Part shown: positions 1 to 64,000 of the stretch, piece after piece
How positions within the stretch are numbered: the first letter of the stretch is position 1
How the letters are laid out: the number at the start of each line of letters is the position of its first letter
Assembly: GCA_034676465.1 (NCBI GenBank)
Contig: JAUCCG010000069.1
Span: 1,283 to 65,282, forward strand
Source of the DNA: Brevundimonas sp.
GTDB taxonomy: Bacteria > Pseudomonadota > Alphaproteobacteria > Caulobacterales > Caulobacteraceae
Direction of reading: 5' to 3'
Length of the DNA: 64,000 bases
Translations under genes and position numbers: made by a program
Notes under the pieces: generated by a model
Seen by the model: the letters and a program-made list of their open reading frames with translations, nothing else
Told to the model about the DNA's origin: nothing
Database searches by the model: none

Positions 1-334
1 ATCCGCCGTGTCCTCGGCTCAGCACCCCCGGCGTATTGGTGACGATCAACCCGCGCCCGACTGCCGCCTCGATGTCGATATGATCGACCCCGGCCCCGAA
101 ACTGGCGATCATCTTCAACTGCTCTCCGGCCCCGGCGATCAGGGTCGCGTCGATCGCATCGGTGATGGTCGGCACCAGCACGTCGGCGCGCTGCACGGCC
201 GCCGCCTCCAGCGCCGCCCGGTCCATCGGGCGGTCCGACAGGTTCAGTTCGGCGTCAAACAGTTCGCGCATCCGCGTCTCGACCGCGTCGGGCAGGCGTC
301 TGGTTAATACGACCTTAAGCTTGCGCACGGACAT
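1..334 (-). CDS. D-isomer 2-hydroxyacid (glyoxylate/D-glycerate) dehydrogenase, N-terminal part, runs off the window
   Basis: Manual translation MSVRKLKVVLTRRLPDAVETRMRELFDAELNLSD...MIASFGAGVDHIDI...IVTNTPGVL, typical of the family; absent from the ORF track. Confidence 0.85.
   Translation of the reverse strand, partial: MSVRKLKVVLTRRLPDAVETRMRELFDAELNLSDRPMDRAALEAAAVQRADVLVPTITDAIDATLIAGAGEQLKMIASFGAGVDHIDIEAAVGRGLIVTNTPGVLSRGHGG
304..318. promoter_or_regulatory. CtrA-binding box
   Basis: TTAA-TACGACC-TTAA, a perfect TTAA-N7-TTAA (TTAA-N7-TTAAC on the minus strand). Confidence 0.65.
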
Positions 335-355
335 TCGGAGCCTTCGGATTGACGG

Positions 356-1001
356 GTGACGACGGGCGACAGCGCCCAGGGGTGCCCGCCCGCGACGGAT
401 TTCATACCGGTGTCTAGCAAAGCTGTCCCCCGCCGCCAAAGCCTGTCGAGACGGATTGCTCTCGGCGCGGCCACCATCGGCCTGGGCCTGATGGTCGGGG
501 CCGGGGCCACGATGCCCGACGGACGCCCGACACCGACCGGTTTCGACGTGCCGCGCTGGGTCACCCTGAAGTCGTCGCGCGTGCGCGCCCGTCAGGGTCC
601 GGGCCTCGACTATCGCATCCTGCTTGGGAATACCGGGGCTCGGGCCTGCCCGGTCCAGGTGATCGCGGAAACCCGGGAATGGCGCAAGATCTGCGACCCC
701 CAGGGATCGGTCGCCTTGGATCCACCGCACCGTCGCCTCCGGCCGGCGTACCGTTTTCAATCCGACGGCCGTCGAGGTTCCGGTTCACACCGGGCAGTCG
801 GACCAGTCGCCCCTGCGCGCGCGCCTGTCGCCCCGGGCCACCGTGCCGCTGGACGCGTGCGAATCCGGCTGGTGTCGTATCCGCGCCCGCAAGCTGCGCG
901 GCTGGGTCCGCGCCGATGCCGTGTTCGGGACCCAGGGCCAGCCCCTGTGCGACGCCGCCCGTCCGGCGGGACAGGGCCCGGACCCACTCCCCGCCAGTTG
1001 A
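356..1001 (+). CDS. Exported bacterial SH3-domain (SH3_4-like) protein; frameshifted, start uncertain
   Basis: VPRWVTLKSSRVRARQGPGLDYRI..LPVQVIAETREWRKICDP..GWCRIRARKLRGWVR across frames; hydrophobic leader. Confidence 0.7.
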
Positions 1002-1089
1002 GCCGTCCGCCCGCCTCGTGTAACCCGGCGCAACACCGGCCCCATGCAGCGCGACGCGCGGCGGGTCGAAAGACATCCGGAGCGCCTGA

Positions 1090-1632
1090 GTGACCCAGTC
1101 GAAATACCCGTCGTCGTTCGATCACGAGGCCCTGCTGGCCTCGGGCCGTGGCGAGCTGTTCGGCCCGGGCAATGCCCAGCTGCCGGCCCCGCCCATGCTG
1201 ATGTTCGACCGGATCGTGACGATCAATGGCGACGGCGGTGAACACGGCAAGGGCTATGTCGAGGCCGAACTCGACATCCATCCCGACCTCTGGTTCTTCC
1301 AGTGCCATTTCATCGGCGACCCGGTCATGCCCGGCTGTCTCGGCCTCGACGCCATGTGGCAGCTGGTCGGCTTCTATCTGGGCTGGATCGGCGGCCCCGG
1401 TCGCGGTCGCGCGCTCGGGGTCGGTGAGGTCAAATTCACCGGTCAGGTCCAGCCGGACGTGAAAAAAGTCGTCTACAAGATCAATCTCAAGCGGGTCATC
1501 AATCGCCGATTGGTGATGGGAATCGCCGACGGGGTGCTCGAAGCCGACGGCGTCCCGATCTATACTGCAACGGACATGCGGGTCGGCCTGTTCGGTGCGC
1601 CTTCAGGCACTGACGCCGCCGCCGGCGGCTGA
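1090..1632 (+). CDS. fabA: 3-hydroxyacyl-ACP dehydratase/isomerase
   Basis: [20 protein letters not shown]; [25 protein letters not shown]. Confidence 0.97.
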
Positions 1633-1690
1633 TCGGCGGCACACAACAATCGCGGTCAACGCGGATACGGATTTAGGTAAGGAAGTCAGC

Positions 1691-2920
1691 ATGCGGCGTG
1701 TGGTCGTCACCGGTCTGGGTATCGTCTCTTCCATCGGCACGGGCCAGGACGAGGTCACCGCCTCCCTGCGCGAGGCGCGCTCGGGCGTGGTGGCGGCTCC
1801 GGATCACATCAAGCACGGCTTCCGCTCCCAGGTCTGGGCCCCGCCCGCGCTGGGTGCGACGGCCGAAGACTGGGCCCCTCTGGTCGATCGCCGCGCGGCC
1901 CGCTTCCTCGCCAACGGCACGGCCTGGGGTCACATCGCCTTTGAGGAGGCGCTGAAGGATTCCGGCCTGACCGCCGAAGAGATCCAGTCCGAACGCATCG
2001 GCCTGATCGTCGGCGAGGGCGGGCCCTCGACCCAGATCATCCTGCAGGCGGCGGCCACCACGATCGAAAGGGGCTCGCCCAAGCGCATCGGCCCGTTCGC
2101 CGTGCCCAAGGCCATGGCCTCGGGACCGTCCGCCGTTCTGGCCACCTGGTTCCAGCTCAAGGGCATCAACTATTCGATCAGCTCGGCCTGCGCGACCAGC
2201 GCCCACTGCATCGGCGCCGGCGCCGAACAGATCGCCTGGGGCAAGCAGGACGTGGTCTTCGCCGGCGGCTGTGAGGATATCGACTGGTCGATGTCCAACA
2301 TGTTCGACGCGATGGGGGCCATGTCCTCCAACTTCAACGACACGCCGGCCACGGCCTCGCGCGCCTATGACACCACCCGCGACGGCTTCGTCATCGCCGG
2401 CGGGGCCGGCATCGTCGTGCTGGAAGAGTATGAGCGGGCCGTGGCGCGCGGCGCGACCATCTACGCCGAGGTCACCGGTTACGGGGCCAACTCGGACGGT
2501 TACGACATGGTCGCCCCCTCGGGCGAGGGAGCCGAGCGCTGCATGAAGATCGCGCTGGACATGGCCGGCAATCCGAAGATCGACTATCTGAACCCGGACG
2601 GCACCTCGACGCCGGTCGGCGATTCCAAGGAGATGGGCGCGGTGCGCAATGTCTTCGGCGACGACCTGCCGATGATCTCCTCGACCAAGTCGCTGACCGG
2701 CCATTCGCTCGGCGCGGCCGGGGCGCAGGAGGCGATCTACTGCCTGCTGATGATGAAGCACGACTTCGCCGCCGAGAGCGCGCACATCGAGACCCTGGAC
2801 CCCGAGTTCGAGGGCATGCCGATCCTCAGGAAGCGCCACGACGGCCCCCTGACCCACGTCATGTCCAACAGCTTCGGATTCGGCGGCACCAACGGCACGC
2901 TGATCCTCAGCAAGGTCTGA
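1691..2920 (+). CDS. fabB: 3-oxoacyl-ACP synthase I
   Basis: [13 protein letters not shown]; [13 protein letters not shown]; [12 protein letters not shown]; [10 protein letters not shown]; directly after fabA. Confidence 0.95.
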
Positions 2921-2979
2921 TCCCGGGAGCCAAGCCGGCCTCTGCGCGCTAGAAGGGTCTGCCAGATCGAGGTGAGACC

Positions 2980-4233
2980 CTGAACGCCAGTCCCTACGTC
3001 CTGTTTCTGCTCGGCCTCGGGGCCGTGATCCTGATGGTGTCCTGGGCCCCGGTCGGGCTCAAGCGCTGGCCGCTGACCCTGGCCATCCTGTGCGTCGGCA
3101 TCGGCGTGGTGGTATTCAGCGCCGGCGTGCTGGCCTTCGATCCCGACCCGCGCACCTGGGACACCCTGACCGAACGGCTGGCCGAGCTGGTCGTCATCAT
3201 CAGCCTGATGGGGGCCGGGCTCAAACTGGACCGGCCGCTGGGCTGGAAGCGCTGGGGCTCGACCTGGCGACTACTGGCCGTGGCCATGCCCCTGACCATC
3301 ACCGCCACCGCCTGGCTGGGCTTCATGGGCCTCGGCTTCAGCCTGGCCATGTCCCTGCTGCTGGGGGCGGCCATGGCCCCGACCGACCCGGTGCTGGCCG
3401 CCGATGTCCAGGTCGGGCCGCCGCGCTCGGGCGACGACGACGAGGTCCGCTTCGGCCTGACCTCCGAAGCCGGTCTCAACGACGCCCTGGCCTTCCCGTT
3501 GGTGCATCTGGCCATCCTCGCCGCCGCGGGAGGCCTCGCCTCGACCGCCGCCCTGGTCGACTGGTTCACGATCAAGGTGGTGTGGAAGCTGCTGGCCGGA
3601 GCCGGAGTCGGCTATCTGGTCGGGCGCGGTCTCGGCTTTCTGATCTTTCACAGCCAGAAGGCCGGGCTGTCGCGCCTCGGCGACGGTCTGGTGGCGCTGG
3701 CGGCCACCTTCCTCGCCTATGCCGTGACCGAGCTGGCCCACGGCTATGGTTTCCTGGCTGTGTTCATCTGCGGCCTGACCATCCGCGCCCGGGAGCGCGA
3801 CAACGACTTCCACAAGGAGATGCACGACTTCTCCGACCAGTTCGAACGGCTGCTGATGATGCTGCTGCTGGTGCTGTTCGGCGGGGCCCTGGCCAACGGC
3901 CTGCTGGACGCCCTGACCTGGACCGACGCCGCCATCGGCCTGGCCATCCTGCTGGTGGTGCGTCCGGTCGCCGGCCTGATCGCCATGATCGGCTCGCCCC
4001 AGCCGTGGCGCAAGCGACTGCTGATGGCCTTCCTCGGAATCCGCGGCATCGGCTCGATCTATTATGTGGCCTATGCCATCAACCACGGCGATTTCGGCAA
4101 CAGCGAGCGGCTGTGGGCCATCGTCGGCTTTATCATCCTCGCCTCGATCCTGATCCACGGCGTCAGCGCCAGCCCGATGCTGATGCGACTGGCGCGCCGC
4201 CGGGGTCGCGAGGACCCGACGACCATCAGCTGA
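2980..4233 (+). CDS. CPA1/NhaP-type cation:proton antiporter
   Basis: Multiple TM helices; LLLGAAMAPTDPVLA, SEAGLNDALAFP, GIRGIGS; likely CTG start at 2980 behind GAGG. Confidence 0.88.
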   Translation: MNASPYVLFLLGLGAVILMVSWAPVGLKRWPLTLAILCVGIGVVVFSAGVLAFDPDPRTWDTLTERLAELVVIISLMGAGLKLDRPLGWKRWGSTWRLLAVAMPLTITATAWLGFMGLGFSLAMSLLLGAAMAPTDPVLAADVQVGPPRSGDDDEVRFGLTSEAGLNDALAFPLVHLAILAAAGGLASTAALVDWFTIKVVWKLLAGAGVGYLVGRGLGFLIFHSQKAGLSRLGDGLVALAATFLAYAVTELAHGYGFLAVFICGLTIRARERDNDFHKEMHDFSDQFERLLMMLLLVLFGGALANGLLDALTWTDAAIGLAILLVVRPVAGLIAMIGSPQPWRKRLLMAFLGIRGIGSIYYVAYAINHGDFGNSERLWAIVGFIILASILIHGVSASPMLMRLARRRGREDPTTIS

Positions 4234-4292
4234 CGCTTTCCCCGCGCGCGGCCCCCTGCTAACCCTCGGCCCAACAGTTCAGGAGACAGACC

Positions 4293-5114
4293 ATGACGAG
4301 CGAGAGCGGCTGGAACATGCCCAGGGGTGACCTCATGAAGGGCAAGAAGGGCCTGATCATGGGAGTCGCGAACAGCAACTCCATCGCCTGGGGCATCGCC
4401 TCGCAGCTGGCCGCCCAGGGGGCCGAGCTGGCCTTCACCTATCTGGGCGAGGGGCTGGAGCGCCGGGTGCGCCCGCTGGCCGAGAGCGTCGGCGCGAAAC
4501 TGCTGGTCCAGGCCGACGTGACCGACGACGCCTCGATGGACGCCGCCTTCGCCGAGCTGGAAAAGGAGTTCGGCACGCTCGACTTCGTCGTCCACTCCGT
4601 GGCCTTCGCCAACAAGGACGAGCTCAAGGGCTCCTTCGTCGAGAATACCAGCCGCGACAGCTTCCTGCTGGCCATGAACATCTCGGCCTTCAGCTTCGTC
4701 GACGTGGCCAAACGCGCCGCGCGGATCATGCCCAATGGCGGGTCGATGATCACCATGACCTATCTCGGGTCCGAGCGGGCCATCCCCAACTACAACACCA
4801 TGGGCGTGGCCAAGGCGGCGCTGGAGGCGGCCACCCGCTACATCGCCCGCGACCTGGGACCCAAGGGCATCCGCGTCAACGCCATCTCGGCCGGGGCCAT
4901 GCGCACCCTGTCGCTGGCCGGCATCTCGGGCGGTCGCGGCATGATCAGCCAGGGCCGCGCCATGAGCGCGATGAAGGAGGACACCTCGATGGAGGGGGTC
5001 GCCGGCTGCGCCCTGTGGCTGTGTTCGGACCTGGGCCTGTCGACCACCGGCGAGATCATCCACGTCGACGCCGGCTTCCACATGATGGGCCTGGCCGGCG
5101 ACGAGGAGGGTTGA
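4293..5114 (+). CDS. fabI: Enoyl-ACP reductase
   Basis: GKKGLIMGVANSNSIAWGIA; YNTMGVAKAALE; TGEIIHVDAGFH. Confidence 0.96.
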   Translation: MTSESGWNMPRGDLMKGKKGLIMGVANSNSIAWGIASQLAAQGAELAFTYLGEGLERRVRPLAESVGAKLLVQADVTDDASMDAAFAELEKEFGTLDFVVHSVAFANKDELKGSFVENTSRDSFLLAMNISAFSFVDVAKRAARIMPNGGSMITMTYLGSERAIPNYNTMGVAKAALEAATRYIARDLGPKGIRVNAISAGAMRTLSLAGISGGRGMISQGRAMSAMKEDTSMEGVAGCALWLCSDLGLSTTGEIIHVDAGFHMMGLAGDEEG

Positions 5115-5212
5115 CCCCCGGTTGCGCCGGATACTCGAGCCCCCCTTAACGGGAATTTGATTCGGCGCACAACCGGTCCTCAGACATCGTGCCGTCTCCT
5201 ACAGACATGAGG
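5034..5212 (+). repeat. Direct repeat copy 1: fabI 3' end plus downstream promoter region
   Basis: GGCCTGTCGACC...GGCTTCCACATGATGGGCCTGGCCGGCGACGAGG...TAACGGGAATTT...CATCGTGCCGTCT...ACAGAC..GAGG, repeated at 5737-5912. Confidence 0.95.
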
Positions 5213-5256
5213 TCCGGAGGTGAACCGTGATGCCCAGCCCTGTCCGTAGTCGCGCC

Positions 5257-5788
5257 ATGTACCGATTATGCATGGGTCTGGGTTTGCTGCTGTTGTCGGC
5301 AGGCTGCGCCAACACAAGGCCTGCCAATTATCGCGGACCCGCAGACTGCGGTCTCTGAACCCTGGCCGTTTGGGAGTCTGGTGGCGCAAGGATCCCGAGG
5401 TCATCGGCTCGAGATCGCCACAGAGGCCGGTGTGTTCAACCATGCGACGGCGACACTGGGTTTCGAAGGTCAAACGTGGCGGGTGACGGATACGGACTGC
5501 CCGCAGTTCCGCGCGGCACTTGATGCCTTTCAGATCCTTCCCGCCCTCAAGCCAGGACCCGCCCTGCTTCAGCCGGGCGCGCGCGGGCATCCCATGCCGC
5601 CGTACCGACCGCACGGTGGAAATTGGACGATCAGAACCCAGCTATACGCGCCGGACTGGTCGTTCATGGACGTGGAAATGCGCGGCGGACAAGGGCCCTA
5701 CGCCTTCTGGCTGACCGATACGGTGGCCGTGATCAAGGCCTGTCGACCGCCGGCGAGATCATCCACGTCGACGCCGGCTTCCACATGA
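5257..5788 (+). CDS. Lipoprotein, paralogue A of a two-Cys exported family (frameshift near 5316)
   Basis: MYRLCMGLGLLLLSAG-C lipobox; joins the frame of ORF 5381..5788 (WRVTDTDCPQF...IKAC). Confidence 0.7.
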
Positions 5789-5912
5789 TGGGCCTGGCCG
5801 GCGACGAGGCGAGCTGACCCCGGTCGCGCCGGACACTCCTCCCGCCTAACGGGAATTTAATTCGGAACGCAACCGGCCCTCAGCCATCGTGCCGTCTGTG
5901 ACAGACGGGAGG
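5737..5912 (+). repeat. Direct repeat copy 2: fabI tail remnant plus promoter region
   Basis: Encodes GLSTAGEIIHVDAGFHMMGLAGDEAS*, nearly identical to the FabI C-terminus; intergenic part more diverged. Confidence 0.95.
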
Positions 5913-5918
5913 CGAGCC

Positions 5919-6612
5919 GTGACGGACCCAACCAACCCGGGCGACATCAGCGTCGTCGGCCAGCGCCGGTGGCCCGGAGGATCGTTCCCGGGCGGTGGTG
6001 GCGGAGGCAAGGACGAGACCACCGGGGAAGTCCCGGAAACGGAAGAACTGCCGGACCCGCTTGAAGAGGTCATGCCGGATCCCTGCGCGGAACTCAGTGC
6101 TGGCCGTGGACTGGAACGCCGATGCGGCAGCGGCGGAAGCCGCTAGGAAATTTCCAGAACAGGCCGCCGCCCGGTCCCCAGCCGAAGACTTGAATACAAG
6201 AGAGTGGGGGGCGTACCTCTATCGCGCTGGGGACGGTTCAATCCAGGTCGGGCCGATCACCCCGGGGCCAGCGTTCTCCTTCGGGGGGTCAGGTACAGTG
6301 AGACCGATCTTGGGCGATTTCGATCCTTCAGCAATCGTGGGATCCGTGCATAGCCACAGTGCTGGAAATCACCTCCCTTCCAGCGGGAACGACCAGGAAC
6401 CCGGTGATATCCAACATTTGACCGGACTGGTGGCCTATTCGGGAAACCCGTCCGCCCGCCTTTATATCGTTGCCCAAAATCAGGGGCCTGCCGGCTTTGT
6501 TCCCTACAATCAGATCAACATCTATAATCAATCGACGATCCAGCAGACCCGTGACAACTTTACCCCCGGGCCTGAAGTTAACCCCGACGGAACGCCATGT
6601 CCCGGAACCTAA
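5919..6612 (+). CDS. Putative toxin: TonB-box-like N-terminus, Gly linker, JAB/DUF4329-like domain (frameshift near 6089)
   Basis: GGGAGG then GTG; MTDPTNPGDISVVGQRR..GGGGGG; REWGAYLY; VGSVHSHSAGNHLPSSGND. Confidence 0.65.
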
Positions 6613-7235
6613 TCACCCCGTTATTCGTGCTGGCCAGTATATTGTCGTGCGGAACAACCAGGGCCCAAGAGGCCGTGTTCGGTGCCAGCCTTCAACCGCG
6701 GATCGTTGAAGGTGAGGCGCAGAAGCCACCGGGGACCTTCTACATCGGTGGCTACAGCAGCCCGGGCGGTACGGCGCGATACGTCGTTCATTTCTATTCG
6801 GTCCGTGACCCGGCTGACAGGCGTCCGGAAGGCGTTCCCTACGTCTCCATTCCAATCGCGAGTCGGTCATACGAAACGGGGACTGGAACTGGACCGCAGC
6901 AATGGGCGGACGGTCGAGCCTGCGCCGCACTCTATGGCGTGATGTACGAGTTTGCTCGGCTTGTGCCGCCGCTGTTCCACACGCCCCGTTTCACTCCTGA
7001 ACCGGAGGGATCCTCCCGGCTGGGGTCGGTGCCGTTGGGGGTTCACGCGCCGATCGTTTCCGTCTGGGGCTACGCCCGGCAAGCGGACGGCGCGCCGATG
7101 AGCATGATGCTGACCGGAACCGACGGAATTATTGATCGCTGGGTCCGGTTTGCCGAAGACCAGCTTGCAGACTGCTGGGGCCCCGGGCGACCGACCTTCG
7201 AACAGGGACCGGTTCCGGCGACGCAATCGAAGTGA
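6597..7235 (+). CDS. Exported protein, paralogue B (candidate immunity)
   Basis: Signal peptide; WADGRACAAL...QLADCW; overlaps the upstream stop. Confidence 0.75.
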   Translation: MSRNLITPLFVLASILSCGTTRAQEAVFGASLQPRIVEGEAQKPPGTFYIGGYSSPGGTARYVVHFYSVRDPADRRPEGVPYVSIPIASRSYETGTGTGPQQWADGRACAALYGVMYEFARLVPPLFHTPRFTPEPEGSSRLGSVPLGVHAPIVSVWGYARQADGAPMSMMLTGTDGIIDRWVRFAEDQLADCWGPGRPTFEQGPVPATQSK

Positions 7236-7251
7236 ACCGGGAGGCGCAACC

Positions 7252-7772
7252 ATGTTCCTGACGATCTTGCTGGCTGGAGCGATCAACGCGGGACCGTCCC
7301 CGGTCGACTGGCTTCAACAGCTGCAGGCGGAGCCTTTCGAACGGTCGATGCCGAAGGCGGTCATCATCCAGACCCGGAAGTTTGCCGCCTCAACGGCCAT
7401 CAGCCTGTATGAGACGCGTTCGGCGGACGGGACCGGAACGGAGTCGTCTATCTGGCATGCGCGGCGCGAGGTCCGGACCGGAGATGACCGCGTTATCGCC
7501 TGGACCTCAACCGTGTCGTGCGCGCCGCTGTTCTCCGTCATCGTCGCCCTGGAGCGACTGGCGCTGCCGCATGTCGAGCTGCGCCAACCCCGGGCGGATC
7601 AGTTTCCGACACCCCGACCGGTGATGGGAGCCCTGCATCAGAGCCATCTGGTGTGGGTTACCGCTTGGGATCCGGAAACGCGCCGGTTCAGCTGACGCTG
7701 GAATCCCTCGGGTCCGGCCCGCCGAAACAGATCTATGACCTGGTCGACGCTCAACTTTCAGCGTGCTGGTAA
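7252..7772 (+). CDS. Exported protein, paralogue C (frameshift near 7680)
   Basis: GGGAGG RBS; MFLTILLAGAINA; WTSTVSCAPL...QLSACW*. Confidence 0.7.
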
Positions 7773-7839
7773 ACTCGAAGTCTCAAGGCAACGGAGCTCC
7801 GACCGAAGACAATGGCCAGGTCTCCGAGGACCTTCGACC

Positions 7840-8367
7840 TCAGTCCGGTTCGCGCTCGCCGATCTCTTCGGGGCGCACCACCCGCAGCCAGCCGTCGGCG
7901 ATGTGCAGGTCCGGCACCGCCGCGCGGGTGAAGGGCACGAACCAGGTCGGTCCACCGGTCGCCGGGGTGATCTCCAGCATGTCGCCGGCCCCGAAATTCT
8001 GCACGGTCCGCACCGTGCCCAGCACCGCGTCAGCCGGATCGCGCGCCTCCAGCCCGACCAGGTCGGCGAGGTAGAATTCGTCCTCGTCCGGCTCGGGGAA
8101 GCGGTCGCGCGGCACATAGAGTTTCAGATTGCGCAGGGCGTCGGCCTGTTCCTTGGTCTCGACTTCCTTTACCCGGCCGACGATGCCGTCCTTGGATGCA
8201 CGGGCCGTCGTCACGGTCAGGGCGTGGCTGCCGTCGGCCCGCAGCAGCGGTCCATAGGCGGTCAGGGCCAGGGGATCGGCCGTATAGGCGGTGATCTTGA
8301 CCTCGCCGCGCACGCCGAAACCGCCCGCCACATGGCCGACGAGGATGAGAGTGCTGTCTGTGGTCAT
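7840..8367 (-). CDS. rimM: Ribosome maturation factor RimM
   Basis: LVGHVAGGFGVRGEVKI; DEFYLADLVGL; NFGAGDMLEI; downstream of rpsP. Confidence 0.95.
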   Translation of the reverse strand: MTTDSTLILVGHVAGGFGVRGEVKITAYTADPLALTAYGPLLRADGSHALTVTTARASKDGIVGRVKEVETKEQADALRNLKLYVPRDRFPEPDEDEFYLADLVGLEARDPADAVLGTVRTVQNFGAGDMLEITPATGGPTWFVPFTRAAVPDLHIADGWLRVVRPEEIGEREPD

Positions 8368-8377
8368 CTTGTAAAGT

Positions 8378-8500
8378 CCCTCTCCCTTGGGGAGAGGGGT
8401 TGGGGTGAGGGGGTACGGCGTTTCCGCAGGACACACCGTAAGCCCTCACCCTCCCACGCGCTAACACGCGCGGGCCCCGCCCTCTCCCGCTGGGAGAGGG
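8378..8500. repeat. Palindromic intergenic repeat (CIR/RIME-like)
   Basis: CCCTCTCCC..GGGAGAGGG hairpins at both ends and GGGTGAGGG/CCCTCACCC inner arms. Confidence 0.85.
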
Positions 8501-8508
8501 TGTTCAAC

Positions 8509-9084
8509 TCAGGCCTCGGTCTTTTCTTCAGCCGGGGCTTCCTCGGCAGCGGCTTCAGCAGCGGGCGCTTCCTCAGCAGCAGCTTCGGCGGCCGGGGCCT
8601 CCTCGGCAGCGGCTTCCGGCTCGGGAGCCGGCGGGGCGTTCTTGGCGGCTTCGGCGGCGGCGGCGGCTTCTTCCTTGGCCTTCACGGCGGCCTCGGCGGC
8701 TTCGATCTTGGCCGCGGCCTCGGCCTCGGCGCGATCGGCTTCACGCTGGGCGCGCTCGGCGGTGCGTTCCTGGGCCTTCTTGCCCGGCAGCGCCTTCTTC
8801 GGGTTGTTCGACTGGGTCCACTTGACTGTCTGGCCCAGGGTCTCGTCCTGGCTCAGGAAGCGGGCGACGCGGTCGGTAGGCTGGGCCCCCTTGCCGAGCC
8901 ATTCGGCGATGCGCTCGACCTTCAGGGTGATGCGCGGCTTGTCGCCGTCCTTGGGCAGCATCGGATTGTAGGAACCGACGCGCTCGATGAATTTGCCGTC
9001 GCGCGGCGAGTGGGAGTCGGCGACGACGATATAGTAGTAGGGGCGCTTCTTGGCACCACCACGGGCCAGACAAATCTTCAGCAT
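8509..9084 (-). CDS. rpsP: 30S ribosomal protein S16 with Ala/Glu-rich tail
   Basis: [34 protein letters not shown]; GAQPTDRV. Confidence 0.97.
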
Positions 9085-9111
9085 TTTCAGTCTCTTTCCA
9101 GGGTTCTAATT

Positions 9112-10635
9112 CTATTTCTTGGCAGGGAGGCCCGGCAGGCCGGGAAGGCCTCCCGGCAGTTGTCCGCCACCCAGGCCGGAGAGCCGGTCCTGAATGGCTT
9201 TCATTTCGTCAGCAGAGGGTTCCGGCATCTTGCCGCCGCCCATGGCCTTGAGCCGGGCCATGTCGGCCCCGCCGCCACCCATGCCGGGCAGGCCGCCCAT
9301 CATGGCGGCCATCTTCTGCAGGTTCTTGCCGCCGCCACGCGACAGCGACTTGACCATGTCGGCCATCTGCCGGTGTTGTTTCAGCAGGCGGTTGATGTCC
9401 TGGACCTCGACGCCGGCCCCGGCGGCGACCCGCTTCTTGCGGCTGGCGTTGAGCAGGTCGGGCTTCTTGCGCTCGGCCCTGGTCATCGAGCTGATGATGG
9501 CGATCTGACGCGCGATCATCTTGTCGTTGATGTTGTTGTCGGCCATCTGGGCCTTCATCTTGGCCACGCCCGGCAGCATGCCCATGATGCCCTGCAGCCC
9601 GCCCATCTTCGACATCTGCTGCAGCTGGGCCGACAGGTCGTTGAGATCAAACTGCCCCTTGGCCAGCTTGCGGGCCATGGCCTCGGCCTTGGACTGGTCC
9701 AGCTCCTGGCTGGCCTTCTCGACCAGGGCGACGATATCGCCGTGACCCAGGATGCGGCCGGCGACGCGGCGGGCGTCGAACACGTCGAGCGCATCGACCT
9801 TCTCGCCCGAGCCCAGATATTTGATCGGCAGGCCGGTGACCGCCCGCATCGACAGCATGGCCCCGCCGCGACCGTCGCCGTCGGCGCGGGTCAGGACCAG
9901 GCCGGTCAGCGGCAGGCGCTCGTGGAAGGCGGCGGCGGTGCGCACCGCGTCCTGGCCGGTCAGGCTGTCGGCGACCAGCAGGGTCTCGACCGGGTTCGAG
10001 ACCCGGGCGACCTCGGCCACCTCGTTCATCAGGGCCTCGTCGAGCGTGATCCGCCCGGCGGTGTCCAGGATCAGGACGTCGAAGCCCTGGAGTTTGGCCG
10101 ACTGCAGCGCCCGCTTGGCGATCTCGACCGCCGACTGGCCCTCGACGATCGGCAGGGTCGCGACCTCGATCTGCTTGCCGAGGGTGGCCAGCTGTTCCAT
10201 CGCCGCCGGACGACGCGTGTCCAGCGAGGCCATCATGACCTTCTTGCGGTCGAACTTGGTCAGGCGCAGCGCCAACTTGGCCGAGGTCGTGGTCTTGCCC
10301 GAGCCCTGCAGGCCGGCCATCAGGATCACGGCCGGCGGCGTGGCGTTGATGTTCAGCGGGGTCGGCTCCTCGCCCCCCAGCATCTCAACCAGACCGTCAT
10401 AGACGATCTTGACCACCTGATCGGCCGGCTTGACCGAGCGGATGACGTCTTCACCGGTGGCGCGCTCGGTGGCGAAGGCGATGAAGTCCTTGACGACGGG
10501 CAGGGCGACATCGGCCTCAAGCAGCGCCACGCGAACTTCGCGCATCGCCTCGGCCACATCCTTTTCGGACAGGGCGCCGCGCCCGGTAATCCGGTCGAAA
10601 ACGCCTGTCAGTCGCTCGTTCAGGGCCTCGAACAT
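9112..10635 (-). CDS. ffh: Signal recognition particle protein
   Basis: GLQGSGKTTT; DTAGR; Met-rich M domain. Confidence 0.98.
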   Translation of the reverse strand: MFEALNERLTGVFDRITGRGALSEKDVAEAMREVRVALLEADVALPVVKDFIAFATERATGEDVIRSVKPADQVVKIVYDGLVEMLGGEEPTPLNINATPPAVILMAGLQGSGKTTTSAKLALRLTKFDRKKVMMASLDTRRPAAMEQLATLGKQIEVATLPIVEGQSAVEIAKRALQSAKLQGFDVLILDTAGRITLDEALMNEVAEVARVSNPVETLLVADSLTGQDAVRTAAAFHERLPLTGLVLTRADGDGRGGAMLSMRAVTGLPIKYLGSGEKVDALDVFDARRVAGRILGHGDIVALVEKASQELDQSKAEAMARKLAKGQFDLNDLSAQLQQMSKMGGLQGIMGMLPGVAKMKAQMADNNINDKMIARQIAIISSMTRAERKKPDLLNASRKKRVAAGAGVEVQDINRLLKQHRQMADMVKSLSRGGGKNLQKMAAMMGGLPGMGGGGADMARLKAMGGGKMPEPSADEMKAIQDRLSGLGGGQLPGGLPGLPGLPAKK

Positions 10636-10734
10636 ACAAACCTCATGCTCATTCTCGCTTCAGGCCGGAATGACCTGAATCCAGAAAATGAGCGCTCAGC
10701 TCCGACGGGCTGGTTCGGTCCCCATAGAGAAATA

Positions 10735-10776
10735 TCCCCTGGCGACGATCACGTCGGCAGGGGGTTCTCGCCCACC
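10735..10776 (-). ncRNA. Probable ffh 5' leader RNA (alphaproteobacterial ffh motif)
   Basis: Minus-strand hairpin CCCCUG-CCGACG-UGAU-CGUCG-CCAGGGG ~100 nt upstream of ffh; TTGACA at 10837-10832. Confidence 0.5.
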
Positions 10777-11056
10777 TCGTTCTCTTTCGGGGGCTATCGG
10801 TCTGTCGACCTGCTTGAACCCGAACGGGCCGTGTCAAGCAACGCGAAGCGCGGTAGCACCACCGACAAAGCTGTCGTGTGGGTGGAGACGCGAGGTTCAC
10901 TTGCGCCGGAAGCCGGGGCTTATGCGCGAAAATCCGGGCGAAGACAAGCTGGTCGTCCGACGGAGCACACAACCGGTTTCAGCGTTACCATAGGCACTGC
11001 CCGTCCGCCGGCATCCTGATAGGATCGTCAGGCCCTCCTCTCCGGAAAGACCTGCC

Positions 11057-13754
11057 ATGCCTCCCCCCCTCCGACGACCGTCTGCGCGAAGAAGTCCGAC
11101 TGCTGGGCAGTCTGCTCGGCGATGTGATCCGGGACGAGGGGGGACCCGACCTGTTCGACCGGATCGAGGCCGTGCGCCAGGCCTCGGTCGCCTATCACCG
11201 TGACCCCGACATCCATGACACCCGGTCGCTGGAGGCCCTGCTGGCCGAGCTGTCGCTGGATCAGGCGGTCGGCCTGGCCCATGGCTTCGCCACCTTTTCC
11301 CTGCTGGCCAATGTCGCCGAGGACCGCGCCAGCAAGCGCTATGCCCGCGCCCTGTCCGCCGAAGGAGCCCGTGCCGATACTCCCGAAGGTGCGCTGGCGC
11401 GTCTGGTCGGGATCGGTCGCACCCCCGAAGACGCCCGTGATGTGCTGGCCGGAGCCCTGATCTCCCCGGTCCTGACCGCCCATCCGTCCGAGGTCCGTCG
11501 CAAGAGTGTGCTCGACCGCATCACCGCCGTCAGCGACCTGCTGGACGCCTGCGACCAGGACGACCTGGCCTGCGCGCCGGACACCCTGACACGGGGCCTG
11601 CGTCGCCAGACCGTCATCCTGTGGGCGACCCGGCTGGTGCGCACGACCGGCCTGGTGGTGCAGGACGAGATCGACACCGTCGTCTCCTTTCTCGAGCGAG
11701 TCTTCCTGCTGGCCGCGCCGGCCCAGCTGGCCGACTGGCGCCGTCGTCTGAATGCGCCGGACCTGCCGCCCTTCATCCATATCGGATCCTGGGTCGGCGG
11801 CGACCGGGACGGCAATCCCAATGTCGACGCGACCGTGCTGGAGGCCGCCTTCCGTACCCAGGCCCGGGCGGTGCTGCGCTTCTACATGGACGAGGTGAAT
11901 GCCCTCGGGACCGAACTCAGCCTGTCGGACTCGCTGGTCGGGATCAGCGACGATCTGCGCGCCCTGTCCGAGGCCTCCGGCGACACCTCGCCCCATCGCG
12001 CCGGTGAACCCTACCGGCGTGCCCTGTCCGAAATCTACGCCCGACTGTCGGCGACCCATCCGGTCCTGACCGGCCTGGCCGCCGCCCGACCGGCACCCTT
12101 CGCCGCCGAACCCTACAGCGGCCCCGAAGCCTTCCGCACCGACCTGCGCGTGCTGCGGGACAGCCTGATCGCCCACCACGGCGACGTCTTCGCCGATGAT
12201 CGCCTGACCCATCTGATCACCGCCGCCGAGGTATTCGGCTTCCACATGGCGACGATGGATCTGCGCCAGAACGCCGACGTCCATGAGCGGGTCGTCGCCG
12301 ACCTGTTCCGCGCCGCGGGCGTCTGCCCCGACTATCTGGCGCTGGACGAAGAGGCGCGCATGGCCCTGCTGGCGAGCGAGCTGGAGTCCGAGCGCCCGCT
12401 GTTCAGTCCCTATGCCGAGTATAGTGCCGAGACGCTGAAGGAACGCGCCATTCTCGAGGTCGCCGCCGGGGCCCTGGCCCGCTTCGGCCCTCGCGCCCTG
12501 CGCACCCACGTCGTTTCCAAGACCGACGCCGCGTCCGACCTGCTGGAGGTTTATCTGCTGCTCAAGGAGGTCGGTCTGTACCGCCCGTCCGACCCCGGGG
12601 CCTGTCCGATCCAGGCCGCGCCCCTGTTCGAGACCATCGACGACCTGCGCGCGTCCCGGGCGACGCTGGCGCGGCTGATGCGCGAACCCTCGGCCCTGGC
12701 CGTGGCCCGGGCGCGCGGCGTCCAGGAAGTGATGATCGGCTATTCCGACTCCAACAAGGACGGCTCCTATCTGACCTCGACCTGGGAGCTGCACGAGGCC
12801 TCGCGCGCCCTGCTCGACGTGACCCGCGAGGCGGGCGTGCGGCTGCAACTGTTTCACGGCCGCGGCGGGGCGGTCGGACGCGGCGGCGGCTCCAGCTTCG
12901 CCGGGGTGCTGGCCCAGCCCCAGGGCACGGTCGACGGCCGTATCCGTATCACCGAACAGGGCGAGGTCATCGCCAACAAATACGGTGCGCCCGACGTCGC
13001 CCGGCGCAACCTCGACGCCCTGACCTGCGGCGTCCTGCTGGCGTCGTTGCGCCCGGCTCAGGGTGAGACGTTCACCGCCCGCCACGGCGCGACCGTGGCC
13101 GCCCTGTCGACCGCCTCCATGGCCGCCTACCGGGCCCTGGTCTATGAGACCGACGGCTTCGTCGACTATTTCCGCGCCGCCACCCCGATCGCCGAGATCG
13201 CCGAGTTGAAGATCGGCTCGCGGCCCGCGTCGCGCAGTTCCTCCACCGCCATCGAGGATCTGCGCGCGATTCCCTGGGTGTTCAGCTGGTCGTTGTCGCG
13301 CGTGATGCTGCCCGGCTGGTACGGCTTCGGATCGGCGATCCAGGGAGCCGACATGGCGGAGTTGCGGACCATGGCCGCCGACTGGCCGTTCTTCCGCACC
13401 CTGGTGCAGAACATGGAGATGATCATGGCCAAGGCCGACATGACCATCGCCCGCCGCTATGCCGATCTGGTGCCGGACACCGCCCTGGCCGACCGCATCT
13501 ACGGGGCCCTGATCTCCGAATGGGAACGCACCCGCGACGCCGTGCTGGCCATCACCGGCCAGGACGAGCTGCTCGCCGACCAGCCCGAGCTGGACCGGTT
13601 GATCCGCCTGCGCCTGCCCTATGTCGAGCCCCTGAACCATCTGCAGGTCGAACTGATCCGCCGTCGGCGGGCCGGTGACACCGACCCCCGTGTCCGCGAA
13701 GGCATATTGCTGACCATCAACGGCGTCGCGGCGGGCCTGCGCAACAGCGGCTGA
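11057..13754 (+). CDS. ppc: Phosphoenolpyruvate carboxylase (one extra C in a C-run just after the ATG)
   Basis: VLTAHPSE; GSWVGGDRDGNP; VMIGYSDSNKDG; FHGRGGAVGRGGG; LRAIPWVFSW; GLRNSG*. Confidence 0.96.
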
Positions 13755-13782
13755 TCGCTCCGGACCCGCCTCGCCCGACATG

Positions 13783-13814
13783 AAAACGGCCCGGTGGATC
13801 GCTCCACCGGGCCG
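13783..13814. terminator. Intrinsic terminator between convergent ppc and the M3 peptidase
   Basis: AAAA-CGGCCCGGTGGA-TCGC-TCCACCGGGCCG. Confidence 0.8.
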
Positions 13815-13841
13815 ATATTCATCAGGGCGCTTCGGGTCGGG

Positions 13842-16010
13842 TTAGTTGACCGGGAAGCCGCGCACCTTCAGCAGGGCCGCCACGTCCGGGTCACGCCCCC
13901 GGAACTGGCGATAGGCCTCGCCGCGATCGGTGGTGTTGCCGGGGGCCAGGATGATCGACTTGAACCGGCTGGCGATGTCCGGATTGAACACATCTCCCAA
14001 CTCCTCGAAATAGGCCCAGGTGTCGGCGTCCATTGTCTCCGACCACAGGTAGGAATAGTACCCGGCCGAATAGGCGTCCGACGTGAACAGGTGATTGAAC
14101 TGCGGCAGGCGGTGCCGCATCACGATCTCCTTGGGCATGCCGTAGCGAGCCAGGCTTTCGCGCTCGAAGGCGTCGATGTCGGTCGGCGGCGTGGCCCGGG
14201 TATGCAAGTCCATGTCGACCAGGGCCGACGACAGATAGCTGACCGTGGCATAGCCCTGGTTGAAGGTCGCCGCGGCCTCGATCTTGTCGACCAGAGACTG
14301 CGGCATCGATTCGCCCGTCTCGACATGCTTCAGATAGCCGTCGAGGATCGGCCGGGTCAGCACCCAGTGTTCATGCACCTGCGACGGATATTCGACGAAG
14401 TCGCGCGGCGTGCCGCCCAGCGCCGGATAGGTCACGTTCGACGACAGATAGTGCAGGGCGTGACCGAATTCGTGGAACATGGTCTCGGCGTCGTCGAGCG
14501 AGATCAGGACCGGCTGGCCACCCTCGGCCTTGGTGAAATTATTGTTGTTCGAGGCCAGAACATTGTCGTCGCCGGCATAGGTCGAATGCGACCGGTAGGT
14601 CGTCATCCAGGCCCCTGACCGCTTGCCCGGACGGGCATAGTCGTCGGTGTAGTACAGTCCGACCGGACGGCCATGGTCCTTGACCTCATAGACGGTCACG
14701 TCGGGATGGAAGACCGGCACCGTGCCTGTCGGCAGCTTGGTGAAGGTGAAGCCGTACAGGCGTTCGGCCATGGCGAAGGAGCCGGCACGGACGTTGTTCA
14801 GTTCGAAATAGGGCTTCAGCTCGTTCTGATCGAGGTCGTATTTCGCCTTCCGGACCTTCTCGGCATAATACAGATAGTCCCACGGCTCGATGTCGTGACC
14901 GGCGATGGCGCGCATGTCGGCGACCTCCTCGGCGACCCGTGCCTTGGCCGGTGCCCAGACCCGGTTCATCAGGCTCATGGCCGCGGCCGGGGTCTTGGCC
15001 ATCGTGTCCTGCATCCGCCATTCGGCATGGTTGGCGAAGCCCAGAAGGGCCGCGCGCTCGGCCCGCAGCTTCACGATCTCGGCGATGGTGGCGTTGGTGT
15101 CATTGGCATCGCCGTTGTCACCGCGATTGACGAACTTCTTCCACACCGTTTCCCGCAGTCCGCGGTCGTCCGCGAAGCTGAGGAAGGGGTCGACGCTGGA
15201 GCGGCTGTTGACGATGACCCAGCCGTCCAGATTGCGCGATCGCGCGGCAGCGGCGGCGGCGGCCTTGTTGGACGCCGGCATGCCGGCCATTCCGGCCTCG
15301 GTCGGAACCACGGTCCAGGTGCGCTCGTCGGCGACCACCTTCTGGCTGAAGCTGGTGAAGGCATTCGACAGGGCGGTGTTGATCCGGCCCAGTTCCGCCT
15401 TGCCGGCGGCATCGAGGGCGGCGCCGTTCCGCATGAAGGCGTCACGCGACCGGGTCGCGATCCGCGTCTGTTCGGCCGTCAGACCGGCGGCGGCGGCATT
15501 GTCCGCCACAGCCCTGACGCGCTGGAACAGTTTCTCGTTGAAGGTGATTTCATCACCCGCGGCCGACAACAGCGGCGACACCTCGGTATCCACCGCCTGG
15601 TAGTCGTCCGAACCGATATTCTGGATCATTACGCCATAGATTGAATCGGCACGTTCCAGCGGCGCGCCGGCCATCTGCATGGCAACCATGGTGTTGGCGA
15701 AGGTCGGCGCGGCCGGATTGTTGGCGATGGCCAGGATTTCGGCGCGGCGCAGCTCGATACCTTCCAGGATCGCCGCGCGCAGCTTGGCCGCAGTCACCTT
15801 GTCCCACGGCGGCACGCCGCCATAGGGCCCGGCCCATGTCTGCAGCAGCTCGGCCCGCGGCGTCTGGTCCGGAAGAACCGCGCGGGCGATGGCCGCGTCC
15901 GCGGCGAGTGACGTCGGCGAGGTGCCGGCGGCCGTCATGGCACCCGCTGTAGCGCAACCGGTGAGGGCGAAGAGGCTCGCGCCTCCGATCAGGACGTGGC
16001 GTCTGTGCAT
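13842..16010 (-). CDS. M3 family metallopeptidase (Dcp-like), Tat-type lipoprotein signal
   Basis: HEFGH; DFVEYPSQ; GYYSYLWS; N-terminal RR...LTGC. Confidence 0.93.
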   Translation of the reverse strand: MHRRHVLIGGASLFALTGCATAGAMTAAGTSPTSLAADAAIARAVLPDQTPRAELLQTWAGPYGGVPPWDKVTAAKLRAAILEGIELRRAEILAIANNPAAPTFANTMVAMQMAGAPLERADSIYGVMIQNIGSDDYQAVDTEVSPLLSAAGDEITFNEKLFQRVRAVADNAAAAGLTAEQTRIATRSRDAFMRNGAALDAAGKAELGRINTALSNAFTSFSQKVVADERTWTVVPTEAGMAGMPASNKAAAAAAARSRNLDGWVIVNSRSSVDPFLSFADDRGLRETVWKKFVNRGDNGDANDTNATIAEIVKLRAERAALLGFANHAEWRMQDTMAKTPAAAMSLMNRVWAPAKARVAEEVADMRAIAGHDIEPWDYLYYAEKVRKAKYDLDQNELKPYFELNNVRAGSFAMAERLYGFTFTKLPTGTVPVFHPDVTVYEVKDHGRPVGLYYTDDYARPGKRSGAWMTTYRSHSTYAGDDNVLASNNNNFTKAEGGQPVLISLDDAETMFHEFGHALHYLSSNVTYPALGGTPRDFVEYPSQVHEHWVLTRPILDGYLKHVETGESMPQSLVDKIEAAATFNQGYATVSYLSSALVDMDLHTRATPPTDIDAFERESLARYGMPKEIVMRHRLPQFNHLFTSDAYSAGYYSYLWSETMDADTWAYFEELGDVFNPDIASRFKSIILAPGNTTDRGEAYRQFRGRDPDVAALLKVRGFPVN

Positions 16011-16135
16011 GGTCGCTCCGTGTTCTGGATAATGTCTGATGGGCCACCCTAGGCCTATTGCGCCTGACCGTCACATGAACGGCGCGTAATCTTGAACATT
16101 GGACGCGGACCGGCCGGGCGGCTAAAGGCCGCACC

Positions 16136-16999
16136 ATGGCGATTGGCGTATTCGATTCCGGCGTGGGTGGACTGACGGTTCACCGTGAACTGACCCGACG
16201 GTTTCCCCGTCGGGACTTCATCTATCTGGCCGACCAGGCCAATGCCCCGTACGGCGGCCGGGAAGGCGAGGACATCGTCAACCTGACCCGTGCCGGTTGC
16301 GAGCGGCTGTTCGAGGCCGGGGCCAGCGTCATCGTCCTGGCCTGCAATACCGCCAGCGCCATTGCCCTGCGCCGGTTGCAGCAGACCTGGGTGCCCGAGG
16401 CCCGGGCGCGTCATGGGCGTCCCATCAATGTGCTCGGCATCATCGTTCCGACCATCGAAGCCGCGACCGGCCTGCCGTGGGCTTTTGAAGCGGAACGCTC
16501 GGAGCGGTTCGGGGGCGACAAGATCGAGGCGATCGACGTCACCGGCGTGTTCTGCACCGCCGCCACGGCCATGAGCCGCGTCTATGAGATCGAGATCGAC
16601 AAGCGCCGCGAGGATCTGGCGGTGTTTTCCGAGCCCTGCCCCGGCCTGGCCGGCCTGATCGAGCTGGGCGCGCCAACCGAGGAACTGAAGCTGGTCGTCG
16701 ATGACCATGTCGATGCCCTGCGTCGCCGCATCGGCCGCCATCCGGACAAGGCCATTCTCGGCTGCACCCACTACGAGATCGTCGCCGACCTGTTCGCCGC
16801 GGCCCTGCCGCCCGGCACGCCGGTGATCCACCAGCCGACCGCCGTGGCCGACGCCCTCGAACGCTATTTCCTGCGTCATCCGGACTATGATCTGGGATCG
16901 GACGGCCGGCGGACCTTTCTCACCTCCGGCAAGGCAGGTCCGCAGTCGAACCTGGTGGCCCAGTTCTGGGGCGAGCCCCTGACCTTTGATCCGGCCTGA
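16136..16999 (+). CDS. murI: Glutamate racemase
   Basis: IGVFDSGVGGLTV; LACNTAS; LGCTHY. Confidence 0.95.
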   Translation: MAIGVFDSGVGGLTVHRELTRRFPRRDFIYLADQANAPYGGREGEDIVNLTRAGCERLFEAGASVIVLACNTASAIALRRLQQTWVPEARARHGRPINVLGIIVPTIEAATGLPWAFEAERSERFGGDKIEAIDVTGVFCTAATAMSRVYEIEIDKRREDLAVFSEPCPGLAGLIELGAPTEELKLVVDDHVDALRRRIGRHPDKAILGCTHYEIVADLFAAALPPGTPVIHQPTAVADALERYFLRHPDYDLGSDGRRTFLTSGKAGPQSNLVAQFWGEPLTFDPA

Positions 17000-17034
17000 G
17001 TCCGTCAACGCCTGTTTCAGCGGGAGAGCCATCC

Positions 17035-17565
17035 ATGGCCATGCACTGGAAACCACTCGTCGTCGTGGCCCTGGCCACCCTGCTTGTTTCACTCGCCCCG
17101 GCCCGGGCCGAGGTTCGCCACGCCGACGCCGCGGGTTTCGAAATCGGCGACACGCTGGTCATCGACGCCACACCGGCCGTTGTCTGGTCCCGGCTGGTGA
17201 AACCCGATGACTGGTGGTCGGCTGAACATCGCTGGTTCGACAGCGGACGACTGAGCCTGGAGCTGCGGCCGGGAGGCTGCTGGTGTGAGGTCGGGCCGGA
17301 TGGAGCCGGGGCGCAGCACATGACCGTCGGCTACCTTAAACCGGACAAAGCCCTGACCCTGCTCGGCGGCCTCGGACCACTTCAGGCCCTCGGCCTCAGT
17401 GGTGCCTGGCAATTGACATTGAGCGCCGAGGGCGAAGGCACGCGCCTGGCCTGGACCTATGTTGTCAGCGGCTATCGGGCCGAGGGAATTGCCTTCCTGG
17501 CGGCACCGGTCGACGGGGTCCTGACGGAACAGATCGCACGATTGAAAGCCGCCGCCGAGGCCTGA
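17035..17565 (+). CDS. Exported SRPBCC/START-like protein
   Basis: Signal peptide; IDATPAVVWSRL..WW..H; GGLGPLQ. Confidence 0.7.
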   Translation: MAMHWKPLVVVALATLLVSLAPARAEVRHADAAGFEIGDTLVIDATPAVVWSRLVKPDDWWSAEHRWFDSGRLSLELRPGGCWCEVGPDGAGAQHMTVGYLKPDKALTLLGGLGPLQALGLSGAWQLTLSAEGEGTRLAWTYVVSGYRAEGIAFLAAPVDGVLTEQIARLKAAAEA

Positions 17566-17566
17566 C

Positions 17567-18100
17567 CTAGTCGGCCAGCGCGGCTTCCGAGGCGGCAATG
17601 CGGCTGGCGGCATGGACCACGGCGGCGATCCGCATCGCGGCCTGGACCTGGGTATTGGGCACGCTGTGGGTCTTCAGCGCCGCCTCATGGGCATCCATGC
17701 AGGAGCCACAGCCGTTGATCGTGCTGACCGCCAATTCCCACAGTTCGAAATCGACCTTGTCGACGCCCGGATTGGCCAGAATGTTCATCCGCAGACGCGC
17801 CGGCAGGGTGGTGTATTCGGTATTCTGCATCAGGTGCAGGCCACGGTAGTAGATGTTGTTCATGCCCATGATGGCCGCCGCGGACTTGGCCGCCGAGGCC
17901 GCCTCCGGACTCAGCGCCTCACTGGCCGCTGCCGTGATCAGCCGCACCACCGGGGCCACGCCCACCGCATGGGCGCAGGCCAGAAAACAGCCCCATTTCT
18001 GCTGGTCGTTCAGCACCGTCTCGCTGGCCAGCGAGGACAGGTTCAGCGAAATATCCTTGGCATAGGCAGGCATCAGGTCGCGCAGGGCATCGATCGACAT
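17567..18100 (-). CDS. ahpD: Alkyl hydroperoxide reductase AhpD
   Basis: YAKDISLNLSSL; AAIMGMNNIYYR; INGCGSCMDAH. Confidence 0.93.
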   Translation of the reverse strand: MSIDALRDLMPAYAKDISLNLSSLASETVLNDQQKWGCFLACAHAVGVAPVVRLITAAASEALSPEAASAAKSAAAIMGMNNIYYRGLHLMQNTEYTTLPARLRMNILANPGVDKVDFELWELAVSTINGCGSCMDAHEAALKTHSVPNTQVQAAMRIAAVVHAASRIAASEAALAD

Positions 18101-18225
18101 TTTGACTCCTTGGTCGGCTAACGCTCGCGACGCGGTCGCGCGCGACTTGAGCCGGATGGGGTTTATCGGGTTGCCGGGCACAATCGCGCCCAGGTCGCGC
18201 GGGTCCGCGAACGAGCAGGGTGCCC

Positions 18226-18270
18226 AAAAATAGGGGAAGGGCGGCGACGGGTTCACCGCCGCCGCCCTTC
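18226..18270 (-). terminator. Intrinsic terminator between ahpC and ahpD
   Basis: GAAGGGCGGCG...CGCCGCCCTTC stem followed by a T-run on the minus strand. Confidence 0.7.
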
Positions 18271-18279
18271 GTCACAGTC

Positions 18280-18834
18280 TTACGCTGCGATCGTCTCGCC
18301 GCCGACCGGGCGGTTGCAGGCGCACAGTTCGTCGGTCTGCAGGGCGTCGACGACGCGCAGGGTGTCGGCCGGGGCGCGGCCGACGTTCAGGTTGGTGACA
18401 TAGACGTGCTGCACGACGTTGTGCGGGTCGACCACGAAAGTGGCGCGCAGGGCGACGCCCTCCTCCTCGTTGAGGATACCCAGCTGGCGGGCGAACTTGC
18501 CGCCGTTGTCGGCGAACTGCCAGATCGGCAGCTTGTTCAGATCGGCATGGTCGCGACGCCAGGCCAGTTTGACGAACTCGTTATCGGTCGAGCCGCCCAT
18601 CACCACAGTATCGCGGTCCTCGAATTCGCGCGCCAGCGAGGCGAACTCGGCGATTTCGGTCGGGCAGACGAAGGTAAAATCCTTCGGATAGAAAAAGATC
18701 ACCTTCCACTTGCCCTCGAAGCTTTCGCCGGTGATCGGCTCGAACGCCGAAACGCCGTTTTCGTCGTGGTCATTGAAGCCCGGCTTCACGCCGATAACTT
18801 TGAATTCCGGCAGTTTTTCACCAACACCAAGCAT
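18280..18834 (-). CDS. ahpC: Peroxiredoxin AhpC
   Basis: FFYPKDFTFVCPTEI; LQTDELCACN. Confidence 0.96.
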   Translation of the reverse strand: MLGVGEKLPEFKVIGVKPGFNDHDENGVSAFEPITGESFEGKWKVIFFYPKDFTFVCPTEIAEFASLAREFEDRDTVVMGGSTDNEFVKLAWRRDHADLNKLPIWQFADNGGKFARQLGILNEEEGVALRATFVVDPHNVVQHVYVTNLNVGRAPADTLRVVDALQTDELCACNRPVGGETIAA

Positions 18835-18951
18835 GATCTATCCTATCGATTTAGGGACAAAGACGTGGGCGAAGACAGGGAGTCCTTCGCCGCTCCCTGT
18901 CAGATGGTCATCCGCCACCACAAAGTCAAATCGATCGTTTCGTAAGAACGA

Positions 18952-18966
18952 ATAGATTGAACCTAT
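18952..18966. promoter_or_regulatory. OxyR-binding motif
   Basis: ATAG-N7-CTAT between divergent ahpC and oxyR; a second ATAG-N7-TTAT at 19079-19093. Confidence 0.65.
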
Positions 18967-19102
18967 GCCCCAGGACTTAATCATCCGGGTGTCGCCGGTG
19001 ATCCATTTTGCGCCTCAGGACGTCGGGCCGGAGCGGCATGGCAATCGATGAACACAACCGATGGACTTTGATCTGACGATAGCGAACCCTTATATCCGCT
19101 GC

Positions 19103-19990
19103 ATGCTCCCGACCCTGCGACAGCTCCAGTATCTCAAGCTCCTGGCCGAGCACGCCTCGTTCAGCCGCGCCGCCGAGGCCGCCCACGTCAGCCAGCCGGC
19201 GTTGTCGTCGGGCGTGCAGGAGCTGGAGAAAATTCTCGGGGCCCCGGTCGTCGAACGCACGCGCGGCAATGTCCAGCTGACGGCGGTCGGGGCCGAGGCC
19301 GTGCGCCGGGCCGAGGACGTGCTGGCCCGGACCGAGGATCTGGTCGAGGCGGCCCGCAATGCCGGTCGCCCGCTGTCCGGCCGTTTTCGCCTGGGTATCA
19401 TCCCGACCATCGCGCCCTTCCTGTTGCCGGCCAAATTGCCGGGACTCGGCGCGGCCTATCCGGCCCTGCGCCTGTTCATCCGCGAGGACCTGACGCCGCG
19501 ACTGATCGCCGGGCTCAAGGCCGGACAGCTGGACGCGGCGGTGATCGCCCTGCCCTATGCCGCGCCGGGCATTGACCATGCCCGTATCGGCGACGACGAG
19601 ATCCTGGCCGCGGCCCCGGCCGGCCACCGGCTGGCCGCGCCCGGAGCCATCCATCCCGGGGCCTTCAGGGCCGACGATCTGATCCTGCTGGAGGACGGCC
19701 ACTGTCTGCGCGACCAGGCCCTGGCCGCCTTCGATATCGAACCGCCGCGCGGGGACGACGTCTTCGCCGCCACCTCACTGCACACCCTGGTGCAGATGGT
19801 CTCGTCCGGCCTGGGAGTCAGTTTCCTGCCGCGCATGGCCGTTGACGCCGGTCTGGCCGACATGCCCGGCGTGGTGGTTCGTCCGATCTCGGCCAAGGCC
19901 CCCAGTCGCGAGATCGTCGTCGCCTGGCGTCGGGGCTCCAGCCGCGCCGCCGAGGCCCGCCTGCTGGCCGAGGCCATGCAGCTGGACTGA
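19103..19990 (+). CDS. oxyR: H2O2-sensing LysR regulator
   Basis: LysR HTH; LLEDGHCLRDQAL; ATSLHTLVQMV; divergent from ahpC. Confidence 0.93.
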   Translation: MLPTLRQLQYLKLLAEHASFSRAAEAAHVSQPALSSGVQELEKILGAPVVERTRGNVQLTAVGAEAVRRAEDVLARTEDLVEAARNAGRPLSGRFRLGIIPTIAPFLLPAKLPGLGAAYPALRLFIREDLTPRLIAGLKAGQLDAAVIALPYAAPGIDHARIGDDEILAAAPAGHRLAAPGAIHPGAFRADDLILLEDGHCLRDQALAAFDIEPPRGDDVFAATSLHTLVQMVSSGLGVSFLPRMAVDAGLADMPGVVVRPISAKAPSREIVVAWRRGSSRAAEARLLAEAMQLD

Positions 19991-20066
19991 AATACGAAAA
20001 GGGGCCGACGCCCGAGCGCCGACCCCTCATCATGCAACCGCGCCGTCGCCGGCGCAGGCGTCCGGT

Positions 20067-22763
<2,697 letters not shown>

Positions 22764-22984
22764 GGAGAGCTTCCTCTGGTCAAAGCCGCCCGGACATCCG
22801 GTTGCGCGATCGCGCGACAGACGACGGGGCACACAGGTCCCCGCCGCGCGCGGCGAAAGCCTGCTGCGGCAAACGCGGATATAGTGCGTGGCGAAGCCGT
22901 CGTCCATGTATCCATGACAGCGTTGTGGAGATTGAGAATGGGTCTCAATCTACGGGTATCGCGACGTCCGCGAGGGGAGGCCGC

Positions 22985-23608
22985 ATGATCACCACCGTGA
23001 CCGTCAGCGGCCTGGCCCTGTCCCGCGGCGAGCGTGTCCTGTTCCGCGACCTCGACCTGACGCTGACCGGCGGTGAGGCCGTGGCCCTGACCGGGGCCAA
23101 TGGCGCGGGCAAGACCAGCCTGCTGCGCGCCGTCGCCGGTTTCATCCGCCCCGAAGCCGGCACCGTGACCTTCAACGGCGCTGACGGCGACCGGATCGAC
23201 CCGCAGGACGCGCGGGCGCACGGCCTGCATCTGCTGGGTCATCTCGACGGGCTCAAGACCGCCCGCACCGCCCGTGATGAGCTGATGTTCCAGTCGCAAT
23301 GGCTGGGGCACACGCCCGATGGCATCGCCGGGGCGATCGAGACCCTGGGCCTCGCCCCCCTGCTCGATCTGGAGGTGCGCAAGCTCTCTGCCGGACAGCG
23401 GCGGCGGCTGGCCCTGGCGCGTCTGATCGGCGCGCCCCGGTCATTGTGGCTGCTGGACGAACCGCTCAGCCCGCTCGACGCCCGCTGGCGCGCCGCCGTC
23501 GGCGCGATGATGACGCGTCACCTTGAGGCGGGTGGTCTGATCCTGGCCGCCGTCCATGACCCCCTGCCGATCCCGGCCCGGGCGCTTGATCTGGGAGCGG
23601 GTCGATGA
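22985..23608 (+). CDS. ccmA: Heme exporter ATPase
   Basis: GANGAGKTS; LSAGQRRR; WLLDEP; first gene of the ccm operon. Confidence 0.93.
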
Positions 23609-24282
23609 GCCCGGTCCGTACCGCCCTGGCCGTGCTGTTCCGGCGTGAGCTGTCGCTGGCCTGGGGCGGAGGCGGCGGGCCGCTGCTGGCCTGCGGCTTC
23701 TTCGCCTGCCTGACCGTGCTGGTGCCGCTAGCCGCCGGCGGCGATCCGGTCGGGCTGAAGCCGATCGCCTCGGCCATCGCCTGGCTGGCGCTGGCGCTGG
23801 CCGCGATGCTGTCGCTGGAGCGACTGTTCGAACGCGACCTCGAGGACGGGGCGCTGGACCTGCTGGCCACCGGCCCCCTGCCGCTGGAAGCGGTCTTTGC
23901 GGTCAAGGCGTTCAGCCAGTGGCTGGCGACCGGCCTGCCGCTGGCCCTGACCGCCCCGGTCGCGGCCCTGACCCTGGGCATGTCGCCCGACCTGATGCCG
24001 ATAACAGCCCTGGCCGCGGCCGTCGGCGGTCTGGGCTTCGCCTTTACCGGCGCGATGGGAGCCGCCCTGGCGCTGGGCACACGGCGTGGCGGCCTGCTGA
24101 TCGCCATCGTCGTCCTCCCCCTGTTCATCCCGCCGGTGGTGTTCGGGGCCGGGGCGCTGGAGCGGGCCGCCAGCGGCATGGACCCCGCTCCGGCCCTGGC
24201 CCTGCTGACCGCCTATGCCCTGTTCGCCATGGTCATCGGCCCCCTTGCCGGGGCGGCCGCGATCCGTAACGCCCAGGGTTGA
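23605..24282 (+). CDS. ccmB: Heme exporter permease
   Basis: [15 protein letters not shown]; [11 protein letters not shown]. Confidence 0.93.
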
Positions 24283-24363
24283 GGTTCACCCGTACCACCC
24301 CGCGCGATCGGTCGCGCCTGCCTCATGTAGCGCGACGCGCGATAGGCCACTAAGAAGCTCCCC

Positions 24364-25088
24364 ATGTTCGGTCTCGCCAATCCCGAGCGCTTCATGCGCT
24401 TCACCCGCCCCGTGACGCCGGGTCTGTGGGCGCTGGCCGCCGTGCTGCTGGCCATCGGCACCTGGCTGTCGTTCACCGCCCCCGAAGACTATCAGCAGGG
24501 CGATACGGTGCGGATCATGTTCGTCCATGTCCCGGCCGCCACCCTGGGCCTGATGGCCTATGCGGCGCTGGGCGTGTCCAGCTTCTTCGCCCTGGCGTTC
24601 CGCCATCCGCTGGCCGACGCCGCCGCCCGCGCCGCCGCGGTGCCCGGGGCGGCCTTCACCGCCCTTGCCCTGGTCACGGGTTCGCTGTGGGGCAAGCCGA
24701 TGTGGGGGGCGTGGTGGGCGTGGGGGGCGACGCCCGGCTGATGTCGGTGCTGATCCTGTTCCTGTTCTATCTCGGCTATATCGCCCTGCGCTCCGCAATC
24801 GACGACGAGGTCCGGGCCGGACGCGCCGCCGCGGTGCTGGGTCTGGTCGGGCTGATCAATCTGCCGATCGTCAAATTCTCGGTCGACTGGTGGAACACCC
24901 TGCACCAGCCCGCCTCGCTGCTGCGCATGGGCGGCCCGTCGATGAGCGAGGCCTTCCTGACCCCGCTGCTGACGATGATCGCCGCCTATGCCGCCCTGTT
25001 CGGGGCCCTGTGGCTGACCGCCATCCGTACCGAAGTCACCCGCCGCCGGGTGCTGACCCTGCGCGCCCGCGCCGCCCTGGAGGCCTGA
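24364..25088 (+). CDS. ccmC: Heme exporter CcmC (frameshift in a G-run near 24725)
   Basis: RIMFVHVP; TGSLWGKPMWGAWW; SVDWWNTLHQ. Confidence 0.92.
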
Positions 25089-25089
25089 G

Positions 25090-25266
25090 ATGCCCGACCT
25101 CGACATGGGACCCTATGCCGCCTTCGTCTGGCCCGCCTGGGGGCTCAGCGCCCTGGTGCTGGGCGCGCTGGTCGTTCGCGCGGTGCGCGCCGCCCGGCGC
25201 TGGCGCCGTGATCTGGCGGCGCTGGAAGCGGTCCGGGCCGCTGACCCGACCGGAGCCGGGACATGA
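25090..25266 (+). CDS. ccmD: Heme exporter CcmD
   Basis: MPDLDMGPYAAFVWPAWGLSALVLGALV..., 58 aa, between ccmC and ccmG. Confidence 0.85.
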   Translation: MPDLDMGPYAAFVWPAWGLSALVLGALVVRAVRAARRWRRDLAALEAVRAADPTGAGT

Positions 25267-25829
25267 ACCGCTGGCTGTCCCTGATCCCGCTGGCCGTCGT
25301 CGCGGCGCTGGCCGCCCTGTTCATCGGCTGGTCGCTGAAGCGGGACCCGGCCTTCAAGCCTGACGCCCTGGTCGGCCAGCCGATCCCCGAGACCGTCCTG
25401 CCGCTGCTGACCGGCGACGGCGCCGGACCGGGCTATGTCGACCTCAAGACCGCCGGGGTCGGGCGGCCGATGATCGTCAATGTCTTCGCCTCGTGGTGTG
25501 CGCCGTGCCGGGTCGAGAATCCGACCCTGCTGGCTCTCAAGGCCCGGGGCGTAGCGGTGGTCGGCATCGCCTACAAGGACGAGCCCGCGGACACGCGCAA
25601 ATTCCTCGAACAGTTCGGCGACCCCTTCGCCAAGGTGCTGGTCGACCGCGACGGGCGGGCCGGGCTGGATCTGGGCATCTCGGGCGTGCCCGAAACCTTC
25701 GCGGTCGACGCCATGGGCACGGTGGTGGCCAAACATACCGGGCCGCTGATCGACCAGGCCGACGTCGACCGCCTCGTGGCCGCGATGCAGGCCCCGCCGC
25801 GCCCCCTGCCCACAGCCACGCGGCGCTGA
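25263..25829 (+). CDS. ccmG: Thiol:disulfide interchange protein CcmG/DsbE
   Basis: NVFASWCAPCRVE; GISGVPETF. Confidence 0.92.
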   Translation: MNRWLSLIPLAVVAALAALFIGWSLKRDPAFKPDALVGQPIPETVLPLLTGDGAGPGYVDLKTAGVGRPMIVNVFASWCAPCRVENPTLLALKARGVAVVGIAYKDEPADTRKFLEQFGDPFAKVLVDRDGRAGLDLGISGVPETFAVDAMGTVVAKHTGPLIDQADVDRLVAAMQAPPRPLPTATRR

Positions 25830-25889
25830 TCCGGCGCTTCCGACAACCGCGTTAACCCTTTTTCGACAGGATTGGTTAACCGTCCTGGC

Positions 25890-26146
25890 ATGAGCGCGAT
25901 CGACCCGACCTCCCCGCCCTGACGCCCGGCACCGGCCTGACCCCGGCCAGCGGTGCCGCGGCCGACGCCGCCGCCCGCGCCGCCTTCTTTCGCGCCGCCC
26001 TGGGTCAGGTTCAGGCCACTTCCGTCCCGGCGCGAGCCGCGGCCTCGTCGCCCGCCGCTGCGACCGCGACGGCGGGCGTGGCGCGGTCCGAGCCGTCACC
26101 GGACCGTCCCGGGCGGCCCGGTTCCCTGCTGGATATCCGCGTCTAG
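25890..26146 (+). CDS. Small Pro/Ala-rich hypothetical protein (frameshifted)
   Basis: ATG at 25890; ends RPGSLLDIRV*; two GTTAAC sites upstream (25851, 25875). Confidence 0.5.
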
Positions 26147-26165
26147 AGTGGATCCTGGCCGGCGA

Positions 26166-26745
26166 TCAGACCTTTTTGCCCCTGGCCGTCTTGTCCGGTT
26201 TGGCCGCCTTCCTGGCCAGCCGCTCGGCCTTGCGCGCCTCCTTGAGAGCCTTTTTGGCAGCGCGCGCCTCGGCCTGGGCCTTGTCCGGGACGTCGTCGGC
26301 GGCCGAGGCCAGATCCGACAGCAGGGCCAGAAAGCCGTCGCGCTTGCCCTTGGGCAGCAGGGCCATGATGCGCTTGTCGGCCGCCTCGACCCGGGGCCGG
26401 GCCGCGTCGAGCGCCGCCGCGCCCGCGTCCGACAACCGCACGGCCATGGCCCGCGCGTCGATCACCGACCGCTTGCGCTCCAGCAACCCCTTGCGGGTCA
26501 TCCGCACAACCAGATCGGCCAGGGTCGAGCGATCGATTCCGGTCGTCCGCACCAGGTCAGTCTGGGTCAGGCCTGATTTCTGCGACACGGCCCTCCAGCA
26601 CCGCGAACTGGCGCTGGGTCAGGCCATCGGGCCCGGTTTCTGCGGCATAGATGTCGAGCGCCAGCTGCAGGGCCCGATGAATTAGGTGGCTGGGCGACAC
26701 GGCCAGCTGCCCGGTCCATCGCGCCTGTTTGCCGGACTTGACCAT
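26166..26745 (-). CDS. MarR-family regulator (frameshift near 26590)
   Basis: SPSHLIHRALQ..LTQRQFAVL; GIDRSTLADLV; DARAMAVRLSDAG. Confidence 0.85.
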
Positions 26746-26824
26746 CAACCGTACCCCTTCAGCCTGTTCCGTGGCGCTGTCCGGCGCGCCCTGCGGTTTG
26801 ACGACGGATCGCCGGTGGGTTCGC

Positions 26825-27436
26825 TCATATCCCCGGATCGGGCGAGATCGGCCCCGGCTCCTCGCCTGTCGGCAGCAGGTTCTTCATGATGAAGGGCACC
26901 GGCAGCAGGCCGAACACGATCGCGAGTATAAACAGCCCTACCCGGAACTGAACCCAGGTCCCGTCAGACTGGGTGCGCCAGATGACCTCGTTGGTCACCG
27001 CCACCGTCGCGAAAGACAGGCCATAGCGCAGGGTCAGCGTGCGCCAGGCCTGGTTGGTCGCCCGGATGGCGTCGCCCAGCAGATATTTGAACGGTGACCG
27101 GTCCAGCGGAAGGCGGGCCCAGCAGCACCACCGCCAGCAGGGGATTTTTAACGGGTCAGCTTGATCTTGATCAGGCTTTCATCGTGAAAGACGATCGTCA
27201 TCGTGCCGAACACCAGGGCGAACAGGCCGGTGATCAGCGGCAGGGGCGCGAACCGCTTCTCGACGAAATAGCCGGTCGCCAGGGCCAGGGGCGGAAGCGA
27301 TGACCAGCACCCATGTGGCCTTGATCATGTCGCGGGTGACGAAATAGGCGACGGCGAAGGCCACCAGGGCCCCGAAATCCACGGCCTGGCGGATCCACTG
27401 GCCGGACTTGGGCGCGGAGGTACTCGTCTCGACCAT
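26825..27436 (-). CDS. yciB: Inner-membrane septation protein IspZ/YciB (frameshifted)
   Basis: DFGALVAF; HDESLIK; NEVIWRTQ...WVQF; directly downstream of ftsY. Confidence 0.8.
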
Positions 27437-27438
27437 TC

Positions 27439-28375
27439 TCAGTCCTCAAGCCCGACCAGCGAGCGCGAAAAGGCCCGGGCGTCGAACGGCTGCAGATCCT
27501 CGATACCCTCGCCGACGCCGATGAGCTCCATCGGAGCGTCCGACGCCTGGGCCACGGGTACCAGCACAACCGCCGCGGGCGGTGCCGTCTAGCTTGGTCA
27601 TCACCAGACCCGACACATAAGCGGTCCGGCCGAAGATCTGTTCCTGGGCCAGGGCATTGCGGCCGACGGTGGCGTCGAGCACCAGCAGGGTCTCGTGCGG
27701 GGCCTCGGGATCGATCTTCTTCAGGACCCGCACGATCTTCAGCAGCTCGTCCATCAGGGCCGACTTGTTCTGCAGCCGCCCGGCGGTGTCGATCAGGACC
27801 ACATCGTAGCCCTCGGCCTTCGCCCTGGTATAGGCGTCGAAGGCCAGGCCGGCGGGGTCTGCCCCGTCACGACGGCTCTCGAAATCGGCCCCCGCGCGCT
27901 CGGCCCAGACCTTGAGCTGTTCGCGGGCGGCGGCGCGGAAGGTGTCGCAGGCGACGATCATCACCTTCGCACCCTCACCGGTCAGGTCGGCGGCGATCTT
28001 GCCGAGCGTCGTGGTCTTGCCCGAGCCATTGACCCCGACGAACAGGGTGACCAAGGGTTTGGGCCCGTTCAGCGGTTCATAGGCGGCCTGGCGCGGCAGC
28101 AGTTCGGCGGCGACCGCCTCGGCCAGGGCCTCCTTGACCTCGCGCTCGTCGGCACCCTTGCCGAAGCGCAGCTCGCGAAAGCGCTCGACGATCCGTGCCG
28201 AGGCGGCGGGGCCCAGATCACTCTCGATCAGATGCTCTTCCAGCTGCTCCAGCGCCGCCTCGCTGAGGGGCTCGCGGATGAAGGTGGCGACGACCTGTTC
28301 GGTCATCTGTTTCGAGGATCGGCCCAGCCCCTCACTCAGCCGCGAGAGCCAGCCCTTTTTCGGCGTATCAGTCAT
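27439..28375 (-). CDS. ftsY: SRP receptor (frameshift near 27570)
   Basis: GVNGSGKTTT; DTFRAAA; DTAGRLQN; TKLDGTARGG; IGVGEGIEDLQPFD. Confidence 0.95.
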
Positions 28376-28673
28376 GAGCAGGGCCTTAGCCGACTGCGCC
28401 AGCCGCGTCACGCGAACGCGGACAATTGAGGGGGCCGGGGTGTCCCTTCGAAAAAACACAGTCCACTGGGTCCACTGAGTCCACATTGACCGGGGGCTGA
28501 CCCGGAGCGTCGGACCCCGGTTGGTGATCGAGCGGCATTATAGGGGGCCCGGGGACGGGGGGTCGGTCGATTGGCCGAAGTTTTTTGTAGCGGCTGGTTT
28601 TCGTTGGAGGTTTTTTTCGCGGATCGGGAAAATCCGTGCGAGGTTTTGTCGGTCTGGCGCAATGCGGCGCGGG

Positions 28674-28747
28674 GTCGTGTCCGCGACAGGGTCGCGCGCT
28701 CCCGCGCCGCCGGGTCCCGGATCGCGCTGCGCCTGTCCGGGATGACG
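28674..28747. repeat. Degenerate REP/RIME-like palindrome
   Basis: GGTCCCGGATC..GTCCGGGATGAC right arm with a decayed left arm. Confidence 0.55.
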
Positions 28748-28821
28748 AAAGCAGAGAACGGGTTTTGCGGTCGTTAGCTTCCGGCTGGTAGAAGGGGGCT
28801 GACCTGTCGGCGGAACCATTG

Positions 28822-30874
<2,053 letters not shown>

Positions 30875-30926
30875 GACCACCGTCCAGACACGCCCCCCGC
30901 TTCATCGCCTCACGCAGAGAGCCACC

Positions 30927-31152
30927 ATGACCGACACCCCCCACCAAGGACTCCAACGGCAACATCCTCGCCGACGGCGACAGCGTCACCCTGATCAAGG
31001 ACCTCAAGGTCAAGGGTTCGGGCGGGGTCACGCTGAAGCGCGGGACCCTGGTCAGGAACATCCGGCTGACCGGCGACGAGGACGAGATCGAGGCCAATGT
31101 CGACAAGGTGCGCGGGCTGGTGCTGCGCACCCAGTTCGTCAAGAAGGCATGA
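30927..31152 (+). CDS. PhnA/YjdM-like small protein (frameshift in a C-run)
   Basis: KDSNGNILADGDSVTLIKDLKVKG...LRTQFVKKA*. Confidence 0.85.
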
Positions 31153-31583
31153 TCCGGACCCTCGCCGCCCTGGCCCTCGCGCTCAACCTCCTGATGGCCG
31201 GACCCGTCGCCGCCGGACCGGTCGAGGCGGCGTCCGCGGGCTTCGAGTCGCAGATGGCGGCCTGGAACCGCGGCGACATCGAGGGGGCGCTGGCCCTGTA
31301 TCTCGACACCGCCGACATCCTCTGGGTCAGCCGCGCCGGGGCCGAGCGGGGGTTCGCGCCGTTCGCCGCCGCCATGCGCGCCGATTTCGCCGGCCATCCG
31401 GAGACGATGGGTGTCTACACCGGCGAGGTGCTGGACGCGCTGGTGCTGGGACCCGACCAGGTGGCCCTGATCGTGCGCTGGCGGATCATGCGTGACGACA
31501 CCCGGCTGTTCGGGGGCGTTTCAACGCAGATCTGGCAACGGAGCGACGGTGAGTGGCGCATCGTGCTGGAGCACGCCAGTTGA
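31149..31583 (+). CDS. Exported NTF2/DUF4440-like protein
   Basis: Signal peptide; AAWNRGDIEG; WRIVLEHAS*. Confidence 0.8.
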   Translation: MIRTLAALALALNLLMAGPVAAGPVEAASAGFESQMAAWNRGDIEGALALYLDTADILWVSRAGAERGFAPFAAAMRADFAGHPETMGVYTGEVLDALVLGPDQVALIVRWRIMRDDTRLFGGVSTQIWQRSDGEWRIVLEHAS

Positions 31584-31586
31584 CCG

Positions 31587-32460
31587 CTATTTGACCCCGG
31601 CGAGGAATTCGAAGATCGCGGCCCGGGCCTCGGGCTCGTCCAGCATCGGGGCGTGGCCGACACCCGGCACCTGGACATAGGCCATCTTGCGCGCCGCCTT
31701 GCGCATCCTGGCGACGATCTCGGGGCTGAGCAGGTCCGAGGTCTCGCCGTGCACCAGCAGCACCGGCCGGCCCCGGGTCAGGCGTCGGAAGAAGGGCCAC
31801 AGATTGGGCACCATGGCCTTGGCCCCGGCGGCCCGGATCGGCACGGCGATATCGGGATCATAGTCCGGCACCGGCGTGCCCTCCGTCCCCTCGCGGAAGG
31901 TGCGGCGGGCGAAGGCGGCCCAGTCGGCGTCGGTATAGTGGGGCAGGGCCGCGGCGTTGAGCCCCTTCACATGGTCGGCCGCTTCGGCCCAGGTCGAGAT
32001 CTCGACCGCCTGGCCCATATAGGCGGCGATCCGGGCCAGGCCGACCGGCGACACCCTCGGGGCCGACGTCATTGATGATGGCCGCCGCGATCGTCCGTGC
32101 CCGGACGGCGGCGATGGCCATGGTGATCAACCCGCCCATCGAGGTGCCGAGAAAGACCGCCCGGTCGATGCCGGCCTGGTCCATCAGGGCCAGGATGTCG
32201 CGCGCATAGACCTCGGGCGAATAGGTCATCGGGTCGGGGGCCCGGTCCGACCGGCCGCGACCGCGCACATCGACGGCAAGGACGCGGCGACCGCTCTGGG
32301 CGATCAGCGGGGCGATGGTGTCGAAATCGGCACTGTTGCGGGTCAGGCCATGGATGGCGATCACCGGCAGGCGCGCCGCACCCGCGGCACCGCCGTAATC
32401 TCGCGCGAACAGGGTCAATCCATCCGGCGAGGTCCAGCGACGTTCAGCGTATTCCGCCAT
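31587..32460 (-). CDS. Alpha/beta hydrolase (frameshift near 32055)
   Basis: HGLTRN; GTSMGG; GVGHAPML. Confidence 0.88.
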
Positions 32461-32516
32461 GACAAATTCTCCGGATCGGGGTCGTCCAGCTTATTTCATC
32501 GTCACAGGAATTGCGA

Positions 32517-33065
32517 TCAGCCGCCCAGAAGATCGTGGACGAATTCATCCAGATTGCCGCCCTCGAACAGAAAGCCGGGCAGGCCGGCACGCCTGGCCGC
32601 CTCCAGATCCGACGCCCGGTCGCCGATCAGGAACGACCGCGCCGGATCGATACCGTGCTCGGCGATGGCCCGGGTGATCATGTCGGGATTGGGTTTGCGA
32701 TCGGGATGGTCGGGATGGAAATAGCGTTCGTCACGTGCCTCGTTGTGGAAGGGACAGGCATAGACCGCACTGACCCGGGCCCCCTTGGCCGCCAGCCGCC
32801 GCACGATCAGATCATTGAAGGCGTGCATCTGCGTCTCGGTGAACATGCCCCGCGCCACCCCGGACTGATTGGTCACCACCACCACCATATAGCCGAGCGC
32901 ATTCAACCGGCGCACCGCCGCGTCCGCGCCCGGGATCGGGACCAGTTCGGACTCCAGATGCGGATAGCCGGTATCCTCGATCAACACGCCGTCACGATCG
33001 AGGAACACGGCGGGCACGCCGCCGCCCGTCGTCTGGCCGGTTGCGCTGGTCTTTCTGGTCGTCAC
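32517..33065 (-). CDS. gmhB: HAD-IIIA phosphatase (GmhB-like)
   Basis: FLDRDGVL; VTNQSGVARG; RKPNP; IGDRASD. Confidence 0.8.
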   Translation of the reverse strand: MTTRKTSATGQTTGGGVPAVFLDRDGVLIEDTGYPHLESELVPIPGADAAVRRLNALGYMVVVVTNQSGVARGMFTETQMHAFNDLIVRRLAAKGARVSAVYACPFHNEARDERYFHPDHPDRKPNPDMITRAIAEHGIDPARSFLIGDRASDLEAARRAGLPGFLFEGGNLDEFVHDLLGG

Positions 33066-33253
33066 GAATGCACTCCACCCTGCCCCGGGTCGCTTAGGCT
33101 ACCGGGCGGTCGCGTTGCAACCCGCAACGCGAAGTGACCCTGTAGCGTTTGTCCCCGGTGGGGACGGTTTGGTAGGACGTAAGCCACCCCGGGCCTCCGC
33201 CCCGTGCCGCTGCACGCCGGAGCACGCCGACGCCTGATGAGAGAAGCCCTGTC

Positions 33254-34414
33254 ATGACCATCGCCTTCATCGACCTGCAGGCCCAGCGCCTCCGCCTCAA
33301 CGGCCGGATCGAGGCCGCCGTCCAGGAGGCCGTCGTCGGCGGGGCCTGGGTCATGGGCCCGCAGATGCGGCAGTTCGAGACTGACCTCGCCGCCTTCGGT
33401 CAGGCCAAACATGCCCTCGGCTGCGCCAACGGCACCGACGCCCTGGCCCTGCCACTGATGGCCTGGGGCGTGGGCCGTGGTGATGCGGTGTTCGTGCCCA
33501 GCTTCACCTTCGCCGCCACCGCCGAGGTCGTACCCTGGTTCGACGCCGAGCCGGTGTTCGTCGATGTTGATGCCCGGACCTATAATATGGACCCCGGTCA
33601 CCTGGAGGCCGCCATCGAGGCGACCCTGAAGGAGGGCCGGCTCAAGCCGCGCGTGGTCATTGCCGTCGACCTGTTCGGCCAGCCCGCCGACTATCCGGCC
33701 ATCAGGACGATCTGCGACAAATACGGCCTGAAGCTGATCGCCGACTCGGCCCAGGGGTTCGGCTGCACCATCGACGGTGACCAGCCGCTGAAATGGGCCG
33801 ACATCACCACCACCAGCTTCTTCCCGGCCAAGCCGCTGGGCTGCTATGGCGACGGCGGGGCGGTGCTGACCGATGACGACGACCTGGCCCAGTTGATCAA
33901 TTCCCTGCGCGTGCACGGCAAGGCGGTCGCCCGGGACCTTAAGGGGCAGACCTTCGATCACGACCCCAAATATCTGAACATGCGCGTCGGTTTGAACAGC
34001 CGGCTCGACACCATCCAGGCCGCGATCCTGATCGAGAAACTCAAGGTGTTCGGTCAGGAGATCGAATGGCGCAATCGCATCGCCAGCCGCTACAATGTCG
34101 GACTGCGCGCCCATGTCGCGGTGGTGCCGGACGTGCCGGCCGGCAATGTCTCCAACTGGGCGCAATACACCATCGAACACGACGACCGCGACGGCCTCGC
34201 CGCCCACCTGAAAGCGCAGGGCGTGCCGACGGCGGTCTATTATCCGATCCCGCTGCACCTGCAGCCGGCCTATGACATGTACCCGCGCGGGCCGCAGGGG
34301 CTGCCGGTCACCGAGCGACTCAAGGAGCGGGTCATCAGCCTGCCGATGCACGCCGATCTGGACGAAGCGACCCAGGACCGGATCATCGCCGCCGTCGCCA
34401 GCTACAAGGGCTGA
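33254..34414 (+). CDS. DegT/DnrJ sugar aminotransferase (GnnB/WbpE-like)
   Basis: NGTDAL; DSAQGFG; SFFPAKPLGCYGDGG; NSRLDTIQAA. Confidence 0.9.
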   Translation: MTIAFIDLQAQRLRLNGRIEAAVQEAVVGGAWVMGPQMRQFETDLAAFGQAKHALGCANGTDALALPLMAWGVGRGDAVFVPSFTFAATAEVVPWFDAEPVFVDVDARTYNMDPGHLEAAIEATLKEGRLKPRVVIAVDLFGQPADYPAIRTICDKYGLKLIADSAQGFGCTIDGDQPLKWADITTTSFFPAKPLGCYGDGGAVLTDDDDLAQLINSLRVHGKAVARDLKGQTFDHDPKYLNMRVGLNSRLDTIQAAILIEKLKVFGQEIEWRNRIASRYNVGLRAHVAVVPDVPAGNVSNWAQYTIEHDDRDGLAAHLKAQGVPTAVYYPIPLHLQPAYDMYPRGPQGLPVTERLKERVISLPMHADLDEATQDRIIAAVASYKG

Positions 34415-34419
34415 ACCTC

Positions 34420-35354
34420 ATGACGACCCCCCTCCCCCCTGAAGGTCGGCGTCGCCGGCGTCGGCGTCATGGGCCGCAACCACGCCCGCGTGCTGTCGGA
34501 CATCCGCGACTTCGACCTGACCGCGGTGTTCGATCCGGATGCCGTCACGGCCGAGGGCGTCGGCCACCCTCTATGAGGCCCGGGCCTTCACCACGGCCGA
34601 CGACTTCGTCGCCGCCGGCCTCGACGCCGCGGTGGTCGCCACGCCCAACCGCCACCATGCCGAGCTGGGCGTGGCCCTGCTGGAAGCCGGGGTGCATGTG
34701 CTGGTCGAAAAGCCGATCGCCGCCACCGTCGCCGATGCCCAGCGCATGATCGACGCGGCCAGGGCCAATGACCGGGTGTTGATGGTCGGTCAGGTGGAGC
34801 GCTTCAATCCGGCCGTCGACGCGGTCAAGCGGGCTATCGACGGCGACGACATCATCTCGATCCAGATCACCCGTGTCGGCCCGTTCCCGCCGCGCATGGG
34901 CGAGGTCGGGGTGGTCATCGATCTGGCGGTCCACGACATCGACATCATCCGTCACCTGACCAACTCCGAGATCACCGAGGTCCAGCCGCAACTGGCGCGA
35001 ACCAAGGCTGATCGCGAGGACACGGCCCTGCTGCAGTTCCGGCTGGAGAACGGCGTCATCGCCCACATCACCACCAACTGGGTCACGCCCTACAAGGTCC
35101 GCACCCTGCAGGTCGCGACGCGCAACAAATTCGTGGTCGCCGACCTGATCACCCGTCAGGTCACCGAGTATTTCGGCCAGCAGGCCGACGGCTCCTACCA
35201 GACCCGCGCCGTCAACAGCTGGCCGGCCGAGCCGCTGAAAAAGGAACTGGAAGCCTTCGCCCACGCCATCCGCACCGGCGAACCCCCGGCGGTCACCGGC
35301 GAGGACGGGCTGCGCAATCTGGAAGTGGCGTTGAGGTGTCTGGGGGAGGGTTAG
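34420..35354 (+). CDS. Gfo/Idh/MocA oxidoreductase (GnnA/WbpB-like; frameshifted near the start)
   Basis: GVGVMGRNH; LVEKPIA; ERFNPA; DLAVHDID. Confidence 0.88.
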
Positions 35355-35403
35355 CGTCGATGCACCGCATAGCCTTTCGAAAAATCGACGGCACTTAAGG
35401 CGC

Positions 35404-35806
35404 ATGACGCCGGTGCCACGCGGATCTGTCTGGATGGTCGTGGGGGCATTCGTCCTCCTCGGTCCCTATGTGGGCGGGCTCGTCGTTTGGTTGATGCTGG
35501 CTGTCGACAGTTTCGGAGGGTTGGCTCGCCCCCTCACCATCAAGGACGTGCTGGGTTTTCCGTTCGCGGGGCTGATCGGTTATCCGTTCGGCGCGATCCC
35601 GGCAGCGGTAACAGGGCTCATCGGAGGCGCGCTTTCGGCCTCTATCCGATCCAAACCACTCTGGATCGTGCTGGTGACGGCATTGGGTGGACTCTGTATT
35701 GGGGATGATTCTGGGCTGGTCCCTTTTGTTCATGCTCCCCGGCGTTATCGGGGCTTTTGTGGCCGGCCTTTTGGCTCTTCAGGTTCGGCCGCGTTGGCGG
35801 AACTAG
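35404..35806 (+). CDS. Small multi-TM hypothetical protein (frameshift near 35702)
   Basis: Gly-rich hydrophobic segments, GAIPAAVTG; ends VRPRWRN* after the frame correction. Confidence 0.55.
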
Positions 35807-36186
35807 GCGAGGGCGCTCCGAACATCCGTCCGTGCAAAGTCGTCGCCGACGTAGAGCAGCGGGCAGTCGTTGGATTTGGCTACGACGTAACTAAAACAGT
35901 CGCCATAGTTCAGCTCGGCTTCGTGAAATCCCTTGCCCCAACGGCCGTAGGCCTCGGCCGCCGCCTCGGCGACTTCCGCCGTTACGTCCACGACAGTGAG
36001 TTGCAGGCGTTCGAGCAAGATCTCCATGCCCGGCAAGGCCCGCTTGCGCCTTGCAACAATAAGGCATTCGGTCAGCGTCGCGGCCGACATCATAATCGGC
36101 TCCTTCGCCTTCAATGCCGCCTCGCACGCCTCGCCCAGCAACTCCTTCGGAGGATAGCCATCAAGGCGGAGGTATCGACGGCGATC
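35803..36186 (-). pseudogene. vapC: VapC PIN-domain toxin; start codon lost and frameshifted
   Basis: IAVDTSALMAIL; WGKGFHEAELNYGDCFSY; LLYVGDDFARTD. Confidence 0.8.
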
Positions 36187-36445
36187 GCGCCGGCAGGCCG
36201 TCTTCGTCATAGAGAAAGTCCTGGCTGCGGGCGGCGCAGGTTTCGTCGAAGACTACCCCTTGCAAGGCGGCGTGAGCCGCATCGATTGCACGGGCGCGCG
36301 CCTCGGCAAGGTCGTTCGGTGGAATCGGCTAAATTCGGGCGATGGGCGACCCTTCATATTCCAGCACGACCTCTTCCCCACCTTCGGCCTTGCGGACGGG
36401 GTGGTGGAGTCTGGCCTTAGCCTCGGAAATGGACGTGACGCTCAT
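36187..36445 (-). pseudogene. Phd/YefM-type antitoxin, disrupted
   Basis: MSVTSISEAKARL..AEGGEEVVL..PIARI then in-frame TAG (36331-36329); C-terminal SQDFLYDEDGLP. Confidence 0.75.
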
Positions 36446-36499
36446 GGCGACCTGTTCCTCTCCCAGACAGAATAGTTTCAACAGACGCTTGTCACAAGG

Positions 36500-36980
36500 C
36501 TACGCGACCACCTGCATCCCCAGCCATTCCGCCACCAGGGCCGGTTTGTCGCTGCCGTCGATCTCGACCGTGACCTCGTGCTTCAGCAGCCAGCGACCGC
36601 CGCCCTTGTCCTCGGCGGACAGCAGCCTGAACCGGCCCCGCACCTGCGACCCCGCCGGGACCGGGGCGAGGAAGCGGAGTTTGTCGAAGCCGTAGTTGAT
36701 GCCCATGGCCACACCCTGCGGCGGCACCGCGTCAAAGGTCATGGCCGACAGCAGGCTGAGGGTAGAAGGAAGCCGTGGGCGATGGTGCCGCCGAACGGGG
36801 TCAGCGCCGCCGCGACCGGTGCGATATCGATGGCCAATTGCCGGTCCTCGGTGATGTCGGCGAAGGCGTCGATGCGGGACTGGTCGACCGTGATCCAGCG
36901 GCTGACCCGACCTCGGTCCCGACCAGGCCGGCGAGGGCGGCGGGCGGCATGGGCGCGCCCTTGCGTTCGGTGCGGCTCAT
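36500..36980 (-). CDS. MaoC-family dehydratase (frameshifted)
   Basis: WITVDQSRIDAFAD; FGGTIAHGFL; NYGFDKLRFLAPV. Confidence 0.85.
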
Positions 36981-37986
36981 GATGCGATCCCCAGGGTTTC
37001 CGGTGTGTAGCGGTCTTCGATGATGGCGCTGAACAGGGCGGGATCGACATTGCCGCCCGACAGGATGATGGCCGTGGTCCGGTCCCTGGCCGGCAGCTTG
37101 CCGGCCAGCAGCGCCGCCAGCGACACCGCCCCGCCCGGCTCGACCACCAGTTTCAGCACCCGGAAGGCATACGCCACCGCCGCCGCCACCTCGGCGTCAC
37201 TGACCGTCAGCACGTCGGTCATCCGGCGATTGATCGGAAAGGTCAGCACCCCCGGCTGCGGCGACATCAGGGCGTCACAATCGACGGCCGGGTCACCGGC
37301 GGGTGGCCACGCCGCTCGCCCGCGATCAGGGACAACCGGGTGTCGTCATAGGCCAGCGGCTCGACCCCGAAGACCTCGGTGTGCGACGACGTGGCCGCCA
37401 GCGTCAGGTTGATCCCCGCCATCAGCCCGCCACCCGACATCCCGCACAGCAGCTGGTCGATCGGCACCACCCCGACGGCCTTGGCCTGGTCCAGCAGCTC
37501 CAGCGCCACCGTGCCCTGACCCTCGATGATCAAAGGGTCGTTGAACGGCGGCACCAGCACACTTCCGTGTTCGGCGGCGATGGCCTCGCCGATGGCCTCG
37601 CGGCTCTCGGTATAGCGGTCATAGGTCCGCACCTCGCCGCCGTGGGCGAGCACGCCGTCGAGCTTCACCTGCGGGCTGTCGGCGGGCATGACGATGATGG
37701 CATGGGTGCCCATCATCCGCGCCGCCGCCGCCACCGCCTGACCATGGTTGCCGGACGAAAAGGCGACGACGCCGTGCTTCCGCTCGTCGTCGGTCAGCCG
37801 GCTGATGCGATTATAGGCCCCGCGGAATTTGAAGGCCCCGGTGACTTGCAGGGTCTCGGCCTTGATCAGCACCCGCCCGCCCAGCCGGGCATTCAGCGCC
37901 GCGCTCTCGATCAGCGGCGTGCGCACCGCGACGCGGGCGATCTGGCGGGCGGCGTCCTGAACGCCGGCAAAGGAGGCGATACGCAT
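36977..37986 (-). CDS. Threonine/serine dehydratase (frameshift near 37285)
   Basis: LQVTGAFKFRGA; SSGNHG; SGGGL; VVEPGGA; LSGGNVD. Confidence 0.9.
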
Positions 37987-38053
37987 CCGGCCACTTAACC
38001 CGAGACGCCGGCTCTGCGTAAGATGGAATGCAGAACCACCGCGAAGGGAATTC

Positions 38054-39543
<1,490 letters not shown>

Positions 39544-39547
<4 letters not shown>

Positions 39548-40623
39548 CCGACACCGACCTGAACGACCCCCAGACCGCCTTTTCGGGCACCCGCGCGGTC
39601 GATCCGCGCCACGCGCTCGACGAGGCCGCGCTCGGGGCCTGGCTGACCCGGAACATCGACGGCTATGCCGGGCCCCTGACCATCCGCCAGTTCAAGGGCG
39701 GCCAGTCCAACCCGACCTATGAGCTGGCCACCCCCTCGGCCACCTATGTGCTGCGGCGCAAGCCGCCCGGTGTGCTGCTGCAGTCGGCCCATGCGGTCGA
39801 TCGTGAGTTCACCGTCATCTCGGCCCTGCACAAACACGGCTATCCGGTGGCCCGGCCGCATGCGCTGTGCACCGACGACGCGGTGATCGGCTCGATGTTC
39901 TATGTGATGGACAAGGTCGAGGGTCGCGTGTTCTGGGACCTGAAACTGCCGGGTCTGCAGCCAGCCGAGCGCCGCGCCATCTACGAGGCCCAGACCGACA
40001 CCCTGGCCGCCCTGCACCGCTTCGACCCCGCCGCCATCAGCCTGGGCAACTACGGCAGGCCGGGCAACTATTTCATGCGTCAGGTCGGGCGCTGGACCAA
40101 ACAGTACCGGGCCTCCGAGACCGATCCGGTTCCGGCCATGGACCGGCTGATCGCCTTCCTGCCCGAAAGCCTGCCCGCTGACGGCCCGACCCGCATCGTC
40201 CACGGCGACTTCCGGCTCGACAACCTGATCCTGGGTGCGAAGAAGCCCGAGGTCCGGGCCGTGCTGGACTGGGAGCTGTCGACCCTGGGCGATCCGATGG
40301 CCGACTTCTCCTATCTGCTGATCGGCTGGGTCATCCCCGCCACCCTGCGCAACGGTCTGGGCGGGGCCGATCTGGCAGCCCTGGGCATCCCCTCGATCGA
40401 GGAGACGGTCGACCGCTATGCCGCCGCCGCCGGGGTGGCCGGTCCGAAGAACCTGGACTGGCTGTTCGCCTATAATCTGTTCCGGCTGGCGGCCATCTGC
40501 CAGGGCATCGCCGGACGGGTGCGCGACGGCACCGCCGCCAGCAGTCATGCCCGCGCCACAGCCGCCCAGGTCCAGCCTCTGGCCGATGCGGCCTGGGGGT
40601 TTGCGAAGAAGGCCGGCGCCTGA
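39544..40623 (+). CDS. APH-like phosphotransferase (ACAD10/11-like)
   Basis: QFKGGQSNPTY; HGDFRLDN; LDWELSTLGDP. Confidence 0.9.
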
Positions 40624-40642
40624 GCCCGCCCGGTCGACGCTA

Positions 40643-41684
40643 GAGCATGACCTCTTTTGACGGAATTGGGATTCCCAAATCGGTAGCGATCTGATTTATC
40701 ATTCGTGCTGGATGGAGGCCAGCATGTATGACAGCTCCCTATTCGGTTGATCTTCGATCGCGTGCCTTGGCGCGCAAGGCGGCCGGCGAGACGCACCGGG
40801 AAATCGCGGCAGCTCTTCGGATCAGTCCGTCGTGTCTGTCGAAATGGGCGCGTCATGAACGCGAGACCGGGTCTCTGGAACCGGCCCGGATCGGCGGCTG
40901 CAAGCCCCGAACGCTTTCGGGCGAGGTGGCCGCGTGGCTGCGAGAGCGGATCGCCTCGGGCCCGATCACGCTGCGGGGGCTGACGGCCGAGTTGGCCGAG
41001 CGGGGGATCAAGACCCAGCCCCGCGCGGTGTGGGTGTTCCTGCATGCCGAGGGTTTCAGCTTCAAAAAAAACCCTGCTGCCCGAGGAGCAGACGCGGCCT
41101 GACGTGGCGCGTAAACGCACGCGCTGGAAGGCGTATCAGGGCCGGATCGACCCGTCCCGGTTGGTGTTTCTGGACGAGACCTGGGTCAAGACCAACATGG
41201 CCCCACTCCGAGGATGGGGTCCGCGCGGTCGTCGGCTGAAGGCCCACGCCCCCTTCGGCCACTGGAAGACCCAGACCTTCATCGCCGCCCTGCGTCACGA
41301 CCGCATCGACGCGCCCTGGGTGATCGACGGGCCGATCAACGGCGAGCTGTTCCGGGTCTATGTCGAGGAAGTTCTGGCCCCAACCCTGAAGCCCGGCGAC
41401 GTCGTCGTGCTCGACAATCTGGGCAGCCACAAGGGCAAGGCCGCGCGCGCCGCCGTCCGGGCCAGGGGAGCCCATCTGATCTTTCTGCCGCCCTACAGCC
41501 CGGACCTGAACCCGATCGAACAGGTCTTCGCCAAGCTCAAACACCTGATGCGAAAGGCCCAGCCCCGAGACGTCGAGGCCACATGGCGAAAGGTCGGTCA
41601 GCTCCTTGAGCTCTTCACACCCAACGAATGTGCCAGTTACCTCGTCAACTCTGGATATGGTTCCGTATGAACGAATCCCCGCTC
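40643..41684 (+). mobile_element. IS630-family insertion sequence
   Basis: TA|GAGC...GCTC|TA ends (TA duplication at 40641 and 41685); two-ORF transposase. Confidence 0.92.
40728..41670 (+). CDS. IS630 transposase in two ORFs joined at an A8 run (41064-41071)
   Basis: YSVDLR HTH; FLDET, LDNLGSH, LPPYSPDLNPIE (DDE). Confidence 0.92.
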
Positions 41685-42439
41685 TAGCGCTGCGCCGCCG
41701 TCAGGATGCGATGGTCGGCGCGCGCCTGCAGCAGGACCACCACCTCATCGCCGTCGTCCAGCCTGGGTGGCAGGGCGAACAGGGTCGACCGACCGGTCCA
41801 GGTGCCCAGACGGGTCACGTCGCGCACGACATTGAGCTGACGCACGGTCTTGCCGCGGTTGTCGCCGCGATCGATCTGAACGCTCTGCAGGCCCGGCGTG
41901 TAGGTCACGGCCACGACCTCGGCTCCGCCTTCGGGTGGACGGCCCGAGCCGATCCCGACCCGGTCGCCGGCGGCCCGGAATTCGATCTCGGGCGGGAACT
42001 CCCGGCGTGACGATTCCTCGTCAATGGCGATCTGCAGCTCCGGAGACCGGGCCCCGGACACCTGACGATAGCCGTCGATCACCACCTGGGGCGTCGACAC
42101 CGACCGCAACCGCAGGGCTTGGCGATAGGCGTGCTGGCGCGCGGCGAACTCCGGCCGCGCGAAGGTGTCGGGCCAGCCCAGATAGTCCCAGTAGTCGACG
42201 CCATAGGTCAGCACGATCACACCCGGCGTGTCGGCCACGGCCTCGACCATGCGGTCGGCCTCGGAACAGCCGGCGCAGCCCTGGGCGGTGAACAGTTCCA
42301 GTACCACCGGCGCGGTCCGGATCGTCCGCGACACCGACCGGGCGTCGCCCGGCTGGGGATCGGGCGGCAGGGTCGCCCCCGCCGCCATCAGCCCGGCGAC
42401 CGTTGTCGCCACACCAAAGATAAAGCCCCTCAGGTTCAT
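41684..42439 (-). CDS. DUF1223 thioredoxin-like exported protein
   Basis: VLELFTAQGCAGC; VDYWDYLGWPDTF; TPQVVIDG. Confidence 0.88.
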   Translation of the reverse strand: MNLRGFIFGVATTVAGLMAAGATLPPDPQPGDARSVSRTIRTAPVVLELFTAQGCAGCSEADRMVEAVADTPGVIVLTYGVDYWDYLGWPDTFARPEFAARQHAYRQALRLRSVSTPQVVIDGYRQVSGARSPELQIAIDEESSRREFPPEIEFRAAGDRVGIGSGRPPEGGAEVVAVTYTPGLQSVQIDRGDNRGKTVRQLNVVRDVTRLGTWTGRSTLFALPPRLDDGDEVVVLLQARADHRILTAAQR

Positions 42440-42498
42440 GGCGGACAGCTTAACCACTGCTGGCGCAATCCTGCCGCTCATTTTCCCGTGAGTGAGCG

Positions 42499-44712
42499 TC
42501 AGTCCATCAACTGCTGGGCCAGATAGACATAGTGACGGGCCCAGCGCCGGGCATTGGCCACCGGATCGGCGTCGTTGGAGTGGCCGCCGGCCGTGTCCTC
42601 GAAATACAGGTGGTCGTGGCCCTGATCGCCCAGGCGCGCGGCGAATTTCCGCGCATGGCCGGGATGAACCCGGTCGTCCCGGGTGTTGGTGGTGATGTAG
42701 ACGCGCGGATAGTCCATCTCCGGACGAAGCTGCTGATAGGCCGAATAGCGGGCGATCCAGGCGGCTTCTTCCGGGATGCGTGGGTCGCCGTATTCGCCGA
42801 TCCACGAGGCCCCGGCCGGCAGCTCGTGATAGCGCAGCATGTCGACCAGCGGGCTCTCGATCACCGCCGCATTGATCAGCTCCGGATGCTGGGTGACCAT
42901 GACCGAGGTCAGGACGCCCCCGTTCGAGCGCCCGTAGATGCCCAGACGGCGCGGCGAGGTGATGCCGCGCGCCTCCAGATCACGCGCCACGGCGGCGAAA
43001 TCGTCAAAGGCCAGCTGACGATTCTCGTTCAGCGCCGCCTGGTGCCAGTCGGGCCCGAACTCGCCGCCGCCACGGATGTTGGCGTTGACATAGACGCCCC
43101 CGTTCTCGAGCCACAGCTTGCCCATTTCCGGGATATAGGCCGGCGGCTTGGACACCTGGAAACCGCCGTAGCCGTACATGATCGTCGGCGCGTGACCGTC
43201 CATGACCAGATCGCGCGGACGCACGACGAAATAGGGGATCTTCGTGCCGTCGGACGAGGTCGCCTCGAACTGCTCGACCACGTCACGCGAGGCATCGAAG
43301 CGGGCCGGGGCCGAGGCGATCTGTTCGCTGCGGCCGGCGGTGCCGACGCGCATGTCCAGCAGGTTCAGGGTGGGCGGCGTCAGGAAGCCTTCGAAACTGT
43401 AGAATTGACGATCCGTCGCCCGGCTGGAATCGCCCAGATGCACCGCGACATTGTCCGGCACCTCCAGGTCGGCCTTCAGCCAGCCCCGTCCGCGGGTGTC
43501 GAGAAAGCGCATCATCCGTCCACGGACGTTGTCATAGACGGTGGCGACGACGCGGTTGTCGAACACCGCCACCTCCTCGACCGACTGGCGATCGCCGGGC
43601 ACGAAGATGGCGTCGGCACGGCCCTGTCCGTCGCGCAGACCCGCCAGCGGCGCGGACATCAGGCTGCCGGCGCTGAAGGTTTCGCCGGCCTGGGTCCAGG
43701 CCTGGTCGACGCTGAAGATCAGCTGATCACGGATCGCGCCCTGGACATTGACCTTGGCCGGCAGGCTCAGCTTGACGGCGCGGCCGTCCAGCCACTGAAC
43801 GGTCTCGCTGCTGAAGGTGTCGAGCGGCCGGTTGAACAGCACCGCCAGCACCGCGCCCCGGCCGTCGCGCAGAACGCTGGCGCTGACGCCGTAGCCGCCG
43901 TCACCCTGTTCACCGCGATAGGCCTCGGTCGCCTGACCCAGGCTCTGGCCGCGCGTCAGCGTCTTGATGATGAAGGGATAGCCGCTCTCGGTCAGGGTGC
44001 CGGGCCCGAAGTCGGTGGCCACCAGCAGGGTGTTCGGGTCCAGCCAGCTGATGCGGTGCTTGCCCTCGGTCAGGGTGAAGCCGCCATCCACGAACCGTTT
44101 GGTGGTCAGGTCGAACTCGCGCACCACCACGGCGTCCTTGCCGCCGTCGGACAGGTTGACCAGGCAGCGGGTCTCGTCGGGCGCGAGGCAGTTGGCCCCC
44201 TTGAACACCCAGTCCCTGCCCTCGGCCGCCGACAGCGCCCCGATGTCCAGCAGCACCTCCCATTGCGGGTCGGCCGAGCGATACGACTCCAGCGTCGTGC
44301 GCCGCCAAACCCCCTTGGGATTGGCCGCGTCCTGCCAGAAGTTGCCAATGCCGTCGCCGAGGAAGGACGGCGACGGAATTCGGTCGGTCGCCGACAGGAT
44401 GGCGAAGGCCTCCTGACGCCAGGTCTCATAGCGCGGATCCCCGGTCAGGGCGGCCAGCGCGGCCGCGTTCTCACGCGCGACGAAGGCCATGGCCGCGTCA
44501 CCGTCGACCTGTTCCAGCGCCAGATGATCGTCGGCCGCGGCCACCCCGGCCGGGCTGAGGTCGGCGGGGAAATGCGGCGGCGGCAGGGTTACGACCAAAG
44601 ACGCATTGTCCGGTCCCATACAGTCGAAACAGGCGACGTCCTGCGCTCCAGCGGTTGTACAGGCTCCCAGCAGCAGGGCCGGGATGGCGGCGGTCAGGAT
44701 CAGTCGGTTCAT
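42499..44712 (-). CDS. Prolyl oligopeptidase (S9A), lipoprotein
   Basis: LLGAC lipobox; GRSNGG; DDRVHPGH; GGH. Confidence 0.93.
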   Translation of the reverse strand: MNRLILTAAIPALLLGACTTAGAQDVACFDCMGPDNASLVVTLPPPHFPADLSPAGVAAADDHLALEQVDGDAAMAFVARENAAALAALTGDPRYETWRQEAFAILSATDRIPSPSFLGDGIGNFWQDAANPKGVWRRTTLESYRSADPQWEVLLDIGALSAAEGRDWVFKGANCLAPDETRCLVNLSDGGKDAVVVREFDLTTKRFVDGGFTLTEGKHRISWLDPNTLLVATDFGPGTLTESGYPFIIKTLTRGQSLGQATEAYRGEQGDGGYGVSASVLRDGRGAVLAVLFNRPLDTFSSETVQWLDGRAVKLSLPAKVNVQGAIRDQLIFSVDQAWTQAGETFSAGSLMSAPLAGLRDGQGRADAIFVPGDRQSVEEVAVFDNRVVATVYDNVRGRMMRFLDTRGRGWLKADLEVPDNVAVHLGDSSRATDRQFYSFEGFLTPPTLNLLDMRVGTAGRSEQIASAPARFDASRDVVEQFEATSSDGTKIPYFVVRPRDLVMDGHAPTIMYGYGGFQVSKPPAYIPEMGKLWLENGGVYVNANIRGGGEFGPDWHQAALNENRQLAFDDFAAVARDLEARGITSPRRLGIYGRSNGGVLTSVMVTQHPELINAAVIESPLVDMLRYHELPAGASWIGEYGDPRIPEEAAWIARYSAYQQLRPEMDYPRVYITTNTRDDRVHPGHARKFAARLGDQGHDHLYFEDTAGGHSNDADPVANARRWARHYVYLAQQLMD

Positions 44713-44723
44713 CGCAATTACTT

Positions 44724-44855
44724 TCCGCTCATCCCCGCGCAGGCGGGGATCCAGGTCTGGGGGCGATCGGCGCCGCCGGTGTCGTCGTCCGCTGATCCCA
44801 GCCGCCGATGCTTCAACGAAAGCACTGGGTCCCCGCCTGCGCGGGGATGAGCGGA
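44724..44855. repeat. CIR-type palindromic intergenic repeat
   Basis: TCCGCTCATCCCCGCGCAGGCGGGGATCCAG ... CTGGGTCCCCGCCTGCGCGGGGATGAGCGGA. Confidence 0.88.
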
Positions 44856-44865
44856 GTGTGATGCC

Positions 44866-47046
44866 CTATTGCTGCGTCGGCGCATCCATCAGCCGCCGCG
44901 TCAGATAGGTATATTCCAGCGCGATCCGCCGGGCCGTCTCGCGCAGATTGGCGCCGGCCGCGTGGCCGCCGTCGGTGTTCTCGTAGAACAGCACCGGATA
45001 GCCCAGCGCTTCAAGCCGCGCCGCCGCCTTGCGGGCGTGGCCGGGGTGGACGCGGTCATCCTTGGTCGAGGTATGGATGAACACCTCGGGATAGGGCTGT
45101 CCGGCGCGCAGGTTCTGATAGGGCGAATAGGCCTGGATCCAGGCCCGTTCCTCGGGGATATCGGGATTGCCGTATTCCGCCATCCAGCTGGCCCCGGCCA
45201 GCAGCTTGTGGAACCGCAGCATGTCGAACAGCGGCACCTGGATGACGGCGGCGTTGATCAGGTCCGGACGCTGGGTCAGCAGCGCACCCATGAACAGCCC
45301 GCCCTGCGAGCCCCCCATGATGCCCAGCCGCGGCTGGCTGGTGATGTTGCGCGCGATCAGGTCCAGCGCCACGGCCTGATAGTCCTCATGGGCGCGCTGG
45401 CGGTTTTCCTGCAGGGCCGCATCGTGCCAGTTGGGACCGAATTCGCCGCCGCCGCGGGTATTGGCCACGACATAGACGCCGCCGCGCTCCAGCCACAGCT
45501 TGCCGACCGTGGCTGAATAACCGGGCAACAGGGAGTTCTGGAAGCCGCCGTAGCCGTACAACAGGGTCGGGTTCGAGCCGTCGGCGGCCATGGCATCGCG
45601 ATGGACGACGAAATAGGGGATCATGGTCCCGTCAGCCGAGCGCGCCTCGAACTGGTCGACGGTCATGCCGTCAGCGTCGAATTTGGCCGGCAGGGACTTG
45701 ACCTGATCGACCGCGCCCGTGGCCGCATCGGCCAGCCACAGGCTGGACGGGTTCAGATAGCCGGCGACGCTGACGAACACCTGGTCGTCCCGCTCCGAGG
45801 CCGAACCGACCCCGACGGTGACGTTCTGCGGCAGGTTCAGCCGGGTCCGGGCCCAGTCGCCGTCGGCGTCGGGTTCATAGACATAGACGCCGCCACGGAC
45901 GTTCTCGAACAGGGCCACCACCAGCCGGTTGCGGGTGGCGTTGATACCCTCGACGGCCTCGCGCGGACCCGGGCGGATGATCAGCCGCGCCGGGGTCGCC
46001 GGATCGGCCAGCCAGGCATCCAGCGGCCAGGCGATCACGTCACCGGTGCGGAATTCCTGGCCCGAGGGGGCGGTCCAGTCCTGTTTGGTGGTCACCACCA
46101 GCTGCCCCTGGACCAGGGCCTCGATGTCCGACTTGGCCGGCAGCTGCAGCCGGGTTGTGGTGCCGTCCGCGTTCAGCCGCCAGGTCTGGCTCTCATAGAA
46201 GCTGACGCCCCGGTTGATCAGGGTCGCCTGGATCACGCCGTCGGCATCTCGCAGCGTATAGGCGCTGACCGAGACATCGGTGGGCTGTCCGGTGAACAGG
46301 GTCTCGGCCTGATCCAGCGTCTGGCCCCGCCGCAGGCGTTTGACGATCATCGGATAGCCCGAACTGGTCAGGCTGCCGGGACCGAAGTCGCGCGACACCA
46401 GCACGGTGTCCTCGTCGATCCACGACGCCCCGCCCTTGGATTCGGGCAGGACGAAACCGTCGGCGACGAAGGTCCGCGTCGTGCGGTCGAACTCCCGCAC
46501 CGTGACCGCGTCCTTGCCCCCGTCGGACAGCGAGACCAGGCAGCGGGCCTCTTCCGGCGGCAGGCAGGTGGCCCCCTTGTAGACCCAGTTCTTGCCCTCG
46601 GCGGCGGACAGGGCGTCAAAATCGAGAATGGTCTCCCACACCGGGTCGGCGCTGCGATAGCTGTCCAGGGTCGTCGTGCGCCAGATGCCCCGGACATGAC
46701 TGTCGTCCTGCCAGAAATTGTCGATCGTGCCGTCGTGGTTGAAACCGGGGTTGGGGATGCGATCGCGCGACTGGACGATTTCCAGCGCCTGCTGATGCAG
46801 GGGCTCATAGCGCGGGTCGCCCTGCAGCACGCCCAGCGAGCGGGTATTGTGTTCGTTGACCCAGGCCATGGCCCGGTCGCCGTCGATCTCTTCCAGCCAC
46901 AGATAGGGATCGGTGGCGTCCGAGGTGGCGAAGGCCCCCTCGGCCAGCGGTGGATTGGGCGGAGCGGTCGGAGATTGGGCCATGACACCTGTCGCGAGCG
47001 CGGTTGAAGCCAGAAGGATGGCGAGCGTGGCGGCGGGACGGTTCAT
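44866..47046 (-). CDS. Prolyl oligopeptidase (S9A), exported
   Basis: Signal peptide; GGSQGG; DDRVHPGH; GGH. Confidence 0.93.
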   Translation of the reverse strand: MNRPAATLAILLASTALATGVMAQSPTAPPNPPLAEGAFATSDATDPYLWLEEIDGDRAMAWVNEHNTRSLGVLQGDPRYEPLHQQALEIVQSRDRIPNPGFNHDGTIDNFWQDDSHVRGIWRTTTLDSYRSADPVWETILDFDALSAAEGKNWVYKGATCLPPEEARCLVSLSDGGKDAVTVREFDRTTRTFVADGFVLPESKGGASWIDEDTVLVSRDFGPGSLTSSGYPMIVKRLRRGQTLDQAETLFTGQPTDVSVSAYTLRDADGVIQATLINRGVSFYESQTWRLNADGTTTRLQLPAKSDIEALVQGQLVVTTKQDWTAPSGQEFRTGDVIAWPLDAWLADPATPARLIIRPGPREAVEGINATRNRLVVALFENVRGGVYVYEPDADGDWARTRLNLPQNVTVGVGSASERDDQVFVSVAGYLNPSSLWLADAATGAVDQVKSLPAKFDADGMTVDQFEARSADGTMIPYFVVHRDAMAADGSNPTLLYGYGGFQNSLLPGYSATVGKLWLERGGVYVVANTRGGGEFGPNWHDAALQENRQRAHEDYQAVALDLIARNITSQPRLGIMGGSQGGLFMGALLTQRPDLINAAVIQVPLFDMLRFHKLLAGASWMAEYGNPDIPEERAWIQAYSPYQNLRAGQPYPEVFIHTSTKDDRVHPGHARKAAARLEALGYPVLFYENTDGGHAAGANLRETARRIALEYTYLTRRLMDAPTQQ

Positions 47047-47141
47047 GCTGGCGGTTCCGGAATTGGGGGATCCGCACCTTAACCGCCGGCCGCGGACGGA
47101 CAAGGCCGGGTGCCCCACCCTTACGGTTTTGTCATCGGCCG

Positions 47142-47942
47142 TCAGCGGCCGGGGTCGGGAATGCACAGGGGCTCGCCACAGGCCTTGCAGTGGACGGCGT
47201 CGAGGTCATGACGCTGCAGGCCGCAGGTCGGGCAGGGAAACACGACCTTGTGCGGCATCAGCAGGGTCTGCCCCAGCCGCACGAACAGGGTCACCCCGAC
47301 CAGCATGATGATGATCGAGACGATCCGCCCCCAGTTGCCGGGCAGCACCATGTCGCCATAGCCGGTGGTGGTCAGGCTGGTGACGGTGAAATACAGGGCG
47401 TCGATATAGCCGGTGATGCCTTCGTAGCGGCCCATGAAGCTGGTGTAGACGAAACCGGTGGCCACGAAGACGAAGGTGACCAGGGCCACGATCGCCTTGG
47501 TCGTGTCCTCCACCCGGGTCTGGTCATAACGACGGCCGATGGTGCGCCAGAAGAACTCCGAATTGATCAGGGTCCACATTCGCAGCACCCGCAGGAAGCC
47601 GAGATTGAACAGCCAGGCCGGAAACAGCAGGGTGGCAAGGATGAACAGGTCGACCCAGATCATCGGCTGCTTCAGCCAGTCCTTGACGTTCGTATAGGCC
47701 CAGGCCCGCGCCGCCAGGTCCAGCGCCAGCACCGCGGCGATCACATAGTCGATCACATAGAAGATCGTCGCCTCGCTCTTCAGCAGCGGAGCCGCCACGA
47801 AGAAGCCGATAATCAGGACATCGATGCCGAGCACGGCGAGACGGAACCGGACCGCCATCGGCGATGAGCCGTGATACAGGGCCCGGATCCGCGCGCGCAG
47901 GCGCAGACCTTCGGGCTTTTCGACATCGTCAGAGCGGCTCAT
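47142..47942 (-). CDS. Potassium channel family protein with C-terminal Zn ribbon
   Basis: FLRVLR; TTTGYGD filter; CPTC...CKAC. Confidence 0.88.
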   Translation of the reverse strand: MSRSDDVEKPEGLRLRARIRALYHGSSPMAVRFRLAVLGIDVLIIGFFVAAPLLKSEATIFYVIDYVIAAVLALDLAARAWAYTNVKDWLKQPMIWVDLFILATLLFPAWLFNLGFLRVLRMWTLINSEFFWRTIGRRYDQTRVEDTTKAIVALVTFVFVATGFVYTSFMGRYEGITGYIDALYFTVTSLTTTGYGDMVLPGNWGRIVSIIIMLVGVTLFVRLGQTLLMPHKVVFPCPTCGLQRHDLDAVHCKACGEPLCIPDPGR

Positions 47943-48024
47943 GCGCCAGCGATACCCCGCTTCGCCGTCGCCGGAAACAGCCCCCTTCGCCATGGGCCGT
48001 TCCGGGTCTATAGGCTCGGGGTCC

Positions 48025-48915
48025 ATGCAACGCCCCTTCGTCAAGATGAACGGTGCCGGCAACGATTTCGTCGTCGTCAATGCGCTCGAGCTTCCGTTCA
48101 CCCCGACGGCGGCCCAGGTGCGCGCCATCGCCGACCGCGACAGCGGCCAGGGTTGCGACCAGCTGATCGCCATCGAGCCGTCCGACCGGACCGACGCCTT
48201 CATGCGGGTCTGGAACGCCGACGGCGGCGCGGTCGAGACCTGCGGCAACGCCCTGCGCTGCGTCGGCTGGCTGCTGATGCAGTCGACCGGCAAGGACCGC
48301 GTCACCATCGACACTCTCGGCGGACCGACCACGGCCTGGCGCGTTCCAGGCCCGGGCCGTGTCGGGTCGGGAGGTCCTGAAGGGCCGACGACCACGGCCC
48401 ACGTCAAGGTCGACATGGGCGCGCCGCGTCTGGACTGGACCGAAATCCCGCTCGAGGAGGCGATGGACACCCGGGGCATAGAGTTGCAGGTCGGCCCGAT
48501 CGACGCCCCCCTGCTGCACACGCCGGGGGCCGTCTCGATGGGCAATCCGCATGTGGTCTTCTTCACCGACCGCCAGGACGACGCCTTCGTCAGCGGCTCC
48601 GGCTCGCTGATCGAACACCATCCGCTGTTTCCCGAGGGGGTCAATGTCGGCTTCGCCCGTGTGCTGGCTCCCGACCGTATCCGTCTGAGGGTGTGGGAAC
48701 GCGGCGCCGGCCTGACCCGGGCCTGCGGCACCGGGGCCTGCGCCGCCCTGGTCGCGGCCGCCCGCCGGGGCCTGACCGGTCGCTCGGCCACCGTCGAGGT
48801 CGACGGCGGCACCTTGGCAATCGACTGGGACGAGACCACGGGTCATGTCTTCATGACCGGACCCGTCGAGATCGAACACACCGGCACCCTGACCCTCAAG
48901 GATGCCCCTGGGTAA
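48025..48915 (+). CDS. dapF: Diaminopimelate epimerase
   Basis: KMNGAGNDF; CGNALRC; MGNPH; ERGAGLTRACGTG. Confidence 0.95.
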   Translation: MQRPFVKMNGAGNDFVVVNALELPFTPTAAQVRAIADRDSGQGCDQLIAIEPSDRTDAFMRVWNADGGAVETCGNALRCVGWLLMQSTGKDRVTIDTLGGPTTAWRVPGPGRVGSGGPEGPTTTAHVKVDMGAPRLDWTEIPLEEAMDTRGIELQVGPIDAPLLHTPGAVSMGNPHVVFFTDRQDDAFVSGSGSLIEHHPLFPEGVNVGFARVLAPDRIRLRVWERGAGLTRACGTGACAALVAAARRGLTGRSATVEVDGGTLAIDWDETTGHVFMTGPVEIEHTGTLTLKDAPG

Positions 48916-48999
48916 AGAAATGCGACGGGGGCCCGGTTGTCGCCCCCCGTCGCCCGCTCTAGGAACAGATGACGCCCCCCGAGCCCCCGAAAGACGCTG

Positions 49000-51279
49000 A
49001 TGCCCGATCATACCGATAAGCAGACCTTCTCCGACGAGGACGCGCTGGATTTCCACCGCCATCCGACGCCGGGCAAGATCTCCATGGCCCCGACCAAGCC
49101 GATGGCGACCCAGCGCGATCTGTCGCTGGCCTATTCGCCGGGCGTCGCCATCCCCGTGCTGGCCATCGCCGAGGATGTCGACAAGGCCTATGACTATACG
49201 TCCAAGGGCAATCTGGTCGCCGTCATCTCCAACGGCACGGCCATCCTCGGTCTCGGTCACCTCGGTCACATGGCCTCCAAGCCGGTGATGGAGGGCAAAT
49301 GCGTGTTGTTCAAACGCTTCGCCGACGTCGACAGCTTCGACGTCGAGGTCAAGACCACCGACCCGGACGAATTCATCACCGTGGTCAAGAACATCGGCGA
49401 CACCTGGGGCGGCATCAATCTGGAGGACATCAAGTCCCCGGAATGTTTCGTGATCGAGAGCGCGCTGCAGGACCTGCTCGATATTCCGGTCTTCCACGAT
49501 GACCAGCACGGCACCGCCATCATCTCGACCGCGGGCCTGATCAACGCCTGCCACATCACCGGCCGCAAGCTGGAGGACGTCAAGGTCGTGCTGGCCGGGG
49601 CCGGGGCCGCCGGTCTCAGCTCGATCGGCCTGATGAAGGCCGCCGGCGTACGGGCCGAAAACACCGTCATCGTCGACCGTGACGGGGTCATCTACAAGGG
49701 CCGTGAAAACATCGACCAGTGGAAGGCGGCCCACGCCACCGACACGCCGCACCGCACATTGGCGGAAGCGATGGTCGGGGCCGACGTGGTGCTGGGTCTG
49801 TCGGCCAAGGGCGCGATCACCAAGGAGATGGTGGCCTCGATGGCCCCCAGACCGATCATCTTCGCCATGGCCAATCCGGATCCGGAGATCACGCCCGAGG
49901 ATGTGCTGTCGGTGCGTTCGGACGCGATCATGGCCACCGGCCGGTCGGACTATCCGAACCAGGTCAACAATGTGCTCGGCTTTCCCTACATCTTCCGGGG
50001 CGCGCTCGACGTGCGGGCGCGTCAGGTCAATCACGAGATGAAGATCGCCTGCGCCCAGGCCCTGGCCGCGCTGGCGCGCGAGGACGTGCCGGACGAGGTC
50101 GCCGCCGCCTATCGCGGCCGCAAGCTGAAATTCGGACCCGACTACATCATTCCGTCGCCGTTCGATCCGCGCCTGATCTGGTACATCCCGCCCTTCATCG
50201 CCCAGGCGGCGATGGACAGCGGCGTGGCCCGCAAGCCGATTGAGGACATGGACGCCTATCGCATCCAGCTGCGCCAACGCGTCGATCCGTCGGCCGCCCT
50301 GATGCAGAAGATCGCCTCGGCCGTGCGCGCGGAACCGAACAAGCGGATCGTCTTCGCCGAGGGTGAGGAACCGACCGTCATCCGCGCCGCCTGGGCCTTC
50401 AAACAGGCCGAACTGGGCAATCCGATCCTGGTGGGCCGCGAGGACCTGATCCGCCAGAACGCGACCGAGGCCGGGCTGAATTTCGACGAACTGGGCATCG
50501 AGATCGTCAATGCCCGCATCTCCGAAAAGAACACTCAGTACACGGACTTCCTGTACGGCAAGCTCCAGCGTCGCGGCTATCTGCGCCGCGACGTGCAGCG
50601 GATGATCAATCAGGACCGCAACTATTTCGCCGCCACCATGCTGGCCCAGGGCGACGCTGACGCGGTCGTCACCGGCACGACCCGCAATTTCAACATGGTG
50701 CTGAAGGAAGTCCGCCGCGTCCTCGACGTCACCTCGCGGCTCGTCGGCCTGTCGATCGTGCTGGCCAAGGGGCGCACCCTGTTCGTGGCCGACACCTCGA
50801 TCCATGAACTGCCGGACGCGATCGAACTGGCCGAGATCGCCATCCAGGCCGCCGCCACCGTGCGTCGCATGGGTCGCAGCCCGCGCGTGGCCTTCCTGTC
50901 CTATTCGACCTTCGGCGACCCTCCCGGGGATCGCGGCGAGATGATCCGCGAGGCCATCCGCATCCTCGACCAGCGCGGCGTCGATTTCGAATACGAGGGC
51001 GAGATGCCGGCCGAACTGGCGCTCGATCCCGAGGCGCGCTCGGCCTATCCGTTCATGCGCCTGTCCAAGGACGCCAACATCCTGGTCATGCCCGGCATCC
51101 ACTCGGCCTCGATCTCGACCCGTCTGGTCCAGGCCCTGGGCGGGGCCACGGTGATCGGGCCGCTGCTGGTCGGACTCGAGAAGTCGGTCCAGATCGTCTC
51201 GCTCGGCGCCTCGGTCAGCGAGATCATCACCGCCGCCACCTTCGCCGCCTATGAAGAGGGCGTCTCGGACGAAGGCTAG
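49000..51279 (+). CDS. maeB: NADP-malic enzyme with PTA-like domain
   Basis: LAYSPGVA; HDDQHGTA; GAGAAG; IVFAEGEE. Confidence 0.96.
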   Translation: MPDHTDKQTFSDEDALDFHRHPTPGKISMAPTKPMATQRDLSLAYSPGVAIPVLAIAEDVDKAYDYTSKGNLVAVISNGTAILGLGHLGHMASKPVMEGKCVLFKRFADVDSFDVEVKTTDPDEFITVVKNIGDTWGGINLEDIKSPECFVIESALQDLLDIPVFHDDQHGTAIISTAGLINACHITGRKLEDVKVVLAGAGAAGLSSIGLMKAAGVRAENTVIVDRDGVIYKGRENIDQWKAAHATDTPHRTLAEAMVGADVVLGLSAKGAITKEMVASMAPRPIIFAMANPDPEITPEDVLSVRSDAIMATGRSDYPNQVNNVLGFPYIFRGALDVRARQVNHEMKIACAQALAALAREDVPDEVAAAYRGRKLKFGPDYIIPSPFDPRLIWYIPPFIAQAAMDSGVARKPIEDMDAYRIQLRQRVDPSAALMQKIASAVRAEPNKRIVFAEGEEPTVIRAAWAFKQAELGNPILVGREDLIRQNATEAGLNFDELGIEIVNARISEKNTQYTDFLYGKLQRRGYLRRDVQRMINQDRNYFAATMLAQGDADAVVTGTTRNFNMVLKEVRRVLDVTSRLVGLSIVLAKGRTLFVADTSIHELPDAIELAEIAIQAAATVRRMGRSPRVAFLSYSTFGDPPGDRGEMIREAIRILDQRGVDFEYEGEMPAELALDPEARSAYPFMRLSKDANILVMPGIHSASISTRLVQALGGATVIGPLLVGLEKSVQIVSLGASVSEIITAATFAAYEEGVSDEG

Positions 51280-51324
51280 ACCGGTGTATCGCCGGCCGGG
51301 CGTCCCGGCCGGCGACCGCCCGGA

Positions 51325-52995
51325 TCAGCCGGCTTCGGCGGCCGCCTTGCGCTGGCCGGCCGCCAGCCGGATCCATTCCAGCACACAGAACACCACGGTC
51401 ACCCCGCCAAGGGCGGCCGCGAACACGAACACCCAGGCGAAGCCGTGCGTCTCGATCATCTCGCCCAGAGCGCCCCGGCCCAGGGTGCCGATCAGCAGGG
51501 CGAGCGAGGTAAAGACCGCGAACTGCACCGCCCCGAACATCTTGCTCGACAGCGCCGACAGATAGGCCACGAAGGCGGCTCCGGCGAAGCCGCCGGCGAT
51601 ATTTTCGCCGGCGATGGCCAGCATCAGCCGGGCCATGGGTTCACCGATGCCGAAACCGCTGAACAGGGCATAGAGGCCGGTCGATGCCATGAAACCGCCG
51701 ATCACCGGCGCGCCCATCGCCAGATCGGCGAACAGCAGATTGGTTGCGGCGGCCAGCACCGCCCCGATCACCAGCGACGCCATCCGCCCGATGACCAGCA
51801 GGGCCCAGCCGCCCAGACCGATGCCGAGGATGGTCATGACCACGCCGAAGGTCTTGGACGCCAGCGCCACCTCGGTCTTGGTGTGCCCGAGCGCGCCGCC
51901 GACGTCGCCCATATAGAAGGGATAGGCGAACGGACCCCAGACGCCGTCCGTGATCCGGTAGGTCAGGATCAGGCCGAGCACGATCAGCGCGCCCCAGCCC
52001 AGACGCCCCATCAGTTCGACCAGCGGGGCCAGGATGGCGTCGTACAGGGTCGTCACCAGCGGGCGGGCGTCGGTCGCGGGTGTGGGCTGACGACCCCGCC
52101 AGACCACGAAGCCGGCCAGGCCGCAGGGCAGCAGGACGGCGGCGGCGATGATCCACGGCCCCCAGTTGGCCGTGAACTCGGTCGCGCTGGGGGCCGGTGA
52201 GGTGTTCAGGGCCGTGACCATGAAGTTGACCAGCATGAAGGCGGCCCAGCCCCAGGCGGCGAGGGTGGCGATCAGGGCGAACAGTCGCAGTTTCGGCGAC
52301 CCCAGCCGTTCTTTCGCGATGGCCTGGGGCGGGGCCGGTTCCGGCTCGGGCGCGATGATCGTGCCCAGCAGGCCCAGCCCCATCAGCAGGCCGGCGATGG
52401 TGAAGGTCGCCGGCCAGCCGGCGACGTCGGCCAGCAGCAGGGCCCCGGCCCCGCCGACCAGGGCCGCGGTGCGGAAGCCGAACTGGTAGATGGTCGACAG
52501 CAGGTCGATCGGCGCACCCGGTCCGGCGACCTCGATGCGCCAGGTGTCGATGACGATGTCCTGGGTCGCCGAGGCAAAGGCCCCCAGCGCCGCCGCACCC
52601 GCCAGCAGGCCCAGGGTACCGCCCTCGGGGCTGGAGACGGCGATCACCAGCAGGGCCCCGCCGATGATCAGCTGGCACCCCAGCAGCCACGAGCGCCGCC
52701 GGCCCACCCGTCGTCCGATCACGGGCGGGAACAGGTTGACCAGCGGCGACCACAGGAATTTGAAGGCCGCGAACAGGCCGATCCACGACAATATGCCGAT
52801 GGTGGCGATCGACACACCGGCCTCACCCAGCCAGGCGTTGAGCGTGCCGATCAGCATGGTGAAGGGCAGACCCGCCGAGAAACCCAGCAACAGCATGGCC
52901 AGGGTGCGACGATCCCGGAAGGCGGCCTTCAGGACGGCCAGACCCTTGGGGGCGATATCCTGATCGGCCGTCTGGGCGTCGGGTGTCTCGGTCAT
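51325..52995 (-). CDS. ampG: AmpG-like MFS permease
   Basis: LLGFSAGLPF; KFLWSPLV; GRRRSW; SATQDIVIDTWRIE. Confidence 0.85.
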   Translation of the reverse strand: MTETPDAQTADQDIAPKGLAVLKAAFRDRRTLAMLLLGFSAGLPFTMLIGTLNAWLGEAGVSIATIGILSWIGLFAAFKFLWSPLVNLFPPVIGRRVGRRRSWLLGCQLIIGGALLVIAVSSPEGGTLGLLAGAAALGAFASATQDIVIDTWRIEVAGPGAPIDLLSTIYQFGFRTAALVGGAGALLLADVAGWPATFTIAGLLMGLGLLGTIIAPEPEPAPPQAIAKERLGSPKLRLFALIATLAAWGWAAFMLVNFMVTALNTSPAPSATEFTANWGPWIIAAAVLLPCGLAGFVVWRGRQPTPATDARPLVTTLYDAILAPLVELMGRLGWGALIVLGLILTYRITDGVWGPFAYPFYMGDVGGALGHTKTEVALASKTFGVVMTILGIGLGGWALLVIGRMASLVIGAVLAAATNLLFADLAMGAPVIGGFMASTGLYALFSGFGIGEPMARLMLAIAGENIAGGFAGAAFVAYLSALSSKMFGAVQFAVFTSLALLIGTLGRGALGEMIETHGFAWVFVFAAALGGVTVVFCVLEWIRLAAGQRKAAAEAG

Positions 52996-53030
52996 GCGGG
53001 TCGCGTCTTCCAGTCAGACGCCCCCGGCGT

Positions 53031-54581
53031 CTATTCGCCGACGACCTTGGCGCGCGTTGGCCCGTTCGTCCAGCGGGCGAGTGTCCGGCGCAGGCTCTCG
53101 GGGGCCAGAGGCTTGACCAGATGGTCGTCCATGCCGAACTCCAGACAGGCGCGGCGATCCTCGGCGAAGGCGTTGGCGGTCAGGGCCACGATCGGGGTGC
53201 CGTCGCCGCGCGCCCGGATCGCCCGGGTCGCGGCCGGGCCGTCCATGCCCGGCATCCGCATGTCCATGAACACCATGTCGTAGCGGGCCCGGGTCAGGGC
53301 GGCGACGGCCTCATGACCGTTGGCCGCGGTCTCGACGGCGCAGCCCTCGCGGCGCAGCAGGGTCGCGGCCAGCAGGGCCCCGACCGGATTGTCCTCGACC
53401 AGCAGCACCCGGGTGCCGGCGAAGCGAACGGGGGCCACCCGGTCGTCATCGGCCGACGGCGGGGGCGGCAATCCGGGGATCTGGGAGGTCGTGGGATTGG
53501 CCACGGCCAGCACCCGCTCGGCCAGCGAGGCGCGGCGCAACGGCTTGATCAGATAGCCGTGGAAGCCGGCGGTGCGGTAGCGGGCGATCAGATCCCGCTC
53601 CGACGGGCGCAGCAGGACGATGGCCCGCCCTTTTTCAGGCCGGGGCGCCAGGGAGTCTCCGGCCACGGCGGCGAGGGCGTGGTCGACCAGCACGATCGGC
53701 GCGGCCGGGTGAACCTTGCCGCCCGAGGCCTCGATCTGGTCGATCGCGGCCTGGCGGACCATGTCGTCGGGCGACAGCACGGCGACGCTGCGTCCCTCGA
53801 GCGGGCGACCGCGTTCGGGCAGATCGGTGGCGGCGGTGAAACAGGCCTCGAACCGGAAGCGCGAGCCCTTGCCCCGGCCGCGACTGCAGACCGACACCTT
53901 GCCGCCCATGGCGTCGGCCAGGCGCTTGACCACGGCCAGGCCCAGGCCCGCCCCGCCGAAGCGCGTGGCGTCCGAGGCGTCGACATGGCCGAACTCCTCG
54001 AAGATCCGTGCCCGCGCCTCGGGCGGAACGCCGGGCCCGGTGTCGTCGACGATGAAGGCCAGGCGCGGGCGGTTGCCGGCGCGCGGCACCCGTTCGACGG
54101 AGATGTGGACCCCGCCGGTCTCGGTGAATTTGACGGCGTTGCCGGCCAGGTTGAACAGCACCTGACGCAGACGGCCCTCGTCGGCCATCACATCGACCGC
54201 GTCGGCGGCCACCGACCAGACCAGTTCCAGCCCCTTGTCGTGGGCGCGCGGGCTCAGCAGTTCGGCGACACTGCGCACCAGGCTCTCGATATCGACCGGG
54301 GCGGAGTCGAACTCCAGCTTGCCGGCCTCCAGCCGGGCATAGTCCAGCAGGTCATTGACCAGGCCCAGCAGATGTTCGGCCGACTGGCGCGCGGCCTCGG
54401 CATAGGCACGCTGGGCCCCGTCCAGCCGGGTGCGGGTCAGCAGACCCAGCATGCCGATGACCCCGTTCAGCGGGGTGCGCATCTCATGACTCATCAGACG
54501 CAGGAACTGGTGCTCCGCCCCGTCGGGAGGATCGGGGGTGCCCGGGGGGACGGTTGCGATATTCTTCGCCGGTCGTGTCAT
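53031..54581 (-). CDS. shkA: Soluble hybrid histidine kinase, ShkA orthologue
   Basis: No TM or sensor domain; SHEMRTPLNG, CA domain, degenerate receiver, DDR linker (ADDDRV), then an intact receiver. Confidence 0.8.
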   Translation of the reverse strand: MTRPAKNIATVPPGTPDPPDGAEHQFLRLMSHEMRTPLNGVIGMLGLLTRTRLDGAQRAYAEAARQSAEHLLGLVNDLLDYARLEAGKLEFDSAPVDIESLVRSVAELLSPRAHDKGLELVWSVAADAVDVMADEGRLRQVLFNLAGNAVKFTETGGVHISVERVPRAGNRPRLAFIVDDTGPGVPPEARARIFEEFGHVDASDATRFGGAGLGLAVVKRLADAMGGKVSVCSRGRGKGSRFRFEACFTAATDLPERGRPLEGRSVAVLSPDDMVRQAAIDQIEASGGKVHPAAPIVLVDHALAAVAGDSLAPRPEKGRAIVLLRPSERDLIARYRTAGFHGYLIKPLRRASLAERVLAVANPTTSQIPGLPPPPSADDDRVAPVRFAGTRVLLVEDNPVGALLAATLLRREGCAVETAANGHEAVAALTRARYDMVFMDMRMPGMDGPAATRAIRARGDGTPIVALTANAFAEDRRACLEFGMDDHLVKPLAPESLRRTLARWTNGPTRAKVVGE

Positions 54582-54616
54582 CGTTGATCTCCGGGCGACA
54601 TCATGACGCACAACCG

Positions 54617-54631
54617 TTAAGGGAGGCTCAA
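54617..54631. promoter_or_regulatory. CtrA-box-like site upstream of shkA
   Basis: Minus strand TTGA-N7-TTAAC, one mismatch to consensus. Confidence 0.45.
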
Positions 54632-55314
54632 GGCGGGGCCCGGGCCGGAGCGGTCGACGGCACCCCGGATCCAGCCCACGGCACCGTGTCGCCGCCGCCG
54701 GGCCCGACCGCGGTGCGGCGGTGCACCAGCGCCTCGGCGATATGGCGGCGCACCACCCCCGTCGCCCCCTCCAGATCGGCGATGGTCCGCGCCAGCCGCA
54801 GGGTCCGCACCCAGCCCCGCGCGGTCAGTCCCCCGGCCTCGCCGGCCCGCATCAGCAGGGCCCGGCCGGGCGCATCGGGGGCGGCGAACCGGTCGAGGGT
54901 GTCGCCCGAGGCGCGGGCATTCAGGGCCTGATCGGGGGCCAGCCCCGCCGCCCGCGCCCGCTCATCCTGCAGGCCCCGGGCCACGGCGACCCGGGCCGCG
55001 GCCTCGGCCGTGCCCTCGGCGGGGGACGGCAGGGCCATGTCGGCGGCGGTCACCGGCGGCGTCTCGACCGTCAGGTCGATGCGGTCGAACATCGGACCGG
55101 AGATCCGGTTCTGATAGTCGCGCTGGCAACGCGGGGCCTTGCCGCACGCCCCGCGACCGCCGCCGCCGAGTCCGCAGCGACACGGGTTCATCGCCGCGAT
55201 CAGCTGGAACCGGGCCGGATAGCGGATATGGGCATTGGCCCGCGCCACCACGATCTCGCCGGTCTCCAGCGGCGCGCGCAGACTGTCCAGCGCCTGGGCG
55301 CTGTATTCCGGCAT
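54628..55314 (-). pseudogene. comM: comM/yifB 3' half, separated by IS1595
   Basis: LRAPLETG; FQLIAAMNPCRCG; ISGPMFDRID; ARTIADL. Confidence 0.92.
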
Positions 55315-55428
55315 TAGGTAGCAAACACACCAAATCCGGTGATGTTCCTCCCAATGCCAGAGCCCGCGAAAGGGGCACTGTATGAAGGTAATTTGCCTAG
55401 AGGCCCTGAAACCGGCGAGGGTGATCGG

Positions 55429-56232
55429 ATGGGGTTTTGGGGGTTCCAGCGACTGTGTCTCTGGCGGGCGGGGACGGACCTTCGTTCCTACGCCATCGAG
55501 CACGTCCGCGCGGCTGTGCTCGCCCTTGTGGCTTCGATCCCTACGCTTCCTCTCGCCGCAAACCTTGGGTCGAACATGACCCAGGAACTGTGGTCAATCA
55601 TCATTCAGAGTTTCATAGGCCCCGCTTTGGTGGTTGCCTTGGGGTTCGTCTGGTTTTGGGGCCGGGCACCCTTTGTGCTGTGGCGCGAGGCCAAGGGCAG
55701 CGCCGATCTGCCGTCCGCCTCTGGTGAGACGCCACCCGGCTCAACTGATCCCGTTCGGTTGGAGTTCGTCTGGCGCTCACCGGATAATCTGGATCAGAAC
55801 CTATACGCCACGGTTACGGCGGTGGATCGTGTCGCGGGCCTCGTCCTTATGGGGCGATACGCCACCGCAACCCACTACATGTCGGGTACGGCTGAATGGC
55901 TTTGGTCGCTACCCAGCCGCCTTTGGGAGGCGGACACGCTCGTTCCCGGCGAGACCGTATTGGGCATCATGCTGATGCGATCCCACGTCTCAAAGAATCC
56001 CGGCGATACCCTGCGCTTGCTCAAAGACATGAACTACGTAGCCCCGAAGGGCACCGATTGGGAGCAGGGCCTGATGCTGCTGCTTGAGGCCACTGCCCAC
56101 CACAGCGGCGGGGAGGCGACCGAGCGGATGGTCATCAACATTCGGCGGTCAGGCGATAGGCAGTTTATCGACCGGGTGGACGCCTCGACGTTAGCCGGTA
56201 TCGAGGATCACGGACGGCTCAGTCGAGCCTGA
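55429..56232 (+). CDS. IS cargo: hypothetical protein with N-terminal TM helices
   Basis: Open frame; two hydrophobic segments then a soluble domain; start uncertain. Confidence 0.6.
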   Translation: MGFWGFQRLCLWRAGTDLRSYAIEHVRAAVLALVASIPTLPLAANLGSNMTQELWSIIIQSFIGPALVVALGFVWFWGRAPFVLWREAKGSADLPSASGETPPGSTDPVRLEFVWRSPDNLDQNLYATVTAVDRVAGLVLMGRYATATHYMSGTAEWLWSLPSRLWEADTLVPGETVLGIMLMRSHVSKNPGDTLRLLKDMNYVAPKGTDWEQGLMLLLEATAHHSGGEATERMVINIRRSGDRQFIDRVDASTLAGIEDHGRLSRA

Positions 56233-56442
56233 CCTCCCGTGCCCCGATCGCCACAAGGCACTGGACAAAGAAGGCCGCTGTGAAGGTCCCTCGGGCGATC
56301 TTGTTGGCGAGATTCCGCTCGCTATCGGGCGTCCCCATAGCCGTTAGTTTTTCAGCCAGTTCGCGGTAACTGACGCCCCGGCGCTTCAGTTCAGCCTTGA
56401 GCATATTCTTGACGCGGGGGGCGTCCAAACGTCGTCAGCCAT
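56219..56442 (-). CDS. DUF6471-like small HTH protein (frameshift near the start)
   Basis: VKNMLKAELKRRGVSYRELAEKL...NLANKIARGTFTAAFFVQCLVAIG. Confidence 0.8.
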
Positions 56443-56549
56443 GGCAAATCCTCATAATCGATCGATTTGTCATCATATCCGATGTTTTCACCATTGACAA
56501 CGAGGCGAGAGTAACCCCACATTCGGTGACACAAACACCGGATATGATG

Positions 56550-57511
56550 ATGTCTCAGCATTTTCTCCTTTCAGCCGCCGCCCCCGGACCCTCTCGCTGG
56601 TCAAGGTCATGCGTATGTCGGACACGGAAGCGCGAGAGACCTTCAAGGCTATCCGTTGGGCCTCCACTGAGGGTGAGCCGGTCTGTGGCAAGTGCGGCTG
56701 CGTAGATGCCTACGAGATCGCCACGCGTCAGATCTTCAAGTGCAAGGGTTGCCTCGCTCAGTTCTCGGTTACGTCGGGAACGATCTTCGCCAGCCGCAAG
56801 CTTCCGATCAGGGACATCCTCGCCGCCATCGCTATCTTCGTGAACGGTGCGAAGGGTTACAGCGCCCTTCAACTGAGCCGCGATCTGGACGTGCAATATA
56901 AGACGGCCTTCGTGATGGCTCACAAGCTGCGCGAGGCCATCGCCATGTCGCGGTCGGCTGAAAAGCTGGACGGCGTCGTAGAGGTCGATGGGGCCTATTT
57001 CGGCGGCTATGTGAAGCCGTCCAACGAAAAGGCCAACCGTCGCGACCGTCGCCTGTCTGAGAACCAATCCGGCAAGCGCCAGGTCGTCATCGCCCTTCGC
57101 GACCGCGACGGTGACACCCGCTCATTCGTCGCCAAGCGCGAGGCCGAAGGCGTGGCGCTGGTCGCCGCTCATGTCGCGAACGACACCGTCGTTCACGCCG
57201 ACGAAGCCTCGCACTGGGATGCTCTGCACGCCCGGTTCGCCACGAAGCGGATCAATCACAGCGAGGCGTACTCGCTGGACGGCGCTTGCACCAATCAGGT
57301 CGAGTCGTTCTTCTCGCGCCTTCGTCGCGCTGAGATCGGCACTCACCACCACATCGCAGGCAAGTACCTCGCCGCCTATGCGTCGGAAATGGCGTGGCGC
57401 GAGGACAACCGTCGCGTCTCCAACGGTGGCCAGTTCGCTCAGGTCGCCGCTGCCGCTCTGGAAGCCCCGGTGTCGCGCCAGTGGAAGGGCTACTGGCAGC
57501 GGGCATCGTAA
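56550..57511 (+). CDS. IS1595 transposase (frameshift in a C-run near 56583)
   Basis: MSQHFLLSAAA; CGKCG..CKGC Zn ribbon; VEVDGAYFGG, HADEA, NQVESFF. Confidence 0.93.
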
Positions 57512-57642
57512 CGAACGCCGTTCGTCTGTGTGGCGGAGGGGACTCATCTGCGACAAAATCGGGGCCTCAATTCCTTTGCCCTGTCAATGTCTGATTGACA
57601 GCTTATATACCGTGGGTAGTTTGTGAGTTGGAGGCAGAAGTC

Positions 57643-57912
57643 ATGGCAAAATTCCCCGAAATGGTCCGCGTTGATTATAAGCGGAGCAAGCGTGCGGGAC
57701 TGTATGCGGCTGTCAGCGACGATCTTCCGGGGCTGATGGCGGTTGCTAACACCTTGGATGAGGTCGATCTCCGCATCCCTGCGGCGATCGCGCAAATCAT
57801 TGAAGCCCAGTACGGCGTGCGCGTTGAGGTCACACTCCGAGACGCGGACGGTGACGACGATGATTTCACATCGCTGAGCGAGTCTCGCTTCATGGAGCTT
57901 CGGGCCGCGTGA
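57643..57912 (+). CDS. HicB-like (N-terminal domain only) protein
   Basis: LYAAVSDDLPGLMAVANTLDEV; GGAGG RBS. Confidence 0.65.
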   Translation: MAKFPEMVRVDYKRSKRAGLYAAVSDDLPGLMAVANTLDEVDLRIPAAIAQIIEAQYGVRVEVTLRDADGDDDDFTSLSESRFMELRAA

Positions 57913-58113
57913 CTGTTGACGAGTTTTGGGAAGCCACTCGCGAGATGGGCCTTAAAAACCCTCAGCGTGGCAGCCCAGAACTCGACGGATATCGCCACCA
58001 ATCGTGACCGTCAGGTCTGCCAAAATCACAGACCCGGAGACCGGCTGACCCCCGAGCAACGCCTAGCGGTATGCGCGCTGCTAAGAATGAGGCACTGCCC
58101 CCTGAACGGGTAG
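57909..58113 (+). CDS. Small protein coupled to the HicB-like gene (frameshifted)
   Basis: GTGA overlap; MTVDEFWEATREMGLK...RLTPEQRLAVCALL. Confidence 0.45.
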
Positions 58114-58525
58114 CATCCACCGCCGGTTGACTTCGCCCTTGCCGGATATGAGCCCCTGAGCCTGTAGCGTCGTCAGGCAGGCCCCCACCCGCCTGCGGAT
58201 CATCACCGTCGTCCCGTGATCCGTCCTGACGCCCCCTGTCGGCAATCCACGCCTCAGCTATGTCCAGCGACGTGATCGGCCGTGACGCCTCTTTCAGCCG
58301 GTCCAGAACGAACCGCCTCATTTGGCCCTTCTTCGCCCGGTGCTTCGTGGCGTACCGCTGGATAGCCGCAGCCGTATCAGCCGCCGGGTCAAAGAGCCGG
58401 ATGCAGGCGTCTATGTGGTCGAGATCGCACGTGACCTTGCGGGCGTCGCGTTCCAAGTCCTTGCGCAGCTTCACTAGCTGGCGGCGCTTGGCCTGTAGGC
58501 CGGAGATCGTATTCGGGCGTTCCAT
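58081..58525 (-). CDS. IS1595-associated coiled-coil/HTH-like protein (frameshift near 58232)
   Basis: MERPNTISGLQAKR...DLDHIDACIRLFDP...IRRRVGACL. Confidence 0.65.
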
Positions 58526-58580
58526 CCGACGAAAATACCCCCGGACCCCCGAAGAGACATCATCGAATATGGTGTGTTTG

Positions 58581-59513
58581 CTACCTAATGCCGCTGTATT
58601 CCGGCAGCTCATCGAGGAACAGCACGCCATTGTGGGCCAGCGAGGCCTCCCCCGGCCGCGCCTTCAGCCCGCCGCCGGTCAGGGCCGCCATACTGGCCGA
58701 ATGGTGCGGACTGCGGAACGGCCGGTCGCGGGTCAGGGCCCCGCGCTCGATCAACCCGGCCACCGACCAGACCATCGAGGTCTCCAGCAGTTCAGTCGGG
58801 GTCAGCGGCGGCAACAGGCCCGGCAACCGCTGCGCCAGCATCGACTTGCCCGAGCCCGGCGGCCCGATGAACAACAGGTTGTGGCCCCCGGCGGCGGCGA
58901 TCTCGAGCGAGCGTTTGGCGCTCTCCTGACCCTTGACCTCGCGCAGGTCAGGCACGACCCCGCCGGCCCGCACCGGCCCCGGCTCGGGCGGGCGCAGCAC
59001 CTGGCTGCCCTTGAAATGGTTGATCAGCCCGATCAACGAGCGCGGGGCCAGGATGGCGACCTCCCCGGCCCAGGCCGCCTCGGGTCCGTTGGCCTCGGGG
59101 CAGATCAGCCCCAGCCCCATGGCCGAGGCCGCGACCGCCGCCGGCAGGGCCCCGCCGACCGGGGCGATCTGGCCGTCCAGCCCCAGTTCGCCGATCGCGG
59201 CCCAGCCGTCCAGGGCGTCGGGCGTGATCACCCCCAGCGCCGCCATCAGCACAAGGCCGATGGCCAGGTCGAAATGACTGCCCTCCTTGGGCAGGTCGGC
59301 CGGGGCCAGATTGGCGATGATCCGTTTCGGCGGCAGGCCCAGGCCGATGCCGGCGAAGGCCCCGCGCACCCGCTCGCGGCTCTCGGCCACCGCCTTGTCC
59401 GGCAGGCCGACGATGGTGAAGCTGGGCTGGATCGCCCCGACCAGCTGCACCTGCACATCCACCCGGCGCGCCTCGACCCCGTCGAACGCCACCGTCACCA
59501 CGCGAGCGACCAT
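58581..59513 (-). pseudogene. comM: comM/yifB 5' half, truncated by IS1595
   Basis: [16 protein letters not shown]; GPPGSGKS; PFRSPHH; [15 protein letters not shown]. Confidence 0.93.
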
Positions 59514-59563
59514 CGCCCCCTCCCGTTATGCGGGAAAGAACAAATCACGAACTCAAACTATGT

Positions 59564-59884
59564 TCAAGCCCCACCCGGTCCGGAATGACGCCGGATAATC
59601 TCCCGAACCTGCAAGACGTCCGTCACCGCCAACAGCACCAGGGCGCAGAAAATCGTTATCGGAATCAGCAGCGACACCCCGGAGAAGACCGGCACAACCG
59701 CAGACAGCACAAGCCCGCCCACGGATACGACTACCCTGCGCCTGTTCCAGATATCGAACTCTTCGAAAACCCGGGTCATCCGGGCACCAAAAAACATGGA
59801 GGCTCTCCAGATATTCTGGTCTGGGAGGAAAAAGAATACGGCGTAAATCGCAGCAACAAGGGCGAGGTATTTGAACCAGTCCAC
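59564..59884 (-). CDS. Small membrane hypothetical protein
   Basis: Three hydrophobic segments; GAGG upstream of a GTG start. Confidence 0.55.
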   Translation of the reverse strand: MDWFKYLALVAAIYAVFFFLPDQNIWRASMFFGARMTRVFEEFDIWNRRRVVVSVGGLVLSAVVPVFSGVSLLIPITIFCALVLLAVTDVLQVREIIRRHSGPGGA

Positions 59885-59887
59885 GGA

Positions 59888-60956
59888 TCACCTCTCGCCC
59901 GGGGCGGGGCTTTCCGTCGCCAGCCGGATCGTCATCCAGTCATCGAACAGGAACATGGCCCAGACGCCGCCGGCGGGATCGGCCATCAGCCCTCGCTGAC
60001 GTCGGTAGATTTCACCGTCCGGAAGGACAATCTCGCGGTAGGAACCATCGGCCACGTTCACCGCACCGATTACTCGACGGAAGGAAGGATCGCTCCCGTC
60101 GTCGAAATATCGTTGCCCATCGACCGCCGCAATATTGCTGGGAACTATCCGGAGAGGTTTGGGAGCGAACGGTATCGTCGACACCGTCCCGTCGTCGGCG
60201 ACTGCTGTCAGTTCGGCTTGTCGATTTGAAACCGACAGCACATAGGGTTCGAGGGTTTATACATCCCGGATCGTCCGAGAGTTGAAGCCCCCGCATATTC
60301 GACCCGTCTCGCGGCGACGCGACAGCAGGCTCACCCCGCCGTCGTCCGCCAGTCGATAGTGTCGCCATTCGCAGCCGGCCCGGGTTTGATACAGGACCAT
60401 CGCCCGATTGGACGGCAGCAGCAGGCCTGCGACCGGGCGACGGATCCGATCCAGCGCCCAGGAGCGACCACCCCGGCGCGCCTCGATCACCGTCGGCACC
60501 CCGTTGCTCCGGATCGCCAGCACCCGGATGCCGCGACTGTCGGCGAGCATGTCATGCGGTTTCAAAAAGCGGGCGAAGCCGCCCTGCTGGAAACTGTTCT
60601 CGACCACGCCGTCCCGCACCGTCTTGCAGGTCAGCCGGCCGACAAACTCGCTCAACCCCCTGCCACGCATGCTGTCGCGCCCGCAGGCGACAATCCGGTC
60701 CGGGGCAATCTGGACAAGCGAGAGCGCAACGCCGTTCCCCCGATCTGGATACGCGCCCTCCCCCCTCCGGGGGTCCGACAAGCCCGGTCGAGTACAGCAG
60801 GGAGCCATCCGGCAACCGCGCGATCGCGCTCCCTCCCGGGTAGGGCGACGGCCCCCGCGGCGGCGTCGCTGCCATGCCGGCAGCCCGCGGGGGCGCGACA
60901 CCGACCGAGCCACCGCAACCGGCCATCATCAGAACGGCGACGAGCCAGAGCATCAT
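59888..60956 (-). CDS. Hypothetical lipoprotein, fragmented across frames
   Basis: MMLWLVAVLMMAG-C lipobox; consecutive same-strand fragments with beta-rich character. Confidence 0.45.
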
Positions 60957-61105
60957 TCTCATCAGGGAGGTCCCGAAATCAGCCGCAGGCGTCCCGCACC
61001 GACCATCGGCGCGCGCCTTCGCCTAACTGACCCCGGTATCCGCAAACATGCCAGTCTGAATGCGCGCAAGGCGTGCGCCGGCGGGTCAGACACCCGCCGC
61101 GCCTG

Positions 61106-62050
<945 letters not shown>

Positions 62051-62159
62051 GCAAATATCCTTCGTCGGCGTCGGCCGGCCCGGACACTGGACCGGACCCT
62101 ATGTGACCAGCCGCAGGCCCGGCCTCAAGGGGGCAGGCGCGATGGGCGGCCGAAATCGC

Positions 62160-62975
62160 CTAATTCAGCTGTAGCCGGACCCGGTCGAAACTGGTCTGGC
62201 GCCGAACCAGGGCCGGGCCGTCCAGGTCCTCGGCCCGGGCCAGGGCCTCCAGCGCACCGGTCAGGGCTCCGCGCCGCTCCCGGGCCGAGGCCACGTCCAG
62301 CCACGGCCGGTGATCGTCCGGATCGAGCAGGGCCCGGCGCAGGGCCGAACGCTCGGCCGCCTCATAGTCTCCAGCCTCAATGGCCCGGCTGAACTGCATG
62401 GCCTGCAGCCGGATCAGGGCCTGACGTGCCGTCACCGGAGCCATCAGCAGATCGAGCCGGTCGGCCACATGCGGCGTCAGGCCGGCGCGCAGCGCCCGGC
62501 GCGTCAGCTCCGACGGCAGCACCAGCTGGCCCTGGCTGAACGGGTCCAGCGCCACCGGCCCGTCGGCCGTTTCGACGCGGATGAGGAAATGGCCGGGAAA
62601 GTCGACCCCCGTGGCCAGTATGCCCGCCTGCCGGGCCGCGTCCAGATAGAAGACCGCCAGGGCGACCGACAGGCCACGCCGCCGCTCGGCCACGGCGATG
62701 ATGTCGGTATTGGCCGGGTCGCCGCCGTGGATCAGATCCCCGGTCAGCCGCAGGTCCGACGACAGGGTCTCGGTCAGGGCGTCCTCGACCGGTTCGCCGC
62801 CGATCCGCTCGATCAGCCGCTCGGCCGCCTGCCGCGCCAGCAGCCGCACCGGCTCGGCCTCGCGCATCGGATCGTCATGCAGGGCACAGGCGATCGCCGC
62901 CTCCAGCAACGGAAAATCGTCGTCATCGGCCAGTCCGGCCGCCGTCAAGGTCGTGGTCGCGTCCTGATGGATCAC
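62160..62975 (-). CDS. SirB1/YchA transglutaminase-like protein with TPR
   Basis: RRGLSVAL; GVDFPGHFLIR; LDPF; C-terminal TPR-like helices. Confidence 0.82.
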   Translation of the reverse strand: MIHQDATTTLTAAGLADDDDFPLLEAAIACALHDDPMREAEPVRLLARQAAERLIERIGGEPVEDALTETLSSDLRLTGDLIHGGDPANTDIIAVAERRRGLSVALAVFYLDAARQAGILATGVDFPGHFLIRVETADGPVALDPFSQGQLVLPSELTRRALRAGLTPHVADRLDLLMAPVTARQALIRLQAMQFSRAIEAGDYEAAERSALRRALLDPDDHRPWLDVASARERRGALTGALEALARAEDLDGPALVRRQTSFDRVRLQLN

Positions 62976-63396
62976 GGAAATCGGGCCCCCCGGTCTCGAT
63001 ATCCTTAACATGACGCGGAAATCGCCCGGGGGCCAGCGCCACCATATCCAGCCGCAAAGTCAGACCCGCCAGACCGGGCCGTCCGCGCGCCACCGCCCGG
63101 GCCGAGGCGCGCAGCCGCGCCAGCTGTTGTGGACCCAGCGCAACCAGCGCCGCCTCCAGCGTGGCGCGGCGCTTGACCTCGACCACGGCCAGCACCCGAC
63201 CGCGTCGTGCCAGGATGTCGATCTCCCCGGCCCGGCTCTTCAAACGAAAGCCCAGAATCTGATAGCCGCGACACATCAGCCACAGGGCGGCCAGCCATTC
63301 CCCGGCGTGGCCGCTGCGATGCGCCGCCTGCCCCGACGCCCGCCGCCGACCCGACACGGGCCGCACCGGAGCCGGAGCGGGGCGCAGCCGCTTCAT
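62923..63396 (-). CDS. yraN: YraN family nuclease
   Basis: GEIDILARRG..VEVK; RLDMV; follows rsmI. Confidence 0.88.
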   Translation of the reverse strand: MKRLRPAPAPVRPVSGRRRASGQAAHRSGHAGEWLAALWLMCRGYQILGFRLKSRAGEIDILARRGRVLAVVEVKRRATLEAALVALGPQQLARLRASARAVARGRPGLAGLTLRLDMVALAPGRFPRHVKDIETGGPDFRDPSGRDHDLDGGRTGR

Positions 63397-64000
63397 CCCC
63401 GCCCCTGCAGCTCCAGCGCCCGGCGGTACAGGGCCTTGCGTGGCAGATCCAGCGCCTGGGACACTTCCGAGGCCGCCGGTCCGGGGGCCAGCCGGGTCAT
63501 GGCCTCGGTCAGGGCCGCGTCGGCGTCCGCCTCACTGGCCACCTCGACGTCACCGGGACCGATGACCACCACGATCTCGCCCCTGGGCCCCTGACAGCGC
63601 GGGTCGACGGCCAGTTCGGCCAAAGTGCCGCGCACGCACTCCTCGTACAATTTGGTCAGTTCGCGGGCCACGGCGGCCGGACGCGGGCCCAGCACCGCCG
63701 CCATATCGGCCAGGCTGTCGGCCAGACGCGGGCCACTCTCGAAGAAGACCAGGGTCTGGCGCGCGGTGCGCAGCTCTTCCAGCATCGCCCTGCGCGCGCC
63801 GGACTTGGGCGGCAGGAAGCCGGCGAACAGCACCCGGTCGGCCGGCAGTCCGGCGATGCACAGGGCCGCCAGCAGACTTGAGGCCCCGGGGATCGGATGC
63901 ACCGGCAGGCCGGCCGCGATCACCGCCCGGGCCACGACGAAGCCCGGATCATTGACCATCGGCGTGCCCGCGTCCGAGACCAGCGCCACCACCTCGCCCG
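63393..64000 (-). CDS. rsmI: 16S rRNA C1402 2'-O-methyltransferase, 5' end outside the window
   Basis: VSDAGTPMVNDPG; FESGPRL; RELTKLYEE. Confidence 0.93.
   Translation of the reverse strand, partial: GEVVALVSDAGTPMVNDPGFVVARAVIAAGLPVHPIPGASSLLAALCIAGLPADRVLFAGFLPPKSGARRAMLEELRTARQTLVFFESGPRLADSLADMAAVLGPRPAAVARELTKLYEECVRGTLAELAVDPRCQGPRGEIVVVIGPGDVEVASEADADAALTEAMTRLAPGPAASEVSQALDLPRKALYRRALELQGRG

Follow-up and report, generated by a model that had tools for sequence, protein, structure and literature searches.

Colicin M-type (ColM) bacteriocins carry a TonB box in an unstructured N-terminus, and their immunity protein Cmi has a two-Cys periplasmic module, as described in the available text of PMC5821083. 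JAB domains have been catalogued as predicted toxin tips, with a lipoprotein immunity for Tox-JAB-1 (main text of PMC3482391), and the orphan immunity arrays of the Vibrio cholerae T6SS arise by homology in an anchor together with an illegitimate joint (PMC5361080, in the part available). In the window, the whole stretch of 64,000 nucleotides of Brevundimonas sp. DNA that was analysed, we describe a small protein with a predicted JAB metalloenzyme fold, whose start seems to copy the TonB box of the genome's own receptors and which is likely a toxin. To our knowledge, TonB-imported protein bacteriocins are known only from Gamma- and Betaproteobacteria and Bacteroidetes. If our reading is true, such bacteriocins would also occur, armed with a new warhead, in the Alphaproteobacteria, which are rich in receptors.

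The JAB protein and its N-terminus

The gene lies at 5919..6612 on the forward strand and encodes about 230 aa without a leader, once one indel is corrected as the original prediction had proposed. The break is an extra base at 6091 in the assembly, which is missing from the contigs of 6/6 covering runs (X1, X5, X8, X13, X12 and X15), and the homologue P0002 is uninterrupted at 230 aa. Translation from the GTG start at 5919 gives the N-terminal frame TDPTNPGDISVVGQRR, after which come a stretch of Gly and a linker rich in Pro and acidic residues, while REWGAYLY and HSH..PS are located in the second frame of the gene. The claim that there is no signal peptide holds across the family: a hydrophobic signal stretch is found in 0/81 members within the first 35 residues and in 1/81 within the first 40. 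Tat export was considered for the twin arginine and rejected, as there is no hydrophobic stretch. The family proteins stand alone at 210-250 aa, are matched by the profile from residue 1 and have no Rhs, T6SS or T7SS trunk. They share a conserved pair of N- and C-terminal cysteines and the C-terminal consensus GPEVNPxAxPCP.

The putative metal site spans 6202..6408 (forward strand), with E at 6202-6204, H-S-H at 6349-6357 and S at 6379-6381. Of the motif E...HxH...S..D that was originally read here, E, HxH and S are present, but the D is not that of 'PSxxxD'; it is a later one in 'GDI' (6406-6408), displaced by an insertion in this JAB subtype. In P0002 numbering H144, H146, S154 and D163 are invariant in 50/50 members, and R94, E95, H144 and H146 in 43/43. 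Among the 81 core-bearing cluster representatives, HxH is present in 79 and RE in 77. The most frequent His-Ser spacing is 7 residues (41 sequences), matching the signature E...HxH-x7-S...D.

With the predicted model (pLDDT 85; residues 1-10 and 27-48 disordered) as query, Foldseek finds five matches at E<=0.001, every one an MPN protein, with modest scores (E 2e-4 to 1e-3, TM about 0.3). VIA aligns the model with BRISC/BRCC36 (Z 7.9, rmsd 3.7, 123-132 aligned) and PfJAMM1 (Z 7.4). Judged by predicted fold and metal site, the protein belongs to the JAB/MPN+ (JAMM) superfamily, and the domain is predicted to function as a Zn-dependent hydrolase. The earlier label JAB/DUF4329 is therefore supported in its first half only, since DUF4329 (PF14220) matches 0/50 family members at E<=0.1 in Pfam. 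The link to DUF4329 is a UniRef name on P0062 and atlas neighbours at 0.84, which are DUF4329 and Toxin-JAB1 clusters and serve as leads only. The same 50 members have no Pfam match to Toxin-JAB1 or to the ColM catalytic domain, the fold being MPN instead, and 9/50 match Prok-JAB weakly. Profiles of desampylase (6/43), PADLOC JAB (at most 3/43 per model), BilC (1/43) and Cap3 (1/43) and a bacterial Ubl-DUB complex in VIA (Z 7.1) also match, as they might if the protein worked inside the cell like a deubiquitinase, as part of anti-phage defence or of a sulphur-carrier system (CBASS Cap3, BilC, desampylase). But every one of the profile matches is weak, the loci show no gene for E1, E2, Ubl or CD-NTase, and a TonB-like start and an exported partner do not suit such a role, which we regard as highly improbable.

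The motif DISVVGQRR (5943..5969, forward strand) was originally compared with the TonB boxes of Caulobacteraceae receptors, and this comparison is borne out. G14, Q15, R16 and R17 are conserved at 90% or more, and the TonB-like pattern is found in 68/81 core-bearing cluster representatives, so that the motif is indeed a conserved one. Receptors in the same genome carry DDVIVTAQRR and DDIIVTAQKR. The profile of the N-terminus matches weakly 103 times in 301 genomes (model positions about 3-25), and 86/103 matches lie in frames of 630-1130 aa, the size of TonB receptors, against a background of 3.9%; in the three receptor fragments that were fetched, a Plug domain follows immediately. TonB-box-like words are also found in signal-peptide proteins without a barrel, and the motif alone is therefore no proof of import. 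By sequence and model, the box would lie in an unstructured N-terminus as in group-B colicins, and we infer that the protein is imported by TonB. The only elements that the predicted model has between box and JAB core are a linker, which is disordered, and a single long helix; no separate receptor-binding domain is evident. If true, TonB-driven protein uptake would have a new minimal form, in which an import tag of about 50 residues suffices and no folded receptor-binding domain is needed.

Variable C-termini had been expected behind this N-terminus, and here the prediction found no support: all protein matches (10/10) and all strong genome matches (11/11) of the leaderless form, in Brevundimonas, carry JAB. 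Ten weak matches in unusually short frames were rejected as alternative C-termini, three being receptor fragments and seven likely off-frame chance. Variation is found only among distant relatives with a double-glycine leader, which end in JAB, HExxH zincin-like or glycine-zipper-like domains. In the genus g49 a double-glycine-type leader precedes the TonB-like motif and the genes adjoin C39/ABC, HlyD and TolC-like genes, i.e. a probable bacteriocin export route (PCAT); leader and linked PCAT are present in L056/L141 and L140. Among leader-bearing relatives, the L082 pair has no adjoining partner gene and L054 has a degenerate metal site. The window protein lacks the leader, and no C39 peptidase was found in its genome (G000, 72% complete).

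TonB-powered protease export is known in Myxococcus, and the motif might serve the producer: as a handle it could be used in docking or in TonB-powered export, and as a decoy it could jam TonB or receptors, as a defence against phages or the bacteriocins of rivals, for instance, with JAB activity being secondary. The barrel-less TonB-box proteins of these genomes and the absence of a known export route would suit this. We nevertheless think it very unlikely: the protein has no signal peptide with which to reach the producer's periplasm, the leader-bearing relatives keep the box although PCAT already serves export, and the metal residues are invariant.

The family comprises 101 clusters at E<=1e-30, only in Caulobacteraceae among the groups searched and mostly in Brevundimonas, and 190 clusters (50% identity) at E<=1e-10. 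Its distribution is patchy, with the gene in 30/151 genomes of the genus. No relative was found in 300 genomes of other Alphaproteobacteria at E<=1e-5, nor among 119 pattern matches checked in viral contigs. Weak JAB-profile matches in 250-aa frames were RadC-like where inspected (L061, L099) and were excluded from the family.

The exported partner proteins

Three exported paralogues were said to flank the JAB gene, and P1 (5257..5788), P2 (6597..7235) and P3 (7252..7772), all on the forward strand, do belong to one two-Cys family. A hydrophobic signal stretch is found in 21/23 partner homologues, against the single one in 81 JAB proteins (first 40 residues). By eye most of the family is of signal-peptidase-I type, and P1 falls in a lipoprotein-like subfamily. 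The start of P2 overlaps the JAB stop, and P2 is likely a periplasmic immunity protein to the JAB protein. It has no Pfam family, being neither Imm-NTF2-2 nor Imm65, and its atlas matches are unnamed. Its model (pLDDT 90) has no clear match, the best being E 0.026 in Foldseek and Z 6.5 in VIA (Mago; rmsd 4.6, 109 aligned). Predicting a complex between P2 and the JAB domain gave a score of 0.00, which is evidence neither way.

As predicted, JAB homologues co-occur with the two-Cys family, and the two also co-vary (Mantel rho 0.41, 30 distinct pairs, 0/5000 shuffles), although the test overstates this, since kin do not count as independent samples and genes that are linked co-vary whatever the cause. 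In 24/30 pairs the partner of the nearest JAB neighbour ranks among the top three. In the 21 pairs with fabI, JAB correlates with the partner at 0.42 and with fabI at -0.08; the partner gene co-varies with JAB and not with the host. P1 is 74-76% identical to partners of another JAB subtype (L011, L034) and P3 is 35-37% identical to those of the L009/L022 subtype, each in a starred clade. From these similarities P1 and P3 appear to be the cognates of other JAB subtypes, orphans left by lost toxin genes.

Synthesis in the cytoplasm, together with export of the sole coupled partner, leads us to infer that the target lies elsewhere than in the cytoplasm. If it did lie there, as for a nuclease or deaminase-like activity, the protein would have to be a TonB-imported toxin that is inactive in the producer until its disulfide or metal site forms outside, with the partners intercepting it in the periplasm. 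The conserved Cys pair agrees with this, and so do the VIA matches of the JAB domain, among them RadC at Z 6.9 and cytidine deaminases at Z 6.2, and its top sequence matches, RadC and JAMM. Nuclease activity has indeed been proposed for toxin JABs (main text of PMC3482391). Nuclease bacteriocins, on the other hand, use small cytoplasmic immunity proteins (PMC5821083, available text); no cytoplasmic immunity gene was seen in the loci examined and the protein has no inner-membrane translocation domain, so that we consider this a rather improbable alternative.

The partner family is much commoner than the JAB gene (62/151 against 30/151 genomes) and often occurs alone. In 40 partner loci, chosen mostly for the absence of a nearby JAB match, JAB is present at a distance in 3, as a remnant in 2 and not at all in 35. 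Orphan immunity fits these solitary partners, and so does an independent periplasmic function. In favour of a coupled exported partner, the 7 JAB ORFs (6 distinct) that lack one of the two-Cys family are followed by other signal-peptide ORFs. The frequent solitary partners, and the existence of partner-less relatives, raise the question whether the protein is a toxin at all. It could be a signal or a scavenging enzyme that is imported, or else a peptidase with the partner as its substrate or receptor, as in kin recognition or allele-specific signalling, and allele-specific co-variation suits ligand-receptor pairs equally well. What speaks for a toxin is that the JAB gene is repeatedly lost while the partner is kept behind a C-terminal stub, that allele diversity is extreme, that leader-bearing relatives bear zincin and glycine-zipper C-termini and that a related JAB domain tips an Rhs protein (a weak match, E 4.7e-6). 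A non-toxin role thus seems unlikely to us.

The explanation we favour, and hold to be reasonably probable, is that 5919-6612 encodes a bacteriocin like colicin M or pesticin, which is imported by TonB and acts on a periplasmic target, with immunity also provided in the periplasm. The protein would be made in the cytoplasm without a signal peptide, released, and drawn by its TonB-box-like start into a related cell by way of a TonB-dependent receptor. Its Zn-dependent hydrolase domain would act in the target's periplasm, where exported P2 would neutralise it, and the N- and C-terminal cysteines would pair as a disulfide only in a periplasm or outside the cell. JAMM enzymes have isopeptidase chemistry, and the substrate may be an amide or isopeptide-type envelope bond, for instance one that cross-links peptidoglycan or tethers protein to it. 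The activity of toxin JABs has been a prediction since 2012, and a stand-alone member of 230 aa makes substrate, compartment and immunity testable; that one locus holds cognate and non-cognate partners should aid direct tests.

The array behind fabI

The upstream anchor of the array is fabI (enoyl-ACP reductase; 4293..5114, forward strand; Pfam adh_short_C2, E 3.7e-83), which is found immediately 5' of the JAB gene in 22/37 distinct loci. Its tail is duplicated in 5 of these 22. In the window, two forward-strand copies of the fabI 3' end and spacer, the first with the RBS (5034..5212) and the second ending just before the JAB gene (5737..5912), share 85 nt at 95% and 72 nt at 82%, a repeat which the original prediction overlooked. 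A recombination joint links the second copy to the 3' end of P1 at a microhomology of 16 of 19 nt. Also overlooked were two forward-strand stubs of JAB C-termini. One (5211..5249) keeps the last 12 codons of a lost JAB gene (GPEVN..AQPCP-stop, the family consensus) in DNA shared with the near-identical strain G042, and the other (7229..7261; EVN.EAQPCS-stop), from another lost gene, overlaps the start of P3 and is also in G042. Downstream, the array is bordered by a convergent gene on the reverse strand (7840..8367) which from its translation we take to be rimM-like, a border common to many loci.

Cassettes turn over from strain to strain at fabI. Three alleles are found in near-identical strains: P1-JAB-P2-P3 in the window, JAB-P2-P3 in X5 and X12, and P1-P3 in G042, whose P1 is 97% identical in DNA. 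In X5 and X1 there are contigs that pass directly from 5126 to 5841, which marks strains without P1. Like the JAB gene, P1 and P3 are broken in the assembly: an extra base near 5325 in P1 is missing in 1/1 covering run and in G042, and the base lacking in P3 after 7670 is present in 5/5 DNA runs and in G042. The indels are therefore most likely assembly errors of a 72%-complete genome. Array growth may have occurred by incoming DNA recombining in fabI and joining downstream by microhomology; toxin genes would be lost later while partners stay, P1 and P3 giving immunity to other JAB subtypes. In genomic pattern only, with allelic putative toxin-immunity pairs and a putative orphan immunity array, the locus resembles those of polymorphic toxin systems.

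No lysis or export gene was found in the JAB loci examined, and among five carrier genomes Hcp is found in 0/5 and a C39 peptidase in 2/5. Three candidates for a shared regulator were rejected, two of them based on consensus words we assumed: a CtrA-like box lies in both window spacers but in only 3/40 upstream regions (shuffle maximum 4), a LexA-like box in 4/40 (shuffle mean 2.4), and a palindrome noticed by eye in 1/39. A promoter and terminator scan stayed at chance level. RNA runs gave short contigs on JAB, P2 and P3 at a depth of 2-4, which is no proof of transcription.

Comparison with known systems

The original reading of a colicin-like TonB-dependent toxin keeps its fold, its motif and its partner co-variation, while the DUF4329 label and the variable C-termini find no support; no refutation test that could be run spoke against it. 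A wider proposal, possible but on balance doubtful, is an undescribed minimal TonB-box bacteriocin class of the Caulobacteraceae, made of box, Gly/acidic linker and enzyme, in some cases behind a double-glycine leader, and lacking a receptor-binding domain. Its JAB member would be the first JAMM-type metalloisopeptidase directed at the bacterial envelope, and a periplasmic immunity family of new fold, stockpiled behind fabI, would block it. The combination was not found described in the literature searched, which excludes most subscription papers, and a listing in the additional file of PMC3482391 is possible.

Compared within the available text of each source, Tox-JAB-2 (DUF4329) and Tox-JAB-1/Imm65 share the signature E, H[ST]H, S, D on a JAB/deaminase fold (PMC3482391), but they sit on Rhs, T2SS, T6SS or T7SS trunks, and 'TonB' is absent from the main text of that paper. 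The window protein has no DUF4329 or Toxin-JAB1 Pfam match, and its partner is neither Imm-NTF2-2 nor Imm65. CdzC/CdzD/CdzI of Caulobacter crescentus come from the same bacterial family and have an N-terminal leader and type I export, as our leader-bearing relatives seem to; however, CdzC and CdzD are glycine-zipper pore formers of 86 and 84 aa with membrane immunity, whereas the window protein is leaderless with a predicted enzyme fold, and the available text of that paper lacks the word 'TonB' (PMC5380434). As in the Vibrio cholerae T6SS arrays, effectors appear displaced, immunity genes kept and 3' stubs left behind, but here the anchor is the housekeeping gene fabI and the locus has no secretion machine (PMC5361080). 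The window protein resembles colicin M/ColM with Cmi in its small size, an unstructured TonB-box N-terminus, a C-terminal enzyme domain, an adjoining exported two-Cys immunity (predicted here) and several unrelated immunity families recruited (PMC5821083). Unlike that system, it has a predicted JAB/MPN fold, no evident receptor-binding domain and partners outside Pfam, mostly of signal-peptidase-I type by eye, and it belongs to the Alphaproteobacteria and to an orphan array anchored at fabI.

The JAB protein and its family

The locus lies between fabI (4293-5114) and a convergent rimM-like gene on contig C69 of a 2.84 Mb, 72% complete genome, and near-identical DNA is carried by sludge, bioreactor and biofilm metagenomes. 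Its close homologous loci bear the name Brevundimonas. The JAB reading frames hold as first described, the N-terminal one starting at 5919 and the catalytic one stopping at 6612. The presumed one-indel break between them is a single extra base at 6091, absent from the contigs of all six covering sequencing runs. The indels of the first and third partner paralogues, P1 (5257..5788) and P3 (7252..7772), are likewise absent elsewhere, and all three are therefore most likely assembly errors. Further analyses of the JAB protein used P0002, an intact natural homologue of 230 aa. An SH3-like gene at 356-1093 also looks frameshifted, consistent with indel errors of this assembly. Elsewhere in the window, two palindromic REP-like repeats form a pair, with a 23-nt hairpin inside, between the rimM-like and rpsP-like genes (8378-8500), and GC falls to 55-57% at 18500-19250.

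In the predicted model (pLDDT 85), the start and the linker are disordered, and one long helix precedes the MPN core. It matches JAB/MPN proteins in Foldseek and VIA, in agreement with the fold originally predicted; a PDB sequence search weakly returned AfJAMM and RadC. The suggested membership of DUF4329 was not borne out, as Pfam matched that family in 0 of 50 members and Prok-JAB in 9. Taking fold matches and Pfam result together, the modelled protein is a JAB-superfamily member in a family of its own, its putative metal Asp lying in 'GDI'.

We identified 63 homologues out of 520 candidates, and a 43-sequence profile gave 457, 190 and 101 clusters (50% identity) at E<=1e-3, 1e-10 and 1e-30, the best nearly all 210-250 aa and aligned from residue 1. 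Among the 81 of 150 listed matches with the core present and at least 195 aa, 68 show the TonB-like pattern, 79 HxH, 77 RE and 78 the C-terminal Cys; both Cys are found in 50 by a strict pattern, and a hydrophobic signal in none. The family is present in 30/151 genomes of the genus and in few other genera of Caulobacteraceae, with no member in 300 other Alphaproteobacteria and no relative in the viral contigs searched. The C-terminal domain of a 3764-aa Rhs/LysM protein (L086:3443-14734) matches the JAB profile weakly.

The TonB-box-like start and leader-bearing relatives

Mature receptors of this genome open with DDVIVTAQRR or DDIIVTAQKR, and in JAB homologues the motif reads DDIVVVGQRR or DEVVVTGQRR. 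When a 36-position profile was built on 29 N-termini, its 11 strong matches all fell at JAB loci. Of its 103 weak matches, 86 fall in 630-1130-aa frames, which hold 3.9% of residues in the genome, and in three fetched receptor fragments a Plug domain stands directly behind the match. With own-receptor starts, receptor-sized matches and Plug domains in agreement, the original likening of the motif to a TonB box is well supported at the sequence level, and the motif would drive import of JAB. The same word also occurs on signal-peptide proteins without a barrel, and we see a slim chance that it serves the producer side. Barrel-less exported proteins of this kind were seen at C46:10796-11782 (minus strand) of the same genome and L105:1-306. 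In some JAB relatives (L055, L081, L017, L138; P0164, P0176, P0213, P0229) the TonB-like word is preceded by an acidic extension of 50-130 residues, which may be a further export signal.

In genus g49, which we take to be Caulobacter, four distant JABs open with a leader, presumably of the double-glycine type, directly followed by the TonB-like word; HlyD, C39/ABC and TolC-like genes lie near leader-bearing JABs. A pair on the minus strand (L082:2241-2900 and 3101-3754) has HlyD or C39/ABC genes and a GT9-like glycosyltransferase nearby, and HlyD or C39/ABC genes adjoin those at L056:1276-1938 and L054:1291-1905, the last with a degenerate metal site. Two leader-bearing JABs have no adjoining partner gene. 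The leader plus TonB-like start, found in 5/81 genomes, also occurs on two other kinds of protein, zincin-like ones with HExxH (weak Peptidase_M91) and glycine-zipper-like ones (L091:1495-2241; L097:1501-2085 and 2211-2846; L093:1087-1548; L140), which possibly form a polymorphic TonB-box bacteriocin family; PCAT and TolC-like genes were observed beside them. The expectation of variable C-termini thus stands for the leader-bearing form and is not supported for the leaderless one, where only JAB was found (10/10). The leader-bearing relatives link the TonB-box/JAB architecture to bacteriocin export and domain swapping. For leaderless JAB, no export route was found in the loci and carrier genomes searched; that it is an intracellular defence protein strikes us as very improbable.

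Partner proteins and the fabI-anchored array

P1, P2 (6597..7235, the cognate partner) and P3 are exported paralogues as proposed. Their family is marked by a pair of conserved Cys and by a hydrophobic stretch near the N-terminus, the latter present in 21/23 P2 homologues; no Pfam family matched. JAB and its first downstream partner co-vary (rho 0.41, 0/5000 shuffles; 30 distinct pairs, kin not independent), and the host marker fabI tracks neither (-0.08 and -0.13; 21 pairs with fabI, kin not independent). Next downstream of seven JAB ORFs without this family come other signal-peptide ORFs. Two further exported partner families without a Pfam match follow other JAB subclades at non-fabI loci, one at L013, L014, L016, L018 and L052, the other at L055, L056, L060, L081 and L084.

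The partner family occurs in 62/151 genomes (including G518, which is flagged unpublished and was used for the count alone), and 35/40 partner loci, chosen mostly for lack of a nearby JAB, contain none. Being commoner than JAB and often without it nearby counts against a pure immunity role; that JAB is a non-toxic signal or enzyme appears unlikely to us. Tandem partner-family pairs without a JAB gene were seen at L117 and L118 in one genome, G228, which has six copies.

P1 shares 74-76% identity with partners from a JAB subtype that has just 31% identity to the JAB of the window, and P3 clusters with partners of a third subtype; each is preceded by the final codons of a JAB gene. Among 37 distinct JAB loci (43 fetched, six twice), fabI is immediately upstream in 22, five of which have a second fabI tail; its length varies, and this speaks against the action of a site-specific integrase. 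The window carries a repeat of the fabI 3' end together with the spacer. A genome with 96% identical DNA, G042, has the order fabI-P1-stub-P3, the stub being the last codons of a lost JAB gene, and lacks 5767-7230; at the joint, 16/19 nt agree between the fabI tail and the 3' end of its P1. Contigs of two sequencing runs (X5, X12) read fabI-JAB-P2-P3, with P1 missing. In the simplest history, fabI-anchored recombination and a microhomology joint would add cassettes, with toxin genes lost and partners kept; the same kind of history has been proposed for Vibrio T6SS arrays (PMC5361080). Both spacer copies contain a CtrA-box-like word with one mismatch (5146-5160 and 5846-5860), rejected as a general family feature (3/40).

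Proposed mode of action and relation to known systems

JAB would be made in the cytoplasm and its only coupled partner is exported, from which a target outside the cytoplasm would be expected, as for colicin M. We consider this colicin-M-like reading moderately probable. Colicin M has an unstructured TonB box, and its immunity protein Cmi has two Cys (PMC5821083). The substrate might be an envelope amide or isopeptide bond, which is a guess. A cytoplasmic target seems improbable to us, although nuclease activity has been proposed for toxin JABs (PMC3482391); the immunity of Tox-JAB-1 is a lipoprotein (PMC3482391).

We found no description of a combined TonB box, JAB domain and partner array in the literature, the additional file of PMC3482391 lying outside our scope. 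By the features tested, the JAB protein falls outside ColM, DUF4329 and class II bacteriocins. The nearest described system in Caulobacteraceae, CdzC/D, differs in size, fold and immunity (PMC5380434). The original observation is real, and the TonB-box/JAB system is predicted to work like the ColM-type bacteriocins, with a polymorphic-toxin-like immunity array in addition.
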